Part shown: piece by piece, positions 1 through 5,732 of the stretch
How the letters are laid out: every line of letters starts with the position of its first letter
Numbering within the stretch: the first letter of the stretch is position 1
DNA from: Escherichia coli
GTDB lineage: Bacteria > Pseudomonadota > Gammaproteobacteria > Enterobacterales > Enterobacteriaceae
Assembly (NCBI RefSeq): GCF_030013595.1
Contig: NZ_CP122774.1
Reading direction: 5' to 3' (one strand)
Length of the DNA stretch: 5,732 nucleotides
Position numbers and translations under genes: made by a program
The notes under the pieces: generated by a model
What the model saw: the letters and a program-made list of their open reading frames with translations, nothing else
Databases searched by the model: none
Told to the model about the DNA's origin: nothing

Positions 1-495
1 ATGGCGGGCACAGTATGGCGTGACATAAGAACGGGAGAGACTGTTTTTCCTATGGGGCACCTGCACCCTCAGAGGTGCTGTGTTGATGTAAACGGTACTT
101 CTGTAGATATAGAAATTAGTTTTGGTTTTCATGTTTTTACTGATGAAAAACAAACCGGAATGCTGATGAAATTTAAGGAGGAACAGAGGTTTTTTTGTAG
201 GGAACGCTATGAGGGCAGCAAAACTATCGTTCACAGAATACTTACAGCGATAGAAAACGGTGAATACATTACAGCATTTATTTCAAAGGGGCAGGGGCAG
301 CGGTATTACCATCTTAGCCATCATGATGACTTCATTTTGATGGAAATAAGAAAGCCTCAAGATAGAAATAATTCTTTGCGTATTCATGTTGTTACAGCTT
401 ACACGCTTGATGAATGGGGGACTGTAAATAAAGGACGTAACCTGCGGTTTAGATATGTGCTGGAACAGCGACTGCAGGGAAAGAAGATTGTGTAA
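1..495 (+). CDS. Hypothetical protein, 164 aa as drawn; candidate distal gene of a two-gene accessory cassette. Start uncertain (ATG at 1, or internal ATG at 52).
   Basis: Uninterrupted ORF from position 1 to TAA at 493-495. AT-rich relative to the backbone. Followed at once by a strong hairpin terminator. An alternative start at ATG 52 is preceded by GGGAGAG (33-39). No family recognised by eye; the HLSHHDD and RIHVVTAY segments are not diagnostic. Confidence 0.5.
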   Translation: MAGTVWRDIRTGETVFPMGHLHPQRCCVDVNGTSVDIEISFGFHVFTDEKQTGMLMKFKEEQRFFCRERYEGSKTIVHRILTAIENGEYITAFISKGQGQRYYHLSHHDDFILMEIRKPQDRNNSLRIHVVTAYTLDEWGTVNKGRNLRFRYVLEQRLQGKKIV

Positions 496-531
496 AAAAC
501 AAAAAGCGCCTAAGGCGCCTTTGTTTTTTGC
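495..531. terminator. Rho-independent terminator, probably bidirectional
   Basis: GC stem GCGCC (506-510) / GGCGC (514-518) with a TAA loop, flanked by an A-run (495-505) and a T-run (519-530) that are themselves complementary, so the hairpin plus U-tract works on either strand. Confidence 0.75.
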
Positions 532-679
532 AGAATTTCGGTCTGGCCTTTCGTTATCCCGCTCACAGGCTGGGAGGGTGTGACCCCCGGCATCAGCACC
601 CCTCTCTCGAGGTTCCGGTTTGTGCTGACAACATTAGTATCCTATTCCACATGTTCGTTGTCAAACTAGCGTACTTTTT

Positions 680-770
680 GGTGTTCATTGGTGTTTATAG
701 GTTGTCATTTACCCTCTTTGTGGTTATAAGTGTTTATAGGTTTTCATTGTTTTTTATAGGTGTTCATATG
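680..770. repeat. Direct-repeat array: three copies of TTTATAGGT(T/G)NTCAT(T) plus GTTCAT half-motifs, overlapping the promoter and start of the downstream HTH gene
   Basis: tttataggttgtcatt at 694-709, tttataggttttcatt at 733-748, tttataggtgttcat at 754-768; ggtgttcatt at 680-689. Spacing between copies is 39 and 21 bp. Confidence 0.6.
702..730 (+). promoter_or_regulatory. Putative sigma70 promoter (TTGTCA, 17 bp spacer, TATAAG) for the AlpA-like gene
   Basis: -35 TTGTCA at 702-707, 17-nt spacer, -10 TATAAG at 725-730, embedded in the repeat array about 40 bp upstream of ATG 768. Confidence 0.35.
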
Positions 771-1070
771 AAGTTGCTTGATAGTAATGAAGTGTGTGAG
801 CTCTTAGGCATCAGTAAGTCCACTTTGTATCGTTGGTGCGGGGTGTCTGAGGATTTTTCTGGCTTGGGTCTAAGTAGCGGTCTTCCTCAGGCTAACGCTA
901 CTCAGAACTCTTTAGGCAGGGAAAATAGGCTCGTTAGGAGGGAATTACAGCAAAACGCTCTCGGTGTCGAAGAGACGCCAAGCGACTTCCCTCGTCCTTT
1001 CAAGATCGGTCGTTCGTTTAAATGGAAAGACGCCGAAATTATGGCTTGGCTTGAAACGCGACGCGTTTGA
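768..1070 (+). CDS. AlpA/Xis-family-like helix-turn-helix DNA-binding protein (about 100 aa) with an internal insertion
   Basis: N-terminus LLDSNEVCELLGISKSTLYRW and C-terminus FPRPFKIGRSFKWKDAEIMAWLE match the AlpA/excisionase-type HTH pattern (xLSRSTIYR ... FPKPxKLGxRxxxWxxxEIxxWL). The listed ORF begins at 528, but its first 80 codons are translation of the repeat array and the first plausible start is ATG 768. Both start and product are uncertain. Confidence 0.5.
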   Translation: MKLLDSNEVCELLGISKSTLYRWCGVSEDFSGLGLSSGLPQANATQNSLGRENRLVRRELQQNALGVEETPSDFPRPFKIGRSFKWKDAEIMAWLETRRV

Positions 1071-1083
1071 TTGATAGATCTTC

Positions 1084-1112
1084 TTGAGATCATTTGGATC
1101 TCGTCGTAGTCT
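1084..1112 (+). promoter_or_regulatory. RNA II (primer) promoter of the ColE1-type replicon
   Basis: -35 TTGAGA (1084-1089), 17-nt spacer, -10 TAGTCT (1107-1112). Same position as the pMB1/ColE1 RNA II promoter (cttcTTGAGAtc ... TAATCT), recalled from memory. Confidence 0.7.
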
Positions 1113-1119
1113 TTTGTCC

Positions 1120-1227
1120 TGTAAACGAAAAAACCACCATGGCAGGTGGTTTTTCGAAGGTTATTTAATCCTGGCAGATTGAATAACCGTGGTAACAGCC
1201 TTGTGCGAGACGTGTCACCAAATCTGT
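1120..1227 (-). ncRNA. RNA I antisense copy-number control RNA (about 108 nt, approximate ends)
   Basis: The minus-strand terminator is the complement of gtaaacgaaaaaaccaccatggcaggtggttttt (1121-1154). The 5' end aligns with the conserved ccaaat.ctgtcc block (1218-1230). The minus-strand promoter (-10 complement agtgta at 1234-1239, -35 complement cttcaa at 1258-1263) matches the pMB1 RNA I promoter layout. Loop sequences differ from ColE1/pMB1. Confidence 0.7.
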
Positions 1228-1635
1228 CCTTTCAGTGTAGCCTCACTAAGGCCACCACTTCAAGAACTTTGAATACATCTCTCGCACATCCTGTTTACCA
1301 ATGGCTACCGCCACTGGCGATTTTTCGTGTCTGTTCCGGGTTGGACTCAAGATGATAGTTACCGGGACAACGTGGTAGTCGGGCTGAACGGGGGGTTCTT
1401 GCATACAGCCCAGCTTGGAGCGAACTGTCTAAACGGAACGGGACGTGGTGATTTAGGTAAAGCTTCCACCACAACACGGATGCCGCAGGACGGGAACAGG
1501 AGAGCGCAAGAGGGAGCCGCCAGGGGGAAACGCCTGGTATCTTTAAGTCCTGTCGGGTTTCGCCACCTCTGACTTGAGCGTCGATTTTTGTGATGCTCGT
1601 CAGGGGGGCGGAGCCTATGGAAAAACGCCAGCGGC
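1121..1635 (+). ncRNA. RNA II pre-primer transcript (approximate ends)
   Basis: Inferred from the promoter at 1084-1112 and the conserved origin switch region near 1620-1640. Ends are not determined. Confidence 0.65.
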
Positions 1636-1799
1636 GTGGCCTTCTCTGGGTTCTTGTTTTTTGCTCACATGTTTCTTTTGGTGTTATCCCCTGATTCTGT
1701 GGATAACCGCATTACCGTCTTTGAGTGAGCTGATACCGCTCGCCGCAGCCGAACGACCGAGCGTAGCGAGTCAGTGAGCGAGGAAGCGGAAGAGCGTCG

Positions 1800-1940
1800 G
1801 AAGTTGCATTTTCTCCTTACACATCTGTGCGGCATTTCACACCCGGCATGGCGCACTTTTCATACAATCCGCACTGATGCCGCATGGTTAAGCCAGTATA
1901 CACTCCGCTATCGCTACGTGACTGGGTCATGGCTGCGGCC
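1800..1940. other. bom/oriT (basis of mobility) region of a ColE1-type plasmid, expected to contain the nic site
   Basis: Near-identity, by recollection, to the pBR322/ColE1 bom segment (catacaatc.gc.ctgatgccgcat.gttaagccagtatacactccgctatcgctacgtgactgggtcatggctgcg), lying between ori and rop as in ColE1. Confidence 0.7.
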
Positions 1941-2018
1941 TGACGCGCCCTGACGGGCTTGTCTGCTCCCGGCATCCGCTCACAGACAAGCTGTGACCGT
2001 CTCCGGGAGCTGTATGTG

Positions 2019-2210
2019 TCAGAGGTTTTCACCGTCATCCCCGAAGCGTGCGAGGCAGCTGCGGTAAAGCTCATCGGCGTGGTCGTGAAGCGATTCACAG
2101 ATGTCTGCCTGTTCATCCGCGTCCAGTTCGTTGAGCTTTTCCAGCAGCGTTAATGTCTGGCTTCTGATAAAGCGGGCCATGTTAAGGGCGGTTTTTTCCT
2201 GTTTAGTCAC
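2019..2210 (-). CDS. rop: Rop/Rom, RNA I-RNA II interaction modulator (63 aa)
   Basis: Translation MTKQEKTALNMARFIRSQTLTLLEKLNELDADEQADICESLHDHADELYRSCLARFGDDGENL matches the ColE1/pBR322 Rop sequence as I remember it. Here the start codon is GTG (complement of 2208-2210), with GGAGG 6 nt upstream on the minus strand. Confidence 0.95.
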   Translation of the reverse strand: MTKQEKTALNMARFIRSQTLTLLEKLNELDADEQADICESLHDHADELYRSCLARFGDDGENL

Positions 2211-2250
2211 TGATGCCTCCGTGTAAGGGGGGATTTCTGTTCATGGGGTA

Positions 2251-2598
2251 ATGATACCGATGAAACGCGAGAGGATGCTCACGATACGGGTTACTGATGA
2301 TGAACATGCACGGTTACTGGAACGCTGTGAGGGTAAACAGCTGGCGGTATGGATGCGGCGGGTCTGTCTGGGTGAGCCGGTTGCCCGTTCCGGGAAGCTG
2401 CCGACACTGGCACCGCCGTTACTGCGCCAGCTGGCTGCCATCGGGAATAATCTGAATCAGACGGCGAGGAAGGTGAACAGCGGGCAGTGGTCTTCCGGTG
2501 ACCGGGTTCAGGTGGTGGCCGCACTGATGGCCATCGAGAGAGAGTTGCGCAGCTTACGGCAGGTCGTCAGGGAACATGGAGCGCGGGATGATAGTTAA
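2251..2598 (+). CDS. mbeC: Mobilisation protein MbeC (MobC-like relaxosome accessory protein). Alternative in-frame starts at 2260 and 2275 (MLTIRV).
   Basis: Translation ...MLTIRVTDDEHARLLERCEGKQLAVWMRRVCLGEP... is the MobC/MbeC N-terminal pattern; the 5' part is the same sequence retained as a remnant in pBR322. Stop TAA at 2596-2598 overlaps the mbeA start. Confidence 0.88.
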   Translation: MIPMKRERMLTIRVTDDEHARLLERCEGKQLAVWMRRVCLGEPVARSGKLPTLAPPLLRQLAAIGNNLNQTARKVNSGQWSSGDRVQVVAALMAIERELRSLRQVVREHGARDDS

Positions 2599-4330
2599 GT
2601 TTCATGCCAGGGGAAAAGGCGGTGGCAGTGGTCCGGTTGATTACCTGCTGGGAAGGGAGCGTAACCGGGAAGGGGCAACGGTGCTTCAGGGTAATCCGGA
2701 AGAAGTCCGGGAACTCATCGATGCCACGCCATTTGCGAAGAAATACACGTCAGGTGTTCTGTCGTTCGCGGAGAAGGAGCTGCCGCCTGGAGGGCGTGAA
2801 AAAGTGATGGCGAGCTTTGAGCGTGTACTGATGCCCGGTCTCGAGAAAAATCAGTACAGCATCCTGTGGGTGGAGCACCAGGACAAGGGACGGCTTGAGC
2901 TGAATTTTGTCATTCCGAACATGGAGCTACAGACCGGAAAACGCCTCCAGCCGTACTACGACCGGGCAGACAGGCCGAGAATTGATGCCTGGCAGACGCT
3001 GGTTAATCACCATTACGGGCTGCATGACCCCAACGCCCCGGAGAACCGCCGGACGCTGACCCTTCCTGATAACCTGCCGGAAACGAAACAGGCGCTTGCA
3101 GAGAGCGTCACACGCGGGATAGACGCTCTTTATCATGTCGGGGAGATAAAAGGCCGTCAGGATGTGATTCAGGCGCTCACAGAGGCAGGGCTTGAAGTGG
3201 TCAGGGTGACGCGAAGCAGTATCAGCATTGCAGACCCGAACGGTGGGAAGAATATCAGGCTGAAAGGAGCATTTTATGAGCAATCTTTTACAGACGGGCG
3301 CGGAGTTCGAGAAAAAGCTGAAAGAGAGAGCCGAATCTACAGAGACAATGCTGAACGACGAGTTCAGCAAGCTCGAAAAATCTGTAAGCAAGGCTGTGAC
3401 ATCAAACGAGACGAAAATCAAAGACGCTATAGCCCTGTTCACAGCTTCGACAGAGGAATCACTGAAAAAACACCGGGAAGGGGTGAAAGAGGCGATGATG
3501 CAGCACAGGAAGGACGTGTTAAAGCTGGCAGGGAATACGGGCATGATGTTACTGGGGATGGTCCTTTTCCTGTTTACCGTGAGTGGCGGGACGCTCTGGT
3601 ATCTTGGCGGGCGGATACAGGCGAACCTGGAAGAAATCAGGATACAGGAAGAAACATTGCAGAAACTGAACGCGAAGACATGGGGCGTGGAGTTTGTGCA
3701 GGACGGGAGAAGGAAATTTCTGGTCATCCCGCAGGGGAAATCGGCAACGGTGATTCCCTATCAGGAGAAGGACTGGGTACAACTGACGGAGTGACACAGA
3801 GTGACGGAGCTGGAAAGACATTTGCTGAACGCCTTAGAGCAACTGCAACAGGACTATATGCAGCGGCTGAGCGAATGGGAGAGCGCCTTCGTGGAATTGC
3901 AGAAAATGTTTTCGCTTACGCAACGGGACAACGCGATGCTGAACGAGCAGGTCATGCAGTTGAGTCAGCAGGTGCAGCACTTGAGCGAGCGGACAGAACG
4001 CTTGAGCCAGTTATACAGCGAGAACAGGAGATAAGGGACGAACGGCTGATACAGGAGCGCGAACATGAGTTATCCCTGGAGCGTGAGCGCCAGCTGGAAA
4101 TACAGGAACGGACACTGGATGGCATGGTAATCAGAGACAGGCTAAAATGTTGTCAGCGCGTTTCCGGTGCATTTTTTGGGATAATGGTTGGTTCGGGGGC
4201 ACCGGGAACGCGCTTCAGTCAGACCTTGCTGAAAACACAGGAACGCGTTAAAACGCATACGGGCGCGATTCTGGTGTGTCTTTTGTTGCTGTGTTTTGCC
4301 TCTATTGCCAGATCGCGCTCATTCCCCTGA
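2588..4330 (+). CDS. mbeA: Mobilisation relaxase MbeA (ColE1-type). 580 aa from ATG 2588 (the ORF track starts 4 codons earlier at 2576); 3' boundary should be verified.
   Basis: N-terminus MIVKFHARGKGGGSGPVDYLLGRE is the canonical relaxase start. The ORF overlaps the mbeC stop by 11 nt and contains mbeB and mbeD in the +1 frame, as in ColE1. The hydrophobic C-terminal tail (ILVCLLLLCFASIA) is atypical. Confidence 0.85.
   Translation: MIVKFHARGKGGGSGPVDYLLGRERNREGATVLQGNPEEVRELIDATPFAKKYTSGVLSFAEKELPPGGREKVMASFERVLMPGLEKNQYSILWVEHQDKGRLELNFVIPNMELQTGKRLQPYYDRADRPRIDAWQTLVNHHYGLHDPNAPENRRTLTLPDNLPETKQALAESVTRGIDALYHVGEIKGRQDVIQALTEAGLEVVRVTRSSISIADPNGGKNIRLKGAFYEQSFTDGRGVREKAERESRIYRDNAERRVQQARKICKQGCDIKRDENQRRYSPVHSFDRGITEKTPGRGERGDDAAQEGRVKAGREYGHDVTGDGPFPVYREWRDALVSWRADTGEPGRNQDTGRNIAETEREDMGRGVCAGREKEISGHPAGEIGNGDSLSGEGLGTTDGVTQSDGAGKTFAERLRATATGLYAAAERMGERLRGIAENVFAYATGQRDAERAGHAVESAGAALERADRTLEPVIQREQEIRDERLIQEREHELSLERERQLEIQERTLDGMVIRDRLKCCQRVSGAFFGIMVGSGAPGTRFSQTLLKTQERVKTHTGAILVCLLLLCFASIARSRSFP
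3276..3794 (+). CDS. mbeB: Mobilisation protein MbeB (172 aa), nested in the +1 frame of mbeA
   Basis: 172-codon ORF with AGGAG (3265-3269) 6 nt upstream of ATG 3276. Position and length agree with ColE1 mbeB; it has a central hydrophobic segment (MMLLGMVLFLFTVSGGTLWYL). Confidence 0.8.
   Translation: MSNLLQTGAEFEKKLKERAESTETMLNDEFSKLEKSVSKAVTSNETKIKDAIALFTASTEESLKKHREGVKEAMMQHRKDVLKLAGNTGMMLLGMVLFLFTVSGGTLWYLGGRIQANLEEIRIQEETLQKLNAKTWGVEFVQDGRRKFLVIPQGKSATVIPYQEKDWVQLTE
3801..4034 (+). CDS. mbeD: Mobilisation protein MbeD (77 aa), same frame as mbeB, GTG start 6 nt after the mbeB stop
   Basis: GTG at 3801 with GGAG 10 nt upstream. Coiled-coil-like sequence (LEQLQQDYMQRLSEWESAFVELQKMF...). 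Position corresponds to ColE1 mbeD. Confidence 0.7.
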   Translation: MTELERHLLNALEQLQQDYMQRLSEWESAFVELQKMFSLTQRDNAMLNEQVMQLSQQVQHLSERTERLSQLYSENRR

Positions 4331-4435
4331 ACTTCTGTTTTCCCGCTCCGGTCCCCGTCTTCTTCGCTTCCGAAAGCATGAAAAAAATCCGTTTCAGCTG
4401 TCTCTGGCTGGCAATTCCTGCGTGATTCACATGGC

Positions 4436-4577
4436 TGCATAGCTATGCATGTGGTTAAAATTTACCGGGTGCGATCGCGGCAGTTTTTCGGGTGGTTTGT
4501 TGCCATTTTTACCTGTCTGCTGCCGTGATCGCACCGAACGCGTTTCTGCGGTGCGGGCAACGGATGTTATGGTAAAT
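4436..4577. other. cer/psi-like Xer site-specific recombination (multimer resolution) site: accessory region with a palindromic box plus XerC/XerD core
   Basis: Core GGTGCGGGCAA-CGGATG-TTATGGTAAAT (4550-4577). The right arm is identical to the cer/dif XerD arm TTATGGTAAAT as I recall it, and the left arm is GGTGCG..CAA like the XerC arms. A perfect 14-bp palindrome TGCATAGCTATGCA (4436-4449) lies about 100 bp upstream, where cer carries its ArgR box. Confidence 0.55.
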
Positions 4578-4693
4578 ATTGGTGCTCTGGGATGAAGCGA
4601 AAATAGGCTTTTTTTCGCTATTTTAGCCTGTTCAGGAACGGCAAGAGTAAATATCTGGGAGCATGAAGCTCGTTAACCTGAATGGAGATCCTG

Positions 4694-4858
4694 ATGATGG
4701 ACAAAGATACCACCACCCTAAAACGCACTTTGGCTCATAATCGAGCCTTTAGCGATAATATTAACCGCAGTGGCATAGCCTGGTGCTATAACACTGAGAT
4801 TGTACTCGCTGCTTGTGAGGCGATTGAAGCCGAACTACAACGGCGAGGATGTTTGTAA
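4694..4858 (+). CDS. Small hypothetical protein (54-55 aa: MMDKDTTTLKRTLAHNRAFSDNINRSGIAWCYNTEIVLAACEAIEAELQRRGCL)
   Basis: Not in the ORF track (below its length cutoff). GGAG at 4684-4687 sits 6 nt upstream of tandem ATG ATG (4694-4699). TAA at 4856-4858 is followed within 10 nt by a strong terminator. Confidence 0.4.
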   Translation: MMDKDTTTLKRTLAHNRAFSDNINRSGIAWCYNTEIVLAACEAIEAELQRRGCL

Positions 4859-4865
4859 CAATAAG

Positions 4866-4889
4866 AAAACCCGCATCAGCGGGTTTTTT
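4866..4889 (+). terminator. Rho-independent terminator
   Basis: aaaacccgc-atca-gcgggtttttt: perfect 9-bp stem, 4-nt loop and a T-run. Confidence 0.75.
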
Positions 4890-4960
4890 AGTCTCTGAGA
4901 CGCGCTACCGCTAAATTATTTTTCTCTCTATCCGCCCTGGCTTGCCCCCTACAACCCCAT

Positions 4961-5007
4961 GGAGCACAAGGAGCACAGGGAGAACCATCGAGCACAACGA
5001 GCACCGC
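4961..5007. repeat. Five tandem degenerate 9-bp repeats (G)GAGCACA-type
   Basis: ggagcacaa | ggagcacag | ggagaaccatc | gagcacaac | gagcaccgc, read directly from the sequence, immediately upstream of the AT-rich tract. Confidence 0.6.
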
Positions 5008-5009
5008 CT

Positions 5010-5190
5010 TCCTCTTATAAATCATTATTAATCATATAATTAAACAACTTCATTGTAATATATATTACTTTTTATGTTTTTAAATGTAATGTTTATTGCG
5101 ATTTAGCTTGTTTTTAACTCTATTTTTTCAGATGAGAACAAGCTGCCAGCAATGAATAACTATTTGATTTTATTGGTTTTTTCAATAAAT
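5010..5190 (+). promoter_or_regulatory. AT-rich leader or promoter tract upstream of the terminal gene (exact promoter not mapped)
   Basis: About 180 bp of strongly AT-rich sequence with several TATAAT-like and TTGA-like hexamers (for example ttataaatcattattaatcatataatt and ttgtaatatatattac), contrasting with the GC-rich backbone. Confidence 0.35.
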
Positions 5191-5219
5191 TAGTGTCCAT
5201 AGACAAACGGGAGACGACT

Positions 5220-5732
5220 ATGTCCGCAAGAGCAAGAAAAGCAGGTAAGAGAAATCAGTCAGAACGACGTCAGGATTTGATTGAAAAATTGTGGGAAGAC
5301 GACGAAATCGATACTTGGCATCGACTTGAAAATGATGGGTACTCAACAGTTCCACGTTATTTGCCTTTGATAGGCGATCTCATGGATGGTCTGTCAAAAG
5401 GATCACCATTATCAACAACCTACTTGGCTTTATGGTTCAGGGTTTCTGATGAGGGGTTGATTGAAATAAGAGATAAAGCAGCACTGGCTTTTGAATCAGG
5501 GTTCGCTAGTGAAAGAGGCGTAACTACATGGGCAGGGAGAATGAAAAAGCTAAAAGAACTGGGGTTCATATCCTGTCGTGAAGGCAGCACCGGTGAATTT
5601 CATTACGTGTTAATTGTTCACCCATTAGTTGCAGTCAAAAAGCTGCTTGATGAAGGGATTATCCCTAAAGGAAAGACTTATAACATTTTGTCGGAGCGTG
5701 TAATTGAGGTGGGAGCCTCTTGGGAGGGTTAA
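5220..5732 (+). CDS. Hypothetical winged-helix-like DNA-binding protein (170 aa from ATG 5220; the ORF track starts at GTG 5193). Candidate proximal gene of the two-gene accessory cassette.
   Basis: GGGAG (5208-5212) lies 7 nt upstream of ATG 5220. Basic N-terminus (ARARKAGKRNQSERRQ). The central segment TTYLALWFRVSDEGLIEIRDKAALAFESGFASERGVTTWAGRMKKLKELGFISCREGSTGEFHYVLI has a helix, helix-turn-helix and beta-wing pattern typical of wHTH regulators, Rep proteins or antitoxins. Stop TAA is the last three bases of the window. Confidence 0.6.
   Translation: MSARARKAGKRNQSERRQDLIEKLWEDDEIDTWHRLENDGYSTVPRYLPLIGDLMDGLSKGSPLSTTYLALWFRVSDEGLIEIRDKAALAFESGFASERGVTTWAGRMKKLKELGFISCREGSTGEFHYVLIVHPLVAVKKLLDEGIIPKGKTYNILSERVIEVGASWEG

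Follow-up and report, generated by a model that had tools for sequence, protein, structure and literature searches.

A loop-expanded AlpA/HTH_17-type winged-helix gene with a phased direct-repeat array at the origin of a ColE1-type Escherichia coli plasmid

BldC of Streptomyces, a chromosomal developmental regulator which consists of a winged helix-turn-helix (wHTH) without a dimerisation domain, occupies promoters as cooperative head-to-tail multimers, on direct repeats which share one orientation and vary in number (PMC5859096). The same type of fold is found in recombination directionality factors (RDFs) of the RdfS/lambda-Xis type, which form oligomers or filaments on DNA; RdfS oligomerises by means of an extra N-terminal helix and binds attP as well as its own promoter (PMC11963761). 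Members of the families Phage_AlpA (PF05930) and HTH_17 (PF12728), among them CP4-57 AlpA, GIsul2 AlpA (8c3t) and Tn916-type Xis, are small proteins of mobile elements. Canonical members have 54-75 amino acids and combine an N-terminal strand-helix-turn-helix with a C-terminal FPxPxxxGR...W...W-L wing and helix in one contiguous domain of ~50 residues, in which only 5-8 residues separate the Trp of the recognition helix from the FP motif. AlpA-family members promote island excision (PMC9376610). ColE1-type plasmids are the textbook case of RNA-only replication control, with Rop as an optional helper. Copy-control repressors paired with an antisense RNA are represented by CopB of R1, CopG of pMV158 and CopR of pIP501. 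Here, a small HTH gene located directly at a ColE1-type origin was compared with these systems. By analogy to BldC and RdfS, we consider it fairly probable that its product is a sequence-specific MerR-like/excisionase winged-helix protein, which multimerises head-to-tail on repeats in front of its gene and represses its own expression.

The window, i.e. the whole stretch of DNA analysed, comprises 5,732 bases and covers nearly all of a 5,775-bp mobilisable ColE1-type plasmid of E. coli. About a dozen records contain identical copies of this plasmid, with the same coordinates in CP122737.1, and rop, mobC, mbeB and mbeD are annotated in a homologous plasmid record. RNA I, the antisense copy-control RNA of the ColE1 origin, was located at 1125-1226 on the minus strand (Rfam RF00106, 77.1 bits). 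On the plus strand, a -35 hexamer TTGAGA (1084-1089) and a -10 hexamer TAGTCT (1107-1112) with a 17-nt spacer were read from the sequence; by its likeness to the pMB1/ColE1 promoter, we take this element (1084-1112) to be the promoter of the replication primer RNA II. The HTH gene, coding for an AlpA/HTH_17-type winged helix with an internal loop predicted to be disordered, extends on the plus strand from ATG 768 to TGA 1068-1070 (768-1070; 100 amino acids plus stop codon). Its ribosome-binding site AGGTG was read from the sequence at 758-762, and its stop codon is followed after 13 nt by the -35 hexamer of RNA II.

Using a word-indexed search, 34 homologues of 85-125 amino acids and two partial ones were found. 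Their alignment shows 14 invariant and 18 near-invariant columns, the recognition helix ISKSTLYRW included, with the first ~28 and the last ~30 residues almost invariant and the middle unalignable. For the comparison with lineage L008 (Pectobacterium), the differing codons comprised 16 synonymous and 1 non-synonymous among the N-terminal 28 codons, and 17 synonymous and 0 non-synonymous among the C-terminal 30 codons. Synonymous changes are thus abundant while the halves are nearly invariant, which indicates strong purifying selection on both of them. The reading frame survives every indel among the homologues, and at least 12 plasmids share an intact, identical copy of the gene. The initial annotation had left room for a shorter gene in another frame; since the homologues keep the frame and both halves are under strong purifying selection, the open reading frame 768-1070 is genuine and conserved, and a decayed gene was ruled out by the codon comparison with L008. 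A 180-aa open reading frame beginning at TTG 528, as annotated in CP057081, was also rejected: most of the listed homologues start at a conserved M(K/R)L, and the N-terminal extensions of the 180-188-aa annotations with upstream TTG starts are mutually unrelated, an artefact of the stop-free T-rich repeats. In public records, the HTH gene is often unannotated or called from such a wrong upstream TTG.

The protein had been described beforehand as an AlpA/Xis-type HTH with its two halves about 45 residues apart, and here the Pfam halves, the AlphaFold model and the fold matches agree. Pfam HTH_17 aligned in two parts, with model positions 1-22 on residues 3-24 (E 1.2e-6) and 29-51 on residues 77-99. 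Phage_AlpA behaved similarly, with model positions 2-24 on residues 2-24 and 27-51 on residues 72-95 (E 0.012), so that ~45 residues stand in place of 2-6 Pfam model positions. AlphaFold2 was run on a 28-sequence alignment and predicted the elements b1 (residues 3-5), a1 (6-13), a2 (17-24), two strands (78-80 and 83-87) and a3 (88-99), with a core pLDDT of 81-88. The N-terminal half (residues 3-24; 774-839, plus strand), the part with the significant HTH_17 match, comprises strand b1, helix a1 and the recognition helix a2 at a pLDDT of 85-87; its ISKSTLYRW motif is invariant across the clade. The C-terminal half (residues 72-100; 981-1067, plus strand), matched by Phage_AlpA 27-51, comprises DFPRPFKIGR, a beta-hairpin wing and helix a3 with W86, W94 and L95. 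Between them lies a hypervariable loop (residues 29-67; 852-968, plus strand), which is unalignable between homologues and has a pLDDT below 50 for residues 29-59 and 61-67. Whether the insert is folded or disordered had been left to structure prediction, and the model places residues 29-67 as a disordered segment within an Xis/BldC-type winged helix.

The best fold matches in the PDB were the BldC-DNA complexes 6ama and 6amk (TM 0.73-0.77 on target), followed by the RdfS excisionase 8dgl and the AlpA-family GIsul2 excisionase 8c3t among the further top matches; overall, TM values ranged from 0.63 to 0.77 on target. We were aware of the weak Foldseek E-values (0.24-0.5), which are due to the domain being tiny and interrupted. 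At the sequence level, the clade profile matches residues 21-59 of the AlpA-family chain 8c3t, excisionase PHROGs match the HTH protein at E ~1e-6, and the NCBIfam model TIGR01764 'excise' reached 27.8 bits, one bit under its cutoff of 28.8. The protein shares with HTH_17/Phage_AlpA the N-terminal b-a-a HTH, i.e. the strand-helix-turn-helix of the family, the C-terminal FPxP...G wing with the W...W-L helix, the small size and the home on a mobile element. However, in place of the contiguous domain with its short a2-wing turn, 50 residues lie between W23 and F74, each half scores weakly alone with Phage_AlpA reaching only the E-value given above, and the window plasmid is without a recognisable recombinase partner. 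Judged from sequence, the HTH protein belongs to a divergent, loop-expanded sub-clade of HTH_17/Phage_AlpA and is not a typical member. An antiterminator of the Pseudomonas aeruginosa AlpA type was considered and rejected. That protein is Q-like and built of eight helices; with its N-terminal segment it forms a ring in the RNA exit channel, and it carries its HTH at the C-terminus (PMC9371919). Its multi-helix body is absent here, it gave no PDB sequence or fold match, and the two proteins have in common only the name and an HTH reading a promoter-embedded element.

An HMM was searched exhaustively against 1.84 billion representatives, and 21 clusters at E <=1e-10 emerged as the clade. Below these clusters came canonical AlpA/HTH_17 proteins of 54-75 amino acids, which align to the clade profile in two separate stretches. 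The distance between the Trp of the recognition helix and the FP motif amounts to 13-64 residues (median 49) in 47 of the 47 clade members measured, with 50 in the window, compared to 5-8 residues in 27 of 28 canonical matches. The earlier suggestion to check whether the segment 845-990 might be absent from homologues, as a recent insertion would be, was thereby answered in the negative, as all 47 clade members measured possess the expanded loop. A recent insertion into an AlpA gene was rejected also because the short-loop relatives form separate lineages; one of these short-loop relatives sits in a phage-like operon. Plasmids of ~94% identity are separated by a 24-bp in-frame indel in the loop, flanked by GCTAA(C/G)GCT. 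By reading of their alignment, 6 of 6 substitutions in the open reading frame are located in the loop and all are non-synonymous, a count without significance versus the neutral expectation. The loop of the Pectobacterium HTH gene contains a 36-bp tandem repeat in 2.4 copies, which encodes repeats of GLGLS(D/N)AQKKFA. Comparison of the homologues indicates that the loop is old and clade-defining, that its presence is kept and its sequence is not, and that it changes by slippage indels and tandem duplication. It is probably a flexible, sequence-tolerant spacer or an interaction surface, selected for its presence and not for its sequence.

Upstream of the gene, the initial annotation had noticed three repeat copies interleaved with a promoter. 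The repeats and the sequence of the putative promoter are real and conserved, but the array turned out to consist of eight phased 10-bp units in two blocks instead of three 15-mers. The 15-mer TTTATAGGTNNTCAT occurs exactly three times (694-708, 733-747, 753-767), with 0 occurrences expected from 200 shuffles. The full array is made of eight units on the same (plus) strand with the consensus roughly WGGTNTTYAT, distributed over two blocks within 679-767. Block A (679-708, plus strand) contains three contiguous units, TGGTGTTCAT, TGGTGTTTAT and AGGTTGTCAT, starting at 679, 689 and 699, and its third unit includes the -35 hexamer TTGTCA (702-707). Block B (718-767, plus strand), offset from block A by 39 bp, contains five contiguous units, TTGTGGTTAT, AAGTGTTTAT, AGGTTTTCAT, TGTTTTTTAT and AGGTGTTCAT, starting at 718, 728, 738, 748 and 758, and extends over the -10 hexamer as well as the predicted 5' UTR together with the Shine-Dalgarno sequence AGGTG (758-762). 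The lag-10 autocorrelation of the array was 0.59 (p ~2.5e-4 after correction over lags). A unit scan of the whole window, including the surroundings of the RNA II promoter, found no second array. The array is T-rich with phased T-runs.

The putative promoter of the HTH gene, TTGTCA-17-TATAAG (702-730, plus strand), occurs a single time. A consensus promoter scan did not list it, because its -10 lacks the highly conserved final T. L008 (Pectobacterium) retains both hexamers at a distance of 17 nt in spite of a different spacer sequence, and TTGTCA-17-CATAAT is found in L036, a Klebsiella plasmid. On the minus strand, the promoter scan detected a divergent promoter-like site, TTGACA-17-GATACT (636-664), which lies 15 bp from block A and is placed to drive an sraL-like sRNA. 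As the homology with plasmids lacking the HTH gene ends at 630, this divergent promoter is situated on the HTH side of the module junction. A role of the HTH protein as a fixed regulator of the X-YjaZ-sraL cassette was rejected: the cassette occurs without the HTH gene in 8.6-9.7-kb plasmids, with the shared homology ending at that junction, and it is thus a separate module. The 170-aa X protein gave no Pfam or PADLOC match.

Phased units of the type ...YCAT recur upstream of homologues down to ~47-50% identity, in flanking DNA which is otherwise unalignable. In front of the start codon, Pseudomonas lineage L004 carries TTGTCAT, AGGGTTCCAT, TAACATCCAT, AAGACGCCAT, TTGTTGTCAT, TGGCTATCAT and TGGCGATCAT; the phased units are TTGATGTCAT, AGGTGTTTAC and AGGTTGCCAT in L010, and TGATTGTCAT and TGGTATTCAT in L007. 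Similar arrays were also observed in L015, L033, L035 and L036. A trio equivalent to block A is positioned at about -90 to -55 upstream of L008, L010, L004, L015 and L007. Lag-10 phasing exceeded both the local-window and the shuffle nulls in 5 of 8 lineages (window, L008, L004, L015, L007), was marginal in L010 and non-significant in L012 and L013. Over this set of lineages, the recognition helix ISKSTLYRW does not vary. The GC-richer Pseudomonas arrays keep the YCAT motif and the phasing without T-tracts, which argues for specific recognition as opposed to generic curvature. The conservation of the TTGTCAT unit could in part be simply that of a -35 element. Array and gene travel together on ColE1 plasmids, on a Rep_3 plasmid and on Pseudomonas integrative elements.

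How far these features are in line with autoregulation on direct repeats is best judged against BldC, the closest structural match. Like BldC, the HTH protein is in the AlphaFold2 model a wHTH only, without a coiled-coil or effector domain, its top fold matches being BldC chains. Also in agreement, direct repeats of the same orientation, about one per helical turn, are present at the promoter and conserved in the homologues. In contrast, the sequence identity is only ~12%, BldC has no internal loop, and its repeat AATTNNNN(C) has ~9 bp as compared to the 10 bp of WGGTNTTYAT. RdfS shares the fold, but the N-terminal helix used for its oligomerisation is absent here. In the proposed mechanism, protomers with a loop of ~40-45 residues between recognition helix and wing would bind cooperatively and head-to-tail, one per helical turn, on the eight 10-bp units at 679-767, in the manner of BldC and Xis-type excisionases on direct repeats. 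As these units extend over both hexamers of the putative promoter, the initial 30 nt of the predicted transcript and the ribosome-binding site, a protein bound there would repress its own gene. The divergent sraL-like promoter, at a distance of 15 bp, may be influenced by the bound protein as well. The parts of this reading differ in their basis. That the fold is split and the loop disordered is predicted by the structural model; that selection acts on the gene, and that the repeats are in phase and conserved along with the protein, is indicated by the homologous sequences. Repeat binding, head-to-tail multimerisation and autorepression we infer by analogy to the described systems.

The repeats might also be unrelated to the protein, i.e. 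curved T-rich DNA, an H-NS site or the iterons of a lost Rep, with the open reading frame being a decaying, disrupted AlpA gene. The T-rich array with its phased T-runs would agree with the former and the lacking annotation in many database copies with the latter; we nevertheless find this account hardly credible. Strong purifying selection on both halves, a frame kept through every indel and the loop-bearing form as the norm in the clade speak against decay, motif and phasing of the GC-richer Pseudomonas arrays against unrelated repeats, and the RNA I/RNA II origin in the window against lost-Rep iterons, as does the reading of the ORF list, in which no Rep-like product was recognised among the window ORFs. 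An iteron/Rep-type origin was rejected on the same grounds of a ColE1-type origin, and for the size of the protein: 100 amino acids with a single wHTH, versus two winged-helix domains in ~250-350 amino acids. Better founded, but still improbable to us, is a function as excisionase (RDF), with the array as an arm-type architectural site, the kind of site which the initial annotation had named, and on the plasmid an assisting role for XerCD at cer. Excisionases are among the closest relatives in sequence and fold, and AlpA-family proteins promote island excision (PMC9376610). In Pseudomonas, the HTH gene comes first among the genes of tRNA-Ser(CGA) islands. Another Pseudomonas element, found at two chromosomal sites, has the array ~65-120 bp inside its left end and carries Phage_GPA, a relaxase and, at the far end, a large serine recombinase; recombinases at the far end are a feature of the Pseudomonas elements with HTH relatives. 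In L007, moreover, the array lies ~80 bp from a cer-like core. In the window, however, the cer-like site (4549-4576) is ~1.9 kb away around the circle, and the overlap of the array with its own promoter is explained by autoregulation without recombination. No integrase or recombinase was recognised among the window ORFs of at least 30 amino acids, by reading of the ORF list, and within the same scope no cognate recombinase with an att site was found on this element. We know of no RDF for XerCD at cer. An arm-type role would fit the integrative relatives and misfit this plasmid, because no listed ORF was recognised as a site-specific recombinase.

Four diverged lineages (L007, L013, L036 and L037) carry, downstream of the HTH gene, first a terminator, then a conserved leader and then a PD-T4-5/AbiD-like gene, with PD-T4-5-like matches at E 5e-29, 6e-33, 1e-14 and 8e-32. 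One possibility is that the clade is an unrecognised regulator of plasmid-borne PD-T4-5 defence genes. The HTH protein would then be the regulatory partner of the adjacent cargo or defence gene, an orphan in the window following loss or exchange of that gene, and the loop an interaction or sensing surface, for which the non-synonymous loop substitutions (6 of 6 by alignment reading) and the tandem duplication could reflect fast, possibly adaptive change. We regard this partnership as rather unlikely: the substitutions lack significance versus the neutral expectation, the window has no PD-T4-5-like gene, yet at least 12 plasmids carry its HTH gene intact and in identical form, and PD-T4-5 genes have no array in front. 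In addition, PADLOC catalogues PD-T4-5 under a single name, and we take it to be a single-gene system. The position at the origin suggests an extension of the preferred autoregulation. The gene had been noticed immediately upstream of the RNA II promoter, and this abutment holds in five lineages: the distance from stop codon to -35 is 13-14 nt in the window, L008, L010 and L033, and in L017 the gene ends ~55 nt before the RNA I 3' end, which amounts to the same geometry. These lineages have diverged down to ~47-50% protein identity, in all ColE1 cases the HTH gene points in the same direction as RNA II, and a scan for terminator-like sites in the window found none between stop codon and RNA II promoter. 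By analogy, the autorepressed gene might serve as a copy-number-sensing unit feeding the ColE1 primer promoter, an extension which we put forward with considerable doubt. At low copy number, derepression would produce read-through RNAs with the RNA I target, and these would prime replication or titrate RNA I; this sequence of events is equally tentative. CopB, CopG and CopR provide a functional analogy, each a DNA-binding protein of small size which regulates itself and is encoded just upstream of an antisense-controlled replication transcript, in the same orientation; however, their fold is unrelated (ribbon-helix-helix for CopG), and ColE1 has no Rep gene to repress. Several observations speak against a role in copy control. 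Relatives live in other settings, one lineage on a Rep_3 plasmid and others on chromosomal elements, and four lineages of ColE1 or small plasmids have a strong terminator plus a further gene between the HTH gene and the origin. Near the RNA II promoter, no copy of the array is present. The PD-T4-5-like gene of L007 ends ~20 nt from the -35 as well, so that the abutment may simply be a cargo-insertion boundary of the origin module. It is a doubtful proposal that array and gene form an unrecognised, CopB-like protein layer of ColE1 copy control, with a terminator-less transcript running into RNA II/RNA I and the loop tuning multimerisation or plasmid specificity. Replication feedback, regulation of a cargo gene and RDF activity are not mutually exclusive; each is backed by some of the genomic settings, and each is, as a role, unlikely to improbable in our estimation.

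Superfamily and likely binding mode of the HTH protein are already known. A search for AlpA, excisionase or HTH in ColE1-type plasmids retrieved no relevant literature, and in the literature found the loop-expanded clade, the co-conserved phased operator and the placement against the ColE1 primer promoter or before PD-T4-5 genes are undescribed. For ColE1-type plasmids, a conserved autoregulated gene 13-14 nt from the primer promoter would, if true, be a candidate for an extra layer of control or insulation. A small winged helix which keeps a hypervariable disordered loop of 30-60 residues offers a compact natural system for the study of loops in filament-forming DNA binders. In practical terms the value is modest; public records often leave the gene unannotated or call it from a wrong start. 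The clade is rare. A scan of the contigs of 100,044 species genomes returned 14 loci, of which 3 belonged to the clade and the rest were generic HTH matches. By tblastn, it was found in 20 of 72,556 plasmid records, and no homologue was obtained from 50,697 phage records. For the adjacent sraL-like region outside of the gene (window 496-660), matching plasmids were present in 19 out of 5,426 complete E. coli genomes, in 12 of them at >=99% identity.

In four diverged lineages carrying homologues of the HTH gene the same order was observed: HTH gene, strong terminator, conserved leader and a PD-T4-5/AbiD-like defence gene. The regions were located at 1149-2387 in L007, at 1824-3042 in L013, at 2236-3428 in L037 and at 3724-4656 in the Klebsiella plasmid L036, where the region runs on across the contig ends. 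The leader preceding the defence gene reads CT(A/C)(A/G)AGGTACAC ... GCTCCT. As this order of terminator, leader and defence gene recurs in four diverged lineages, it suggests that HTH gene and PD-T4-5/AbiD-like gene form a conserved two-gene module, undescribed for PD-T4-5. The whole contig of L037 consists of a ~2.5-kb plasmid duplicated head-to-tail, which represents either a plasmid dimer or an assembly artefact.

The HTH gene itself (window 768-1070) is annotated inconsistently across public records. Many records of the identical plasmid show no feature at its position, some list a 100-aa "helix-turn-helix domain-containing protein", and in CP057081 the gene was called as 188 aa from an upstream TTG start, reading through the repeat array.

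The array-plus-gene module was also found on other replicons. On the Rep_3 plasmid L012 the HTH array (~3150-3240) contains the end of a 61-aa ORF (2999-3184), which we take to be similar to the N-terminal portion of a HigA-type antitoxin. It looks as if the module had recombined into the HigA-like antitoxin gene of this plasmid. The contig of Pseudomonas reidholzensis (L016, NZ_UNOZ01000043.1, 6,239 bp) is a ColE1 plasmid of the enterobacterial type, and it shares an identical HTH protein with 5,413-bp plasmids of Enterobacter and Klebsiella; its presence in a Pseudomonas assembly may be due to contamination or to an unusual host. Two further Pseudomonas loci, L034 and L035 (from ~5824 onwards), carry the same element with HTH, Phage_GPA and large serine recombinase genes. 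In L035 it directly follows dprA, in L034 it lies ~460 bp from a Sua5/TsaC gene. Since the left-end sequence is identical in both genomes while the flanking DNA differs, the comparison points to an integrative element that is mobile.

A full-length match to the sraL family of Hfq-binding sRNAs (RF01408) was detected on the minus strand (window 496-629; 84.7 bits versus a gathering score of 39), in the interval that separates the HTH array from the YjaZ-like gene and divergent from the HTH gene, with a putative promoter-like site at 664-636, also on the minus strand, and a terminator stem at 522-502. Using blastn against 5,426 complete E. coli genomes, the sequence was found in 19, solely on plasmids, and no chromosomal similarity was detectable. 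It is also present in L016, in the homologous locus L017 and in the Pectobacterium plasmid L008, the latter additionally showing a C4 antisense RNA match (RF01695, 76 bits, 5782-5869, minus strand).

The YjaZ-like gene belongs to a two-gene cassette on the plus strand (window 5193/5220-5732 and 1-495), contiguous across the join of the circular plasmid, whose genes overlap at TAATG (stop/start). The first product is variable (116-193 aa), and the window copy gave no match in Pfam, NCBIfam, PADLOC or PHROG. The second, a conserved 164-aa protein, is weakly related to YjaZ (NF007263, E 5e-6); its L008 copy matches PF27200. Cassette and sraL-like sRNA also occur together on 8.6-9.7-kb plasmids of Klebsiella, Citrobacter and Dickeya without the HTH gene.

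Elsewhere in the window, a 58-aa ORF (4682-4858, plus strand) matches the phage protein family phrog_35409 (E 3e-13) and is closely followed by a GC-rich inverted repeat and then a T-run (~4866-4890). Based on the cer consensus, we presume that 4549-4576 (GGTGCGGGCAA-CGGATG-TTATGGTAAAT) is a cer-like Xer site. A directly oriented pair of cer-like sites, spaced ~190 bp, occurs in L007, where the second site precedes the HTH array by ~80 bp.

Follow-up and report, generated by a model that had tools for sequence, protein, structure and literature searches.

A small mobilizable ColE1-type plasmid from Escherichia coli with a two-block mosaic replicon

The 5,732-nt stretch of E. coli DNA that we analyzed (the window) is very probably an entire small plasmid, mobilizable and with a replicon of the ColE1 type, built as a two-block mosaic through the crossovers described below. 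Its control RNA is unlike that of ColE1 and pBR322, yet its rop, transfer and origin-core parts are near-identical to theirs, because the plasmid is a recombinant of two known plasmid types. The replicon was assigned to the ColE1 type by its RNA I family match, three-stem-loop fold, origin core and Rop. Replicons of this type rely on host Pol I and RNase H and require no Rep protein of their own; a Pfam scan of six proteins (cargo ORFs, Rop and MobC) gave no match to a Rep family. It is an ordinary small plasmid of the ColE1 family, sequenced before and of a known type. Twelve full-length records with the same arrangement, 98.8 to 99.2% identical, come from separate laboratories and from different hosts in the USA, the UK, the Netherlands and elsewhere; a Tn3-bearing derivative and a trimer record show the arrangement as well.

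Two blocks and two junctions

Identity profiles were drawn against nine and then eight reference plasmids, and base-level lists of differences were made for the parents. Block A (4578-5732 plus 1-1545) was 99% identical to p12379_3 of Enterobacter kobei over 2.7 kb, cargo included. Part one differed by 13 substitutions and two indels in 1185 nt, and part two by 15 substitutions and one 24-bp indel in 1567 nt; nearly all 60-nt bins of part two were at 97 to 100%, the lowest being 90% and 95%. Besides its ORFs and repeats (table), part two holds RNA I with its promoter, the RNA II promoter and, from the 5' end, ~425 nt of RNA II. The exchanged block is far larger than the control region, taking in all of the cargo as well. 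Neither cargo ORF of part one matched a Pfam family. The E. kobei plasmid is also found in Klebsiella oxytoca, E. cloacae and E. hormaechei.

Block B was 99.3% identical to E. coli pCFS3246-3, with 21 substitutions and two deletions in 2980 nt. Most of its 40-nt bins were at 100%, to pCFS3246-3 from ~1600 and to pRHB27-C20_8 and a Salmonella 6.3-kb plasmid from ~1920. The block was patchy, with 16 copy-specific substitutions and one more in five clusters inside mbeA, and the stretch 1621-1740 was nearest to pColK. At ~100% identity, this backbone is also joined to RNA I of other types, at least four of them (pCFS3246-3, pRHB30-C10_8/pRHB27-C20_8, the Salmonella 6.3-kb plasmid and a Shigella sonnei 5.5-kb plasmid), and block A is likewise paired elsewhere with another backbone.

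Table. Features of the window (positions in the 5,732-nt stretch)
Feature	Position	Strand	Basis or content
Block A, part two	1..1545		164-aa ORF 1-495, sraL-like RNA, direct repeats, AlpA-type HTH ORF 768-1070
RNA II promoter	-35 TTGAGA 1084-1089, 17-nt spacer, -10 TAGTCT 1107-1112	plus	position-for-position alignment with ColE1/pMB1
RNA II primer transcript, ~505 nt	1121..1625	plus	homology to ColE1/pMB1 RNA II
RNA I, antisense copy-number/incompatibility RNA	1227 to ~1120	minus	Rfam match and fold
RNA I stem-loops	SL I 1220-1190, SL II 1188-1159, SL III 1156-1126	minus	fold
RNA I promoter	-35 TTGAAG 1263-1258, -10 TACACT 1239-1234	minus	read from sequence
Junction 1, in conserved origin core (agtcctgtcgggtttcgccacc)	1546..1567		parent-specific sites
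Block B	1568..4547		origin point, bom/oriT region, rop, mobC/mbeC, mbeA/B/D, cer accessory sequences
rop (Rom), 63 aa, GTG start	2019..2210	minus	Pfam PF01815, E = 7.6e-38
cer-like XerC/XerD core, GGTGCGGGCAA-CGGATG-TTATGGTAAAT	4550..4577 (28 bp)	plus	aligned to ColE1 cer, GGTGCGTACAA-TTAAGGGA-TTATGGTAAAT
Block A, part one (cargo)	4578..5732		small ORF 4694-4858, 170-aa ORF 5220-5732

At junction 1, sites peculiar to the E. kobei type ended with the indel at 1545, and those peculiar to the pCFS3246-3 type began at 1568. Informative substitutions favored E. kobei over pCFS3246-3 by 73:1 on the left and pCFS3246-3 by 95:0 on the right (Fisher p = 8e-48), which bears out the suggestion of an earlier note on this DNA that the replicon arose by recombination among ColE1-family plasmids. 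Across junction 2, 57 informative sites of the pCFS3246-3 type were followed by 31 of the E. kobei type. Here the window matches pCFS3246-3 as far as 4578 and E. kobei p12379_3 starting at 4548, and because the window and both parental types share one and the same cer core (4550-4577), this junction can be placed no finer than 4548-4580, a 33-bp interval that coincides with the cer-like core. When pRHB30-C10_8 was taken as the parent of block B, the junction apparently fell just left of the XerC arm; pCFS3246-3 was the better parent, and with it the interval spans the core. A cer-type dimer-resolution site has ~180 to 200 bp of accessory sequence upstream of its core and recombines in dependence on XerCD, ArgR and PepA. 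In the window, the XerD arm is identical to that of ColE1 cer at 11/11 positions and the XerC arm at 9/11, and the accessory region (4432-4577 in the window, 3792-3938 in ColE1) is 85% identical. The central region is 6 bp long, in contrast to the 8 bp of ColE1 cer (PMC5357621). In many plasmids the backbone homology stops at 4577/4578, the outer edge of the XerD arm.

Origin of the mosaic

Three-sequence parsimony, in which the plasmids compared are contemporary ones and not ancestors and the direction of exchange is unproven, favors the window type as the recombinant. Block A would then derive from the lineage of E. kobei p12379_3, and block B, with the last ~60 to 80 nt of RNA II, the origin point, bom/oriT, rop, mbeABCD and the cer accessory sequences, from a ColE1-like lineage of pCFS3246-3. 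The crossover at junction 1, within 22 bp of universally conserved origin core, would presumably have been homologous recombination. For the order and enzymology of the two crossovers, we infer that the most likely path ran from an Xer-mediated fusion of plasmids at cer sites to resolution within the origin core. At cer, XerC forms a Holliday junction that host functions resolve (PMC5357621). An exchange of the rop-relaxase region by way of oriT and cer was proposed earlier (PMC8683028), and that paper cites Tran et al. 2012 and Zakharova et al. 2002 for modular exchange among small ColE1-like plasmids through oriT and Xer/cer.

The mosaic may also be read correctly while both crossovers were RecA-dependent, between co-resident plasmids and with no role for Xer, a course that we consider possible but rather unlikely. 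Junction 1 clearly lies in plain homology, the flank of cer is 62 to 78% identical between the parental types and the 28-bp core fully so, and RecA acting in that 30-bp stretch of identity, or in the homologous cer sequence beside it, would leave the same junction 2. Opportunity exists as well, since related ColE1-type plasmids do co-reside. On the other hand, junction 2 matches the core within its 33-bp resolution, the homology between plasmids with unrelated cargo ends at 4577/4578 as repeated site-specific exchange would give, and exchange of modules at cer/Xer has already been proposed for ColE1-like plasmids (PMC8683028). A different history, in which the window type is the older one and the E. 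kobei and pCFS3246-3 types each gained one block separately, appears improbable: three sequences cannot be rooted, and both blocks occur in several other combinations, making the family a network rather than a tree, but two events are needed here instead of one, and since block B also occurs beside four or more other control cassettes and block A beside another backbone, neither block depends on the arrangement of the window.

Divergence in place, with RNA I and RNA II altered by diversifying selection for a new incompatibility specificity and no recombination at all, is very hard to reconcile with the data. In each pairwise comparison, RNA I varied more than any other part of the ColE1-family origins, and compensatory stem changes do separate the window from the 4052-bp Klebsiella type (GGTTATT/AATAACC versus GGTTAGT/ACTAACC); however, the diverged region stays 99% identical to the E. 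kobei plasmid through unrelated cargo, the conserved region is equally close to another plasmid, and the switch between the two is abrupt. An assembly chimera of two co-resident plasmids is scarcely conceivable, because even though strains do carry two related ColE1-type plasmids with 2.6 kb of identical sequence in common, which short-read assemblers can mis-join, the arrangement recurs in the 12 independent full-length records, the Tn3-bearing derivative and the trimer.

The preferred reading, recombination between two ColE1-family plasmids with one crossover at cer, is accompanied by observed co-residence. Window-type plasmids naturally share a cell with other ColE1-family plasmids in two unrelated strains: RHB30-C10 carries pRHB30-C10_9, of the window type, together with pRHB30-C10_8, and RM12579 carries p12579_3, a window-type replicon with Tn3/blaTEM-1, together with p12579_5. 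The RNA I of the co-resident plasmids was of neither the ColE1 nor the window type. Two further candidates were set aside. The two plasmids of strain UID2309220026 with the same control region were linear "unlocalized" contigs with the same genes, that is, redundant fragments, and plasmid unnamed3 of ETEC6335 is a Rep-protein plasmid without RNA I.

Control region and incompatibility

In ColE1, RNA II primes replication, and RNA I sets copy number and incompatibility; the three loops of RNA I kiss the complementary loops of RNA II, and Rop, present in many but not all ColE1-type replicons, stabilizes the kissing complex. By homology, RNA II of the window would start at ~1121, be processed near 1625 and prime replication, with RNA I setting copy number and incompatibility and Rop (2210-2019) stabilizing the kissing. 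The RNA II promoter was placed against the TTGAGA...TAATCT of ColE1/pMB1. A simple consensus scan returned no sigma-70 promoter in 1040-1700; the homologous pMB1 promoters, with -10 TAATCT for example, also fall below its threshold by our own hexamer count, and the scan result was not taken as absence. The RNA I promoter is kept in all of the ColE1-family references aligned. The length of pMB1 RNA II is 555 nt, and this published length, applied to the aligned sequence, gave the end point in the table; the switch from RNA to DNA would lie at the end of the A run in ggaaaaacgcc, at ~1621-1627.

RNA I matched Rfam RF00106 at 77.1 bits (gathering score 47, E = 1.9e-13), with the model covered over its full length of 1-102 (1226-1125, minus strand). 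When the RNA was folded, as the earlier note had proposed, the minimum free energy structure had three hairpins and an unpaired 5' tail of 8 to 9 nt, at -39.7 kcal/mol compared with a shuffle mean of -21.6 (z = -5.09; 0/200 shuffles folded as well). The loops read CGCACA(A), UGCCAG and UGCCAU for I, II and III. For comparison, RNA I of ColE1, pBR322, pCFS3246-3 and pRHB30-C10_8 was delimited by Rfam coordinates, and a deposited pBR322-backbone record, a 100% match to the pMB1 origin, served as the pBR322 reference. Aligned RNA I was 51.9% identical to ColE1 and to pBR322 alike, the blastn alignment of both to the window was lost between 1139 and 1216, and all three loops differed from those of ColE1/pMB1, in agreement with the earlier note, which had called the stem-loops of this region different.

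Identity to ColE1 and the pBR322-backbone record was 38 to 51% in 1141-1220, 50 to 78% in the body of RNA II to ~1500, and 36 to 53% in 1421-1500, where the window is ~30 nt shorter. It rose to 90 to 100% in 1501-1620, an origin core held at that level with ColE1, pBR322, pMUT1 and pColK, and was mostly 95 to 100% from bom through rop. The earlier note was thus right that the origin core and bom are close to ColE1/pMB1 and that 1121-1230 is diverged, and wrong to confine the divergence to that stretch, since the RNA II body has diverged to ~1500 as well. Rop, which it had called near-identical, is in fact identical at 63/63 residues to ColE1 and pBR322 Rop (common accession WP_000165985.1). 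The GTG start of rop, which it had set against an ATG in pBR322, does not distinguish the window, as rop also starts with GTG in ColE1 (GTGACTAAACAG) and in the pBR322 backbone (GTGACCAAACAG).

Distance from ColE1/pMB1 does not make the control RNA a distinctive type: 13 deposited plasmids carry an RNA I 100% identical to that of the window. Identity was 98% to the E. kobei type and 90 to 94% to pMUT1 and the Klebsiella group of 4052 bp, compared with 52% to ColE1/pMB1, and in 656 PLSDB records of the pMUT1-like group RNA I was 90 to 95% identical to that of the window. The window has loops I, CGCACA(A), and II, UGCCAG, in common with E. kobei p12379_3, the 4052-bp Klebsiella plasmid, pMUT1 and the S. 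sonnei 5.5-kb plasmid. Judged by its sequence, the RNA I belongs to the pMUT1-like group and is not a new type. Because the control RNA is of this group, RNA I should not cross-inhibit ColE1/pMB1 primers, and the plasmid would be compatible with ColE1/pMB1 itself. Two papers on the E. coli Nissle plasmids gave no clean pairwise test of pMUT1 versus pMB1 compatibility. Directed-evolution work cautions that compatibility cannot be predicted from differing loop sequences alone (PMC9458437).

Loop III is UGCCAU in the window and UGCCAG in the other pMUT1-like members (A versus C at plus-strand 1139). The A is present in all 13 records with identical RNA I and in none of the E. kobei, Klebsiella, pMUT1 or S. 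sonnei types. Single loop bases are reportedly able to alter incompatibility, as work by Tomizawa and Itoh in 1981 and by Lacatena and Cesareni in 1981 is said to have found, and RNA I could accordingly have a new specificity that makes the plasmid compatible even with the parental pMUT1-like group. The lineage-specific A would fit this, as would p12579_5, which resides with a window-type replicon, has the same loop I and differs by one or two bases in loops II and III, with stems that differ too. We nevertheless find a new specificity doubtful: the changed base sits at the edge of the loop, adjoining the stem, the 5' tail and the other two loops are those of the E. kobei type, and window-type plasmids were not seen together with pMUT1-group plasmids in one strain, the only apparent case being an assembly artifact. 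It is similarly a long shot that the change from UGCCAG to UGCCAU was a recently fixed escape from incompatibility and that the cer core with its 6-bp center is an active intermolecular Xer hot spot. If the former were true, the recombinant would coexist with its own parental pMUT1-like group, and if the latter, the origin-rop-mbe block would be shuffled among control cassettes.

Significance and comparison with known plasmids

The plasmid, typed as a replicon cluster of its own (rep_cluster_2392), is a simple hybrid of clusters 2335 and 2350, and one rop-mbe backbone circulates with several RNA I cassettes. Replicon typing of small ColE1-like plasmids hence does not follow the rest of the plasmid, and several can stack in a cell. 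Because Tn3/blaTEM-1 was gained in one strain, the type is of some interest as a small multicopy vehicle for resistance genes. Beyond this bookkeeping, the importance is small: incompatibility set by RNA I and exchange of modules at cer are textbook matter and previously proposed for ColE1-like plasmids, and dimer resolution, mobilization and Rop are, on sequence grounds, standard ColE1 parts.

Compared with the published model of exchange at oriT and cer, one module boundary lies at cer/Xer in the window too, whereas the other, instead of being at oriT, lies in the origin core, with ~60 to 80 nt between it and the origin point downstream; with the boundary there, the exchanged module takes in the origin point and bom. 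E. kobei p12379_3 (NZ_CP083860.1, 5413 bp) shares block A at 99%, with the cargo ORFs, the sraL-like RNA, the HTH gene and RNA II to 1567, and its RNA I differs at 2 positions in 102 nt; beyond 1568 it has another origin-distal region, lacks rop, and its mbe genes are only ~67% identical. Conversely, pCFS3246-3 (NZ_CP053652.1), pRHB27-C20_8 and pRHB30-C10_8 share block B at 99 to 100% and differ in the control region, with RNA I 55 to 62% identical, and in cargo (ParA or a restriction-modification system). The RNA I of pMUT1 (E. coli Nissle 1917) and of the 4052-bp plasmids common in Klebsiella and E. coli (MOB-suite ColRNAI_rep_cluster_1987) is close to that of the window, with one loop III base and a few stem positions different, the latter partly compensatory, but rop, mob and cargo of these plasmids are unrelated or distant; Rop of pMUT1 starts with ATG, and its rop region is ~48 to 72% identical in DNA. 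ColE1 (NC_001371) and pMB1/pBR322 have in common with the window the promoter layout, the three-stem-loop architecture of RNA I and the RNA II-primed origin, and ColE1 also shares bom and mbe at 88 to 100% identity and cer-like accessory sequences. The window departs from them in its loops, where ColE1 has UUGGUAG twice, and in an RNA II that is ~50 nt shorter, with 1421-1500 diverged.

Two-block structure and its junctions

The 5732-bp window is a complete small mobilizable plasmid, and identity profiles against many references resolved it into two blocks (see the table). Block A, in which lie the cargo ORFs, the genes for an sraL-like RNA and an AlpA-type HTH protein, the promoters of RNA I and RNA II, RNA I itself, and some 425 nt of RNA II, differed from E. 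kobei p12379_3 (NZ_CP083860.1) by 28 substitutions plus three indels in about 2750 nt. Block B, with the 3' end of RNA II and its origin point, bom/oriT, rop, mobC/mbeC, mbeA/B/D, and cer accessory sequences, differed from E. coli pCFS3246-3 (NZ_CP053652.1) by 21 substitutions plus two deletions in 2980 nt. At junction 1, the informative substitutions favoured the E. kobei type by 73 to 1 on the left side and the pCFS type by 95 to 0 on the right side (Fisher p = 8e-48); at junction 2, 57 pCFS-type sites gave way to 31 of E. kobei type. The two blocks and the switch at junction 1 bear out the proposal of the earlier note that the replicon is a mosaic formed by recombination within the ColE1 family.

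Positions of the blocks, junctions, and features of the plasmid
Feature	Position	Strand	Remarks
Block A	4578-5732, then 1-1545		99% to E. kobei p12379_3
Block B	1568-4547		99.3% to E. coli pCFS3246-3
Junction 1 crossover interval	1546-1567		22 bp of origin core, same in both parental types
Junction 2 interval	4548-4580		Contains cer-like core
cer-like core	4550-4577		GGTGCGGGCAA-CGGATG-TTATGGTAAAT; aligns with ColE1 cer XerC arm, central region, XerD arm
RNA I	1226-1125	minus	Rfam RF00106, 77.1 bits (gathering score 47)
sraL-like RNA	496-629	minus	RF01408, 84.7 bits (gathering score 39)
Direct repeats	680-770		Several of ~11 bp (gtgtttatagg and similar)
AlpA/HTH_17-type DNA-binding ORF	768-1070		Pfam E = 4.4e-10
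Cargo ORF	5220-5732		170 aa
Cargo ORF	1-495		164 aa
Deletion, 23 bp	1937/1938		Versus all 5775-bp relatives
Deletion, 11 bp	4123/4124		Versus all 5775-bp relatives
Deletion, 9 bp	4996-4998		Versus all 5775-bp relatives
mbeA substitution clusters	2788-2845, 2934, 3054-3064, 3244-3274, 3726-3734		16 substitutions together

A megablast search of 72,556 plasmid records gave 12 full-length relatives (98.8-99.2% identity). Most were E. coli plasmids of 5775 bp, isolated in several countries from pigs and humans, and the plasmid has already been deposited many times. The relatives included p12579_3 (NC_017654.1) of E. coli O55:H7 RM12579 and a record of 17.3 kb, about three unit lengths, in which the control region occurs at several sites; this record was taken to be a trimer. 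Of 5426 complete E. coli genomes, about a dozen had the exact control region, with 14 records matching it at ≥99%. MOB-suite typed the plasmid as rep_cluster_2392, and its two halves corresponded to clusters 2335 and 2350. Positions 1-6300 of p12579_3 carry a Tn3-family transposon with blaTEM-1, plus IS4-family fragments, so the window-type backbone is able to acquire resistance genes. Strain UID2309220026, a RefSeq "complete" assembly, has two linear, unlocalized contigs; a reading of these as two co-resident plasmids with identical origins was rejected, as both are redundant pieces of a single window-type plasmid.

Block B is indeed a backbone shuffled among control cassettes: at ~100% identity it also occurred with at least four RNA I types other than that of the window. 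Its carriers were pCFS3246-3, whose RNA I loops contain CCCC like those of CloDF13; pRHB30-C10_8 and pRHB27-C20_8, which share one RNA I type whose stem-loops I and III look like those of p15A RNA I; a Salmonella 6.3-kb plasmid; and an S. sonnei 5.5-kb plasmid with a pMUT1-like RNA I. The RNA I region of pCFS3246-3 is tandemly duplicated, with two RF00106 matches (5190-5279 on to 1-14, and 51-141), the second copy being without stem-loop III; the duplication may be genuine or may have come from assembly at the beginning of the record.

Control region and RNA I relatives

In the ColE1 mechanism, DNA synthesis is primed by RNA II, loop-loop kissing by RNA I stops primer maturation, and the kissing complex is stabilised by Rop. 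Replication control in the window was assigned to this mechanism by homology, the replicon being of the ColE1 type in every respect at the sequence level. The RNA I fold had three stem-loops and an unpaired 5' tail (-39.7 kcal/mol, z = -5.09, with 0 of 200 shuffles as good). By alignment, the RNA II and RNA I promoters are positioned as in ColE1/pMB1, and a simple consensus promoter scan called neither.

The aligned RNA I was 51.9% identical to ColE1 (NC_001371) and equally so to a deposited pBR322-backbone record. Sliding identity to both was 38-51% at 1141-1220, 90-100% at 1501-1620, and mostly 95-100% from bom through rop, and Rop was identical to both at 63 of 63 residues. Thus, the earlier claim of a diverged RNA I beside a conserved origin core, bom, and Rop stood, while its confinement of the divergence to 1121-1230 did not: the RNA II body is diverged as well, up to about position 1500, and the segment 1421-1500, which lies in block A, shared only 36-53% identity with each of the four classical references (ColE1, the pBR322 backbone, pMUT1, and pColK), the window being ~30 nt shorter there. 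The supposed contrast between a GTG start of rop here and ATG in pBR322 disappeared, since rop of ColE1 and of the pBR322 backbone also starts with GTG.

The RNA I is no orphan type. When its 110-nt region was compared with PLSDB, 14 records matched at ≥99% (13 at 100% among the matches listed), 12 at 95-99% (at least five at 98.2%, the five listed all being one 5413-bp plasmid of Enterobacter and Klebsiella), and 656 at 90-95%, pMUT1-like and 4052-bp Klebsiella plasmids among them. RNA I identity to the window was 98.0% for the E. kobei type, 94.1% and 93.1% for the 4044-bp and 4052-bp plasmids, 92.2% for the S. sonnei 5.5-kb plasmid, and 90.2% for pMUT1. Throughout this group loop I read CGCACA(A) and loop II read UGCCAG, whereas loop III was UGCCAU in the window lineage but UGCCAG in every other member (plus-strand A versus C at 1139). 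The sole other RNA I difference from the E. kobei type was a G·U for an A-U in stem I, at 1199. We therefore class the RNA I, by its sequence, as a one-loop-base variant of this common pMUT1-like group, which it otherwise fits; its loops are not those of the ColE1/pMB1 incompatibility type. The earlier note would have taken identity with a known, common type as refuting its reading, and the RNA I of the window comes close to such identity because loops I and II are those of the group and loop III differs by one base.

Coexistence, cargo side, and changes in this copy

Window-type plasmids coexist naturally with other ColE1-family plasmids. In strain RHB30-C10, from a pig farm in the UK, pRHB30-C10_9, of window type, occurred together with pRHB30-C10_8; their block B sequences were 100% identical in the majority of 40-nt bins between about 2600 and 4520 and 88-100% in 1921-2600, and their RNA I only 62%. 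A sister isolate probably has the same pair, judging by the adjacent accessions CP057309/CP057310, of which CP057309 alone was examined. Strain RM12579 (USA, human) carried p12579_3, with a window-type replicon, together with p12579_5, which matched at 92.9% across 1076-4578 and had a 67% identical RNA I with the same loop I and with loops II and III differing by 1-2 bases. Neither co-resident, pRHB30-C10_8 or p12579_5, had the ColE1/pMB1 RNA I. Because the window type has no loop in common with ColE1/pMB1, we infer that it would be compatible with ColE1/pMB1 itself; by experiment, loop differences by themselves do not predict compatibility (PMC9458437).

The two cargo ORFs abut, TAA directly followed by ATG, gave no Pfam match, and are kept in the E. 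kobei plasmid family. The shorter one has a bidirectional terminator in common with the sraL-like RNA, which strongly matches the Hfq-binding sRNA family sraL and is also present in p12379_3. Blastn located this element in 19 of 5426 E. coli genomes, in each case on a plasmid and never on a chromosome, and we therefore regard it as a diverged, plasmid-borne SraL-like RNA. The direct repeats immediately upstream of the HTH ORF look, together with that ORF, like an operator or iteron array.

Besides the three deletions, this copy had 17 substitutions relative to the 5775-bp relatives, all but one in five clusters inside mbeA, and none of these changes fell in the control region. The mbeA substitutions were private to this copy with respect to both the 5775-bp relatives and pCFS3246-3, and, since some cluster bins were closer to ColE1 or to Salmonella/Shigella plasmids, they suggest that a third ColE1-like plasmid contributed small patches by gene conversion. 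The 23-bp deletion lies directly 3' of gggtcatggctgcg (bom/oriT-homologous region), and the 11-bp deletion alters the end of the mbeA frame (a 584-aa ORF here versus ~518 aa annotated in NC_017654); mobilisation of this copy may therefore be impaired.

Proposed route and known systems

Homology between the window and pCFS3246-3 stopped at 4578, and many further plasmids, which carry unrelated cargo, likewise matched the backbone only as far as 4577/4578. Most likely, the mosaic arose when XerCD fused two ColE1-type plasmids at their cer-like cores, after which crossing over by homology within the origin core would have freed the hybrid monomer. A purely RecA-dependent history is possible as well, the window and both parental types being identical across the cer-like core. 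In work by Summers from 1989, cer hybrids with a 6-bp centre reportedly recombine intermolecularly without accessory factors, which, if it applied here, would favour the plasmid fusion. The centre of the cer-like core is indeed 6 bp, versus 8 bp in ColE1 cer, at which the Holliday junction made by XerC is resolved by host functions (PMC5357621).

That RNA I sets incompatibility and that ColE1-like plasmids recombine in modules is already well documented; all that is added here, and it is modest, is an explicit reconstruction from two parents and the mapping of the junctions. A passage of PMC8683028 on the ColE1-like family proposes exchange of the rop-relaxase region via cer and oriT sites, crediting Tran et al. 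2012 and Zakharova et al. 2002; in contrast to that exchange, the second boundary in the window lies in the origin core, not at oriT.

Follow-up and report, generated by a model that had tools for sequence, protein, structure and literature searches.

An 11-bp deletion near the 3' end of mbeA extends the relaxase reading frame of a ColE1-type Escherichia coli plasmid into the spacer before cer

Results

Organization of the plasmid and its mobilization genes

The stretch of DNA analyzed here (the window; 5,732 nucleotides of the E. coli contig NZ_CP122774.1) is a 5.7-kb ColE1-type mobilizable plasmid with the standard ColE1-type mobilization module (Table 1). The order of rop, oriT, mbeC, mbeA with the nested genes mbeB and mbeD, and cer is the same as in ColE1 (NC_001371; MOB-HEN/MOBP5). 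DNA identity between the two plasmids is 92.8% over positions 1493–4123, residues 1–229 of MbeA share 98% identity, and ColE1 also matches the window in the nic core CTGGCTTA (sequence taken from PMC5703827) and the catalytic motifs. Differences were found in the spacer between mbeA and cer, which measures about 300 bp in the window and about 60 bp in ColE1, and in oriT; unlike in ColE1, 23 bp are missing between the inverted repeat and nic, at about position 1935, while the nic core and the repeat are both present.

Table 1. Features of the window, with position, strand and supporting evidence
Feature	Position	Strand	Evidence and remarks
RNAI	1125..1226	-	Rfam RF00106, 77.1 bits
oriT/bom	1889..1991	-	nic core CTGGCTTA at 1896-1889; inverted repeat 1957-1965/1983-1991
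Rop ORF	2019..2210	-	identical to the 63-aa C-terminal part of the Rop-containing ORF of ColE1
mbeC/mobC accessory gene	2251..2598	+	PF05713 MobC; PF21983 NikA-like N-terminal region
mbeA, genuine part (codons 1-512), MOB-HEN relaxase	2588..4123	+	NF047848; invariant catalytic residues; variation at codon position 3
Antisense ORF, not a gene	2927..3727	-	266 aa; no family match; length varies among relatives
mbeB, nested in mbeA (+1)	3276..3794	+	172 aa; PF04837 MbeB_N, 2.7e-20; AAGGAG 7 nt upstream
mbeD, nested in mbeA (+1)	3801..4034	+	77 aa; GTG start; GGAG upstream; NF033829, 116.8 bits; PF04899
11-bp deletion junction	4123..4124	+	codons 513-517 (PSLGW) lost; frame shifted past TAA
68-codon read-through tail and TGA	4124..4330	+	translated mbeA-cer spacer; hydrophobic segment aa 560-574
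cer-like multimer-resolution site	4432..4577	+	about 87% identical to the ColE1 cer region; XerC/D-type core 4550-4577

The open reading frame in the mbeA frame extends from 2576 to 4330 and holds 584 aa when counted from its first ATG. If translation starts at the ATG at 2588, it comprises 580 codons followed by TGA at 4328–4330, the length and end given in the original prediction. This ATG is preceded by GGAG 7 nt upstream, yields the family-typical N-terminus MIVKFHARG, and is the same start that PGAP chose in NZ_CP122590.1, a 99%-identical plasmid. The start assigned by PGAP to mbeC, which is annotated as MobC in relatives, corresponds to position 2275, and mbeC overlaps the start of mbeA by 11 nt. 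The MbeA protein scored 881.3 bits against NF047848 (cut-off 500), with aa 1–509 covered, and 30.7 bits against PF03432 Relaxase (cut-off 24.6). In MOB-HEN relaxases, motif I provides the catalytic tyrosine (Y19), and in motif III the triad His-Glu-Asn (HxDx4ELNF) replaces three histidines (PMC9282650; PMC3297438). Y19, H97, D99, E104, L105, N106, and F107 are all present in the window MbeA and are invariant in an alignment of 83 homologous sequences. Outside the overlaps with nested genes, variable sites in mbeA fell mostly on codon position 3 (50/63 and 12/14).

Both mbeB and mbeD lie wholly inside mbeA in the +1 frame, as (3276–2588) mod 3 and (3801–2588) mod 3 both equal 1; coordinates and family matches thus bear out the ColE1 arrangement that had been predicted. 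The mbeB ORF is annotated as MbeB in relatives and open in 5/5 of them, although one allele is only 46% identical, and the mbeD ORF is likewise open in all five. Dual coding constraint had been proposed for the whole nested stretch. For the mbeD overlap this held, as it is the least variable stretch (6.4% variable sites) and lacks a third-position bias, whereas variation within the operon peaks in the mbeB overlap (39.7% of sites among six sequences), where both frames nevertheless stay open. The long minus-strand ORF opposite this region, already suspected of being no gene, had no protein-family match in family profile searches, and its length changes from 266 aa in the window to 205 aa in two relatives (L001 and L002) and 180 aa in ColE1. 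Its stop-free run of 276 codons compares with a codon-shuffle mean of 177 (sd 44) and was reached by 3% of the shuffles; the mbeA sense strand is 61% purine here. The antisense ORF is therefore largely explained by base composition and is not a gene.

An 11-bp deletion removes the end of mbeA

The original prediction took ColE1 MbeA to be shorter, about 517 aa, and considered a frameshift, natural variation, or simply a longer relaxase as the source of the additional 3' length. The alignment with ColE1 MbeA that it called for located a frameshifting gap at the 3' end. Counted from MIVKF, ColE1 MbeA is indeed 517 aa long and ends in LDGPSLGW, and in ColE1 and four other relatives the protein stops after DGPSLGW at 517–521 aa. 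Alignments with ColE1, p12579_3, and a 5775-bp plasmid agree that the 11 bases CCTTCGCTGGG are missing after position 4123 of the window, where a 68-aa tail has replaced the ColE1 residues PSLGW. A naturally longer relaxase did not find support, since alignments of the best 120 of 2537 homologues stop at or before 89% of the query, and no collinear functional MbeA of equal length was found among these 120. A repeat-mediated origin of the deletion was considered and rejected, as direct reading of the flanking DNA revealed no useful microhomology.

The closest relatives, 5775-bp E. coli plasmids (for example NZ_CP122590.1) and p12579_3 (NC_017654.1), are 99% identical over the whole window and share its cargo, namely a YjaZ-family ORF, an HTH regulator, and an sraL-like RNA. 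In contrast to the window, they carry an intact 517-aa mbeA (WP_000635795.1), an intact oriT, and one extra copy of a 9-bp repeat. Apart from these gaps, 17 substitutions separate them from the window, 16 of which lie inside mbeA, and the mbeA haplotype of the window is a mosaic. The 23-bp and 9-bp deletions were found in no other fetched record, and none of the 538 matching PLSDB records contained the junction of the 23-bp oriT deletion. The 11 bases could conversely be read as an insertion in one clade, but ColE1 and homologues at 37–58% identity end at the same point, which contradicts this reading. The mbeA of the window is a derived mutant allele, and a minority one.

The tail is translated spacer DNA

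The tail ends in GAILVCLLLLCFASIARSRSFP, contains four cysteines, and has a net charge of +8. Its Kyte-Doolittle hydropathy peaks at 2.97 in a 15-residue stretch (AILVCLLLLCFASIA) and is 2.08 when 19 residues are considered, while the maximum within residues 1–512 is 0.66, in agreement with the hydrophobic, Cys/Leu-rich end at 4330 that had been noticed before. The hydrophobic, Cys/Leu-rich, and basic character follows from translation of T-rich intergenic DNA. None of the best 120 of 2537 homologues covered the tail; full-length homologues among the 120 matches listed measure 480–532 aa, and the NCBIfam MbeA model ends at aa 509, short of the tail. Family profile searches gave no significant protein-family match for it, the single sub-threshold match being CitG (18.6 bits, cut-off 27). 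In an AlphaFold model, residues 518–555 had pLDDT values below 50 and residues 553–575 formed a helix. A tail anchor would be expected to show a conserved hydrophobic helix of at least about 19 residues; here the hydropathy over 19 residues is high enough and the segment is predicted to be helical, but the core measures about 15 residues, and the frame is not conserved in relatives.

When the same frame was followed in undeleted relatives, 10/10 differences within the first 52 codons were nonsynonymous. In three relatives (L016, L017, and L018), indels of 1–2 bp break the frame in its hydrophobic part and leave ORFs of 54–100 codons, and PGAP calls no gene over the tail DNA in any relative. 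Fusion of mbeA to a downstream, mbeE-like gene was rejected on the basis of the substitution pattern and the frame-breaking indels. The tail is translated non-coding spacer and not an evolved domain. A weak match to a terminator consensus was observed in the tail DNA at 4261–4281.

A conserved motif at the C-terminus of the MbeA family

The window MbeA, at 580 aa, has neither the family-typical length of about 480–532 aa nor the C-terminal end of the GP(S/T)L type. This is a lesion within a family member and not evidence against its being an MbeA. Among 101 full-length representatives of 90% clusters, 72 end in GP[STKG][LMIP] followed by 0–2 residues, and another 15 have REYG[DE] at their end. 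Of 134 representatives that are more distant, glycine was found at position -4 in 68, M/L/F/I at -3 in 77, S/G at -2 in 70, and R/M/L/F at -1 in 103; the complete four-residue pattern occurred at the terminus of 52/134, compared to 0.36 expected. To judge from these protein ends, close relatives carry the motif as GP(S/T)L(G)(W/L/M), and its form in distant relatives is G-hydrophobic-(S/G)-(R/M/L/F). Unlike this terminal motif, the 30 residues before it show little conservation. The motif is not universal, as its stricter patterns are missing in about half of the distant representatives, and the databases hold other MbeA variants with altered C-termini (P0020 and P0043). The searchable literature yielded no experimental work on the MbeA C-terminus.

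Distribution of the deletion allele

The same 11-bp junction was present in three annotated and independently assembled records (CP057415.1, NZ_JBWDPV010000008.1, and NZ_JBWDPN010000002.1); the loci that show it include L001 and L005–L014. A 580-aa protein (P0121) is found on 26 contigs, with 30 blocks listed in the index, and all eight of its loci that were fetched (8/8, from different samples) contained the junction. Besides the three other annotated records, the deletion occurs in at least 24 contigs. Both pRHB27-C20_8 (CP057415.1) and P0121 share the deletion and an identical 68-aa tail with the window; six residues (T116S, T156I, and HPAG380-383PSVR) distinguish P0121 from the window protein, and pRHB27-C20_8 carries a different cargo (a cytosine methyltransferase) and, unlike the window, an intact oriT. 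At least three backbones bear the extended allele, namely the YjaZ/HTH 5.8-kb type, a ParA type, and a type with sul2 and an IS91-family element. Among records spanning the junction, the deletion was found in 1/99 of PLSDB (about 1%) and in 2/79 complete E. coli records (about 2.5%), and in both of the latter mbeA is additionally split by IS91. The 11-bp deletion is real and circulating, but rare. As the allele sits on several backbones and, in the window, on a mosaic mbeA haplotype, it has persisted and spread or recombined, which speaks against its doing strong harm to the success of the plasmid.

Discussion

The mobilization system and its nested ColE1 arrangement are already known, and the window carries a mutant allele of it; the extended reading frame results from a frameshift in a well-known gene and does not represent a novel type of relaxase. 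The 11-bp deletion just before the end of the gene removes PSLGW and carries the frame past the TAA stop. With the stop out of frame, translation continues into the mbeA–cer-like spacer, where ribosomes run through 68 codons to the TGA at 4328–4330. The resulting MbeA lacks the conserved C-terminal motif and gains a segment that may be membrane-seeking or aggregation-prone. The relaxase domain (Tyr19 and the HEN metal site), mbeB, mbeD, and mbeC are intact, and since both the domain and the accessory genes are preserved, nicking at oriT is probably retained. The most likely effect, which we favor slightly, would be that the hand-over to the transfer machinery of a helper is reduced or abolished, or that the protein is less stable; impaired mobilization appears likely because a family-conserved motif at the extreme C-terminus is destroyed.

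The two further short deletions of the window (23 and 9 bp) could hint at an error-prone assembly, in which case the 11 bases would really be present and the 580-codon frame would be artefactual. Such an error has a practically negligible probability, given the identical junction in three independently assembled records and eight further contigs, the exact 580-aa product on 26 contigs, and the loss of 11 bp from non-repetitive sequence, which is atypical of read errors. A genuinely longer relaxase, with the tail as a functional membrane anchor or as a fusion to a small downstream mbeE-like ORF, would fit with the 68-codon frame that undeleted relatives keep open behind an ATG overlapping the mbeA stop (ATGGTAA), with the transmembrane-like hydropathy and predicted helix of the tail segment, and with the persistence of the allele on several backbones. 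Against it stand the exclusively nonsynonymous differences, the frame broken at the hydrophobic part in three relatives, the lack of a family match, of a PGAP call, and of coverage in the best 120 of 2537 homologues, and a hydrophobic stretch of only about 15 residues; we consider this explanation very unlikely, and the tail as a gain-of-function membrane anchor in particular extremely so.

Alternatively, the deletion might be a polymorphism without effect, in which case MbeA could do without its extreme C-terminus and the extended protein would work normally. The intact catalytic domain and accessory genes, the occurrence of the allele in many samples and on several backbones, and the other C-terminally altered variants in the databases are all compatible with neutrality. 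Nevertheless, the family conserves the motif at its terminal position but shows little conservation over the 30 residues before it, the allele is rare, and both E. coli records carrying it have mbeA split by IS91. Neutrality is therefore a serious possibility, albeit not the one we prefer. Like the mbeA lesion, the unique 23-bp oriT deletion may point towards decay of mobilization in the window plasmid.

The C-terminal motif of the family may be more interesting than the long frame itself. We tentatively suggest, as an idea that is rather unlikely in its entirety, that the coupling protein or type IV secretion system of a helper may recognize this undescribed motif as a signal for docking or translocation. 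The window allele, in which the motif is deleted and the end buried, would then be a natural transfer-defective relaxase and, together with the oriT deletion and the IS91 hits in sister plasmids, might mark a lineage of small plasmids abandoning mobilization. As a natural mutant, the allele is suited to testing how MOB-HEN relaxases are recognized by helper transfer systems.

Tools that derive mobilizability from the relaxase domain would score the window plasmid as mobilizable despite the losses at the C-terminus and the 23 bp in oriT, and the sister plasmid CP057415.1 is already scored as mobilizable by MOB-suite/PLSDB. The gene tables of PLSDB never list mbeA, even for ColE1; widespread pseudogenization of mbeA was rejected as an explanation, since these tables are incomplete. 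RefSeq annotation of E. coli does call mbeA, and according to a preprint, PGAP formerly mis-called mbeA as a pseudogene in 487 plasmids.

The 11-bp deletion at the mbeA 3′ end

The window, a small plasmid of the ColE1 type, shares 99% identity with E. coli plasmids of 5775 bp. Its mobilization region has matches in 1163 PLSDB plasmids, of which almost every one is typed mobilizable. The ORF list bore out every coordinate of the original prediction: the mbeA frame indeed runs for 580 codons from ATG 2588 to the stop ending at 4330, mbeB and mbeD are nested in its +1 frame, and the antisense ORF lies where it had been placed. ATG 2588 is preceded by GGAG, yields the family N-terminus MIVKFHARG and is the start chosen by PGAP in a 99%-identical plasmid. 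In a family scan the protein matched NF047848 with 881 bits (cut-off 500), only residues 1-509 being covered.

Features of the window, with variable sites of mbeA by codon position in six aligned sequences
Feature	Position	Strand	Variable sites, codon position 1/2/3	Variable (% of sites)	Remarks
RNAI	1125-1226
nic core CTGGCTTA	1889-1896	-			oriT; core sequence from PMC5703827
oriT inverted repeat	1957-1991
rop	2019-2210	-
MobC/MbeC gene	upstream of mbeA				PF05713, PF21983 matches
mbeA ORF	2588-4330	+			580 aa from ATG 2588; 584 aa from ATG 2576 (ORF list)
5′ non-overlapped mbeA	2588-3275		8/5/50	9.2
Antisense ORF	2927-3727	-			266 aa (ORF list)
mbeB (overlap)	3276-3794	+	76/75/55	39.7	inside mbeA, +1 frame; AAGGAG 7 nt upstream; PF04837 match
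mbeD (overlap)	3801-4034	+	5/3/7	6.4	inside mbeA, +1 frame; GTG start; NF033829, PF04899 matches
3′ non-overlapped mbeA	4035-4123		0/2/12	15.7
cer-like multimer-resolution site	4432-4577				~87% identical to ColE1 cer

In ColE1 (NC_001371), p12579_3 and three more relatives, MbeA has 517-521 aa and ends in ...ERTLDGPSLGW*, in agreement with the length of about 517 aa that had been given for ColE1. The suspicion of a frameshift was also right, as alignment with ColE1 and the relatives places the loss of 11 bases (CCTTCGCTGGG) directly after position 4123. The ancestral reading GAT GGC CCT TCG CTG GGA TGG TAA is replaced by GAT GGC ATG GTA ATC AGA...; five codons are therefore gone, TAA is out of frame, and read-through adds 68 codons up to TGA 4328-4330 (517 - 5 + 68 = 580). 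The 517-aa form is ancestral and the deletion derived, since ColE1 MbeA and homologues of 37-58% identity all stop at one point. The window carries a known system with a mutant mbeA allele. The catalytic residues Y19, H97, D99, E104 and N106, invariant among 83 homologues, are present, and mbeB, mbeD and mbeC are untouched by the deletion.

The derived 11-bp deletion is both real and rare. Its exact junction was contiguous in only one of 99 PLSDB records spanning it (CP057415.1, from UK pig faeces); 2 of 79 spanning E. coli records, both of them assemblies from UK pigs, had it as well. P0121, the 580-aa MbeA of CP057415.1, occurs on 26 contigs and its 584-aa version on seven. Eight fetched loci with the junction represent at least three backbones, namely a YjaZ/HTH type (as in the window), a ParA type, and a type with sul2 plus an IS91-family element. 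The window's own MbeA was absent from the protein collection; between it and P0121 there are differences at 17 nucleotides and six residues. Several of these are common to other alleles (pSD5, pU90-3, ColE1), so the haplotype is a mosaic, which would imply recombination among co-circulating ColE1-type plasmids. Four clustered substitutions at 3726-3734, changing PSVR to HPAG in MbeA and LPY to IPQ in MbeB, also occur in pSD5 and pU90-3; twelve further substitutions, mostly at third codon positions, lie at 2788-3274.

The tail is a translated spacer

The 68-codon tail is translated spacer and contains no domain. None of the best 120 of 2537 homologue matches aligned past 89% of the query, and full-length MbeA homologues among these best 120 had 480-532 aa. 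Family scans of the tail gave no significant match and one sub-threshold match to CitG. The spacer DNA (4124-4431) is common to 218 PLSDB plasmids and annotated as a gene in none. In undeleted relatives the tail frame is open from an ATG overlapping the mbeA stop. Over the first 52 codons of this frame, however, 10 of 10 differences are nonsynonymous, and further on, in three loci (L016-L018), indels of 1-2 bp shift the frame precisely where the hydrophobic part lies, the resulting ORFs having 54 to 100 codons. The purine fraction drops at the junction, from 0.61 in mbeA to 0.49 in the tail DNA. The tail is hydrophobic and contains Cys, as had been noticed: the Kyte-Doolittle value is 2.97 for the core AILVCLLLLCFASIA and 2.08 over a stretch of 19 residues, against a maximum of 0.66 elsewhere in the protein, and the tail holds four Cys with a net charge of +8. 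AlphaFold gave low confidence for residues 518-555 and a helix at 553-575.

A conserved C-terminal motif is lost

The extreme C-terminus of MbeA-family proteins is the fixed place of a conserved motif, which the deletion removes. The survey covered MbeA homologues P0001-P0284, the window counterpart being ancestral codons 512-517. The motif reads GP(S/T)L plus 0-2 residues in close relatives and G-hydrophobic-S/G-R/M/L/F in distant ones. Among 101 full-length representatives of 90% clusters, 72 ended in GP[STKG][LMIP] plus 0-2 residues and 15 in REYG[DE]; top-residue frequencies were 0.74 (G512), 0.82 (P513) and 0.67 (L515), and most of the 30 positions before the motif lay at 0.1-0.5. In 134 distant representatives (50% clusters), Gly was found at position -4 in 68, M/L/F/I at -3 in 77, S/G at -2 in 70 and R/M/L/F at -1 in 103; the four-residue pattern stood at the terminus in 52, compared with 0.36 expected from internal 4-mers.

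Such fixation at a free C-terminus suggests a recognition signal. C-terminal type IV secretion signals are established (review PMC3297438), and by analogy the partner of the motif could be the coupling protein of the helper. In the searchable literature we found neither a prior description of the motif nor experiments on it as a recognition signal. The motif is the one mildly novel by-product of this analysis, and the window allele is its natural knockout.

We lean towards a functional impairment of MbeA by the deletion. The 580-aa allele could instead be nearly neutral, a reading we hold to be possible but rather doubtful; that the allele occurs on several backbones speaks against its being a heavy burden on plasmid persistence. 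Plasmids carrying it could also be mobilized by the relaxase of a co-resident ColE1-type plasmid, acting in trans.

Signs of decay in the mobilization module

Compared with all relatives, the window has a 23-bp deletion (cgccccgacacccgcaaggtcaa) at 1935-1936 in oriT/bom, between the nic core and the inverted repeat, which shortens the distance between the two. Its junction was found in 0 of 538 matching PLSDB records and 0 of 19 fetched loci. The deletion may reduce oriT function, or an error of assembly may have produced it. In the two E. coli assemblies from UK pigs that have the 11-bp junction (L005, NZ_JBWDPV010000008.1, at 6164-8467; L006, NZ_JBWDPN010000002.1), an IS91-family insertion in the 11-bp-deleted backbone splits mbeA and mbeB. 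Together with this split mbeA, the 23-bp deletion, if genuine, is a sign of decay of the mobilization module.

Dual coding and the antisense ORF

The expected dual coding constraint was visible in the mbeD overlap; the mbeB overlap is instead the most variable region, though both frames are open there. The pattern of variable sites shows ordinary purifying selection in the non-overlapped parts of mbeA and joint constraint in the mbeD overlap. Variability in the mbeB overlap is driven by the divergent allele of L016 (NZ_CP010188.1), in which MbeA and MbeB are 41-46% identical to the window over this stretch and the flanking mbeA parts 96-97%; the mbeA and mbeB frames are open in every relative, L016 included. 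The mbeB-overlapped part of MbeA is largely a predicted disordered linker (pLDDT ~30, residues 285-410).

Five proteins of 390-403 aa (P0026, P0027, P0029, P0030 and P0032) combine an MbeA start (MIVKFH...) with an MbeB C-terminus (...KDWVQLTE or ...KEWVHLKE). They are frameshift fusions in which the mbeA frame runs over into that of the nested mbeB, so lesions in the overprinted region recur in public assemblies. PLSDB gene tables lack mbeA for every relative, ColE1 included. According to a preprint (10.1101/2023.11.08.566193), PGAP had wrongly called the locus a pseudogene in 487 plasmids; in the RefSeq records of E. coli it is now listed as 'plasmid mobilization relaxase MbeA'.

The antisense ORF is not a gene, as had been thought probable. 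Family scans gave no significant match, and its length is not constant: ColE1 has 180 aa, L001 (CP057415.1) and L002 have 205 aa, and the window has 266 aa. The stop-free run of 276 codons (181 in L016) compares with 177 (sd 44) in mbeA codon shuffles and was reached by 3% of them; antisense stops are depleted because the sense strand is purine-rich.

Other plasmid features

The core of the cer-like site, GGTGCGGGCAA-CGGATG-TTATGGTAAAT, has a central region of 6 bp, compared with 8 bp in ColE1. Of the spacer that precedes the cer-like site, about 60% (4244-4428) also shows 81% identity with Yersinia pestis pPCP1. At 4998, the window has one 9-bp unit (GAGCACAAT) fewer than the 5775-bp relatives. 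This change in the number of tandem repeats is specific to the window and falls where no gene is annotated in the relatives. Immediately following the YjaZ-family ORF (1-495), a full-length Rfam match to sraL (RF01408) was found at 496-629 on the minus strand (84.7 bits, gathering score 39). As sraL is a chromosomal family of Hfq-binding sRNAs, its occurrence on a small ColE1-type plasmid was unexpected.

Follow-up and report, generated by a model that had tools for sequence, protein, structure and literature searches.

A swappable cargo slot beside the cer-like site of a ColE1-type Escherichia coli plasmid holds an uncharacterised module of two genes and a small RNA

Recombination sites of the cer type carry about 180–200 bp of accessory sequence on their XerC side, which binds ArgR and PepA. 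The chromosomal small RNA SraL/RyjA is found in soxR-ghxP synteny, depends on RpoS for its expression and regulates tig and rho. Evolution of ColE1 plasmids by Xer and oriT recombination was put forward by Tran et al. 2012 and Zakharova et al. 2002, as cited in PMC8683028 and PMC6764390, and Xer-mediated cointegration of ColE1-type plasmids is among the earlier proposals cited in these two papers. In Acinetobacter, pXerC/D sites are points of cointegrate formation and resolution (PMC5790767, PMC9947245, PMC7399989). Regulators of the BrxR/CapW group co-localise with diverse defence systems (PMC9122601, PMC9122589), and the BECR core consists of an N-terminal helix followed by a four- to five-stranded sheet with a conserved Ser/Thr in strand 4 (PMC5512222). 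YjaZ of E. coli is uncharacterised (PMC11551758).

We analysed a window of 5,732 nt from E. coli (NZ_CP122774.1), which is an entire circular, mobilisable ColE1-type plasmid with 99% identity to 5,775-bp E. coli plasmids. Several intervals given below run across the window ends.

Backbone and base composition

The backbone is that of an ordinary ColE1-type plasmid and comprises the following features.

1077–4577, unstranded: ColE1-type backbone (ori, rop, mob, cer), with limits at 1076/1077 and 4577/4578 from megablast and blastn against related plasmids L002–L006
1083–1111, + strand: RNAII promoter-like region, −35 TTGAGA (1083–1088) and −10-like TAGTCT (1106–1111), hexamers read from the sequence
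1125–1226, − strand: RNAI, the antisense copy-number control RNA (Rfam RF00106, 77.1 bits against a gathering score of 47)
2019–2210, − strand: rop (PF01815, E = 6e-37)
2251–4330, + strand: mobilisation region (Pfam matches, indel map, ORF comparison)
2251–2598, + strand: MobC-like gene (Pfam)
2576–4330, + strand: relaxase ORF (Pfam), 3′ end altered
3276–3794, + strand: mbeB (Pfam)
3801–4034, + strand: mbeD (Pfam)
4550–4577, + strand: cer-like Xer core of 28 bp, with XerC arm GGTGCGGGCAA (4550–4560), central CGGATG (4561–4566) and XerD arm TTATGGTAAAT (4567–4577)

We take 1083–1111 to be the RNAII promoter by reference to that of pBR322/ColE1. The RNAI gene overlaps the 5′ end of RNAII, the mark of a ColE1-type replicon, and the accessory protein Rop/Rom, optional in this family, is present. 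Relaxase, MobC, MbeB and MbeD (PF03432, PF05713, PF04837, PF04899) form a module of the MOB(P)/MbeA type. The relaxase, 521 aa long in relatives, is disrupted at its 3′ end: according to the indel map and ORF comparison, an 11-bp deletion at 4123 removes the usual terminus and the frame reads through to 4330.

A previous reading of the sequence alone had set a GC-rich backbone (1300–4330) against AT-rich segments at 4580–5732 and 1–500. Sliding-window GC and codon usage bear this out: GC is 0.548 in the former and 0.416 and 0.410 in the latter, and third codon positions agree (GC3 of 0.36 and 0.38 for cargo genes A and B, 0.48–0.76 for rop and the mob genes). The best circular two-segment split gives 1281–4560/4565 a GC of 0.546 and the remainder 0.425, with a log-likelihood ratio (LLR) of 40.5–40.8; block shuffles of 10, 50 and 100 nt produced LLR maxima of 11.8, 18.9 and 31.9, and the observed value was reached in 0 of 200 shuffles at each block size. 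The GC drop is real (0.54 against 0.43 overall; 0.538 for 1077–4577) and marks a swappable cargo slot.

The boundary had been described as sharp and placed at 4330, and neither point holds. GC remains at 0.46–0.55 from 4200 to about 4575, falls at about 4550–4600 and is 0.41–0.45 thereafter; 4330 is merely the stop of the frameshifted relaxase ORF. The contrast is patchy, with GC-rich stretches of 0.50–0.58 inside the AT-rich part (4875–5024, 0.52–0.56; 500–650, 0.56–0.58; 800–1075, about 0.50), and the extreme AT-richness comes from a single 200-nt trough at 5000–5200 (0.17–0.28), where the promoter and operator of gene A lie. On the other side, the change point at about 1281 matches neither 531, the proposed cargo end, nor the true junction at 1076/1077; it falls within the backbone, owing to a GC of 0.40–0.47 in the RNAI/RNAII 5′ region.

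Part of the AT-richness, namely the trough and the RNAI region, is functional rather than foreign. The contrast as a whole could likewise be ascribed to local function, the cargo being AT-rich through its promoters, operators and terminators and the backbone GC-rich through structured RNAII and the overlapping mob genes. Such an explanation would fit the conservation of the trough as a promoter/operator region, the AT-richer RNAI region of the backbone itself and the GC-rich parts of the cargo (small RNA, 0.52; repeat block 4891–5010, 0.56). However, the synonymous positions of A and B differ from those of the backbone genes, exchange of the cargo is demonstrable, and it is also found with other replicons, among them IncR and other large plasmids. 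We consider a purely local origin quite improbable.

Limits and exchange of the cargo slot

Comparison with plasmids that combine a common backbone with five other cargos defines a variable slot from 4578 to 1076 across the window ends (2.23 kb), and we are highly confident of the slot and its limits. The backbone (1077–4577) is 93–96% identical in plasmids with other cargo and is found with at least five unrelated cargos, among them two R-M systems, an ATPase pair, a ParA pair and other hypothetical genes. Right-hand backbone homology is perfect up to 4577, the last base of the XerD arm, and all five other-cargo plasmids are unalignable from the next base. The DNA upstream of the core is highly conserved: across this putative cer accessory region the five plasmids match the window exactly or almost exactly, with 0 mismatches between the window and L002 or L005 over 4380–4577. 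In the alignment with the other-cargo plasmids, homology resumes at 1076/1077, 6–7 nt upstream of the RNAII −35 box.

The reciprocal lineage consists of 5,413-bp Enterobacter/Klebsiella plasmids, which match the window at 99–100% identity from 4548 across the whole cargo to about 1567 and elsewhere show about 65–75% identity or are unalignable; cargo and cer core are common, the backbone is different. The last left-hand mismatch lies at 4547, which places the break at 4547/4548. The second breakpoint between the window and L007 lies between 1405 and 1568, in homologous ori DNA that contains no specific site. The plasmid is chimeric, and its AT-richer DNA is variable cargo in a conserved ColE1 backbone, as the sequence-only reading had supposed. 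Cargo and backbone are not bound to each other in either direction: the backbone has other cargos, and the cargo is found at 97.7% identity on a different backbone.

Since the breaks fall at 4577/4578 and, in the second lineage, at 4547/4548, the crossovers must lie within the 28 bp of the core, and in six independent comparisons the breakpoints lie within 1–3 nt of its two edges. The core has a XerC arm, a central region in the expected range of 6–8 bp and an exact XerD arm, and is conserved in seven of seven related plasmids. It is identical in the window, L001, L002, L005 and L007, and a common core is what Xer exchange needs. A palindrome, TGCATAGCTATGCA, lies about 100 bp upstream.

These breakpoints support Xer-mediated shuffling, an idea already published in 2002 and 2012, and we judge from the sequences that Xer catalysis of the exchange is likely. 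The cargo would be swapped between related plasmids via one crossover inside the core: XerC/XerD would most probably fuse two plasmids with identical cores, and the fusion would be resolved by a second crossover in homologous ori/backbone DNA. The window contains no second XerD arm at up to two mismatches; the cargo is therefore not an Xer-flanked cassette, and the second crossover in ori DNA is needed. The cer-like site had been proposed as an Xer recombination junction; it exists, and the breakpoints at the core edges agree with this role, but a single site accounts for only one of the two crossovers.

Recombination could also have proceeded without Xer, by a RecA-dependent or illegitimate route in which core and backbone served as homology patches and the junctions at the core only show where functional constraint ends. 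From sequence alone, Xer catalysis looks the same as RecA recombination through the conserved core and flanks, there is just one Xer site in the window, the second breakpoint against L007 is in ordinary homologous ori DNA, and the slot boundary at 1076/1077 falls at the RNAII promoter, a functional edge, and at no recombination site. Nevertheless, random breaks could have landed in non-essential spacer DNA on both sides of the core, whereas all six comparisons place them at the same two edges; furthermore, a 28-bp patch is at the lower limit for RecA recombination, and Xer-mediated cointegration of ColE1-type plasmids had been proposed before (cited in PMC6764390 and PMC8683028). We therefore regard a route without Xer as unlikely and prefer exchange through the Xer core.

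Composition of the cargo and possible role of its core module

Three parts make up the mosaic cargo: a 54-aa ORF and its terminator, the conserved core module, and an AlpA-like HTH gene together with a repeat array.

4578–4911, + strand: sub-module 1, 54-aa ORF and terminator hairpin (ORF matches phrog_35409, E = 3e-13)
4866–4887, + strand: terminator hairpin of sub-module 1 (hairpin detection)
4912–5219, + strand: conserved control region of the core module (alignment across five loci including the PBECR2-type; GC 0.17–0.28 in the trough at 5000–5200)
4962–5004, + strand: array of GAGCAC 9-bp repeats (repeat search)
5055–5068, + strand: palindrome GTAATATATATTAC (five-locus alignment)
5164–5169 and 5186–5191, + strand: promoter-like hexamers TTGATT and TAAATT (alignment)
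Near 5209–5214, + strand: SD (alignment)
5220–5732, + strand: gene A, 170-aa winged-helix protein of no named family (fold)
1–495, + strand: gene B, 164-aa YjaZ-family protein (NF007263, E = 5e-6; pLDDT 82.4)
502–522, unstranded: bidirectional terminator hairpin common to gene B and the convergent small RNA (detected on both strands)
496–629, − strand: SraL/RyjA-like small RNA at the end of the conserved core module (RF01408, 84.7 bits against a gathering score of 39)
664–636, − strand: promoter-like TTGACA-N17-GATACT of the small RNA
631–1076, + strand: sub-module 3, repeats and HTH gene (PF12728, E = 4e-10)
675–767, + strand: 10-bp-phased TTATAGGT repeats (repeat search)
768–1070, + strand: HTH_17/AlpA-like gene (PF12728, E = 4e-10)

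These three parts are separately distributed and do not form a single captured unit, and because of the mosaic the limits first given (4600–5732 plus 1–531, about 1.66 kb) were too narrow; the 2.23-kb cargo also takes in the SraL-like small RNA, the repeat array and the HTH gene. The two terminators thought to bracket the cargo both exist (4866–4887 and 502–522), but both lie inside it. Sub-module 1, whose ORF spans 4694–4858 by the RefSeq start and would have 58 aa from the ATG at 4682, is found separately beside cer elsewhere among small ColE1 plasmids, for example in L037. The core module (4912 to 630) encodes winged-helix protein A, YjaZ-family protein B and the convergent SraL-like small RNA and recurs at about 72% identity in plasmids of 3.3–9.6 kb from six genera. 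The slot of L008 contains nothing else: the cer core lies 24 bp upstream of the module and the RNAII promoter 51 bp downstream. Both L008 and L009 lack sub-module 3, and their core module borders on the RNAII promoter.

Gene A is unlikely to start at the GTG at 5193, since this codon lies 2 nt after the −10 box. On IncR-type plasmids, a true PBECR2 protein has a partner with 79% identity to A, and the palindrome and GAGCAC repeats are kept even where the partner gene differs. At 24 distant loci, relatives of A lie directly upstream of diverse effectors: Abi_C HEPN (five loci), AbiD/PD-T4-5 (two), DUF3800, Ppl ATPase (5e-32), SIR2-APAZ (1e-205) and a YjaZ-family protein. A winged-helix gene directly 5′ of so many unrelated effectors suggests, by analogy, that the A family may be a portable regulatory front end.

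The GAGCAC repeats and AT-rich tract might instead constitute a second origin or a centromere, with A as a small iteron-binding replication or partition protein. Yet each small plasmid with the module has its own RNAI/RNAII ColE1 replicon, relatives of A also lie beside defence genes on chromosomal contigs as long as 417 kb, and the top structural matches of A are transcription factors, with no Rep-family match in the Pfam search. This makes a replication or partition role very improbable.

The start codon of gene B directly follows the stop codon of gene A. B is 24% identical to K-12 YjaZ (BLASTP, E = 2e-8), 23 of 49 profile-recruited relatives match the YjaZ model (best 4.5e-36), and homologues carry the precomputed tag PF27200 and the RefSeq name "YjaZ family protein". 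B thus belongs to the YjaZ family (NF007263/PF27200), but its 26.6 bits fall far below the at least 324 that NF007263 requires of an equivalog; by sequence it is only a distant, paralogue-level relative. The positional equivalents of B in L010 and L011 match PBECR2 (4e-16). B itself was tried as PBECR2 (PF18810) and rejected, as neither B nor its 49 relatives have a Pfam match and hhalign of the B family against the PBECR2 partners gives 0.4% probability. A RelE-like fold of B is weakly indicated.

The small RNA matches the full RF01408 model (positions 1–142), and its 5′ stem carries a compensatory A-U to G-C change relative to K-12. It is present only where the YjaZ-family gene B is present, and blastn finds no match to it on any E. 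coli chromosome; it is a plasmid-borne element after gene B, outside soxR-ghxP synteny.

We propose that the core module may be a small conflict cassette, acting either in defence/abortive infection or as a toxin-antitoxin pair. A would bind upstream of its own gene, at the conserved palindrome and the GAGCAC repeats, and would control or neutralise the co-translated effector B, possibly a RelE-like RNase; the convergent small RNA uses the same terminator as B and may also take part. Abutting A stop and B start codons, the wHTH fold of A and the conserved operator-like palindrome would suit a type II toxin-antitoxin system, for which modules with RelE/ParE-superfamily (BECR-fold) toxins would be the nearest known counterpart. 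Since defence effectors of diverse kinds directly follow the relatives of A, the module may plausibly serve in defence or in the manner of a toxin-antitoxin pair. We hold the conflict function tentatively, at slightly under even chances.

Alternatively, A and B could serve plasmid establishment or anti-defence, with an effector nuclease that disarms RNA-based host immunity early after transfer and A as the transcriptional switch. On conjugative plasmids, the A-PBECR2 pair is indeed found among ArdC-like zincin, UmuD-like and ParA genes near transfer genes, and PBECR domains are predicted to be invader-side effectors (PMC5512222). However, distant relatives of A precede host-type effectors (SIR2-APAZ of short pAgo systems, AbiD, Abi_C, Ppl), and the module is the sole cargo of 3.3-kb plasmids without an annotated relaxase gene, although PLSDB types L008 as mobilizable. 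An establishment role thus has a low probability, and we retain the conflict cassette as the working model.

More specifically, though rather doubtfully, 4912 to 630 could be an undescribed three-part conflict module. In it, portable A would act as sensor, regulator or antidote for interchangeable effectors, among them HEPN Abi proteins, SIR2-APAZ/pAgo, Ppl and PBECR2 in its distant relatives and here a YjaZ-family RelE-like RNase, with the plasmid-borne SraL-like small RNA as a third component, through antisense pairing to the 3′ end of the effector mRNA or reprogrammed SraL targets (tig, rho). If true, this would also offer the first clue to the function of the E. coli orphan gene yjaZ and its convergent small RNA SroH. 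As an overall explanation, slot, Xer-mediated exchange and conflict cassette together are the best available and, in our view, fairly probable.

Comparison with known systems

The Xer core resembles ColE1 cer, mwr of pJHCMW1 and psi in its 11-bp XerC arm, short central region and exact TTATGGTAAAT XerD arm, and also in the conserved, putatively accessory DNA preceding the core and the position between mob and cargo. Its central region has 6 bp (CGGATG) where that of cer has 8 bp, and its XerC arm differs from the ColE1 sequence at 2 of 11 positions. As in the published Xer-shuffling model, homology between natural plasmids breaks at the core; the second crossover is in ori (1405–1568), not in oriT. 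In the pXerC/D-flanked resistance modules of Acinetobacter (PMC5790767, PMC9947245, PMC7399989), Xer sites likewise border exchangeable modules. There, two or more XerC/D sites enclose each module, whereas the window has one XerD-arm match at up to two mismatches.

BrxR/CapW WYL-domain regulators (PMC9122601, PMC9122589) are wHTH proteins encoded, like A, immediately upstream of many unrelated defence effectors. The likeness is one of functional analogy only, as A has no sequence relationship to them and 22 A family members have neither a WYL nor any other Pfam domain. E. coli YjaZ (b3989), of which B is a distant homologue, has no A-like neighbour, whereas gene B is preceded by A. The plasmid small RNA follows gene B and not soxR, unlike SraL/RyjA. 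SroH has no sequence relationship to it and occupies the corresponding position, since chromosomal yjaZ is likewise followed by a convergent small RNA.

Compositional boundary of the plasmid

The window, 5,732 bp in length, comprises an entire circular plasmid of the ColE1 type. It is matched by 14 database plasmids across at least 80% of its length, the best matches being 5,775-bp E. coli plasmids with 99% identity, and over 5,000 ColE1-type plasmids in PLSDB show some match to it. Its position 1 is the start of an annotated gene in one relative, NZ_CP122590.1, from which it differs by 17 substitutions and three deletions. Rop, MobC, relaxase, MbeB and MbeD were all found, representing the standard backbone set.

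Backbone features and deletions in the window
1125–1226 (−): RNAI (Rfam, 77 bits)
1935: 23-bp deletion relative to NZ_CP122590.1, between ori and rop
4123: deletion of 11 bp that are present in all close relatives, removing the normal relaxase C-terminus and stop codon
4998: 9-bp deletion relative to NZ_CP122590.1, equal to one GAGCACAAT repeat unit

Due to the deletion at 4123, the relaxase, which has 521 aa in the relatives, becomes a 584-aa read-through to 4330. All three deletions are either true variants or assembly errors. We also note three records that contain this plasmid at approximately two to three times unit length: NZ_CP127261.1 (17,322 bp, with three to four places matching the window plasmid), NC_017654.1 (12,068 bp) and CP025969.1 (9,863 bp). 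Such records may hold multimers of a cer-bearing plasmid or concatemers produced during assembly.

The GC contrast between backbone and cargo described by the sequence-only reading is real. GC is 0.548 in the backbone as delimited by that reading and 0.416 and 0.410 in the two flanks. An unsupervised circular two-segment fit separates 1281–4560/4565 (GC 0.546) from the remainder (0.425) with a log-likelihood ratio of 40.5–40.8, a value never attained in block shuffles (200 for each block size), where the maximum ratio was 11.8, 18.9 and 31.9 for blocks of 10, 50 and 100 nt, respectively. Synonymous sites concur, with a GC3 of 0.36 and 0.38 in the two main cargo genes versus 0.48–0.76 in backbone genes.

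The boundary itself had been placed at 4330, but composition does not change there: GC stays at 0.46–0.55 up to ∼4575 and is 0.41–0.45 thereafter. The coordinate arose because the 11-bp deletion at 4123 makes the relaxase ORF end at 4330. The cargo does have a lower GC overall, but it is patchy rather than uniformly AT-rich, with GC-rich islands at 4875–5024 (0.52–0.56) and 500–650 (0.56–0.58) and a single deep AT trough at 5000–5200 (0.17–0.28). Likewise, the two terminators thought to bracket the cargo both exist, but both lie inside it and so do not bracket it. The observation is partly confirmed, and its interpretation was correct in outline and wrong in coordinates.

Slot junctions and cargo exchange

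The proposed comparison with plasmids that share the backbone and carry other cargo was run and revealed different genes at the same place. These plasmids (L002–L006) are 93–96% identical to the window and carry quite different genes at the cargo position.

Cargo of the backbone-sharing plasmids
L002: ATP-binding protein pair
L003 (pSB13) and L004: two different restriction-modification systems
L005: ParA pair
L006: other hypotheticals

We located a 28-bp cer-like core by eye and via its XerD arm, which occurs in exactly one copy in each of L002–L006.

Cer-like core of the window
4550–4560: XerC arm, GGTGCGGGCAA
4561–4566: central region, CGGATG
4567–4577: XerD arm, TTATGGTAAAT

The central region is 6 bp long, and a ColE1 cer core with an 8-bp spacer has no match in the window. 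When L002–L006 are aligned around TTATGGTAAAT, the upstream region is essentially identical to the window (L002 and L005 show no mismatches over 4380–4577), and all turn unrelated directly after 4577. Homology starts again beyond the cargo at 1076/1077, which is 6 nt past the stop codon of an HTH gene and 6–7 nt ahead of the RNAII −35 hexamer TTGAGA. Since homology ends at 4577 and restarts at 1076/1077, the variable slot spans 4578→1076 (2,231 bp) and not 4600→531, as suggested from sequence inspection. No second Xer site was found at the 1076 junction or anywhere else in the window.

The reciprocal arrangement is seen in 5,413-bp Enterobacter and Klebsiella plasmids (e.g., L007), which carry the entire cargo at 97.7% identity. 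Their identity to the window is 99–100% over a stretch that starts at 4548 and takes in the cer core, cargo, RNAII promoter and RNAII as far as ∼1567. Directly to the left of 4548, in the cer accessory DNA, identity is just ∼65%; these plasmids lack rop, and their mob genes either show ∼70% identity or cannot be aligned. The final left-hand mismatch is at 4547, followed by one mismatch as far as 4700. Thus, the breakpoint of one set of relatives coincides with the right core edge and that of another set lies 2–3 nt off the left edge, and the identical 28-bp core is common to the window, L001, L002, L005 and L007. The second breakpoint between the window and the 5,413-bp lineage falls between 1405 and 1568, within homologous ori DNA.

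Breakpoints at both edges of a shared core would be the footprint expected if XerC/XerD fused two plasmids at identical 28-bp cores and the resulting cointegrate was then resolved elsewhere, here by a crossover in the homologous ori DNA (1405–1568). RecA recombination via the conserved core may have acted in place of Xer, but we consider Xer catalysis of the cargo exchange the probable course. The value of the junction data is their precision: natural plasmid pairs restrict the crossovers to the 28-bp core, with one set for each edge, which is about the cleanest sequence signature of site-specific exchange that can be obtained by comparison.

Variable cargo adjoining cer is known in ColE1 plasmids, and a compositional boundary of this kind is textbook plasmid modularity. 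A ColE1 cargo slot beside an Xer site is an ordinary, already described architecture, with unusually exact junctions here. Because the window contains only one Xer-like site, its cargo is not an Xer-flanked cassette and differs in this respect from the modules of Acinetobacter. A role of cer/Xer and oriT recombination in ColE1 plasmid evolution was put forward earlier, in 2002 by Zakharova et al. and in 2012 by Tran et al., as cited in PMC8683028 and PMC6764390.

Cargo organisation and the SraL-like RNA

The cargo is a mosaic of three parts that differ in their distribution across plasmids.

Cargo parts and elements
4578–4911: part i, a 54-aa ORF (4682/4694–4858; phrog_35409, E = 3e-13) with its own terminator
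4912→630: part ii, the conserved core module, ∼72% nucleotide identity among plasmids
4962–5004: array of 9-bp GAGCACNNN repeats, copy number differing by whole units between loci
5055–5068: 14-bp perfect palindrome GTAATATATATTAC, upstream of gene A
ending at 5191: promoter-like TTGATT-N16-TAAATT, upstream of gene A
5220–5732 (+): gene A, 170-aa winged-helix protein
1–495 (+): gene B, 164 aa, its start codon abutting the gene A stop codon
496–629 (−): SraL/RyjA-like sRNA of 134 nt, full-length covariance model match (84.7 bits; gathering score 39)
631–1076: part iii, repeats and HTH gene, seen solely in the 5,775-bp and 5,413-bp lineages

In further small plasmids of the ColE1 type, such as the S. 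flexneri plasmid L037 (about 48–385), a version of part i with ∼67% identity adjoins the cer core. The core module is found in 3.3–9.6-kb plasmids of Klebsiella, Escherichia, Salmonella, Serratia, Citrobacter and Dickeya. In pIMVS1_EHS (L008, 3,367 bp), it stands alone in the slot, beginning 24 bp past the cer core and stopping 51 bp short of the RNAII promoter region. Part iii, in which four 10-bp-phased TTATAGGT-type repeats (675–767) lie immediately 5′ of an HTH_17/AlpA-like (excisionase-family) gene (768–1070), is missing from such minimal plasmids.

Five loci with ∼70% identity elsewhere conserve the region upstream of gene A. The promoter-like site ending at 5191 makes ATG 5220 the likely start of gene A, rather than GTG 5193. 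Large plasmids in which gene A has a different partner still carry the GAGCAC array and the palindrome upstream of it, and both are candidate binding sites for A. Two ORFs over the GAGCAC repeats (45 aa on the minus strand and 26 aa on the plus strand) were rejected as genes; their frames are not conserved in L008 or in L010, a locus with another partner, and we therefore regard the repeats as elements of the DNA or RNA.

Gene B matches the YjaZ model NF007263 (E = 5e-6) and K-12 YjaZ (24% identity, E = 2e-8). A profile search of 1.84 billion proteins recruited 49 relatives, of which 23 match the YjaZ model, the best with 4.5e-36. The gene B product is a distant YjaZ-family member. H20, H44, R63, R69 and S73 mark a conserved surface of B. 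YjaZ is uncharacterised, and its former htrC assignment has been retracted (PMC11551758).

The SraL-like sRNA, a plasmid-borne homologue of a core-genome sRNA, is encoded directly 3′ of gene B and on the other strand. A good promoter-like site precedes it at 664–636, and it has a bidirectional terminator in common with gene B. No other stretch of the module is as well conserved: the sRNA shows 87–90% identity, the genes ∼70%. It is present in all enterobacterial plasmid loci examined that carry a YjaZ-family gene B (the window, L007–L009, L012 and L013) and, among the loci examined, only beside YjaZ-family genes. It is absent from plasmids with a PBECR2-type partner, from the other-cargo plasmids and from the sole alphaproteobacterial YjaZ-type locus (L031). 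The plasmid sRNA retains three features of K-12 RyjA: the 5′ stem-loop, in which one A-U pair is replaced by G-C through a compensatory change, the invariant loop CAAACCGGAAC, and the terminator. SraL reportedly pairs with tig mRNA through its 5′ end (PMC3753932). Recent capture from an E. coli chromosome was rejected, as blastn gave no chromosomal matches in 5,426 genomes.

On the K-12 chromosome (L038, NC_000913.3; 4287–4988), the convergent sRNA SroH lies 1 nt past the yjaZ stop codon. Thus, yjaZ-SroH and gene B-SraL-like RNA have the same layout of a gene followed by a convergent sRNA, and we found no sequence similarity between the two RNAs. The recurring layout could possibly reflect antisense control across the common terminator or, as another possibility, interference with host SraL targets.

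Partners of gene A and putative function of the module

IncR and other large conjugative plasmids encode a protein 79% identical to A, followed by a 164-aa PBECR2 nuclease-fold protein (PF18810, E = 4e-16; L010, L011) that is unrelated to gene B in sequence. Given the same length and position, B was considered as a divergent PBECR2 and rejected at the sequence level (BLASTP E = 0.2, no Pfam match, hhalign probability 0.4%). A third partner type follows the A homologue in L037 (NZ_CP055002.1, 1217–1780), a 187-aa protein with no Pfam match that is neither YjaZ-family nor PBECR2. One further locus, the 6,239-bp contig NZ_UNOZ01000043.1 (L012), carries A, B, SraL-like RNA and RNAI, with an A protein 100% identical to that of the window; it is labelled Pseudomonas reidholzensis, a host in which a ColE1 replicon is not expected, and contamination is possible.

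A scan of one genome per species identified A relatives at 24 loci in very diverse bacteria.

Genes directly 3′ of A relatives
Abi_C (AbiJ-like HEPN): five loci (L019, L020, L022, L023, L030)
Abi_2/AbiD/PD-T4-5-like: two loci (L025, L026)
DUF3800/PDC-M04A: one locus (L024)
Ppl PHP-ATPase: one locus (L027; E = 5e-32)
SIR2-APAZ of short-Argonaute systems: one locus (L033; E = 1e-205)
YjaZ-family: three loci (two enterobacterial, one alphaproteobacterial)

In L033, an open frame follows the SIR2-APAZ gene and extends to the locus end. Approximately 9 of the 24 loci have no obvious same-strand partner. A relatives form an unnamed winged-helix family whose genes lie immediately 5′ of many different anti-phage effectors of known type, as a portable regulator would.

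Neither A nor B was assigned to a defence system when the cargo proteins were scanned with PADLOC, PHROGs and NCBIfam, PDB profile searches with both families gave no match, and a Foldseek search for a RelE-like fold of B gave no significant match. From the gene neighbourhoods, we infer that A and B plausibly form a small defence, abortive-infection or addiction cassette, in which A would be the DNA-binding regulator, possibly also the antidote, and B the effector. A rival assignment, to a plasmid establishment or anti-defence function, is supported by conjugative plasmids, on which ArdC-like and UmuD-like genes lie nearby.

What is new is the cargo: it lacks annotation, it is mobile, and we infer that it plausibly functions as a new conflict module. 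It represents a widespread, entirely unannotated module of two genes and an sRNA and is the sole cargo of some 3.3-kb plasmids. Because it comprises only ∼1.5 kb and already resides on a cloning-vector-like replicon, it is a cheap experimental target, which may prove to be a new defence or addiction system and could help to reveal what YjaZ-family proteins do. Among known systems, A resembles the BrxR/CapW regulators (PMC9122601) in pairing a conserved wHTH front end with exchangeable conflict effectors, but these regulators contain a WYL domain, whereas A does not.

Follow-up and report, generated by a model that had tools for sequence, protein, structure and literature searches.

Downstream of the mobilization genes of a small Escherichia coli plasmid, a sequence-only reading had pointed to a Xer recombination site with a 6-bp central region, which raises the question of the family to which the site belongs and of whether the short spacer sets it apart. 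The window, by which we mean the whole 5,732-nucleotide stretch of DNA that was analysed, corresponds to nearly the whole of a 5.8-kb ColE1-family mobilizable E. coli plasmid, with RNAI on the minus strand at 1125-1226 and genes of the MobC, relaxase (MbeA), MbeB and MbeD types taking up 2251-4330, upstream of the site. Drawing on homology, the positions of its elements, the covariation and strand asymmetry of an RNA stem, and the junctions that natural recombination has left at the core, we read the region at about 4370-4577 as a probable ColE1-family multimer resolution site of the cer family, with an mwr/parB-class core that has a 6-bp central region, and we give this reading a probability of roughly 0.9. 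The feature is an ordinary ColE1-type dimer-resolution site, a very common and uncharacterised allele of a known type. The sequence-only reading was in the main correct, and every feature that it listed is present in the sequence. Several 5775-bp E. coli plasmids are 100% identical to the window over 4380-4620, and matches to the region were found in 1336 PLSDB plasmids (1237 of them mobilizable), hosted mainly by Escherichia, Salmonella, Shigella, Enterobacter and Klebsiella. Neither the site nor the RNA is an annotated feature in any plasmid record among the matches listed, and a literature search that included the core and Rcd-region sequence strings found no experimental work on this core or allele. 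An ORF of 48 amino acids that overlies the site (4449-4595) has no Pfam match and was dismissed as spurious.

Direct reading placed the core at 4550-4577 on the plus strand, exactly where it had been reported, with a predicted XerC-binding arm, GGTGCGGGCAA (4550-4560), the central strand-exchange region CGGATG (4561-4566) and a predicted XerD-binding arm, TTATGGTAAAT (4567-4577). The Xer-core pattern GGTGCGNNNAANNNNNNTTATGNTAAAT matched the window once and with no mismatches, against a chance expectation of 0.01 when up to three mismatches are allowed. The arm consensus used in the sequence-only reading held when checked against the ColE1 cer and pSC101 psi records. We read the reference cores from the sequences of four plasmids: ColE1 cer has GGTGCGTACAA, an 8-bp central region TTAAGGGA and TTATGGTAAAT; pJHCMW1 mwr has GGTGCACGCAA, CAGATG and TTATGGTAAAT; CloDF13 parB has GGTACCGATAA, GGGATG and TTATGGTAAAT; and pSC101 psi has GGTGCGCGCAA, GATCCA and TTATGTTAAAC, the central region being 6 bp long in the last three. 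The XerD arm was part of the search pattern, so its identity across all collected cer-family sites is by construction. The core found here has the layout of the cer family, in which 11-bp arms flank a central region of 6-8 bp (PMC2699498).

The 6-bp central region had been taken as a departure from the cer family, a view that does not hold up, as mwr and parB also have 6 bp and cores of 6, 7 and 8 bp all occur naturally. Among 23 cer-like loci collected by scanning a single genome of each species for the pattern, the central region measured 7 bp in 14, 6 bp in 5 and 8 bp in 4. CGGATG falls into the subclass formed by mwr and parB, where a 6-bp NNGATG stands beside TTATGGTAAAT, and the 6-bp spacer is an already-known, common variant within the family. 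The exact 28-bp core, at 100% identity, was present in 559 PLSDB plasmids, compared with 648 for the ColE1 cer core, and the genera that carry it include Enterobacter, Escherichia, Klebsiella, Salmonella and Citrobacter.

An alignment with cer, psi and mwr, as the sequence-only reading had proposed, found homology to cer, mwr and parB and none to the accessory region of psi. The presumed ArgR/PepA wrapping region extends over 4370-4549 on the plus strand, with an approximate left limit, and thus provides cer-homologous accessory sequence of about 180 bp adjoining the XerC arm, which is the accessory length given for the family (PMC2699498). The whole of this region aligns four-way between the window, cer, mwr and parB, and identity to ColE1 cer reaches 85% over 148 bp (window 4432-4577, E 1e-44), running from the ARG box to the XerD arm. 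Most PLSDB matches start at query position 53, which is 4432, at the ARG box; upstream of that point, conservation in the four-way alignment is weaker and lies around CATGAAAAA near 4377.

The perfect palindrome TGCATAGCTATGCA at 4436-4449 was confirmed by direct reading and lies within a predicted ArgR binding site at 4434-4451, to which no strand is assigned. Its placement at the position of the cer ArgR box, as had been claimed, agrees with the alignment: the ARG-box columns read TTGCATAGGTATTCATAC in cer and CTGCATAGCTATGCATGT in the window, mwr and parB also align column for column, and the centre of the palindrome lies 107 bp from the XerC arm, on the upstream side. On sequence evidence, then, the 18-mer supplies the ARG box that cer-family sites carry about 100 bp upstream of the core. 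The window contains two perfect 14-bp palindromes against 0.36 expected, and at least one occurred in 28% of shuffles; the palindrome by itself is weakly surprising, and its meaning comes from homology and position, by which it is the predicted counterpart of the cer ARG box. It fits 8 of the 10 core positions of the E. coli ARG-box consensus, TGAAT...ATTCA, with both half-sites (TGCAT/ATGCA) off consensus.

Compared element by element, the site resembles ColE1 cer in its identical XerD arm, in the matching alignment columns of its ARG box, 15-bp-spacer hexamers and Rcd stem-loop, in its position downstream of mbeD and in its orientation relative to RNAII. It differs from cer in having CGGATG in place of the 8-bp TTAAGGGA, GGGCAA where the XerC arm of cer has GTACAA (two bases apart, GGTGCGTACAA against GGTGCGGGCAA), a perfect TGCAT/ATGCA dyad where ColE1 has TGCAT/ATTCA, a left stem arm that is longer by one base, and CTGCAT in place of TTGCAT at -35. 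With mwr, likewise an ArgR/PepA-type site, it shares a cer-family accessory region, a 6-bp central region ending in GATG and the XerD arm. The differences are the XerC arm of mwr (GGTGCACGCAA), a C in its left ARG half-site (CGCAT), AAAAAC in the columns aligned to the -10 region, and a stem that is another, compensated version (GCGTTTCTGGCGG / CCGTCAGAAACGC). At mwr, as at cer, the Holliday junction that XerC forms needs no XerD for its processing (PMC2699498, PMC7399989). CloDF13 parB offers a 6-bp GGGATG, an identical XerD arm and a homologous accessory region with ARG box and stem, while its XerC arm, GGTACCGATAA, is far more divergent. Judged by these homologies, the site is a cer-type Xer site.

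The site had been described as cer/psi-like, and of this description the cer part stands, while the likeness to psi is confined to the length of the spacer and to 10 of the 11 bases of the XerC arm (GGTGCGCGCAA against GGTGCGGGCAA). The XerD arm of psi, TTATGTTAAAC, differs at two bases, its central sequence is different, and no significant alignment was obtained between window 4380-4580 and pSC101 6500-6900 (best blastn E 0.11). We know of no Rcd counterpart at psi. Moreover, psi works with ArcA and PepA, not ArgR (bioRxiv 10.64898/2026.02.23.706985). Membership in the psi group was rejected on the non-homologous accessory region and on a core other than GGTGCGCGCAA-GATCCA-TTATGTTAAAC. The further suggestion that spacer length affects FtsK dependence finds no support in what is known of plasmid sites, since those with accessory sequences, the 6-bp psi included, work without FtsK. 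The chromosomal dif site, GGTGCGCATAA-TGTATA-TTATGTTAAAT, shares the 11-6-11 layout and a XerC arm starting with GGTGCG. Accessory sequences are absent from dif, which depends on FtsK (PMC5357621). A dif site would be a stand-alone 28-bp site at the chromosome terminus, and this assignment was also rejected, as the core described here lies on a ColE1-type plasmid beside a full cer-type accessory region.

The family alignment also predicts a Pcer-type promoter on the plus strand at 4435-4461, with a -35 hexamer CTGCAT (4435-4440), a 15-bp spacer and a -10 hexamer TAAAAT (4456-4461); in the same columns, ColE1 has TTGCAT and TAAAAT separated by 15 bp and overlapping the ARG box, and a 15-bp spacer is the published one for Pcer (PMC5935869). 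TAAAAT is the -10 sequence in 17 of the 26 aligned family members, while the variant hexamers TATGAT and TACAAT preserve TA..AT. The -35 hexamer matches TTGACA at 2 of 6 positions, compared with 3 of 6 in ColE1. Transcription would start 7 nt past the -10 hexamer at G4468, the first base of the stem described below. A generic promoter and terminator scan of 4300-4750 returned nothing, and it missed the predicted promoter because it allows only spacers of 16-18 bp, whereas the spacer is 15 bp here; after the stem, we saw no clear intrinsic terminator or U-tract. Our coordinates for Pcer and Rcd derive from the sequence and from indirect statements in the literature and not from a printed map. 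An alternative ColE1 Pcer, TGAACG-15 bp-TACAAT, overlapping the XerC arm, was rejected: neither the window nor mwr conserves its -10, the resulting transcript would come from the DNA to the right of the core, a part without shared sequence among family members, and the covarying stem would be left unexplained.

The orientation of these elements follows the same pattern. RNAI is encoded on the minus strand and hence RNAII on the plus strand, which is also the strand of the ARG box-to-core order and of the predicted RNA, as in the fixed orientation relative to the origin seen in the cer family; in all ColE1-like plasmids, rcd and RNAII are transcribed in one direction (PMC2831885). At the level of sequence, the site carries both a predicted Pcer with a 15-bp spacer and a predicted structured RNA of about 70 nt.

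This RNA corresponds to an inverted repeat lying between the palindrome and the core, the right arm of which (4520-4535) is where it had been placed; the left arm, given as 4469-4484, is really at 4468-4483, one base off. The arms are 16 nt long and 94% complementary, with one G·T, and are separated by 36 nt. The repeat had been proposed to encode an Rcd-like small RNA, a proposal with which covariation, fold and strand asymmetry all agree. On an alignment of 26 distinct family members, RNAalifold returned a long stem and a small inner hairpin. In the window, the closing stem pairs 4468-4484 with 4519-4535, both on the plus strand, and the small inner hairpin is formed by the block GGGTGGTTTGTTGCC...TTTTAC (4490-4513, plus strand), whose columns are invariant or nearly so among the 26 sites. 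Helices 2 and 3 were 97-99% paired and varied little. Taking 23 pairs over 26 sequences, 95.6% of the cells were paired, and changes on both sides were seen in 12 of the 23 pairs, which 1 of 500 shuffles reached; GCGATCGCGGCAG/CTGCCGTGATCGC against GCGTTTCCGGCGG/CCGCCGGAAACGC is one compensatory example. The covariation score was 0.456, compared with 0.06-0.16 for controls in which partners were slid by 1-3 columns. Read on the plus strand, the non-Watson-Crick cells comprised 99 G·U and 1 A·C, and therefore the pairing has been selected in a plus-strand RNA and not in duplex DNA.

The 70-mer at 4468-4537 has a minimum free energy of -43.6 kcal/mol (z = -8.6), and its ColE1 and mwr equivalents have the same fold shape. 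To our knowledge, Rfam holds no Rcd family, and a scan of the whole window with Rfam release 15 (E <= 1) gave no family over 4430-4580. The length reported for Rcd, about 70 nt (PMC5357621, PMC5935869), equals that of the stem-loop here, and in ColE1 the published location of Rcd is the region homologous to this one (PMC4393325, PMC2831885). We conclude that the two arms of the repeat make up the stem that closes an Rcd-like plus-strand RNA of about 70 nt. We predict this RNA at 4468-4537, its 5' end set by the -10 hexamer and its 3' end lying somewhere between 4537 and 4548, and it occupies almost exactly the range of 4470-4540 that the sequence-only reading had singled out. An RNA from the minus strand was ruled out by the 99:1 wobble asymmetry and by the orientation rule of PMC2831885. 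Separately, the cer-like site of an E. coli O157:H7 plasmid (CP051822) appears to be a natural hybrid within the Rcd region, with a ColE1-type left stem arm and a right arm of the type found in locus L008 and Salmonella, and 4 of its 17 stem pairs are mismatched by eye.

Plasmid comparisons revealed a mosaic junction at 4578-4579, to which no strand is assigned and where identity to sister plasmids stops. The 5128-bp plasmid NZ_CP080231 shares the backbone at 1185-4578, is identical through 4578, where the XerD arm has been passed by one base, and is unrelated from there on; many PLSDB matches likewise end at query position 198/199, equivalent to 4577/4578. This break in similarity at the XerD arm is consistent with crossovers at the site. 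The accessory backgrounds beside which the identical core was found number at least 7 and its right flanks about 11, and the accessory sequence of the window occurs almost unchanged with a 7-bp core in locus L013 and an 8-bp core in locus L020. One accessory sequence with several core lengths, together with one core with many backgrounds, indicates that cores and accessory regions have been reassorted in nature.

The segment by which the window differs from its 5128-bp sister, 4579-5732 plus 1-1184, represents cargo and contains small ORFs with no Pfam match (4682-4858, 5193-5732 and 1-495), an sraL-like RNA and an HTH/AlpA-like ORF, while nothing in the window matches the remaining segment of the sister plasmid, in which a ParA-family gene lies. 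On the cargo side, to the right of the junction, 4597-4627 holds a short A/T-rich inverted repeat (GCGAAAATAG / CTATTTTAGC, run AGCGAAAA...TTTTTTCGCT) that is terminator-like, although the terminator scan made no call there. Positions 496-629 on the minus strand gave a full-length Rfam match to sraL, an Hfq-binding sRNA (RF01408, 84.7 bits, E 5.6e-18), and lie between the ORF at 1-495 and the HTH_17/AlpA-like ORF at 528-1070. DNA similar to this stretch was found at 23 places in 5426 complete E. coli genomes, all on plasmids and none chromosomal, and it looks like a diverged plasmid-borne gene for an sraL-like sRNA.

Other loci in the collection deserve mention. Three plasmids that bear a full cer-family site also have a second, orphan Xer-like core, namely pJHCMW1 (~455-485), CloDF13 (minus strand, XerD arm from 4393) and the plasmid of locus L017 (~3325-3353); in these, the central region and XerD arm are intact (e.g., CGGATG-TTATGGTAAAT), the XerC arm is degenerate and cer-like accessory homology is absent, and they could be remnants of earlier Xer-mediated joins. 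In Cedecea sulfonylureivorans, a 360-kb contig, very large rather than a small plasmid, has at 3873-3962 a stem region resembling that of cer, together with an 8-bp core (AGTGCGTACAA-TTAGGGTG-TTATGGTAAAT), with no recognisable ARG box or -10 upstream. Assemblies that carry the labels Streptococcus, Corynebacterium, Microbacterium, Bradyrhizobium, Arthrobacter, Bacteroidales and others also yielded cer-family sites, on short contigs (L009, L010, L011, L013, L014, L018, L021, L024-L027 and others), and these most likely represent contamination by ColE1-type plasmids or vectors and not genuine presence.

Several other explanations were weighed against an ordinary cer-type site with an embedded RNA gene. 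The inverted repeat could instead serve as a cruciform in the DNA, as a dyad for protein binding or as a terminator of read-through from the mob operon, given that it follows the mob genes on their own strand and that the minus-strand fold also beats shuffles (z = -4.6); the excess of G·U over A·C, a stem that no U-tract follows, the conserved -10 box 7 nt upstream and the Rcd published for the homologous ColE1 region make such readings highly improbable. Another concern is that the site is crippled or condition-dependent, like mwr or fpr, so that, although recognisably of the cer family, it resolves poorly in E. coli when conditions are ordinary, and stability is provided by other means. CGGATG is one base from the CAGATG of mwr, the right ARG half-site ATGCA is of the mwr/parB type and not the ATTCA of ColE1, and at normal osmolarity mwr itself is a poor dimer-resolution site in E. 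coli (PMC2699498). Against this, the XerC arm starts with GGTGCG, as in cer, dif and psi, and not with the GGTGCA of mwr, the exact core persists in 559 plasmids from several genera, and it marks recombination junctions. The ARG box, moreover, has a T where mwr has a C (cTGCAT against cGCAT), and this C-to-T change in the ArgR site of mwr is said, in work by Pham et al. from 2002, to improve resolution. The altered site, mwrT, has served in the dimer-resolution substrate pKD3 (PMC7399989). All in all, we consider a crippled site rather improbable.

We regard as unlikely, too, that the topological selectivity of the site is relaxed, so that it recombines between molecules independently of accessory factors and serves in evolution mainly as a docking point for module swaps in the ColE1 family. 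Such relaxed selectivity is reportedly a property of the laboratory cer-parB type II hybrid. The spread of one core over at least seven unrelated accessory regions and some 11 right flanks, the presence of one accessory sequence on 6-, 7- and 8-bp cores (window, L013 and L020), and the sister-plasmid junction at the XerD arm would all fit, as would the cointegrate formation and plasmid evolution credited to Xer sites (PMC6764390). However, this mosaicism is no proof of relaxed selectivity because rare intermolecular events suffice to produce it and because it is seen around the 8-bp ColE1 core as well, and conservation of the full accessory region, ARG box included, favours an accessory-dependent function. 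The XerC arm is psi-like, and psi still needs accessory factors. The same psi-like XerC arm, combined with a 6-bp spacer in an ArgR-type context, might give behaviour unlike that of both cer and mwr, for example a complete XerC-then-XerD exchange or a relaxed cis-selectivity, a prospect that we hold to be doubtful; if true, it would make the core a widely shared docking point that drives the exchange of modules between ColE1-family plasmids from many genera of Enterobacterales. A literature search on the central regions of cer, mwr and psi in relation to XerC returned no paper.

Taking the site as a cer-type resolution site, we infer protein binding, catalysis, promoter activity and RNA function from its homology to cer and mwr. 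In the cer family, recombination depends on XerC, XerD, ArgR and PepA and is confined to sites that are directly repeated in cis. In a dimer, two directly repeated copies of the site would synapse, with ArgR bound at 4434-4451 and PepA wrapping the accessory DNA of about 180 bp so that only intramolecular sites pair. XerC would bind 4550-4560 and XerD 4567-4577, and XerC would exchange the first pair of strands at the edge of CGGATG, giving a Holliday junction. Its completion, which yields monomers, may fall to XerD, as it does at psi, or to processing that is independent of Xer, as it does at cer and mwr. In dimers, the weak 15-bp-spacer promoter overlapping the ARG box would transcribe the Rcd-like RNA, which would fold into its long stem around the conserved inner hairpin. 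The Rcd of ColE1 is produced when cells contain dimers; it binds and stimulates tryptophanase, which raises indole and delays division until the dimer is resolved (PMC4393325).

ColE1-type dimer-resolution sites, the ArgR box, the embedded Rcd RNA and the 6-bp-spacer variants mwr and parB were already established, and as a discovery the site therefore matters little; its value lies mainly in annotation. Sequenced plasmids carry its core about as often as they carry the textbook cer core, and the sharp breaks in similarity at the XerD arm are a marker for tracing the swapping of cargo in small mobilizable plasmids.

Follow-up and report, generated by a model that had tools for sequence, protein, structure and literature searches.

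A small reading frame conserved beside the cer site of ColE1-type plasmids and within the packaging and head gene clusters of temperate phages

Introduction

Phage morons are autonomous promoter–gene–terminator units inserted between late genes, with bor and lom of phage lambda or gp15 of HK97 as examples. Anti-CRISPRs are encoded by small anti-defence genes, which have their own promoter and lie between the head-morphogenesis genes of Mu-like Pseudomonas phages. Small helical hairpin proteins include Sda, a protein of 46 aa by which the sporulation kinase KinA of Bacillus is inhibited, as well as Rop (or Rom; PF01815), the 63-aa RNA-binding hairpin of ColE1 plasmids. ColE1 is also the paradigm for Rcd, a regulatory RNA of approximately 70 nt that is transcribed from the Pcer promoter inside of the cer site (PMC2831885, PMC5935869).

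Here we compare these systems with a small gene located just downstream of cer in a plasmid of Escherichia coli. The window, i.e. the whole stretch of 5,732 nt that was analysed (RefSeq assembly GCF_030013595.1, contig NZ_CP122774.1), had been the subject of an original prediction made from the sequence alone, which proposed an unannotated gene of 55 codons with its own ribosome-binding site and terminator at 4694–4889. As detailed below, a gene with its own Shine–Dalgarno (SD) sequence and terminator is supported, and the same unit also occurs in phages.

The reading frame and its conservation

The coding sequence extends from 4694 to 4858 on the plus strand, with the TAA stop codon at 4856–4858, which gives 54 aa (MMDKDTTTLKRTLAHNRAFSDNINRSGIAWCYNTEIVLAACEAIEAELQRRGCL) plus the stop, i.e. 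55 codons. The product is identical in sequence to RefSeq WP_000968835.1 and belongs to PHROG 35409. Both the SD sequence GGAG (4684–4687, plus strand) and the tandem ATG codons (4694–4699) that had been predicted can be read directly in the sequence, with GGAG being located 6 nt (atcctg) upstream of ATG 4694 and 9 nt upstream of ATG 4697. Most relatives also show GGAG or GGAGG at 6–8 nt from the start, the exceptions being GGGG in L017 and GGAA in L014. The list of ORFs opens the same frame at an upstream in-frame ATG at 4682 (58 aa); because this codon overlaps the SD sequence and falls out of frame in clade C, one of the three plasmid clades described below, the start is placed at 4694 or 4697, with SD spacing favouring the former and the N-termini of the family (MxRTTxxL) slightly favouring the latter. 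In the window, 57 ORFs reach a length of 30 aa or more, and an ORF of such size alone is not beyond chance; that this one is judged not to be a chance ORF is due to comparative evidence rather than to its size.

Using tblastn, the protein was found in 59 plasmid records that form three clades (A to C) with 45–100% amino acid identity, with 58 records covering at least 80% of the protein. In the ColE1-family plasmids, which had been suggested for such a comparison, the frame is conserved and changes are mostly synonymous or in third positions. Between clades, dN/dS is 0.16–0.47, differences by codon position are distributed as, for example, 17/11/26, and the sole indel comprises a single codon and is in frame. 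Every copy that was fetched has an open frame of 53–54 aa, and across 15 diverse copies no other frame is free of stops. Frame-disrupting variation in homologues, which would have spoken against a gene, is confined to one frameshifted variant (P0003, a 67-aa entry from one Logan contig) and one copy shortened at its 3′ end (L012, on a plasmid that bears a Tn3-family transposase gene), as opposed to dozens of intact copies. Moreover, similarity survives at the protein level where DNA similarity is gone. Purifying selection acts on the reading frame.

A profile search extended the family to 42 clusters of 52–67 aa, all hypothetical or unnamed and all from Enterobacterales, with Escherichia, Shigella, Enterobacter, Cronobacter, Proteus, Providencia, Morganella, Pectobacterium, Pantoea, Serratia and Prodigiosinella as named hosts. 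PHROG 35409 matches all three plasmid clades over their full length, with E = 2.6e-13 for the window protein (residues 2–54 against profile positions 1–53 of 54) and E = 1.4e-17 and 7.6e-11 for the other two. In an alignment of 39 family members (52–64 aa), the window protein has all invariant residues, and its length and motifs fit PHROG 35409; with no difference at the sequence level, PHROG 35409 and WP_000968835.1 are the family itself.

The description of the gene as unannotated holds for clades B and C, which carry no public gene call, but not for RefSeq plasmids with the identical sequence, in which WP_000968835.1 is called a ‘hypothetical protein’. Proteins of less than 60 aa are systematically under-annotated, and two of the three plasmid clades are a case in point. 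No publication was found by its accession or by PHROG and Pfam identifiers, and the ORF is not described in the papers on cer and Rcd of ColE1 plasmids (PMC2831885, PMC5935869). Taken together, we are highly confident that this is a real, autonomous and conserved small gene.

A terminator at the 3′ end

Downstream of the stop codon, the sequence AAAACCCGC-ATCA-GCGGGTTTTTT (4866–4889) reads as an intrinsic terminator for both directions. Its hairpin, AAAACCCGC-ATCA-GCGGGTTTT, occupies 4866–4887, with the Ts extending to 4889; folded alone, it forms an 11-pair stem at −15.6 kcal/mol (z = −8.2), and none of 200 shuffled sequences folded as well. The terminator proposed originally is therefore present, as a hairpin of 9–11 bp with a T-run, whereas its distance of 10 nt from the stop codon was approximate, since the hairpin begins 7 nt and its GC core 11 nt after the stop. 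A terminator scan reported the minus strand only, because the greedy stem swallows the T-run; the A-run and the T-run that flank the stem should make it usable both ways. In 13 of 15 diverse copies, the stop codon is followed by a homologous hairpin of the form GCCCGC-loop-GCGGGC(T)n.

A strong and bidirectional terminator would also suit a function at the level of RNA or DNA only, either as a non-coding RNA or as a terminator that shields cer from cargo transcription, with the ORF being incidental. The presumed transcript as a whole folds better than its shuffles (z = −3.8), and promoter-like sites in the AT-rich leader of the cargo indeed face back towards cer. Nevertheless, this is an extremely improbable explanation of the locus, as substitutions are of the protein type, with a dN/dS well below 1, a surplus of changes in third positions, an indel that keeps the frame and just one frame open across 15 copies, and protein similarity outlasts that of the DNA; in addition, Rfam gives no match beyond terminator-like noise. 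We thus return to the protein-coding gene and to the signals that precede it.

Two conserved elements at the 5′ end

The first of these is the −10-like box TAAATA (4648–4653, plus strand), a presumed promoter element that usually appears as gATAAATA in relatives. TAAATA is unchanged in 11 diverse plasmid and phage copies, where it lies 40–47 nt upstream of the start codon, and it forms the 5′ edge of the similarity between plasmids and phages. As a σ70 −10 element it is poor, lacking the T at −7, and no recognizable −35 partner was found; since a scan of the window for σ70 consensus promoters did not call the box, it is only its conservation that points to a promoter function. Readings of upstream sequences as σ70, σE or TTGATA −35 elements were all discarded, none of them being conserved, and transcription could instead start upstream of the unit, i.e. 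at Pcer or within phage late operons. A likeness of gATAAATA to T4 late promoters, with seven of eight positions matching in most copies but only six of eight in the window, is not accompanied by any supporting biology and is therefore regarded as a curiosity only.

The second element is a small inverted repeat, GAGC-ATGAA-GCTC (4659–4671, plus strand), which begins 5 nt downstream of TAAATA, folds at −5 to −6 kcal/mol and is probably a hairpin with which the mRNA begins, or which lies close to its 5′ end. In every copy except for the two most divergent ones, it is found at a fixed distance from TAAATA, with a loop of 3–6 nt. A fifth pair is A–T in four copies and G–C in L029 but mismatched in several others including the window, and the Pantoea copy keeps the stem through a G·U wobble. 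GAGC-N4-6-GCTC occurs nowhere else in the window. When viral contigs were scanned with the 5′ motif, a family ORF came after 10 of the 79 matches, each of which has the complete hairpin; another match (L059) has a hairpin-like repeat and no family ORF, and the exact 25-nt motif produced one chance match in an unrelated contig. Two other readings of this region were rejected. A boxA/nut-like sequence GCTC(T)TTAAC after the hairpin is not supported, as the bases beyond GCTC vary across copies. Likewise, the repeat is not tied to the GAGCAC 9-bp tandem array at 4961–5004, which follows the downstream winged-helix-like gene (in clades A and C and in L014) rather than the small ORF and is found neither in clade B nor in phages.

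TAAATA, the GAGC..GCTC hairpin, SD sequence, ORF and terminator form a conserved unit of about 245 bp (4648–4889). Between plasmid and phage copies these elements are conserved and the flanks are unrelated, i.e. the edges of the unit are the limits of similarity.

The unit as a neighbour of cer on plasmids

The predicted position between a cer-like site and an accessory cassette proved correct: a cer-type XerC/XerD core, GGTGCGGGCAACGGATGTTATGGTAAA, lies at 4550–4576 on the plus strand, which is also the strand of RNAII and of the expected Rcd, and a two-gene cassette occupies 5220–5732 plus 1–495. The ORF starts 118 nt downstream of the core, and this distance is 118–120 nt in four divergent plasmid lineages; all further plasmid copies are found 84–490 nt from a cer-type core, except for L004 and for L017 and L019, which are limited by contig ends. 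Between the core and TAAATA, an A-rich/T-rich hairpin, AGCGAAAA..TTTTCGCT followed by Ts (4596–4619, plus strand; −9.2 kcal/mol, z = −2.45), is kept in plasmid copies and may terminate a transcript that resembles Rcd. Further downstream, the cargo varies from plasmid to plasmid and consists of the winged-helix-like gene and YjaZ, of the same gene with an unrelated 187-aa gene, or of HigA/RelE.

Being adjacent to cer and on the same strand, with its start 118 nt after the XerD arm, the ORF resembles Rcd, which is transcribed in the same direction (PMC2831885). Unlike the non-coding Rcd, however, which is located inside the core or directly behind it, the ORF unit does not start until about 70 nt past the core, beyond a separate hairpin, and shows protein-type constraint; identity with an Rcd-type RNA was therefore rejected, also because Rfam had no match above noise. 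A more indirect connection is conceivable, in which the gene would be part of multimer control by cer and Rcd, with read-through from Pcer in multimer-bearing cells and a protein that reinforces growth or division arrest or aids resolution. The constant spacing and orientation after the XerC/XerD core in four divergent lineages, the direction of Rcd transcription and the weakness of the intervening hairpin are all compatible with such a role. Yet, the gene is missing from ColE1, where exc2 occupies its spot, and from most ColE1-type plasmids; prophages and one Pantoea chromosome carry the unit without a cer core upstream; and in clade B, an insertion of about 370 bp separates cer and the gene. 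Furthermore, the linkage may also be due to cer being the boundary between backbone and cargo. A role in multimer control thus appears quite improbable, and we prefer to view the unit as an element of its own next to cer.

The unit in temperate phages

The original prediction had missed that the unit is also present in temperate phages. All phage copies are located inside of the terminase–portal–MuF–scaffold block, most of them in a module of the Phage_portal_3/Mu_F/Pa193_gp24 type; the slots are MuF-[orf]-scaffold, TerL-[orf]-portal, TerS-[orf]-TerL and lysis-[orf]-small terminase. The MuF-[orf]-scaffold slot recurs in Escherichia, Pectobacterium and Providencia.

As far as can be judged from gene order and sequence signals, these insertions have the architecture of morons: like these, the unit is compact, has its own 5′ signal and an intrinsic terminator, uses differing slots of late operons and loses similarity at its edges. 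It differs from classic morons in that its promoter is only putative, with a −10-like box but no −35 element, in that on small plasmids it also keeps a constant place next to cer and in that its product is predicted to be a cytoplasmic hairpin, whereas classic moron products are membrane proteins or lipoproteins. The gene also shares features with anti-CRISPR-type genes, i.e. a small product that is predicted to be soluble, its own expression signals, the slot between MuF and the scaffold or protease gene and carriage by plasmids as well. Unlike these genes, however, it is not accompanied by an Aca-type regulator and shows no match in sequence or structure to a known anti-defence protein.

The restriction to a single block, mostly in one module type, could also mean that the protein is an accessory factor for phage packaging or head assembly, with the plasmid copies being captured phage genes that perhaps interfere with packaging or exploit it. 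This idea is very doubtful, since the slot within the module shifts between four different positions, a terminator after the gene is atypical of an integral gene of a structural operon and purifying selection also acts on the plasmid copies, which have no phage genes nearby. An autonomous unit that inserts into such clusters is the interpretation that we pursue here.

The predicted protein

AlphaFold2 predicts the monomer (pLDDT 92.6) to be a soluble two-helix hairpin with helices at residues 4–26 and 34–50, a fold that fits many functions. N16, I23, E47 and L48 are invariant in the family, which otherwise shares the motifs HNR, an SG turn and YN, a heptad-like hydrophobic pattern and a conserved C-terminal ELRRRG. 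The pI spans 5.5–10.2, with a GRAVY close to −0.3 (−0.29 for the window protein). No informative relative was found in Pfam (even at E ≤ 10), in NCBIfam or in a PDB sequence search with two profiles, and two large protein searches returned nothing beyond ‘hypothetical’. The defence profiles of PADLOC-DB matched neither the window protein nor a phage-type member at E ≤ 1, and Foldseek against PDB and AFDB50 retrieved only two uncharacterized family members and generic helical hairpins.

Several roles that had been considered for a small plasmid protein at this position are contradicted by these properties. There is no hydrophobic or transmembrane segment in the window protein, which with its GRAVY value and predicted amphipathic hairpin speaks against a small membrane toxin of the Hok type and against an entry-exclusion protein. 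A lysis lipoprotein as found on colicin plasmids, or an exclusion lipoprotein, is at odds with the polar N-terminus (MMDKDTTTLKR) and the absence of a signal peptide; the sole LAAC (residues 38–41) is inside of helix 2, with a Cys for which about half of the relatives have Ile, Asn or Leu instead. The MbeD exclusion gene of this plasmid is located elsewhere (3801–4034).

A regulator, which had been proposed as well, is a possible role for the predicted hairpin protein. It could bind nucleic acids, either as a Rop-like four-helix-bundle dimer acting on RNA hairpins, maybe its own 5′ hairpin with translational autoregulation as a consequence, or as a DNA-binding autoregulator at GAGC..GCTC. Such activities would be in line with the hairpin fold, an invariant Asn that occupies a core position of the heptad, similar to dimeric coiled coils, the conserved basic RRR at the C-terminus and the conserved inverted repeat that accompanies the gene in plasmids and phages, and the plasmid already has a hairpin protein in Rop (2019–2210). 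With Rop, the protein shares a similar size, the predicted hairpin and the plasmid type, and a Rop variant is among the weak structural matches obtained with Foldseek (E = 7, TM 0.58). Against a relationship to Rop, hhalign with the Rop of the window itself yielded a probability of just 0.6%, there is no Pfam match, and, unlike Rop, the family also occurs in phages, which do not have an RNAI/RNAII system. Pfam also offers no match to ribbon-helix-helix (RHH) or helix-turn-helix proteins; an RHH fold of the Arc/CopG type was excluded further by residues 4–26 being predicted as one continuous heptad helix, with no N-terminal strand pattern. A fixed operator for a dimeric DNA-binding protein is disfavoured, because the repeat has spacers of 3–6 nt and, in one copy, depends on a G·U pair. 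Moreover, the family is not consistently basic, the two most divergent members keep the protein motifs without the repeat, and a homodimer model, generated by the crude method of fusing two copies by a Gly-Ser linker, is poor (pLDDT 52, pTM 0.36). All in all, a nucleic-acid-binding regulator seems unlikely.

Sda, too, is a hairpin of about this size, and its helix 2 ends in much the same way (E-x-E-[IL]-[KR]-R-R). A comparison by hhalign with a single Sda sequence gave a probability of 42% for 18 C-terminal columns, which is a short and weak match; as the Pfam model for Sda is not matched and taxa and genomic context differ, a relationship was rejected. By way of analogy only, Sda may serve as a precedent for a tiny hairpin that acts as a protein inhibitor.

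A working model and its implications

In our working model, the gene would be a self-contained transcription unit. It is the first cargo element after cer in a subset of ColE1-type mobilizable plasmids and is also found inserted at several different intergenic positions of packaging and head gene clusters of temperate phages of Enterobacterales. We infer that the TAAATA box drives the gene's own transcription, that the 5′ hairpin stabilizes the mRNA and that the terminator insulates the gene and the neighbouring cer site. As the protein is too small for an enzyme and has no signals for membrane insertion or secretion, it is proposed to act by stoichiometric binding to a macromolecule of the host or of a rival element. 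Considered as a whole, i.e. as a blend of the gene itself and of its mode of action, we believe this model to be correct with some, but by no means strong, confidence.

More specifically, the small protein may bind and inhibit a host or defence protein and thereby aid any incoming or resident mobile element, which is a tentative suggestion. It is in keeping with the unit having moved intact between plasmids and phages, which marks it as a trait of benefit to mobile DNA at large, as expected of factors that counter defence or modulate the host. On the other hand, the constant linkage to cer and the preference for one type of head module could reflect a role in multimer handling or packaging rather than generic inhibition. 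Going even further, the hairpin could be the founder of a new class of portable inhibitors in ColE1-type plasmids and temperate phages of Enterobacterales, which would neutralize a protein of host immunity or host control that is a threat to any foreign DNA, be it incoming or multicopy, and would be expressed from a ready-made cassette consisting of a T4-late-like box (TATAAATA), a stabilizing 5′ hairpin and a terminator; this we consider a speculative and rather doubtful extension.

The gene occupies two hot spots of current interest, one being the boundary that cer forms between backbone and cargo, the other the accessory slots in the head operons of phages. Should it turn out to be neutral cargo, its annotation is still corrected. 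If its target were identified, however, this would not only yield a compact tool protein but could also reveal a host process or an immunity system by which both small plasmids and temperate phages are limited in enteric bacteria.

Plasmid layout and signals of the small gene

The window is a small mobilisable plasmid of the ColE1 type and probably represents the entire circle; near-identical public plasmids measure 5,775 bp (versus 5,732 here). RNAI (1125–1226; Rfam, 77 bits) and rom (2019–2210) are both on the minus strand. After rom come the mobilisation genes mbeC, A, B and D; the window also has a cer-type XerC/XerD core, GGTGCGGGCAACGGATGTTATGGTAAA, at 4550–4576, and a two-gene cargo cassette that crosses the window ends (5220–5732 and 1–495). 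The original prediction had placed a small gene between cer and this cassette, and both its position and its start signals are borne out: a Shine–Dalgarno sequence, GGAG (4684–4687), is followed after six bases by a tandem ATG ATG (4694–4699), from which a 54-aa plus-strand frame runs to a TAA stop at 4856–4858. An in-frame upstream ATG at 4682 was rejected as the start, as it overlaps the Shine–Dalgarno sequence and relatives have it in another frame. Since the window contains 57 ORFs of at least 30 aa, the small ORF alone proves nothing, and the case for a gene depends on comparison.

Conservation of the reading frame

A tblastn search of 72,556 plasmids recovered the small-ORF protein in 59 records, with coverage of 80% or more in 58; the genera represented are Escherichia, Klebsiella, Enterobacter, Salmonella, Citrobacter, Raoultella, Cronobacter, Rahnella and Shigella. 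The records fall into three clades, with identities to the window protein of 94–100% in clade A (to which the window belongs), 63–72% in clade B and 45–49% in clade C. All fetched copies have an open frame of 53–54 aa that ends just 5′ of the terminator, and the sole length difference between clades is one codon. Between clades, dN/dS is 0.16–0.47 with near-saturated synonymous change, and codon-position differences are weighted to the third position (e.g. 17/11/26). Across 15 diverse plasmid and phage copies, the annotated frame alone of the six is stop-free in every copy. Judged by these comparisons, the small ORF is a conserved gene under selection that encodes a small protein, and the idea of a purely RNA or DNA element, contradicted by this protein-type substitution pattern, is hardly credible.

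Frame-disrupting variation is rare, with two variants seen. One Logan read-assembly contig (P0003) has a single-base frameshift after codon 32, entering the window's alternative frame (4800–4898), and on pKPC-98f (L012, 779–898) the copy is shortened at its 3′ end, the last six codons missing; this plasmid also bears a Tn3-family transposase gene approximately 2.3 kb away. Clade A copies differ only by F19L, S20I and N22S (codons 19–22, window 4748–4759), all non-synonymous with zero synonymous changes, and clustered on the C-terminal half of helix 1 of the predicted protein.

The gene had been described as unannotated, which holds for clades B and C; in RefSeq, however, plasmids identical to the window carry it as WP_000968835.1, ‘hypothetical protein’. 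It occurs in 22 of 5,426 complete E. coli genomes, every time on a plasmid.

Protein family and predicted fold

The protein has no match in Pfam, NCBIfam or PADLOC, and no relative was found among solved structures. Over its full length it matches PHROG 35409 (E = 2.6e-13; clades B and C, E = 1.4e-17 and 7.6e-11), a 54-position phage family with no function assigned. Exhaustive profile searches recovered only about 40 clusters of 52–64 aa; all named members come from Enterobacterales, and none is called anything but hypothetical. In a 39-member alignment N16, I23, E47 and L48 are invariant and L9, L13, L19, A40, I44 and R51 nearly so, with HNR, an SG turn, YN and a C-terminal ELRRRG as recurring motifs.

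AlphaFold2 confidently predicts a two-helix hairpin (pLDDT 92.6; helices 4–26 and 34–50) with heptad-like spacing of hydrophobic residues and the invariant Asn in the core. Beyond generic helical hairpins, fold searches returned just two family members, both uncharacterised. With a GRAVY of about −0.3, which is of soluble character, and a pI of 5.5–10.2 among members, the product is, as modelled, a soluble hairpin; it lacks a signal peptide, a lipobox and a transmembrane segment, as well as any domain of enzyme size, which eliminates the lysis, small-toxin and exclusion-lipoprotein roles initially proposed. LAAC (residues 38–41) was rejected as a lipobox: it falls within helix 2, and its Cys often gives way to another residue. 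A Rop-like RNA binder or autoregulator is an unlikely identity for such a hairpin, given the lack of homology to Rop (probability 0.6%) and a poor fused-dimer model. The C-terminal helix weakly resembles Sda, the Bacillus kinase-inhibitor hairpin (hhalign, 42% over 18 columns, against a single sequence), a likeness that is an analogy and no evidence of membership.

A unit shared by plasmids and phages

In aligned copies, plasmid–phage similarity begins at an invariant TAAATA (window 4648–4653) and stops at the terminator. Five bases 3′ of TAAATA is an inverted repeat, GAGC-loop-GCTC (4659–4671), which occurs just once in the window. Among copies the loop is 3–6 nt long; a fifth pair is A–T in four copies, G–C in one (L029) and mismatched in several, including the window, and a Pantoea copy keeps pairing via a shifted stem with a G·U wobble. 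Such variation in loop and pairing is easier to reconcile with an RNA hairpin than with the operator of a dimeric protein. If TAAATA is a −10 element, the hairpin would sit at the extreme 5′ end of the mRNA. Hairpins in that place guard E. coli mRNAs against 5′-end-dependent decay; the small gene would be expressed independently, from a message stabilised by its 5′ hairpin. TAAATA lacks a −35 and the usual T at −7, and a consensus scan called no promoter there. As a σ70 −10 element the conserved box is poor; to the T4 late-promoter motif, TATAAATA, it matches at 6/8 positions in the window (agTAAATA, 4646–4653) and at 7/8 in most copies (gATAAATA). Scanning 2.9 million viral contigs for TAAATA-N3-GTGAGCAAT gave 79 matches, most of them expected by chance; ten, each with the complete hairpin, precede a family ORF, and one further match (L059) has a hairpin-like repeat and no family ORF. 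The 5′ element thus goes with the small gene and is no general regulatory cassette.

At the other end, the predicted terminator is present as a hairpin, AAAACCCGC-ATCA-GCGGGTTTT (4866–4887), with further Ts after it, but begins 7 nt and not 10 nt after the stop. Folded in isolation it reaches −15.6 kcal/mol, with a z of −8.2 relative to shuffled sequences. The A-run on its 5′ side and the T-run on its 3′ side allow it to act in both directions; a simple terminator scan calls it on the minus strand only, stem extension consuming the T-run. Such a bidirectional terminator would insulate the small gene and, on the plasmid, may also shield cer from transcription returning from the AT-rich cargo leader, which contains two promoter-like sites on the minus strand. 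PMC2831885 discusses how much it matters to keep cer free of transcription.

Phage copies of the unit always lie in the packaging/head block, in four different slots: between MuF and scaffold (Providencia phage PSTCR3, and prophages of E. coli, Pectobacterium and others), TerL and portal, TerS and TerL, or lysis genes and small terminase (widespread Proteus prophages). As for a packaging or head accessory factor, we consider this role very unlikely. The unit is self-contained and exchanged between plasmids and phages. By definition, a phage moron is a compact gene inserted in varying late-operon gaps together with a 5′ signal and a terminator of its own, and the unit resembles morons in these respects. 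Already in databases as a hypothetical protein and an unnamed PHROG, and without a publication in the searchable literature, the gene is an uncharacterised small accessory ‘moron’ gene.

The whole unit also occurs in a variable region of a Pantoea chromosome (L118/L119, 5001–5162), together with an IS110 transposase, an AAA_13/SMC-like ATPase and S8 peptidase/AAA genes. An XerD-arm-like TTATGTTCAT lies just 3′ of its terminator, and this copy may be what remains of an integrated plasmid within a locus resembling a defence island.

Linkage to cer and the neighbouring cargo

In four lineages (clades A and C plus the loci L014/L015 and L020), whose proteins share only about 45–55% identity, the small ORF starts 118–120 nt past the XerD arm of the cer-type core and on its strand. 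Elsewhere this distance is 490 nt (clade B, with an insertion of about 370 bp), 325 nt (L021) or 84 nt (L030). Reading of the clade B insertion (L005, ~2245–2400) shows an apparent cysteine-rich small ORF on the opposite strand. Between cer core and unit, a weak A/T-rich hairpin (4596–4619) is possibly the end of an Rcd-like transcript. Constant spacing would suit a component of the cer/Rcd multimer checkpoint, but the gene is present in phages and absent from ColE1, where exc2 occupies its place, and we regard such a role as quite unlikely.

On the 3′ side of the unit, the window and L014 carry a 170-aa winged-helix-like gene and a YjaZ-family gene, clade C the same 170-aa gene (53% identical) with an unrelated 187-aa gene, and clade B HigA/RelE. 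In the window the 170-aa gene abuts the second, encoding a 164-aa protein assigned to the YjaZ family by PF27200 on its L014 homologue and NCBIfam YjaZ (E = 5e-6); the 170-aa protein has no Pfam, PADLOC or NCBIfam match. With the first gene kept in other plasmids (53–84% identity) and the second swapped in clade C, the pairing is reminiscent of a regulator or antitoxin with a variable effector. A 9-bp tandem array, GGAGCACAA (4961–5004; 4.8 copies, four with exact GAGCAC), lies between the small-gene terminator and the very AT-rich cassette leader, is kept in clade A, clade C and L014, and is probably what the 170-aa protein binds. A strong minus-strand match to the Hfq-binding sRNA family sraL at 496–629 (RF01408; E = 5.6e-18; 84.7 bits, the gathering score being 39) converges with the YjaZ-like gene (1–495), and its 3′ terminator stem (496–527) starts at the base next to that gene's stop codon; a chromosomal-type sRNA is unexpected on a small plasmid of this type. 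Directly upstream of the gene at 768–1070 for a 100-aa helix-turn-helix protein (excisionase/MerR-like and MADS MAD1 profiles, E ~1e-6) are four copies of a GTGTTTATAGGTT-type repeat (675–767) with a phasing of roughly 10 bp.

Possible function

As a 54-aa hairpin, the protein can only work by binding something. Tentatively, we favour stoichiometric inhibition or modulation of a host protein or a defence protein as its mode of action, given that mobile elements of very different kinds make use of the unit and that its slots are those in which phages place small anti-defence genes with promoters of their own, as in anti-CRISPR loci. The clade A changes at residues 19–22 hint at a contested surface; in these tiny numbers they may mark a contested or variable interaction surface, or be due to chance. 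What gives the unit moderate interest is its strict conservation, from the presumed promoter to the terminator, in plasmids and phages, its tight linkage to cer and its recurrence in phage head modules.

Follow-up and report, generated by a model that had tools for sequence, protein, structure and literature searches.

The origins of iteron plasmids such as pSC101, pPS10 and R6K bring together direct repeats, an AT-rich segment with an IHF-type site, inverted repeats, and the gene of a winged-helix protein. In omega/heptad arrays, repeats with a non-helical period are coated in a spiral by omega, a ribbon-helix-helix protein, while in type III toxin-antitoxin systems of the ToxI kind transcribed tandem repeats of approximately 34-36 nt are located directly 5' of the toxin gene. 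The stbS region of plasmid R388 is both the operator of StbA and a centromere-like site; it is composed of two sets of five 9-bp repeats with the consensus TTGCATCAT, with 2-bp spacers and an 11-bp period (10.1101/2022.04.29.490116). StbA assembles on these direct repeats, which lie 5' of its own gene (10.1101/2022.04.29.490116), and the same paper cites the formation of a filament on the direct repeats of tubC (as cited in 10.1101/2022.04.29.490116). Cox of phage P2 also assembles on direct repeats, namely on at least six similarly oriented boxes, with protection of approximately 70 bp (PMC3936717). Oligomerization of proteins of the Cox/Apl/Xis type is reported to bend or wrap the DNA (PMC3936717; PMC7498355).

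The array analysed here is located in a 5,732-nt stretch of DNA (the window, by which the whole stretch is meant), a 5.7-kb mobilizable plasmid of the ColE1 type with a rom-like ORF and mbe genes among its ORFs; the record is circular, position 5732 joining position 1. A short block of GAGCAC-type hexamers lies upstream of the gene of a winged-helix protein, here called P1, which is followed by a variable cargo gene, gene 2 (Table 1). We see about an even chance that the block is a multi-site docking array for P1 which, together with a bend site, controls the operon of P1 and its cargo. From the comparisons presented below we infer that P1 is the protein binding the array, that a box downstream of the array is an IHF site and that transcriptional control is the output.

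With StbA/stbS the locus shares a small HTH protein encoded directly 3' of 9-bp direct-repeat arrays as well as a location in the maintenance or leading region of plasmids. The P1 array differs in being one set of six with a 9-bp period and a GAGCAC consensus, its companions being a C-tract and an IHF-like box; the paired sets of five, spaced by 2 bp, that make up stbS were not found in it, and P1 has a wing and flanking helices that set it apart from StbA. P2 Cox, 186 Apl, and lambda Xis, which build filaments on direct repeats, resemble P1 as winged-helix proteins associated with such repeats and with combined regulatory and architectural roles, but Cox-boxes are spaced by 10-11 bp, one helical turn, and overlap promoters or attP, whereas the P1 array has a spacing of 9 bp. 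The order of elements in iteron origins (direct repeats, an AT-rich segment with an IHF-type site, inverted repeats, and a winged-helix gene) is also that of the P1 region; iterons are 17-22 bp long, however, against 9 bp for the units of the P1 array, and the P1 module, unlike iteron origins, is also found in chromosomes and in a phage. In TubR/tubC and omega/heptads a protein coats tandem repeats with a period other than one helical turn and a spiral nucleoprotein filament results, but these systems have partner NTPases or different folds, and the structural match of TubR to P1 is weak. In its working the array would resemble StbA/stbS, Cox-boxes, tubC, or iterons, but it has the defining features of none of them: period, unit number, consensus, protein family, and partner dependence differ.

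The boxes of the window are separated by aag, agg, catc, and aac, giving start-to-start spacings of 9, 9, 10, and 9 nt. Tandem Repeats Finder reported the block at 4961-5004 with a period of 9, 4.8 copies and 77 % matches, and the same family was retrieved in a separate repeat search. Four of the six exact GAGCAC copies of the whole window are within these 43 nt. When the window was simulated 1000 times with a first-order Markov model, no hexamer ever occurred four times inside 45 nt (0/1000); three was the highest number reached, in 18 % of the runs. Chance or low complexity was rejected on this ground, and the block of tandem repeats proposed in the sequence-only reading is real.

Table 1 Features of the window with their positions and strands
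Feature	Position	Strand	Remark
Gene 2, 164 aa, weakly YjaZ-like	1-495	+	Cargo slot 3' of P1
RNAI	1125-1226	minus	RNA-family match
cer-like XerC/XerD core, GGTGCGGGCAA-CGGATG-TTATGGTAAAT	4550-4577		6-bp central region
58-aa ORF	4682-4858		Between cer and array, with its own terminator
Hairpin and T-run	4866-4887		3' of the 58-aa ORF
C-tract block, TTGCCCCCTACAACCCC	4942-4958	+	Two C runs 5-7 nt apart; ends three bases before the array
Five hexamer boxes	4962-5004	+	GAGCAC 4962-4967, GAGCAC 4971-4976, GAGAAC 4980-4985, GAGCAC 4990-4995, GAGCAC 4999-5004; ancestral number six
Degenerate distal box, TAAATCATTATTA	5018-5030	+	At the place of the conserved IHF-like YAANNNNYTGAWW box
Perfect palindrome, GTAATATATATTAC	5055-5068	.	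Candidate operator
Second quasi-palindrome, GTAATGTTTATTGC	5086-5099	.	
Inverted repeat, AGCTTGTTTTTAACT / AGATGAGAACAAGCT	5105-5144	.	
Proximal box, TAACTATTTGATT (perfect YAANNNNYTGATW)	5157-5191	+	Overlaps promoter-like -35/-10
P1, 170-aa winged-helix protein	5220-5732	+	Gene always accompanied by the array

The repeat number of five given in that reading holds for the window but not as the original state. Six units were read directly in CP016039, in E. kobei p12379_3, and in contig L026, from which the window differs by the lack of one 9-bp unit, and the other twelve full-length plasmid matches (at least 97.9 % identity) are 9-10 bp longer than the query. The five-unit array is therefore a derived allele, arisen by slippage or through an assembly error. 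The family consensus of the units is G-A-(G/T)-(C/T/A)-A-C-a. In the 44 loci parsed, the most frequent number of units was six and 135 of the 224 spacings were 9 nt long (range 8-14).

A coding repeat, for example a collagen-like GGA-GCA-CNN, was rejected because no frame survives the units of 8, 10, and 11 nt and the ORFs over the block are short and not conserved; no reading frame was kept across the units or the homologues. The array might also be transcribed, and the repeat RNA would then either resemble type III toxin-antitoxin systems by acting as decoy or antitoxin, or offer a docking surface to an RNA-binding protein. In agreement with such a role, the C-rich oriented units are strictly confined to the P1 strand, unit lengths of 8-11 nt are tolerated, and a promoter scan yielded a minus-strand promoter-like site (5059->5031). 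A repeat RNA is nevertheless barely credible: a conserved promoter upstream was not found, the homology beginning at the C-tract, neither strand of the array folds better than shuffled sequence (z = +0.39 and -0.22), Rfam gave no match at E ≤ 1, and the array is kept where no nuclease gene follows. The lack of an Rfam match, the folding scores near zero, and the lack of a conserved upstream promoter also led to the rejection of a structured or known RNA. The repeats further depart from the ToxI type in their 9-nt units, in their location 5' of a winged-helix gene, and in being kept where there is no second gene.

Positions 4912-5004 of the window match, at approximately 81 % identity, small plasmids of E. 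coli, Klebsiella, Salmonella, Serratia, Citrobacter, and Dickeya, and for the core of this segment (4943-5004) the matches extend to plasmids of Aeromonas and to IncR/IncF plasmids of 48-125 kb. In each record for which annotation was retrieved, the match is located approximately 225-240 bp 5' of a gene for a protein of about 170 aa, which is followed by a gene for a protein of 164-186 aa. A tblastn search with P1 yielded 164 plasmid records and two Burkholderia phages, a degenerate-pattern scan added 27 further genomic loci, and a profile search (E ≤ 1e-3) showed that the P1 family comprises 889 clusters at 50 % identity. The layout was examined in about 45 loci with P1 homologues of 33-83 % identity, from Alpha-, Beta-, and Gammaproteobacteria, Desulfobacterota, Bdellovibrionota, Planctomycetota, Verrucomicrobiota, Bacteroidota, and the P2-like Burkholderia phage Musica. 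The C-tract and the hexamer array were present 5' of the P1 homologue in nearly all of them, in at least seven phyla or classes and in the phage. The array is weaker in the most divergent lineages, a Pseudosulfitobacter plasmid having GAYAC units at approximately 8 nt, and no clear array was found in the MAG locus L047.

When 259 kb were scanned on both strands, chains of at least five units occurred once per locus, always on the P1 strand and 5' of P1, and the array was never observed apart from P1 in the loci scanned. In a pattern-free MAFFT alignment of six lineages, conservation was 94 % in the hexamer columns, 62 % in the spacers, and 61 % in the rest of the leader. It follows that selection maintains the hexamers and also their number, period, orientation, and position. 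Absence of the repeat from otherwise identical cassettes had been named beforehand as the result that would speak against a function; the repeat is kept with the cassettes in related plasmids, which is the opposite. The module, with its C-tract, approximately six boxes, IHF-like box, inverted repeats, promoter, and P1 gene, moves between replicons. The bare pattern is not diagnostic because it also occurs without P1: GAGCAC-N3 repeated three times was found in 120 stretches of viral contigs, and none of the 80 that were loaded encode P1 (0/80). Our guess is that collagen-like coding repeats are the source of these viral stretches.

Two single records may be mentioned here. Contig L026 is the 6.2-kb Pseudomonas reidholzensis contig NZ_UNOZ01000043.1, which carries a six-unit array and a P1 that is 100 % identical to that of the window; its occurrence in a Pseudomonas assembly means that either the plasmid has a very broad host range or an enterobacterial plasmid contaminated the assembly. 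The Cronobacter plasmid CP045781 carries, on the minus strand (L019 3460-3492), a second and shorter chain, AAGCAC GAGCAC GAGCAC CAGTAC, approximately 215 bp from RNAI. This four-unit chain is possibly a secondary site.

The product of gene 2 matches NCBIfam YjaZ with E=5e-6, far below the curated cutoff. It is unrelated to the partner, of PBECR2 type, that is found in the IncR/IncF cassettes, whose P1 is 78 % identical to that of the window. Elsewhere the slot is occupied by NYN, a YafQ/RelE toxin, Argonaute, or other unrelated proteins of about 170 aa, and it is empty at some loci, on plasmids of Acinetobacter, Pasteurella, Burkholderia, and P. syringae. The array is kept whichever gene 2 family is present and also when there is no gene 2, and for this reason P1 is its partner; in its inheritance the array follows P1, whatever the backbone or gene 2. 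A role of P1 as a protein antitoxin dedicated to gene 2 is unlikely, since P1 proteins that are 78 % identical, with near-identical C-termini, are paired with unrelated second genes. In a Bdellovibrionales MAG (L032 3070-4992), a 640-aa prokaryotic Argonaute (NCBIfam E=6e-81) is encoded 69 bp 3' of the P1 homologue, and P1 modules can thus precede cargo of the defence type.

The location that the sequence-only reading had assigned to the block, between the terminator of a small ORF and an AT-rich leader at the border of an accessory module, was confirmed. The hairpin with its T-run lies upstream, the GC content of the leader is 13-27 % from about position 5010, and homology with other cassettes begins at approximately 4912 in the ColE1-type relatives and at approximately 4943 in the IncR, IncF, and Aeromonas plasmids, which makes the block the 5' edge of the module. 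The 58-aa ORF is confined to the plasmid lineage of the window and has no family match. The proposal that the repeats are an insertion or recombination scar, left where the cargo joined the ColE1 backbone, had to be abandoned. The same array and P1 are present on IncR, IncF, RepM, pB1000-type, and rhizobial plasmids, in chromosomal contigs, and in a P2-like phage, and the hexamers are under selection. Because the backbones differ (ColE1-like, IncR, IncF, and MobV/MobQ plasmids), a ColE1 junction was rejected.

The element adjoins the downstream side of the cer core in plasmids of the pIMVS1 type, whereas in the window an extra ORF and terminator lie in between, core and array being 384 bp apart with these included. 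The distance from the core to the start of the array is only 60-100 bp in pIMVS1-type, Cronobacter, K. grimontii, and Rosenbergiella plasmids. Placement of the array near a cer-like core may explain the exchange of cassettes among plasmids of the ColE1 type. The short distances in several ColE1-type plasmids could also point to an accessory site for recombination, at which P1 would act as a directionality factor like Cox, Apl, or Xis on repeats beside a tyrosine-recombinase site. A tyrosine recombinase gene is indeed present just 5' in P. syringae pPT14-32 and approximately 1.2 kb 5' in phage Musica, and the six or more boxes of Cox have IHF nearby. We regard this function as highly improbable: in the window the 384 bp intervene, most loci have no adjacent recombinase or core site, the modal spacing is 9 nt instead of the 10-11 bp of directionality-factor arrays, and P1, with approximately 170 aa, is about twice the size of the known directionality factors (70-90 aa for Cox, Apl, and Xis). 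A partner recombinase is likewise missing from most P1 loci, a recombinase gene or core site adjoining the array in some of them only.

Several other elements are located between the array and P1 or directly 5' of the array. The C-tract block is invariant in alignment A2, and blocks of the form CCCC(T)-N5-7-CCCC precede the array in most loci, in several phyla. Downstream of the array, the distal box YAANNNNYTGAWW is the IHF consensus read on the other strand. Counted from the start of the last unit, 16 of 39 loci have a YTGAWW hexamer that begins at a distance of 23-27 nt, most often 26 nt; the box is degenerate in the clade of the window, which has TTATTA at exactly +26 from the start of its last unit. 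No conserved -10 was found after the distal box, because of which a sigma-70 promoter was rejected and the box is more likely a bend site; by its consensus it is a candidate IHF-type site.

The palindrome at 5055-5068 is conserved in alignment A2 and is present in cassettes of Acinetobacter, Rosenbergiella, and Pasteurella. Together with the quasi-palindrome at 5086-5099 it is a better candidate for a classical operator than the array. The half-sites TATTAC and CATTAC fit the unit pattern, a resemblance that is weak and by itself not significant: outside the array, the leader holds 5 unit-like hexamers where 2.7 would be expected (p=0.12). In the place that corresponds to the inverted repeat at 5105-5144, other lineages have a CAACTCA-N5-TGAGTTG inverted repeat that is conserved in sequence. 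The palindromes and the inverted repeat are located between the distal box and a second copy of that box, which overlaps the putative proximal promoter. This promoter consists of a -35 TTGATT (5164-5169), a 16-nt spacer, and a -10 TAAATT (5186-5191); it scores 8/12, under the 9/12 threshold of the promoter scan, and TTGAWT-16/17-TAnAAT is conserved in the gammaproteobacterial cassettes. The P1 gene starts with the ATG at 5220 and has GGGAGA as its ribosome-binding site. The distance between the array and the proximal promoter is 190-500 bp.

P1 had no match in Pfam, NCBIfam, PHROGs, or PADLOC, P1 and array together had none in these or in Rfam, and a profile search of PDB chain sequences gave nothing significant for P1. 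An AlphaFold2 model (pLDDT 89) predicts a winged helix-turn-helix flanked by one long helix on its N-terminal side and by two helices on its C-terminal side. The structural neighbours of this model (DnaD-like, TFE, RepA_N, MarR, and TubR) are weak and generic for the fold; with Foldseek, MarR proteins and TubR were matched at an E of about 0.02. Residues that are invariant or nearly so (R99, T103, W104, R107, M108, G122, and G125) cluster in the recognition helix and the wing, the first five, which are nearly invariant, being those of the recognition helix. A model of a linker-fused dimer reached a pTM of 0.80, which suggests that P1 is a homodimer. No clear signal of covariation was obtained between the hexamer variant (GAGCAC versus GATAAC/GATTAC) and the residues of the recognition helix.

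The lack of residue-to-base covariation would be expected if the array were bound by a conserved host factor or a further gene product and P1 used only the palindromes. Conservation of the hexamer across phyla despite a divergence of P1 to approximately 33 % identity, and the resemblance of the palindromes to ordinary dimer operators, would both fit this possibility. It is nonetheless quite unlikely, as the array was never apart from P1 in the loci scanned and the recognition helix of P1 is itself nearly invariant. To our knowledge, no host factor recognizes a GAGCAC motif.

If the array is a docking site for P1, it would be the distal part of a conserved control region of approximately 300 bp that travels with the P1 gene. 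P1, probably a homodimer able to form higher oligomers, would read G-A-K-H-A-C hexamers with its conserved recognition helix and would be loaded cooperatively onto about six boxes, 9 bp apart. Because this period is shorter than one helical turn, the bound subunits would spiral around the DNA, as on omega/heptads and other repeats with a non-helical period. The IHF-type bend site approximately 20 bp downstream would then fold the complex of P1 and array onto the palindromic operators and the proximal promoter, and the output would be a tight, dosage-sensitive autoregulation of the operon of P1 and cargo. This mechanism is supported by an architecture that is kept 5' of P1 homologues down to 33 % identity, by the location of the most conserved residues of P1 in the recognition helix and wing, matching an equally conserved DNA motif, and by the fixed distance between the array and the YAANNNNYTGAWW box. 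StbA on stbS (10.1101/2022.04.29.490116) and P2 Cox (PMC3936717) are precedents for the assembly of winged-helix or HTH proteins on five to ten direct repeats 5' of their own genes. A simple operator would, however, be expected closer to its promoter than the 190-500 bp observed, arrays that are bound on one face of the DNA do not usually have a 9-bp period, and the missing covariation also speaks against the mechanism, as do the degenerate state of the distal box in the clade of the window and a C-tract block for which the mechanism has no role. The true P1 sites could be the TGTAAT..ATTACA palindromes or the CAACTCA..TGAGTTG inverted repeat instead of the array.

An operator array or iteron-like sites for the winged-helix protein had been among the roles first considered. 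The association with this protein is borne out by the co-occurrence of array and P1 across phyla, which is close to complete, and by the strict orientation in chains of at least five units, so that binding by P1 is a plausible extension; iterons of a working origin are unlikely. The carriers have other replicons, with RNAI in the window and in seven other plasmids, RepM on the Acinetobacter plasmid, and on the Pasteurella plasmid a non-coding ori region common to pB1000-type plasmids. There is no DnaA box in 4900-5220, the only matches to TTWTNCACA being located at 489-497 and 1698-1706. A primary replicon was rejected because every small plasmid checked has another replicon and a DnaA box is lacking. 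An auxiliary or vestigial origin, at which P1 would be the initiator on iterons, would account for the direct repeats, the AT-rich stretch, the IHF site, and the inverted-repeat operator; P1 was not found to belong to a known Rep family, and we consider such an origin very doubtful. Several homologues of P1 are named 'Replication protein' in UniProt and one 'DnaA N-terminal domain-containing protein'. Both names look unsupported, as every carrier plasmid checked has a separate replicon.

A centromere-like or stability site has somewhat more in its favour, although it too is unlikely. P1 and the array would form a partition or positioning complex without an NTPase encoded by the cassette, comparable with StbA/stbS of R388, Par of pSK1, or a filament of the TubR/tubC kind, and autoregulation would be a side effect. 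On small plasmids, P1 and array form a self-contained unit without a cargo gene, and on large plasmids the module lies amid leading-region and maintenance genes (for an ArdC-like zincin, UmuD, MobC, and ParA). TubR is one of the weak structural neighbours of P1, and StbA binds arrays of 9-bp direct repeats 5' of its own gene. On the other hand, most carriers are multicopy plasmids of the ColE1 type, which are least in need of partition, the module is also present in an integrating P2-like phage and in large chromosomal contigs, and no similarity of P1 to StbA or TubR was detected in the libraries searched. The centromere-like and auxiliary-origin readings share the binding of P1 to the array with the docking-array mechanism and differ from it in the output alone.

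No description of this module was found in the literature searched for the motif and for PBECR2. An anonymous repeat of a 'cryptic' small plasmid thereby becomes a defined, testable cis-element with a named partner. The uncharacterized winged-helix family of this partner comprises approximately 890 clusters and occurs in many phyla, in chromosomes and prophages as well as on plasmids. The depth to which motif, unit number, and period are conserved far exceeds that of ordinary operators, and the array is therefore a good model for nucleoprotein complexes on short direct-repeat arrays. The variable nuclease/Argonaute slot suggests a portable regulatory platform for conflict-related cargo, and array and C-tract together provide a sequence signature with which such cassettes can be found and delimited. 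Going further, P1, C-tract, six-box array, and bend site might constitute a phylum-spanning control or maintenance platform of mobile elements, a nucleoprotein switch without partner NTPase that would sense copy number or entry into a new cell and would license the expression of the cargo present (RNase-like proteins, YafQ, NYN, or an Argonaute) or tether the element for inheritance; this is a speculation of low probability.

Two further elements were observed on the cargo side of the plasmid. A full-length match to sraL, a family of Hfq-binding sRNAs, is present on the minus strand at 496-629 (84.7 bits, the gathering score being 39) and converges on gene 2 at its 3' end. The same sraL element directly follows gene 2 of pIMVS1_EHS (L003 1958-2092, 89 bits), and a plasmid-borne sraL homologue tied to this cassette variant is unexpected. 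At 675-767, four overlapping direct repeats of the type TTTATAGGT(G/T)TTCAT, with spacings of 39, 10, and 10, are located directly 5' of a 100-aa AlpA/excisionase-like HTH ORF (768-1070; TIGR01764 and MADS1-like matches). These repeats and the HTH ORF make up a second, unrelated pair of repeat array and DNA-binding gene on the plasmid.

Follow-up and report, generated by a model that had tools for sequence, protein, structure and literature searches.

A winged-helix gene family with an upstream GAGCAC array as a candidate regulator of exchangeable toxin and defence genes on mobile elements

A winged-helix (wHTH) regulator or antitoxin-like gene at the head of defence and toxin cargo is an arrangement already known in kind. 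BrxR is a repressor that binds inverted repeats and is encoded next to diverse defence systems, and about half of its homologues co-localise with such systems (PMC9122601). The gene described here, gene A, lies at the end of a 5732-bp stretch of Escherichia coli plasmid DNA (the window) and resembles the WYL regulators BrxR and CapW (PMC9122601, PMC9122589) in that a wHTH regulator gene heads or adjoins varied defence systems and has repeats upstream of it. The systems with which A homologues co-localise are similarly diverse and comprise SPARSA-type SIR2-APAZ/pAgo, PDC-S54, TrlF/Ppl-like, Abi_C, Gabija, HmaB, HEC-03 and PDC-S35. However, BrxR and CapW carry a WYL/WCX domain, whereas A is a single domain of 170 aa with no room for one, and neither A nor 72 members of its family show any sequence or Pfam relation to those proteins. 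The putative operator of A also differs, consisting of direct hexamers at a 9-bp period far upstream of the gene rather than the inverted repeats described for BrxR (PMC9122601). A search of the accessible literature found no description of the A family or of the GAGCAC array; what is new is this family, the cross-phylum, one-sided 6-bp array at a 9-bp period, and the range of partners.

DNA-binding antitoxins of type II and IV toxin-antitoxin and Abi systems, such as the wHTH protein AbiEi, and the PanA/DUF4065 proteins are likewise small, encoded first, coupled to a toxin, plasmid-borne and able to exchange partners, PanA/DUF4065 being hyperpromiscuous. Gene A is like them as a small first gene coupled to a toxin-like gene on plasmids, with partners that are exchanged, but it matches none of the family models, changes little when its partner is swapped and also precedes large defence systems. 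The iteron-binding Rep initiators with winged-helix domains (RepA of pPS10, RepE, pi and the Rep3 family) share with A the placement of a winged-helix gene beside direct repeats and an AT-rich tract; A has one wHTH against their two, its repeats are 6 bp long at a 9-bp spacing, other replicons are present in its hosts, and it also occurs in chromosomes and phages. By fold, the closest solved structures are MarR/TrmB-type factors and TubR, with which A has in common a core of H-S-H-H-wing topology, although its N-terminal W-x-R...G-[FY]-[ST]-T-[IV]-P-R segment and its C-terminal helices have no counterpart in them.

Gene A, its product and its family

Gene A occupies positions 5220-5732 of the (+) strand and encodes a winged-helix protein of 170 aa. 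The open frame extends over 5193-5732(+), and its longest version would begin at a GTG at 5193; the likely start is the ATG at 5220, which is preceded at a distance of five bases by the Shine-Dalgarno sequence GGAGA (5210-5214) and is also the start chosen in RefSeq, where the identical 513-nt CDS is annotated (WP_001276096.1). The 170-aa reading frame of the original prediction is therefore borne out. The same prediction had described the product as basic, which it is not, as the pI is 6.3 and 25 lysines and arginines stand against 26 aspartates and glutamates; a lysine/arginine-rich N-terminus does exist in residues 1-17, but the description does not apply to the protein as a whole.

Library searches with A against Pfam, NCBIfam, PADLOC and PDB sequences, both as a single sequence and as a profile, gave no match, and a PHROGs search returned only noise. 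When 72 family members were compared with Pfam, none had a usable match, and a single member had a marginal one to RepL (E = 0.03). The AlphaFold2 model of A, built on 30 homologues, reached a pLDDT of 86 and a pTM of 0.82. It places helices at residues 65-72, 86-92 and 98-114 and strands at 80-82, 117-122 and 125-133, giving a canonical winged-helix topology (H1-S1-H2-H3-S2-S3) across residues 65-133 with N- and C-terminal helices on its flanks, so that the helix/turn/helix/wing pattern read from the primary sequence is reproduced in the model. The top Foldseek matches of this model in the PDB were all wHTH proteins (MarR family, TrmBL2 and TubR), at weak similarity (E about 0.03, TM 0.3-0.36, 8-21% identity). 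Within the predicted recognition helix (residues 98-114), R99, W104 and R107 are near-invariant across the 72 diverse members, as is an N-terminal W...G..P motif. The structure model and the conserved cis-element described below support the proposal that A is a DNA-binding protein with a winged-helix core, and such binding is predicted for it here.

A scan of 1.84 billion representatives identified 658 relatives of A at E below 1e-3, of which 392 fell below 1e-10; these are representatives at 50% identity, and the A homologues form 43 clusters at 90% identity. Membership of a conserved family of this extent indicates that the gene is under selection. Matches in AFDB are named "uncharacterized" or "helix-turn-helix", with a few called "replication protein". 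Beyond plasmids, homologues are present in 100-400-kb chromosomal contigs, adjoining integrases, and in P2-like phages. One homologue (locus L017, 4498-5253) has an N-terminal extension of tandem PVASPA-type repeats before the conserved domain, encoded by 18-nt repeats that contain GAGTCC.

The control region upstream of A

The 360 nt 5' of A were aligned among five relatives whose A proteins are 60-83% identical, namely three enterobacterial plasmids (one from Erwinia), a 60-kb conjugative Klebsiella plasmid and an Aeromonas MobV plasmid. Conservation among them starts abruptly at a box, GCCCCCTACAACCCCATG, located at 4944-4961(+) in the window, where it forms the 5' edge of an array of five direct hexamers with a period of 9-10 bp (4962-5004(+); GAGCAC at 4962, 4971, 4990 and 4999, and GAGAAC at 4980). 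In the aligned relatives, four to six direct GAGCAC hexamers follow the box at the same period, and its pattern, GCCCC-N(4-7)-CCCC(A/G)T, recurs in the distant loci L019, L021, L026, L032, L038, L041 and L166. The upstream repeats to which the prediction alluded are thus real, but the array at 4962-5004 lies outside the interval of that prediction (5010-5732), which is too narrow at its other end as well, since the functional unit extends over the window junction into gene B (1-495).

The linkage between array and gene extends across phyla. Among 43 loci that were fetched through the A protein alone, 29 have a paired GAGCAC-N(2-5)-GAGCAC within 700 nt 5' of A and on its strand, as part of an array situated 150-700 bp upstream of A with a period of about 9 bp. 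Elsewhere in the approximately 370 kb of these loci, such pairs occur twice on the (+) strand and never on the (-) strand. Loci that bear the array come from Enterobacterales, Aeromonas, Pasteurella, Burkholderiales, Undibacterium, Desulfofustis and Planctomycetota (a Schlesneria MAG). The exact paired repeat is absent from the remaining 14, several of which have the variant hexamers GAGTAC, CAGCAC or GAGGAC. The array was seen again in loci fetched later and independently, including one with six perfect copies (L166), and two Burkholderia P2-like phages have arrays of GAGCAC, GAGTAC and GAGGAC. In a Cronobacter plasmid (L040, A at 3211-3723), the only locus with a paired GAGCAC far from A, the pair is found at 499-513, about 2.7 kb upstream of the gene or, on the circle, 0.8 kb downstream, with a 144-aa ORF beyond it (1413-1847); this arrangement may be a rearranged one.

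In the relatives that were compared, the hexamer stays invariant whereas the 3-nt spacers do not, and this is what a site bound by a protein would show, rather than coding sequence. Since the hexamer and the recognition helix of A both remain constant, while the spacers vary and the palindromes differ between groups, we infer from these comparisons that the GAGCAC array is the putative binding site of A. A coding reading of the array, as part of a 45-aa ORF at 4888-5025(-), was considered and dropped because the spacers vary at all three positions around the invariant hexamer and the length and frame of the ORF differ between relatives. The array is not diagnostic by itself, as three consecutive GAGCAC-N3 units turned up at more than 120 places when viral contigs were scanned, none of them near an A homologue. 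In our reading, these are mostly coding 9-nt repeats (e.g., GGA-GCA-CCN, collagen-like).

Between the array and the gene lies a leader (5010-5192(+)) which, as originally predicted, is AT-rich, with 21% GC compared with 49% for the whole window. The H-NS-silenced promoter originally suggested for this leader is a conjecture; the conserved and specific motifs within it argue against the view that it is merely AT-rich acquired DNA. A perfect 14-bp palindrome, GTAATATATATTAC, is located at 5055-5068, with a second TGTAAT at 5085-5090, and is kept in the gammaproteobacterial plasmid relatives, other palindromes being found in distant groups. Closer to the gene, a block at 5164-5191 is conserved in all five relatives and recognisable in distant loci. 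Read from the (+) strand, this element is promoter-like, TTGATT (5164-5169)-16 nt-TAAATT (5186-5191), and it would equally fit an IHF consensus, YAANNNNTTGATW, starting at 5157. A promoter scan reported no (+) strand site above threshold, the 5164-5191 element scoring below it. A TATAAT at 5035-5040 was also considered as a promoter and dropped, as it is not conserved in the relatives.

A second motif, (G/C)(C/G)YTCCAAA(A/C)C, is present in two or three copies in the long leader just 5' of A in non-enteric groups (L021, L024, L028, L017, L019, L032 and L169/L170) and is absent from the window. It sometimes adjoins GC-rich hairpins and could be an RNA-level control element (e.g., a CCUCC anti-SD) or another binding site.

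Plasmid setting and partner genes

The window is a small mobilisable plasmid of ColE1 type, with RNAI at 1125-1226(-) (Rfam), a Rop gene at 2019-2210(-) and MobC/MbeA/MbeB/MbeD-type genes at 2251-4034. Plasmids of 5.4-5.8 kb from E. coli, Enterobacter and Klebsiella are 98-99% identical to it across the region of interest, and a close variant was present in 19 of 5426 complete E. coli genomes, plasmid-borne every time. The ends of the window cut this plasmid at the junction of gene A and gene B, its last base being that of the A stop codon and its first that of the B ATG; in NZ_CP116138, the two coding sequences are contiguous (2628-3140, then 3141-3635).

Several further features of these plasmids were observed. 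A 58-aa ORF at 4682-4858(+) matches PHROG 35409, of unknown function (3e-13), and ends at a strong bidirectional hairpin terminator (4866-4887, AAAACCCGC-ATCA-GCGGGTTTT) that sits just 5' of the conserved control region. A small AlpA/HTH_17-like gene at 768-1070(+) is also found in L003-L006, L013, L014 and L015 (3410-3778), recurring in either orientation within 1-2 kb of the 3' side of the A cassette, and a separate HTH protein of 133-148 aa recurs in L007, L014, L018 and L033. Both the A and the B protein of the enterobacterial plasmid recur at 100% identity on a 6.2-kb contig assigned to "Pseudomonas reidholzensis" (L013, NZ_UNOZ01000043.1), which has a gene content of ColE1 type and represents either assembly contamination or a very recent transfer.

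Gene B (1-495(+)) encodes a 164-aa protein of the YjaZ family (PF27200) with a pI of 9.0. Its ATG follows directly after the TAA of A across the window junction, and a GGAGG is contained in the 3' end of A. All 16 clusters of gene B homologues carry a precomputed PF27200 match; the NCBIfam YjaZ match of B itself is weak (5e-6, far below the cut-off), and a Pfam search with B gave no match in the copy searched. The structure model of B has a RelE/ParE-like core with weak resemblance to RelE/ParE toxins, and B is regarded as a putative toxic effector. In pairs of relatives, the identities of A and B are close to one another (78/79, 83/83 and 60/55%).

Convergent with gene B, and abutting or overlapping its stop codon, is an sraL-like Hfq-binding sRNA (496-629(-)) with a full-length match to Rfam RF01408 (84.7 bits). 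It takes up the same position in L012 (1958-2092), L014 (3704-3838) and the Aeromonas locus L004 (4383-4534), with RF01408 scores of 64-89 bits, and is thus kept even in Aeromonas, where the proteins are only 55-60% identical. Scans of four plasmids whose partner belongs to a family of about 185 aa (below) did not reveal it. The sRNA accompanies the YjaZ-type partner and not A, among loci scanned without L043, which has a different partner (below).

The coupling of A to the gene that follows it is operon-like, with gaps of 23-70 nt to the next same-strand gene in L021, L024, L025 and L032 and an overlap between A and its downstream partner in L036. The identity of that partner changes. In L043, a 60-kb Klebsiella plasmid whose A is 78% identical to that of the window, the partner is a PBECR2 nuclease-fold protein (Pfam, 2.5e-15). 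PBECR domains are predicted to be metal-independent BECR-fold RNases acting in conflicts between mobile elements and their hosts (PMC5512222). In the small ColE1 plasmids L033, L036, L039, L041 and L042, it is a member of an unannotated family of about 185 aa, whose start codon sometimes overlaps the stop codon of A; the A proteins of L036, L041 and L042 are 44-54% identical to that of the window. In L038, whose A is 73% identical to that of L036, the partner is a distant YjaZ-like protein. Partners are therefore swapped between close relatives, as A proteins 78% identical precede either a YjaZ-like or a PBECR2 gene and A proteins 73% identical either a gene of the ~185-aa family or a YjaZ-like one, and a comparison of A across these swaps revealed no region that diverges specifically with the partner.

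In Klebsiella, E. coli and Aeromonas, many ColE1 plasmids of 3-5 kb have a member of the ~185-aa family (L036 781-1344, L039 1069-1623, L041 3342-3902, L042 2225-2776 and L033 213-779) immediately after A; the family has no match in Pfam, NCBIfam or PADLOC. A GNAT identity suspected by eye found no support in Pfam or NCBIfam.

Distant A homologues stand before recognised defence genes, among them an Abi_C protein followed by PDC-S54 (1.5e-157) in L021 and L024, SIR2-APAZ with a short pAgo (1e-205 and 5e-200) in L032, and a TrlF-family/Ppl-like ATPase (1e-147) in L025. At other loci, Gabija, HmaB with HEC-03B, HEC-03A/B and a TIR PDC-S35 gene are found near A homologues, as are integrases, Tn7-like transposition genes (recognised by eye) and, in two P2-like phages, the accessory region that follows the integrase. 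An obligate operon partner is not universal, because A is solo, convergent or divergent relative to its neighbours in L007, L015, L168 and L170, with no same-strand partner in L007 and L015.

The role of A and competing explanations

Taken together, the fold, the cross-phylum link between array and gene, the operon-like layout and the swapping of partners suggest a role for A as a sequence-specific (auto)regulator that acts on the array and forms the conserved control head of a modular toxin or defence cassette, a reading to which we give slightly better than an even chance. A, probably in the form of a cooperative oligomer, would bind the GAGCAC array, which lies about 220-260 bp 5' of the start codon of A, and in the bound state would control transcription of its own operon. 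Repression is the favoured sign of this control, by analogy with the BrxR repressor and in view of a cargo that is probably harmful. From its second gene onwards, the operon would then encode interchangeable effectors of a toxic or anti-phage kind, represented in this plasmid by the YjaZ-family protein B with its RelE-like core, and the effector would be released when A is lost, titrated or inactivated, as upon plasmid loss or phage infection. The earlier suggestion of an autoregulator or antitoxin of the cassette, or of a phage-defence regulator, fits the position of A as a first gene, translationally coupled to and placed before swappable toxin and defence genes, as a predicted role. The distance of about 160-200 bp by which the array lies 5' of the only conserved promoter-like element counts against a simple repressor.

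The same gene order could also reflect a classical antitoxin that neutralises B by binding it, as in a type II or abortive-infection pair, with DNA binding serving conditional autoregulation of an addiction module. The antitoxin-first order with abutting stop and start codons, the pairing of an acidic to neutral A with the basic B, the co-divergence of the two proteins and the carriage of the cassette on small plasmids are all consistent with such a pair, as are the RelE/ParE-like core of the B model and the PBECR2 nuclease and Abi_C proteins among the other partners. However, A proteins that are 73-78% identical have unrelated partners without any partner-specific region of divergence, which favours action on DNA over partner-specific neutralisation. 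Moreover, distant members head multi-gene systems such as SPARSA and TrlF, neither of which is a toxin-antitoxin pair, some members lack a partner altogether, and A matches none of the antitoxin family models in Pfam, NCBIfam and PADLOC. We therefore regard neutralisation of B by A as unlikely, though still the most credible of the alternatives.

Two further explanations assign the array to plasmid maintenance. Short direct repeats upstream of the gene for their own binding protein are typical of ParR/parC, TubR/tubC and pSK1 par, and the array could by this likeness be a centromere-like or plasmid-pairing site with A as its binding protein, in a single-protein maintenance system whose transcriptional effects are a by-product. 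TubR is among the fold matches of A, and ParA/ParG genes lie nearby in Aeromonas plasmids, but only there; no NTPase was consistently adjacent in the neighbourhoods examined, most carriers are high-copy ColE1-type plasmids, and the same module is found in chromosomes and in phage accessory regions, directly before defence genes, so that we consider this improbable. Still less probable, and indeed very doubtful, is the original prediction of a small Rep-type initiator, which would use the array as its iterons and unwind a second origin at the AT-rich tract. Its appeal lies in the likeness to an iteron origin of a wHTH gene preceded by direct repeats and an AT-rich tract, with a site resembling the IHF consensus between array and gene, and in the name "Replication protein" given to some UniProt homologues together with the marginal RepL match already mentioned. 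Iterons typically measure 17-22 bp, and neither the 6-bp units nor a single wHTH in 170 aa conforms to this type; no Rep family model (Rep3, RepA_C, RepL or others) matches A. The carriers have replicons of their own, as RNAI, which marks a ColE1 replicon, occurs in the window as well as in 10 of 12 small carrier plasmids, and others encode Rep3 or RepM. One carrier, the Pasteurella plasmid L035, lacks a recognisable replicon, and an Rfam search of it at a relaxed threshold gave only noise, but its 1.4-kb non-coding backbone is shared at 98.5% identity with a 2.5-kb plasmid without A, and part of that backbone is about 85% identical to a segment of many small Pasteurellaceae plasmids. The copies of A on large chromosomal contigs, beside integrases, and in P2-like phages also speak against an initiator, and the prediction is not upheld. 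A 1206-bp E. coli "plasmid" with an A homologue, considered as a test case for replication, proved to be a linear fragment.

Regulation by A from the array remains our preferred explanation. A broader proposal, which we advance tentatively and at somewhat less than even chance, is that array and A form an undescribed, portable control module found across phyla, in which a new family of regulators for defence and toxin genes, without relation to WYL proteins, would silence interchangeable toxic cargo on mobile elements from a one-sided operator of 6-bp units at a 9-bp period, the effect being exerted over the distance of a long conserved leader. Few regulator families are known to silence defence or toxic cargo on such elements, and A, with 658 representatives at 50% identity and no entry in the domain libraries, would add a widespread one. 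The cis-element is unusually clear from Enterobacterales to Planctomycetota, which makes the DNA-binding hypothesis directly testable.

If the proposal is correct, the combination of array and A would be a genomic flag for new defence or toxin genes and would offer a guilt-by-association handle on unannotated partners. Candidates flagged in this way are the YjaZ family, including yjaZ of E. coli K-12, the ~185-aa family and a 169-aa protein in L018. For the YjaZ family, and with it the uncharacterised K-12 gene, a RelE-like fold in a toxin-like context would provide a functional lead. A recurrent "hypothetical" two-gene block on the small ColE1-type plasmids of clinical Enterobacterales would thereby be explained.
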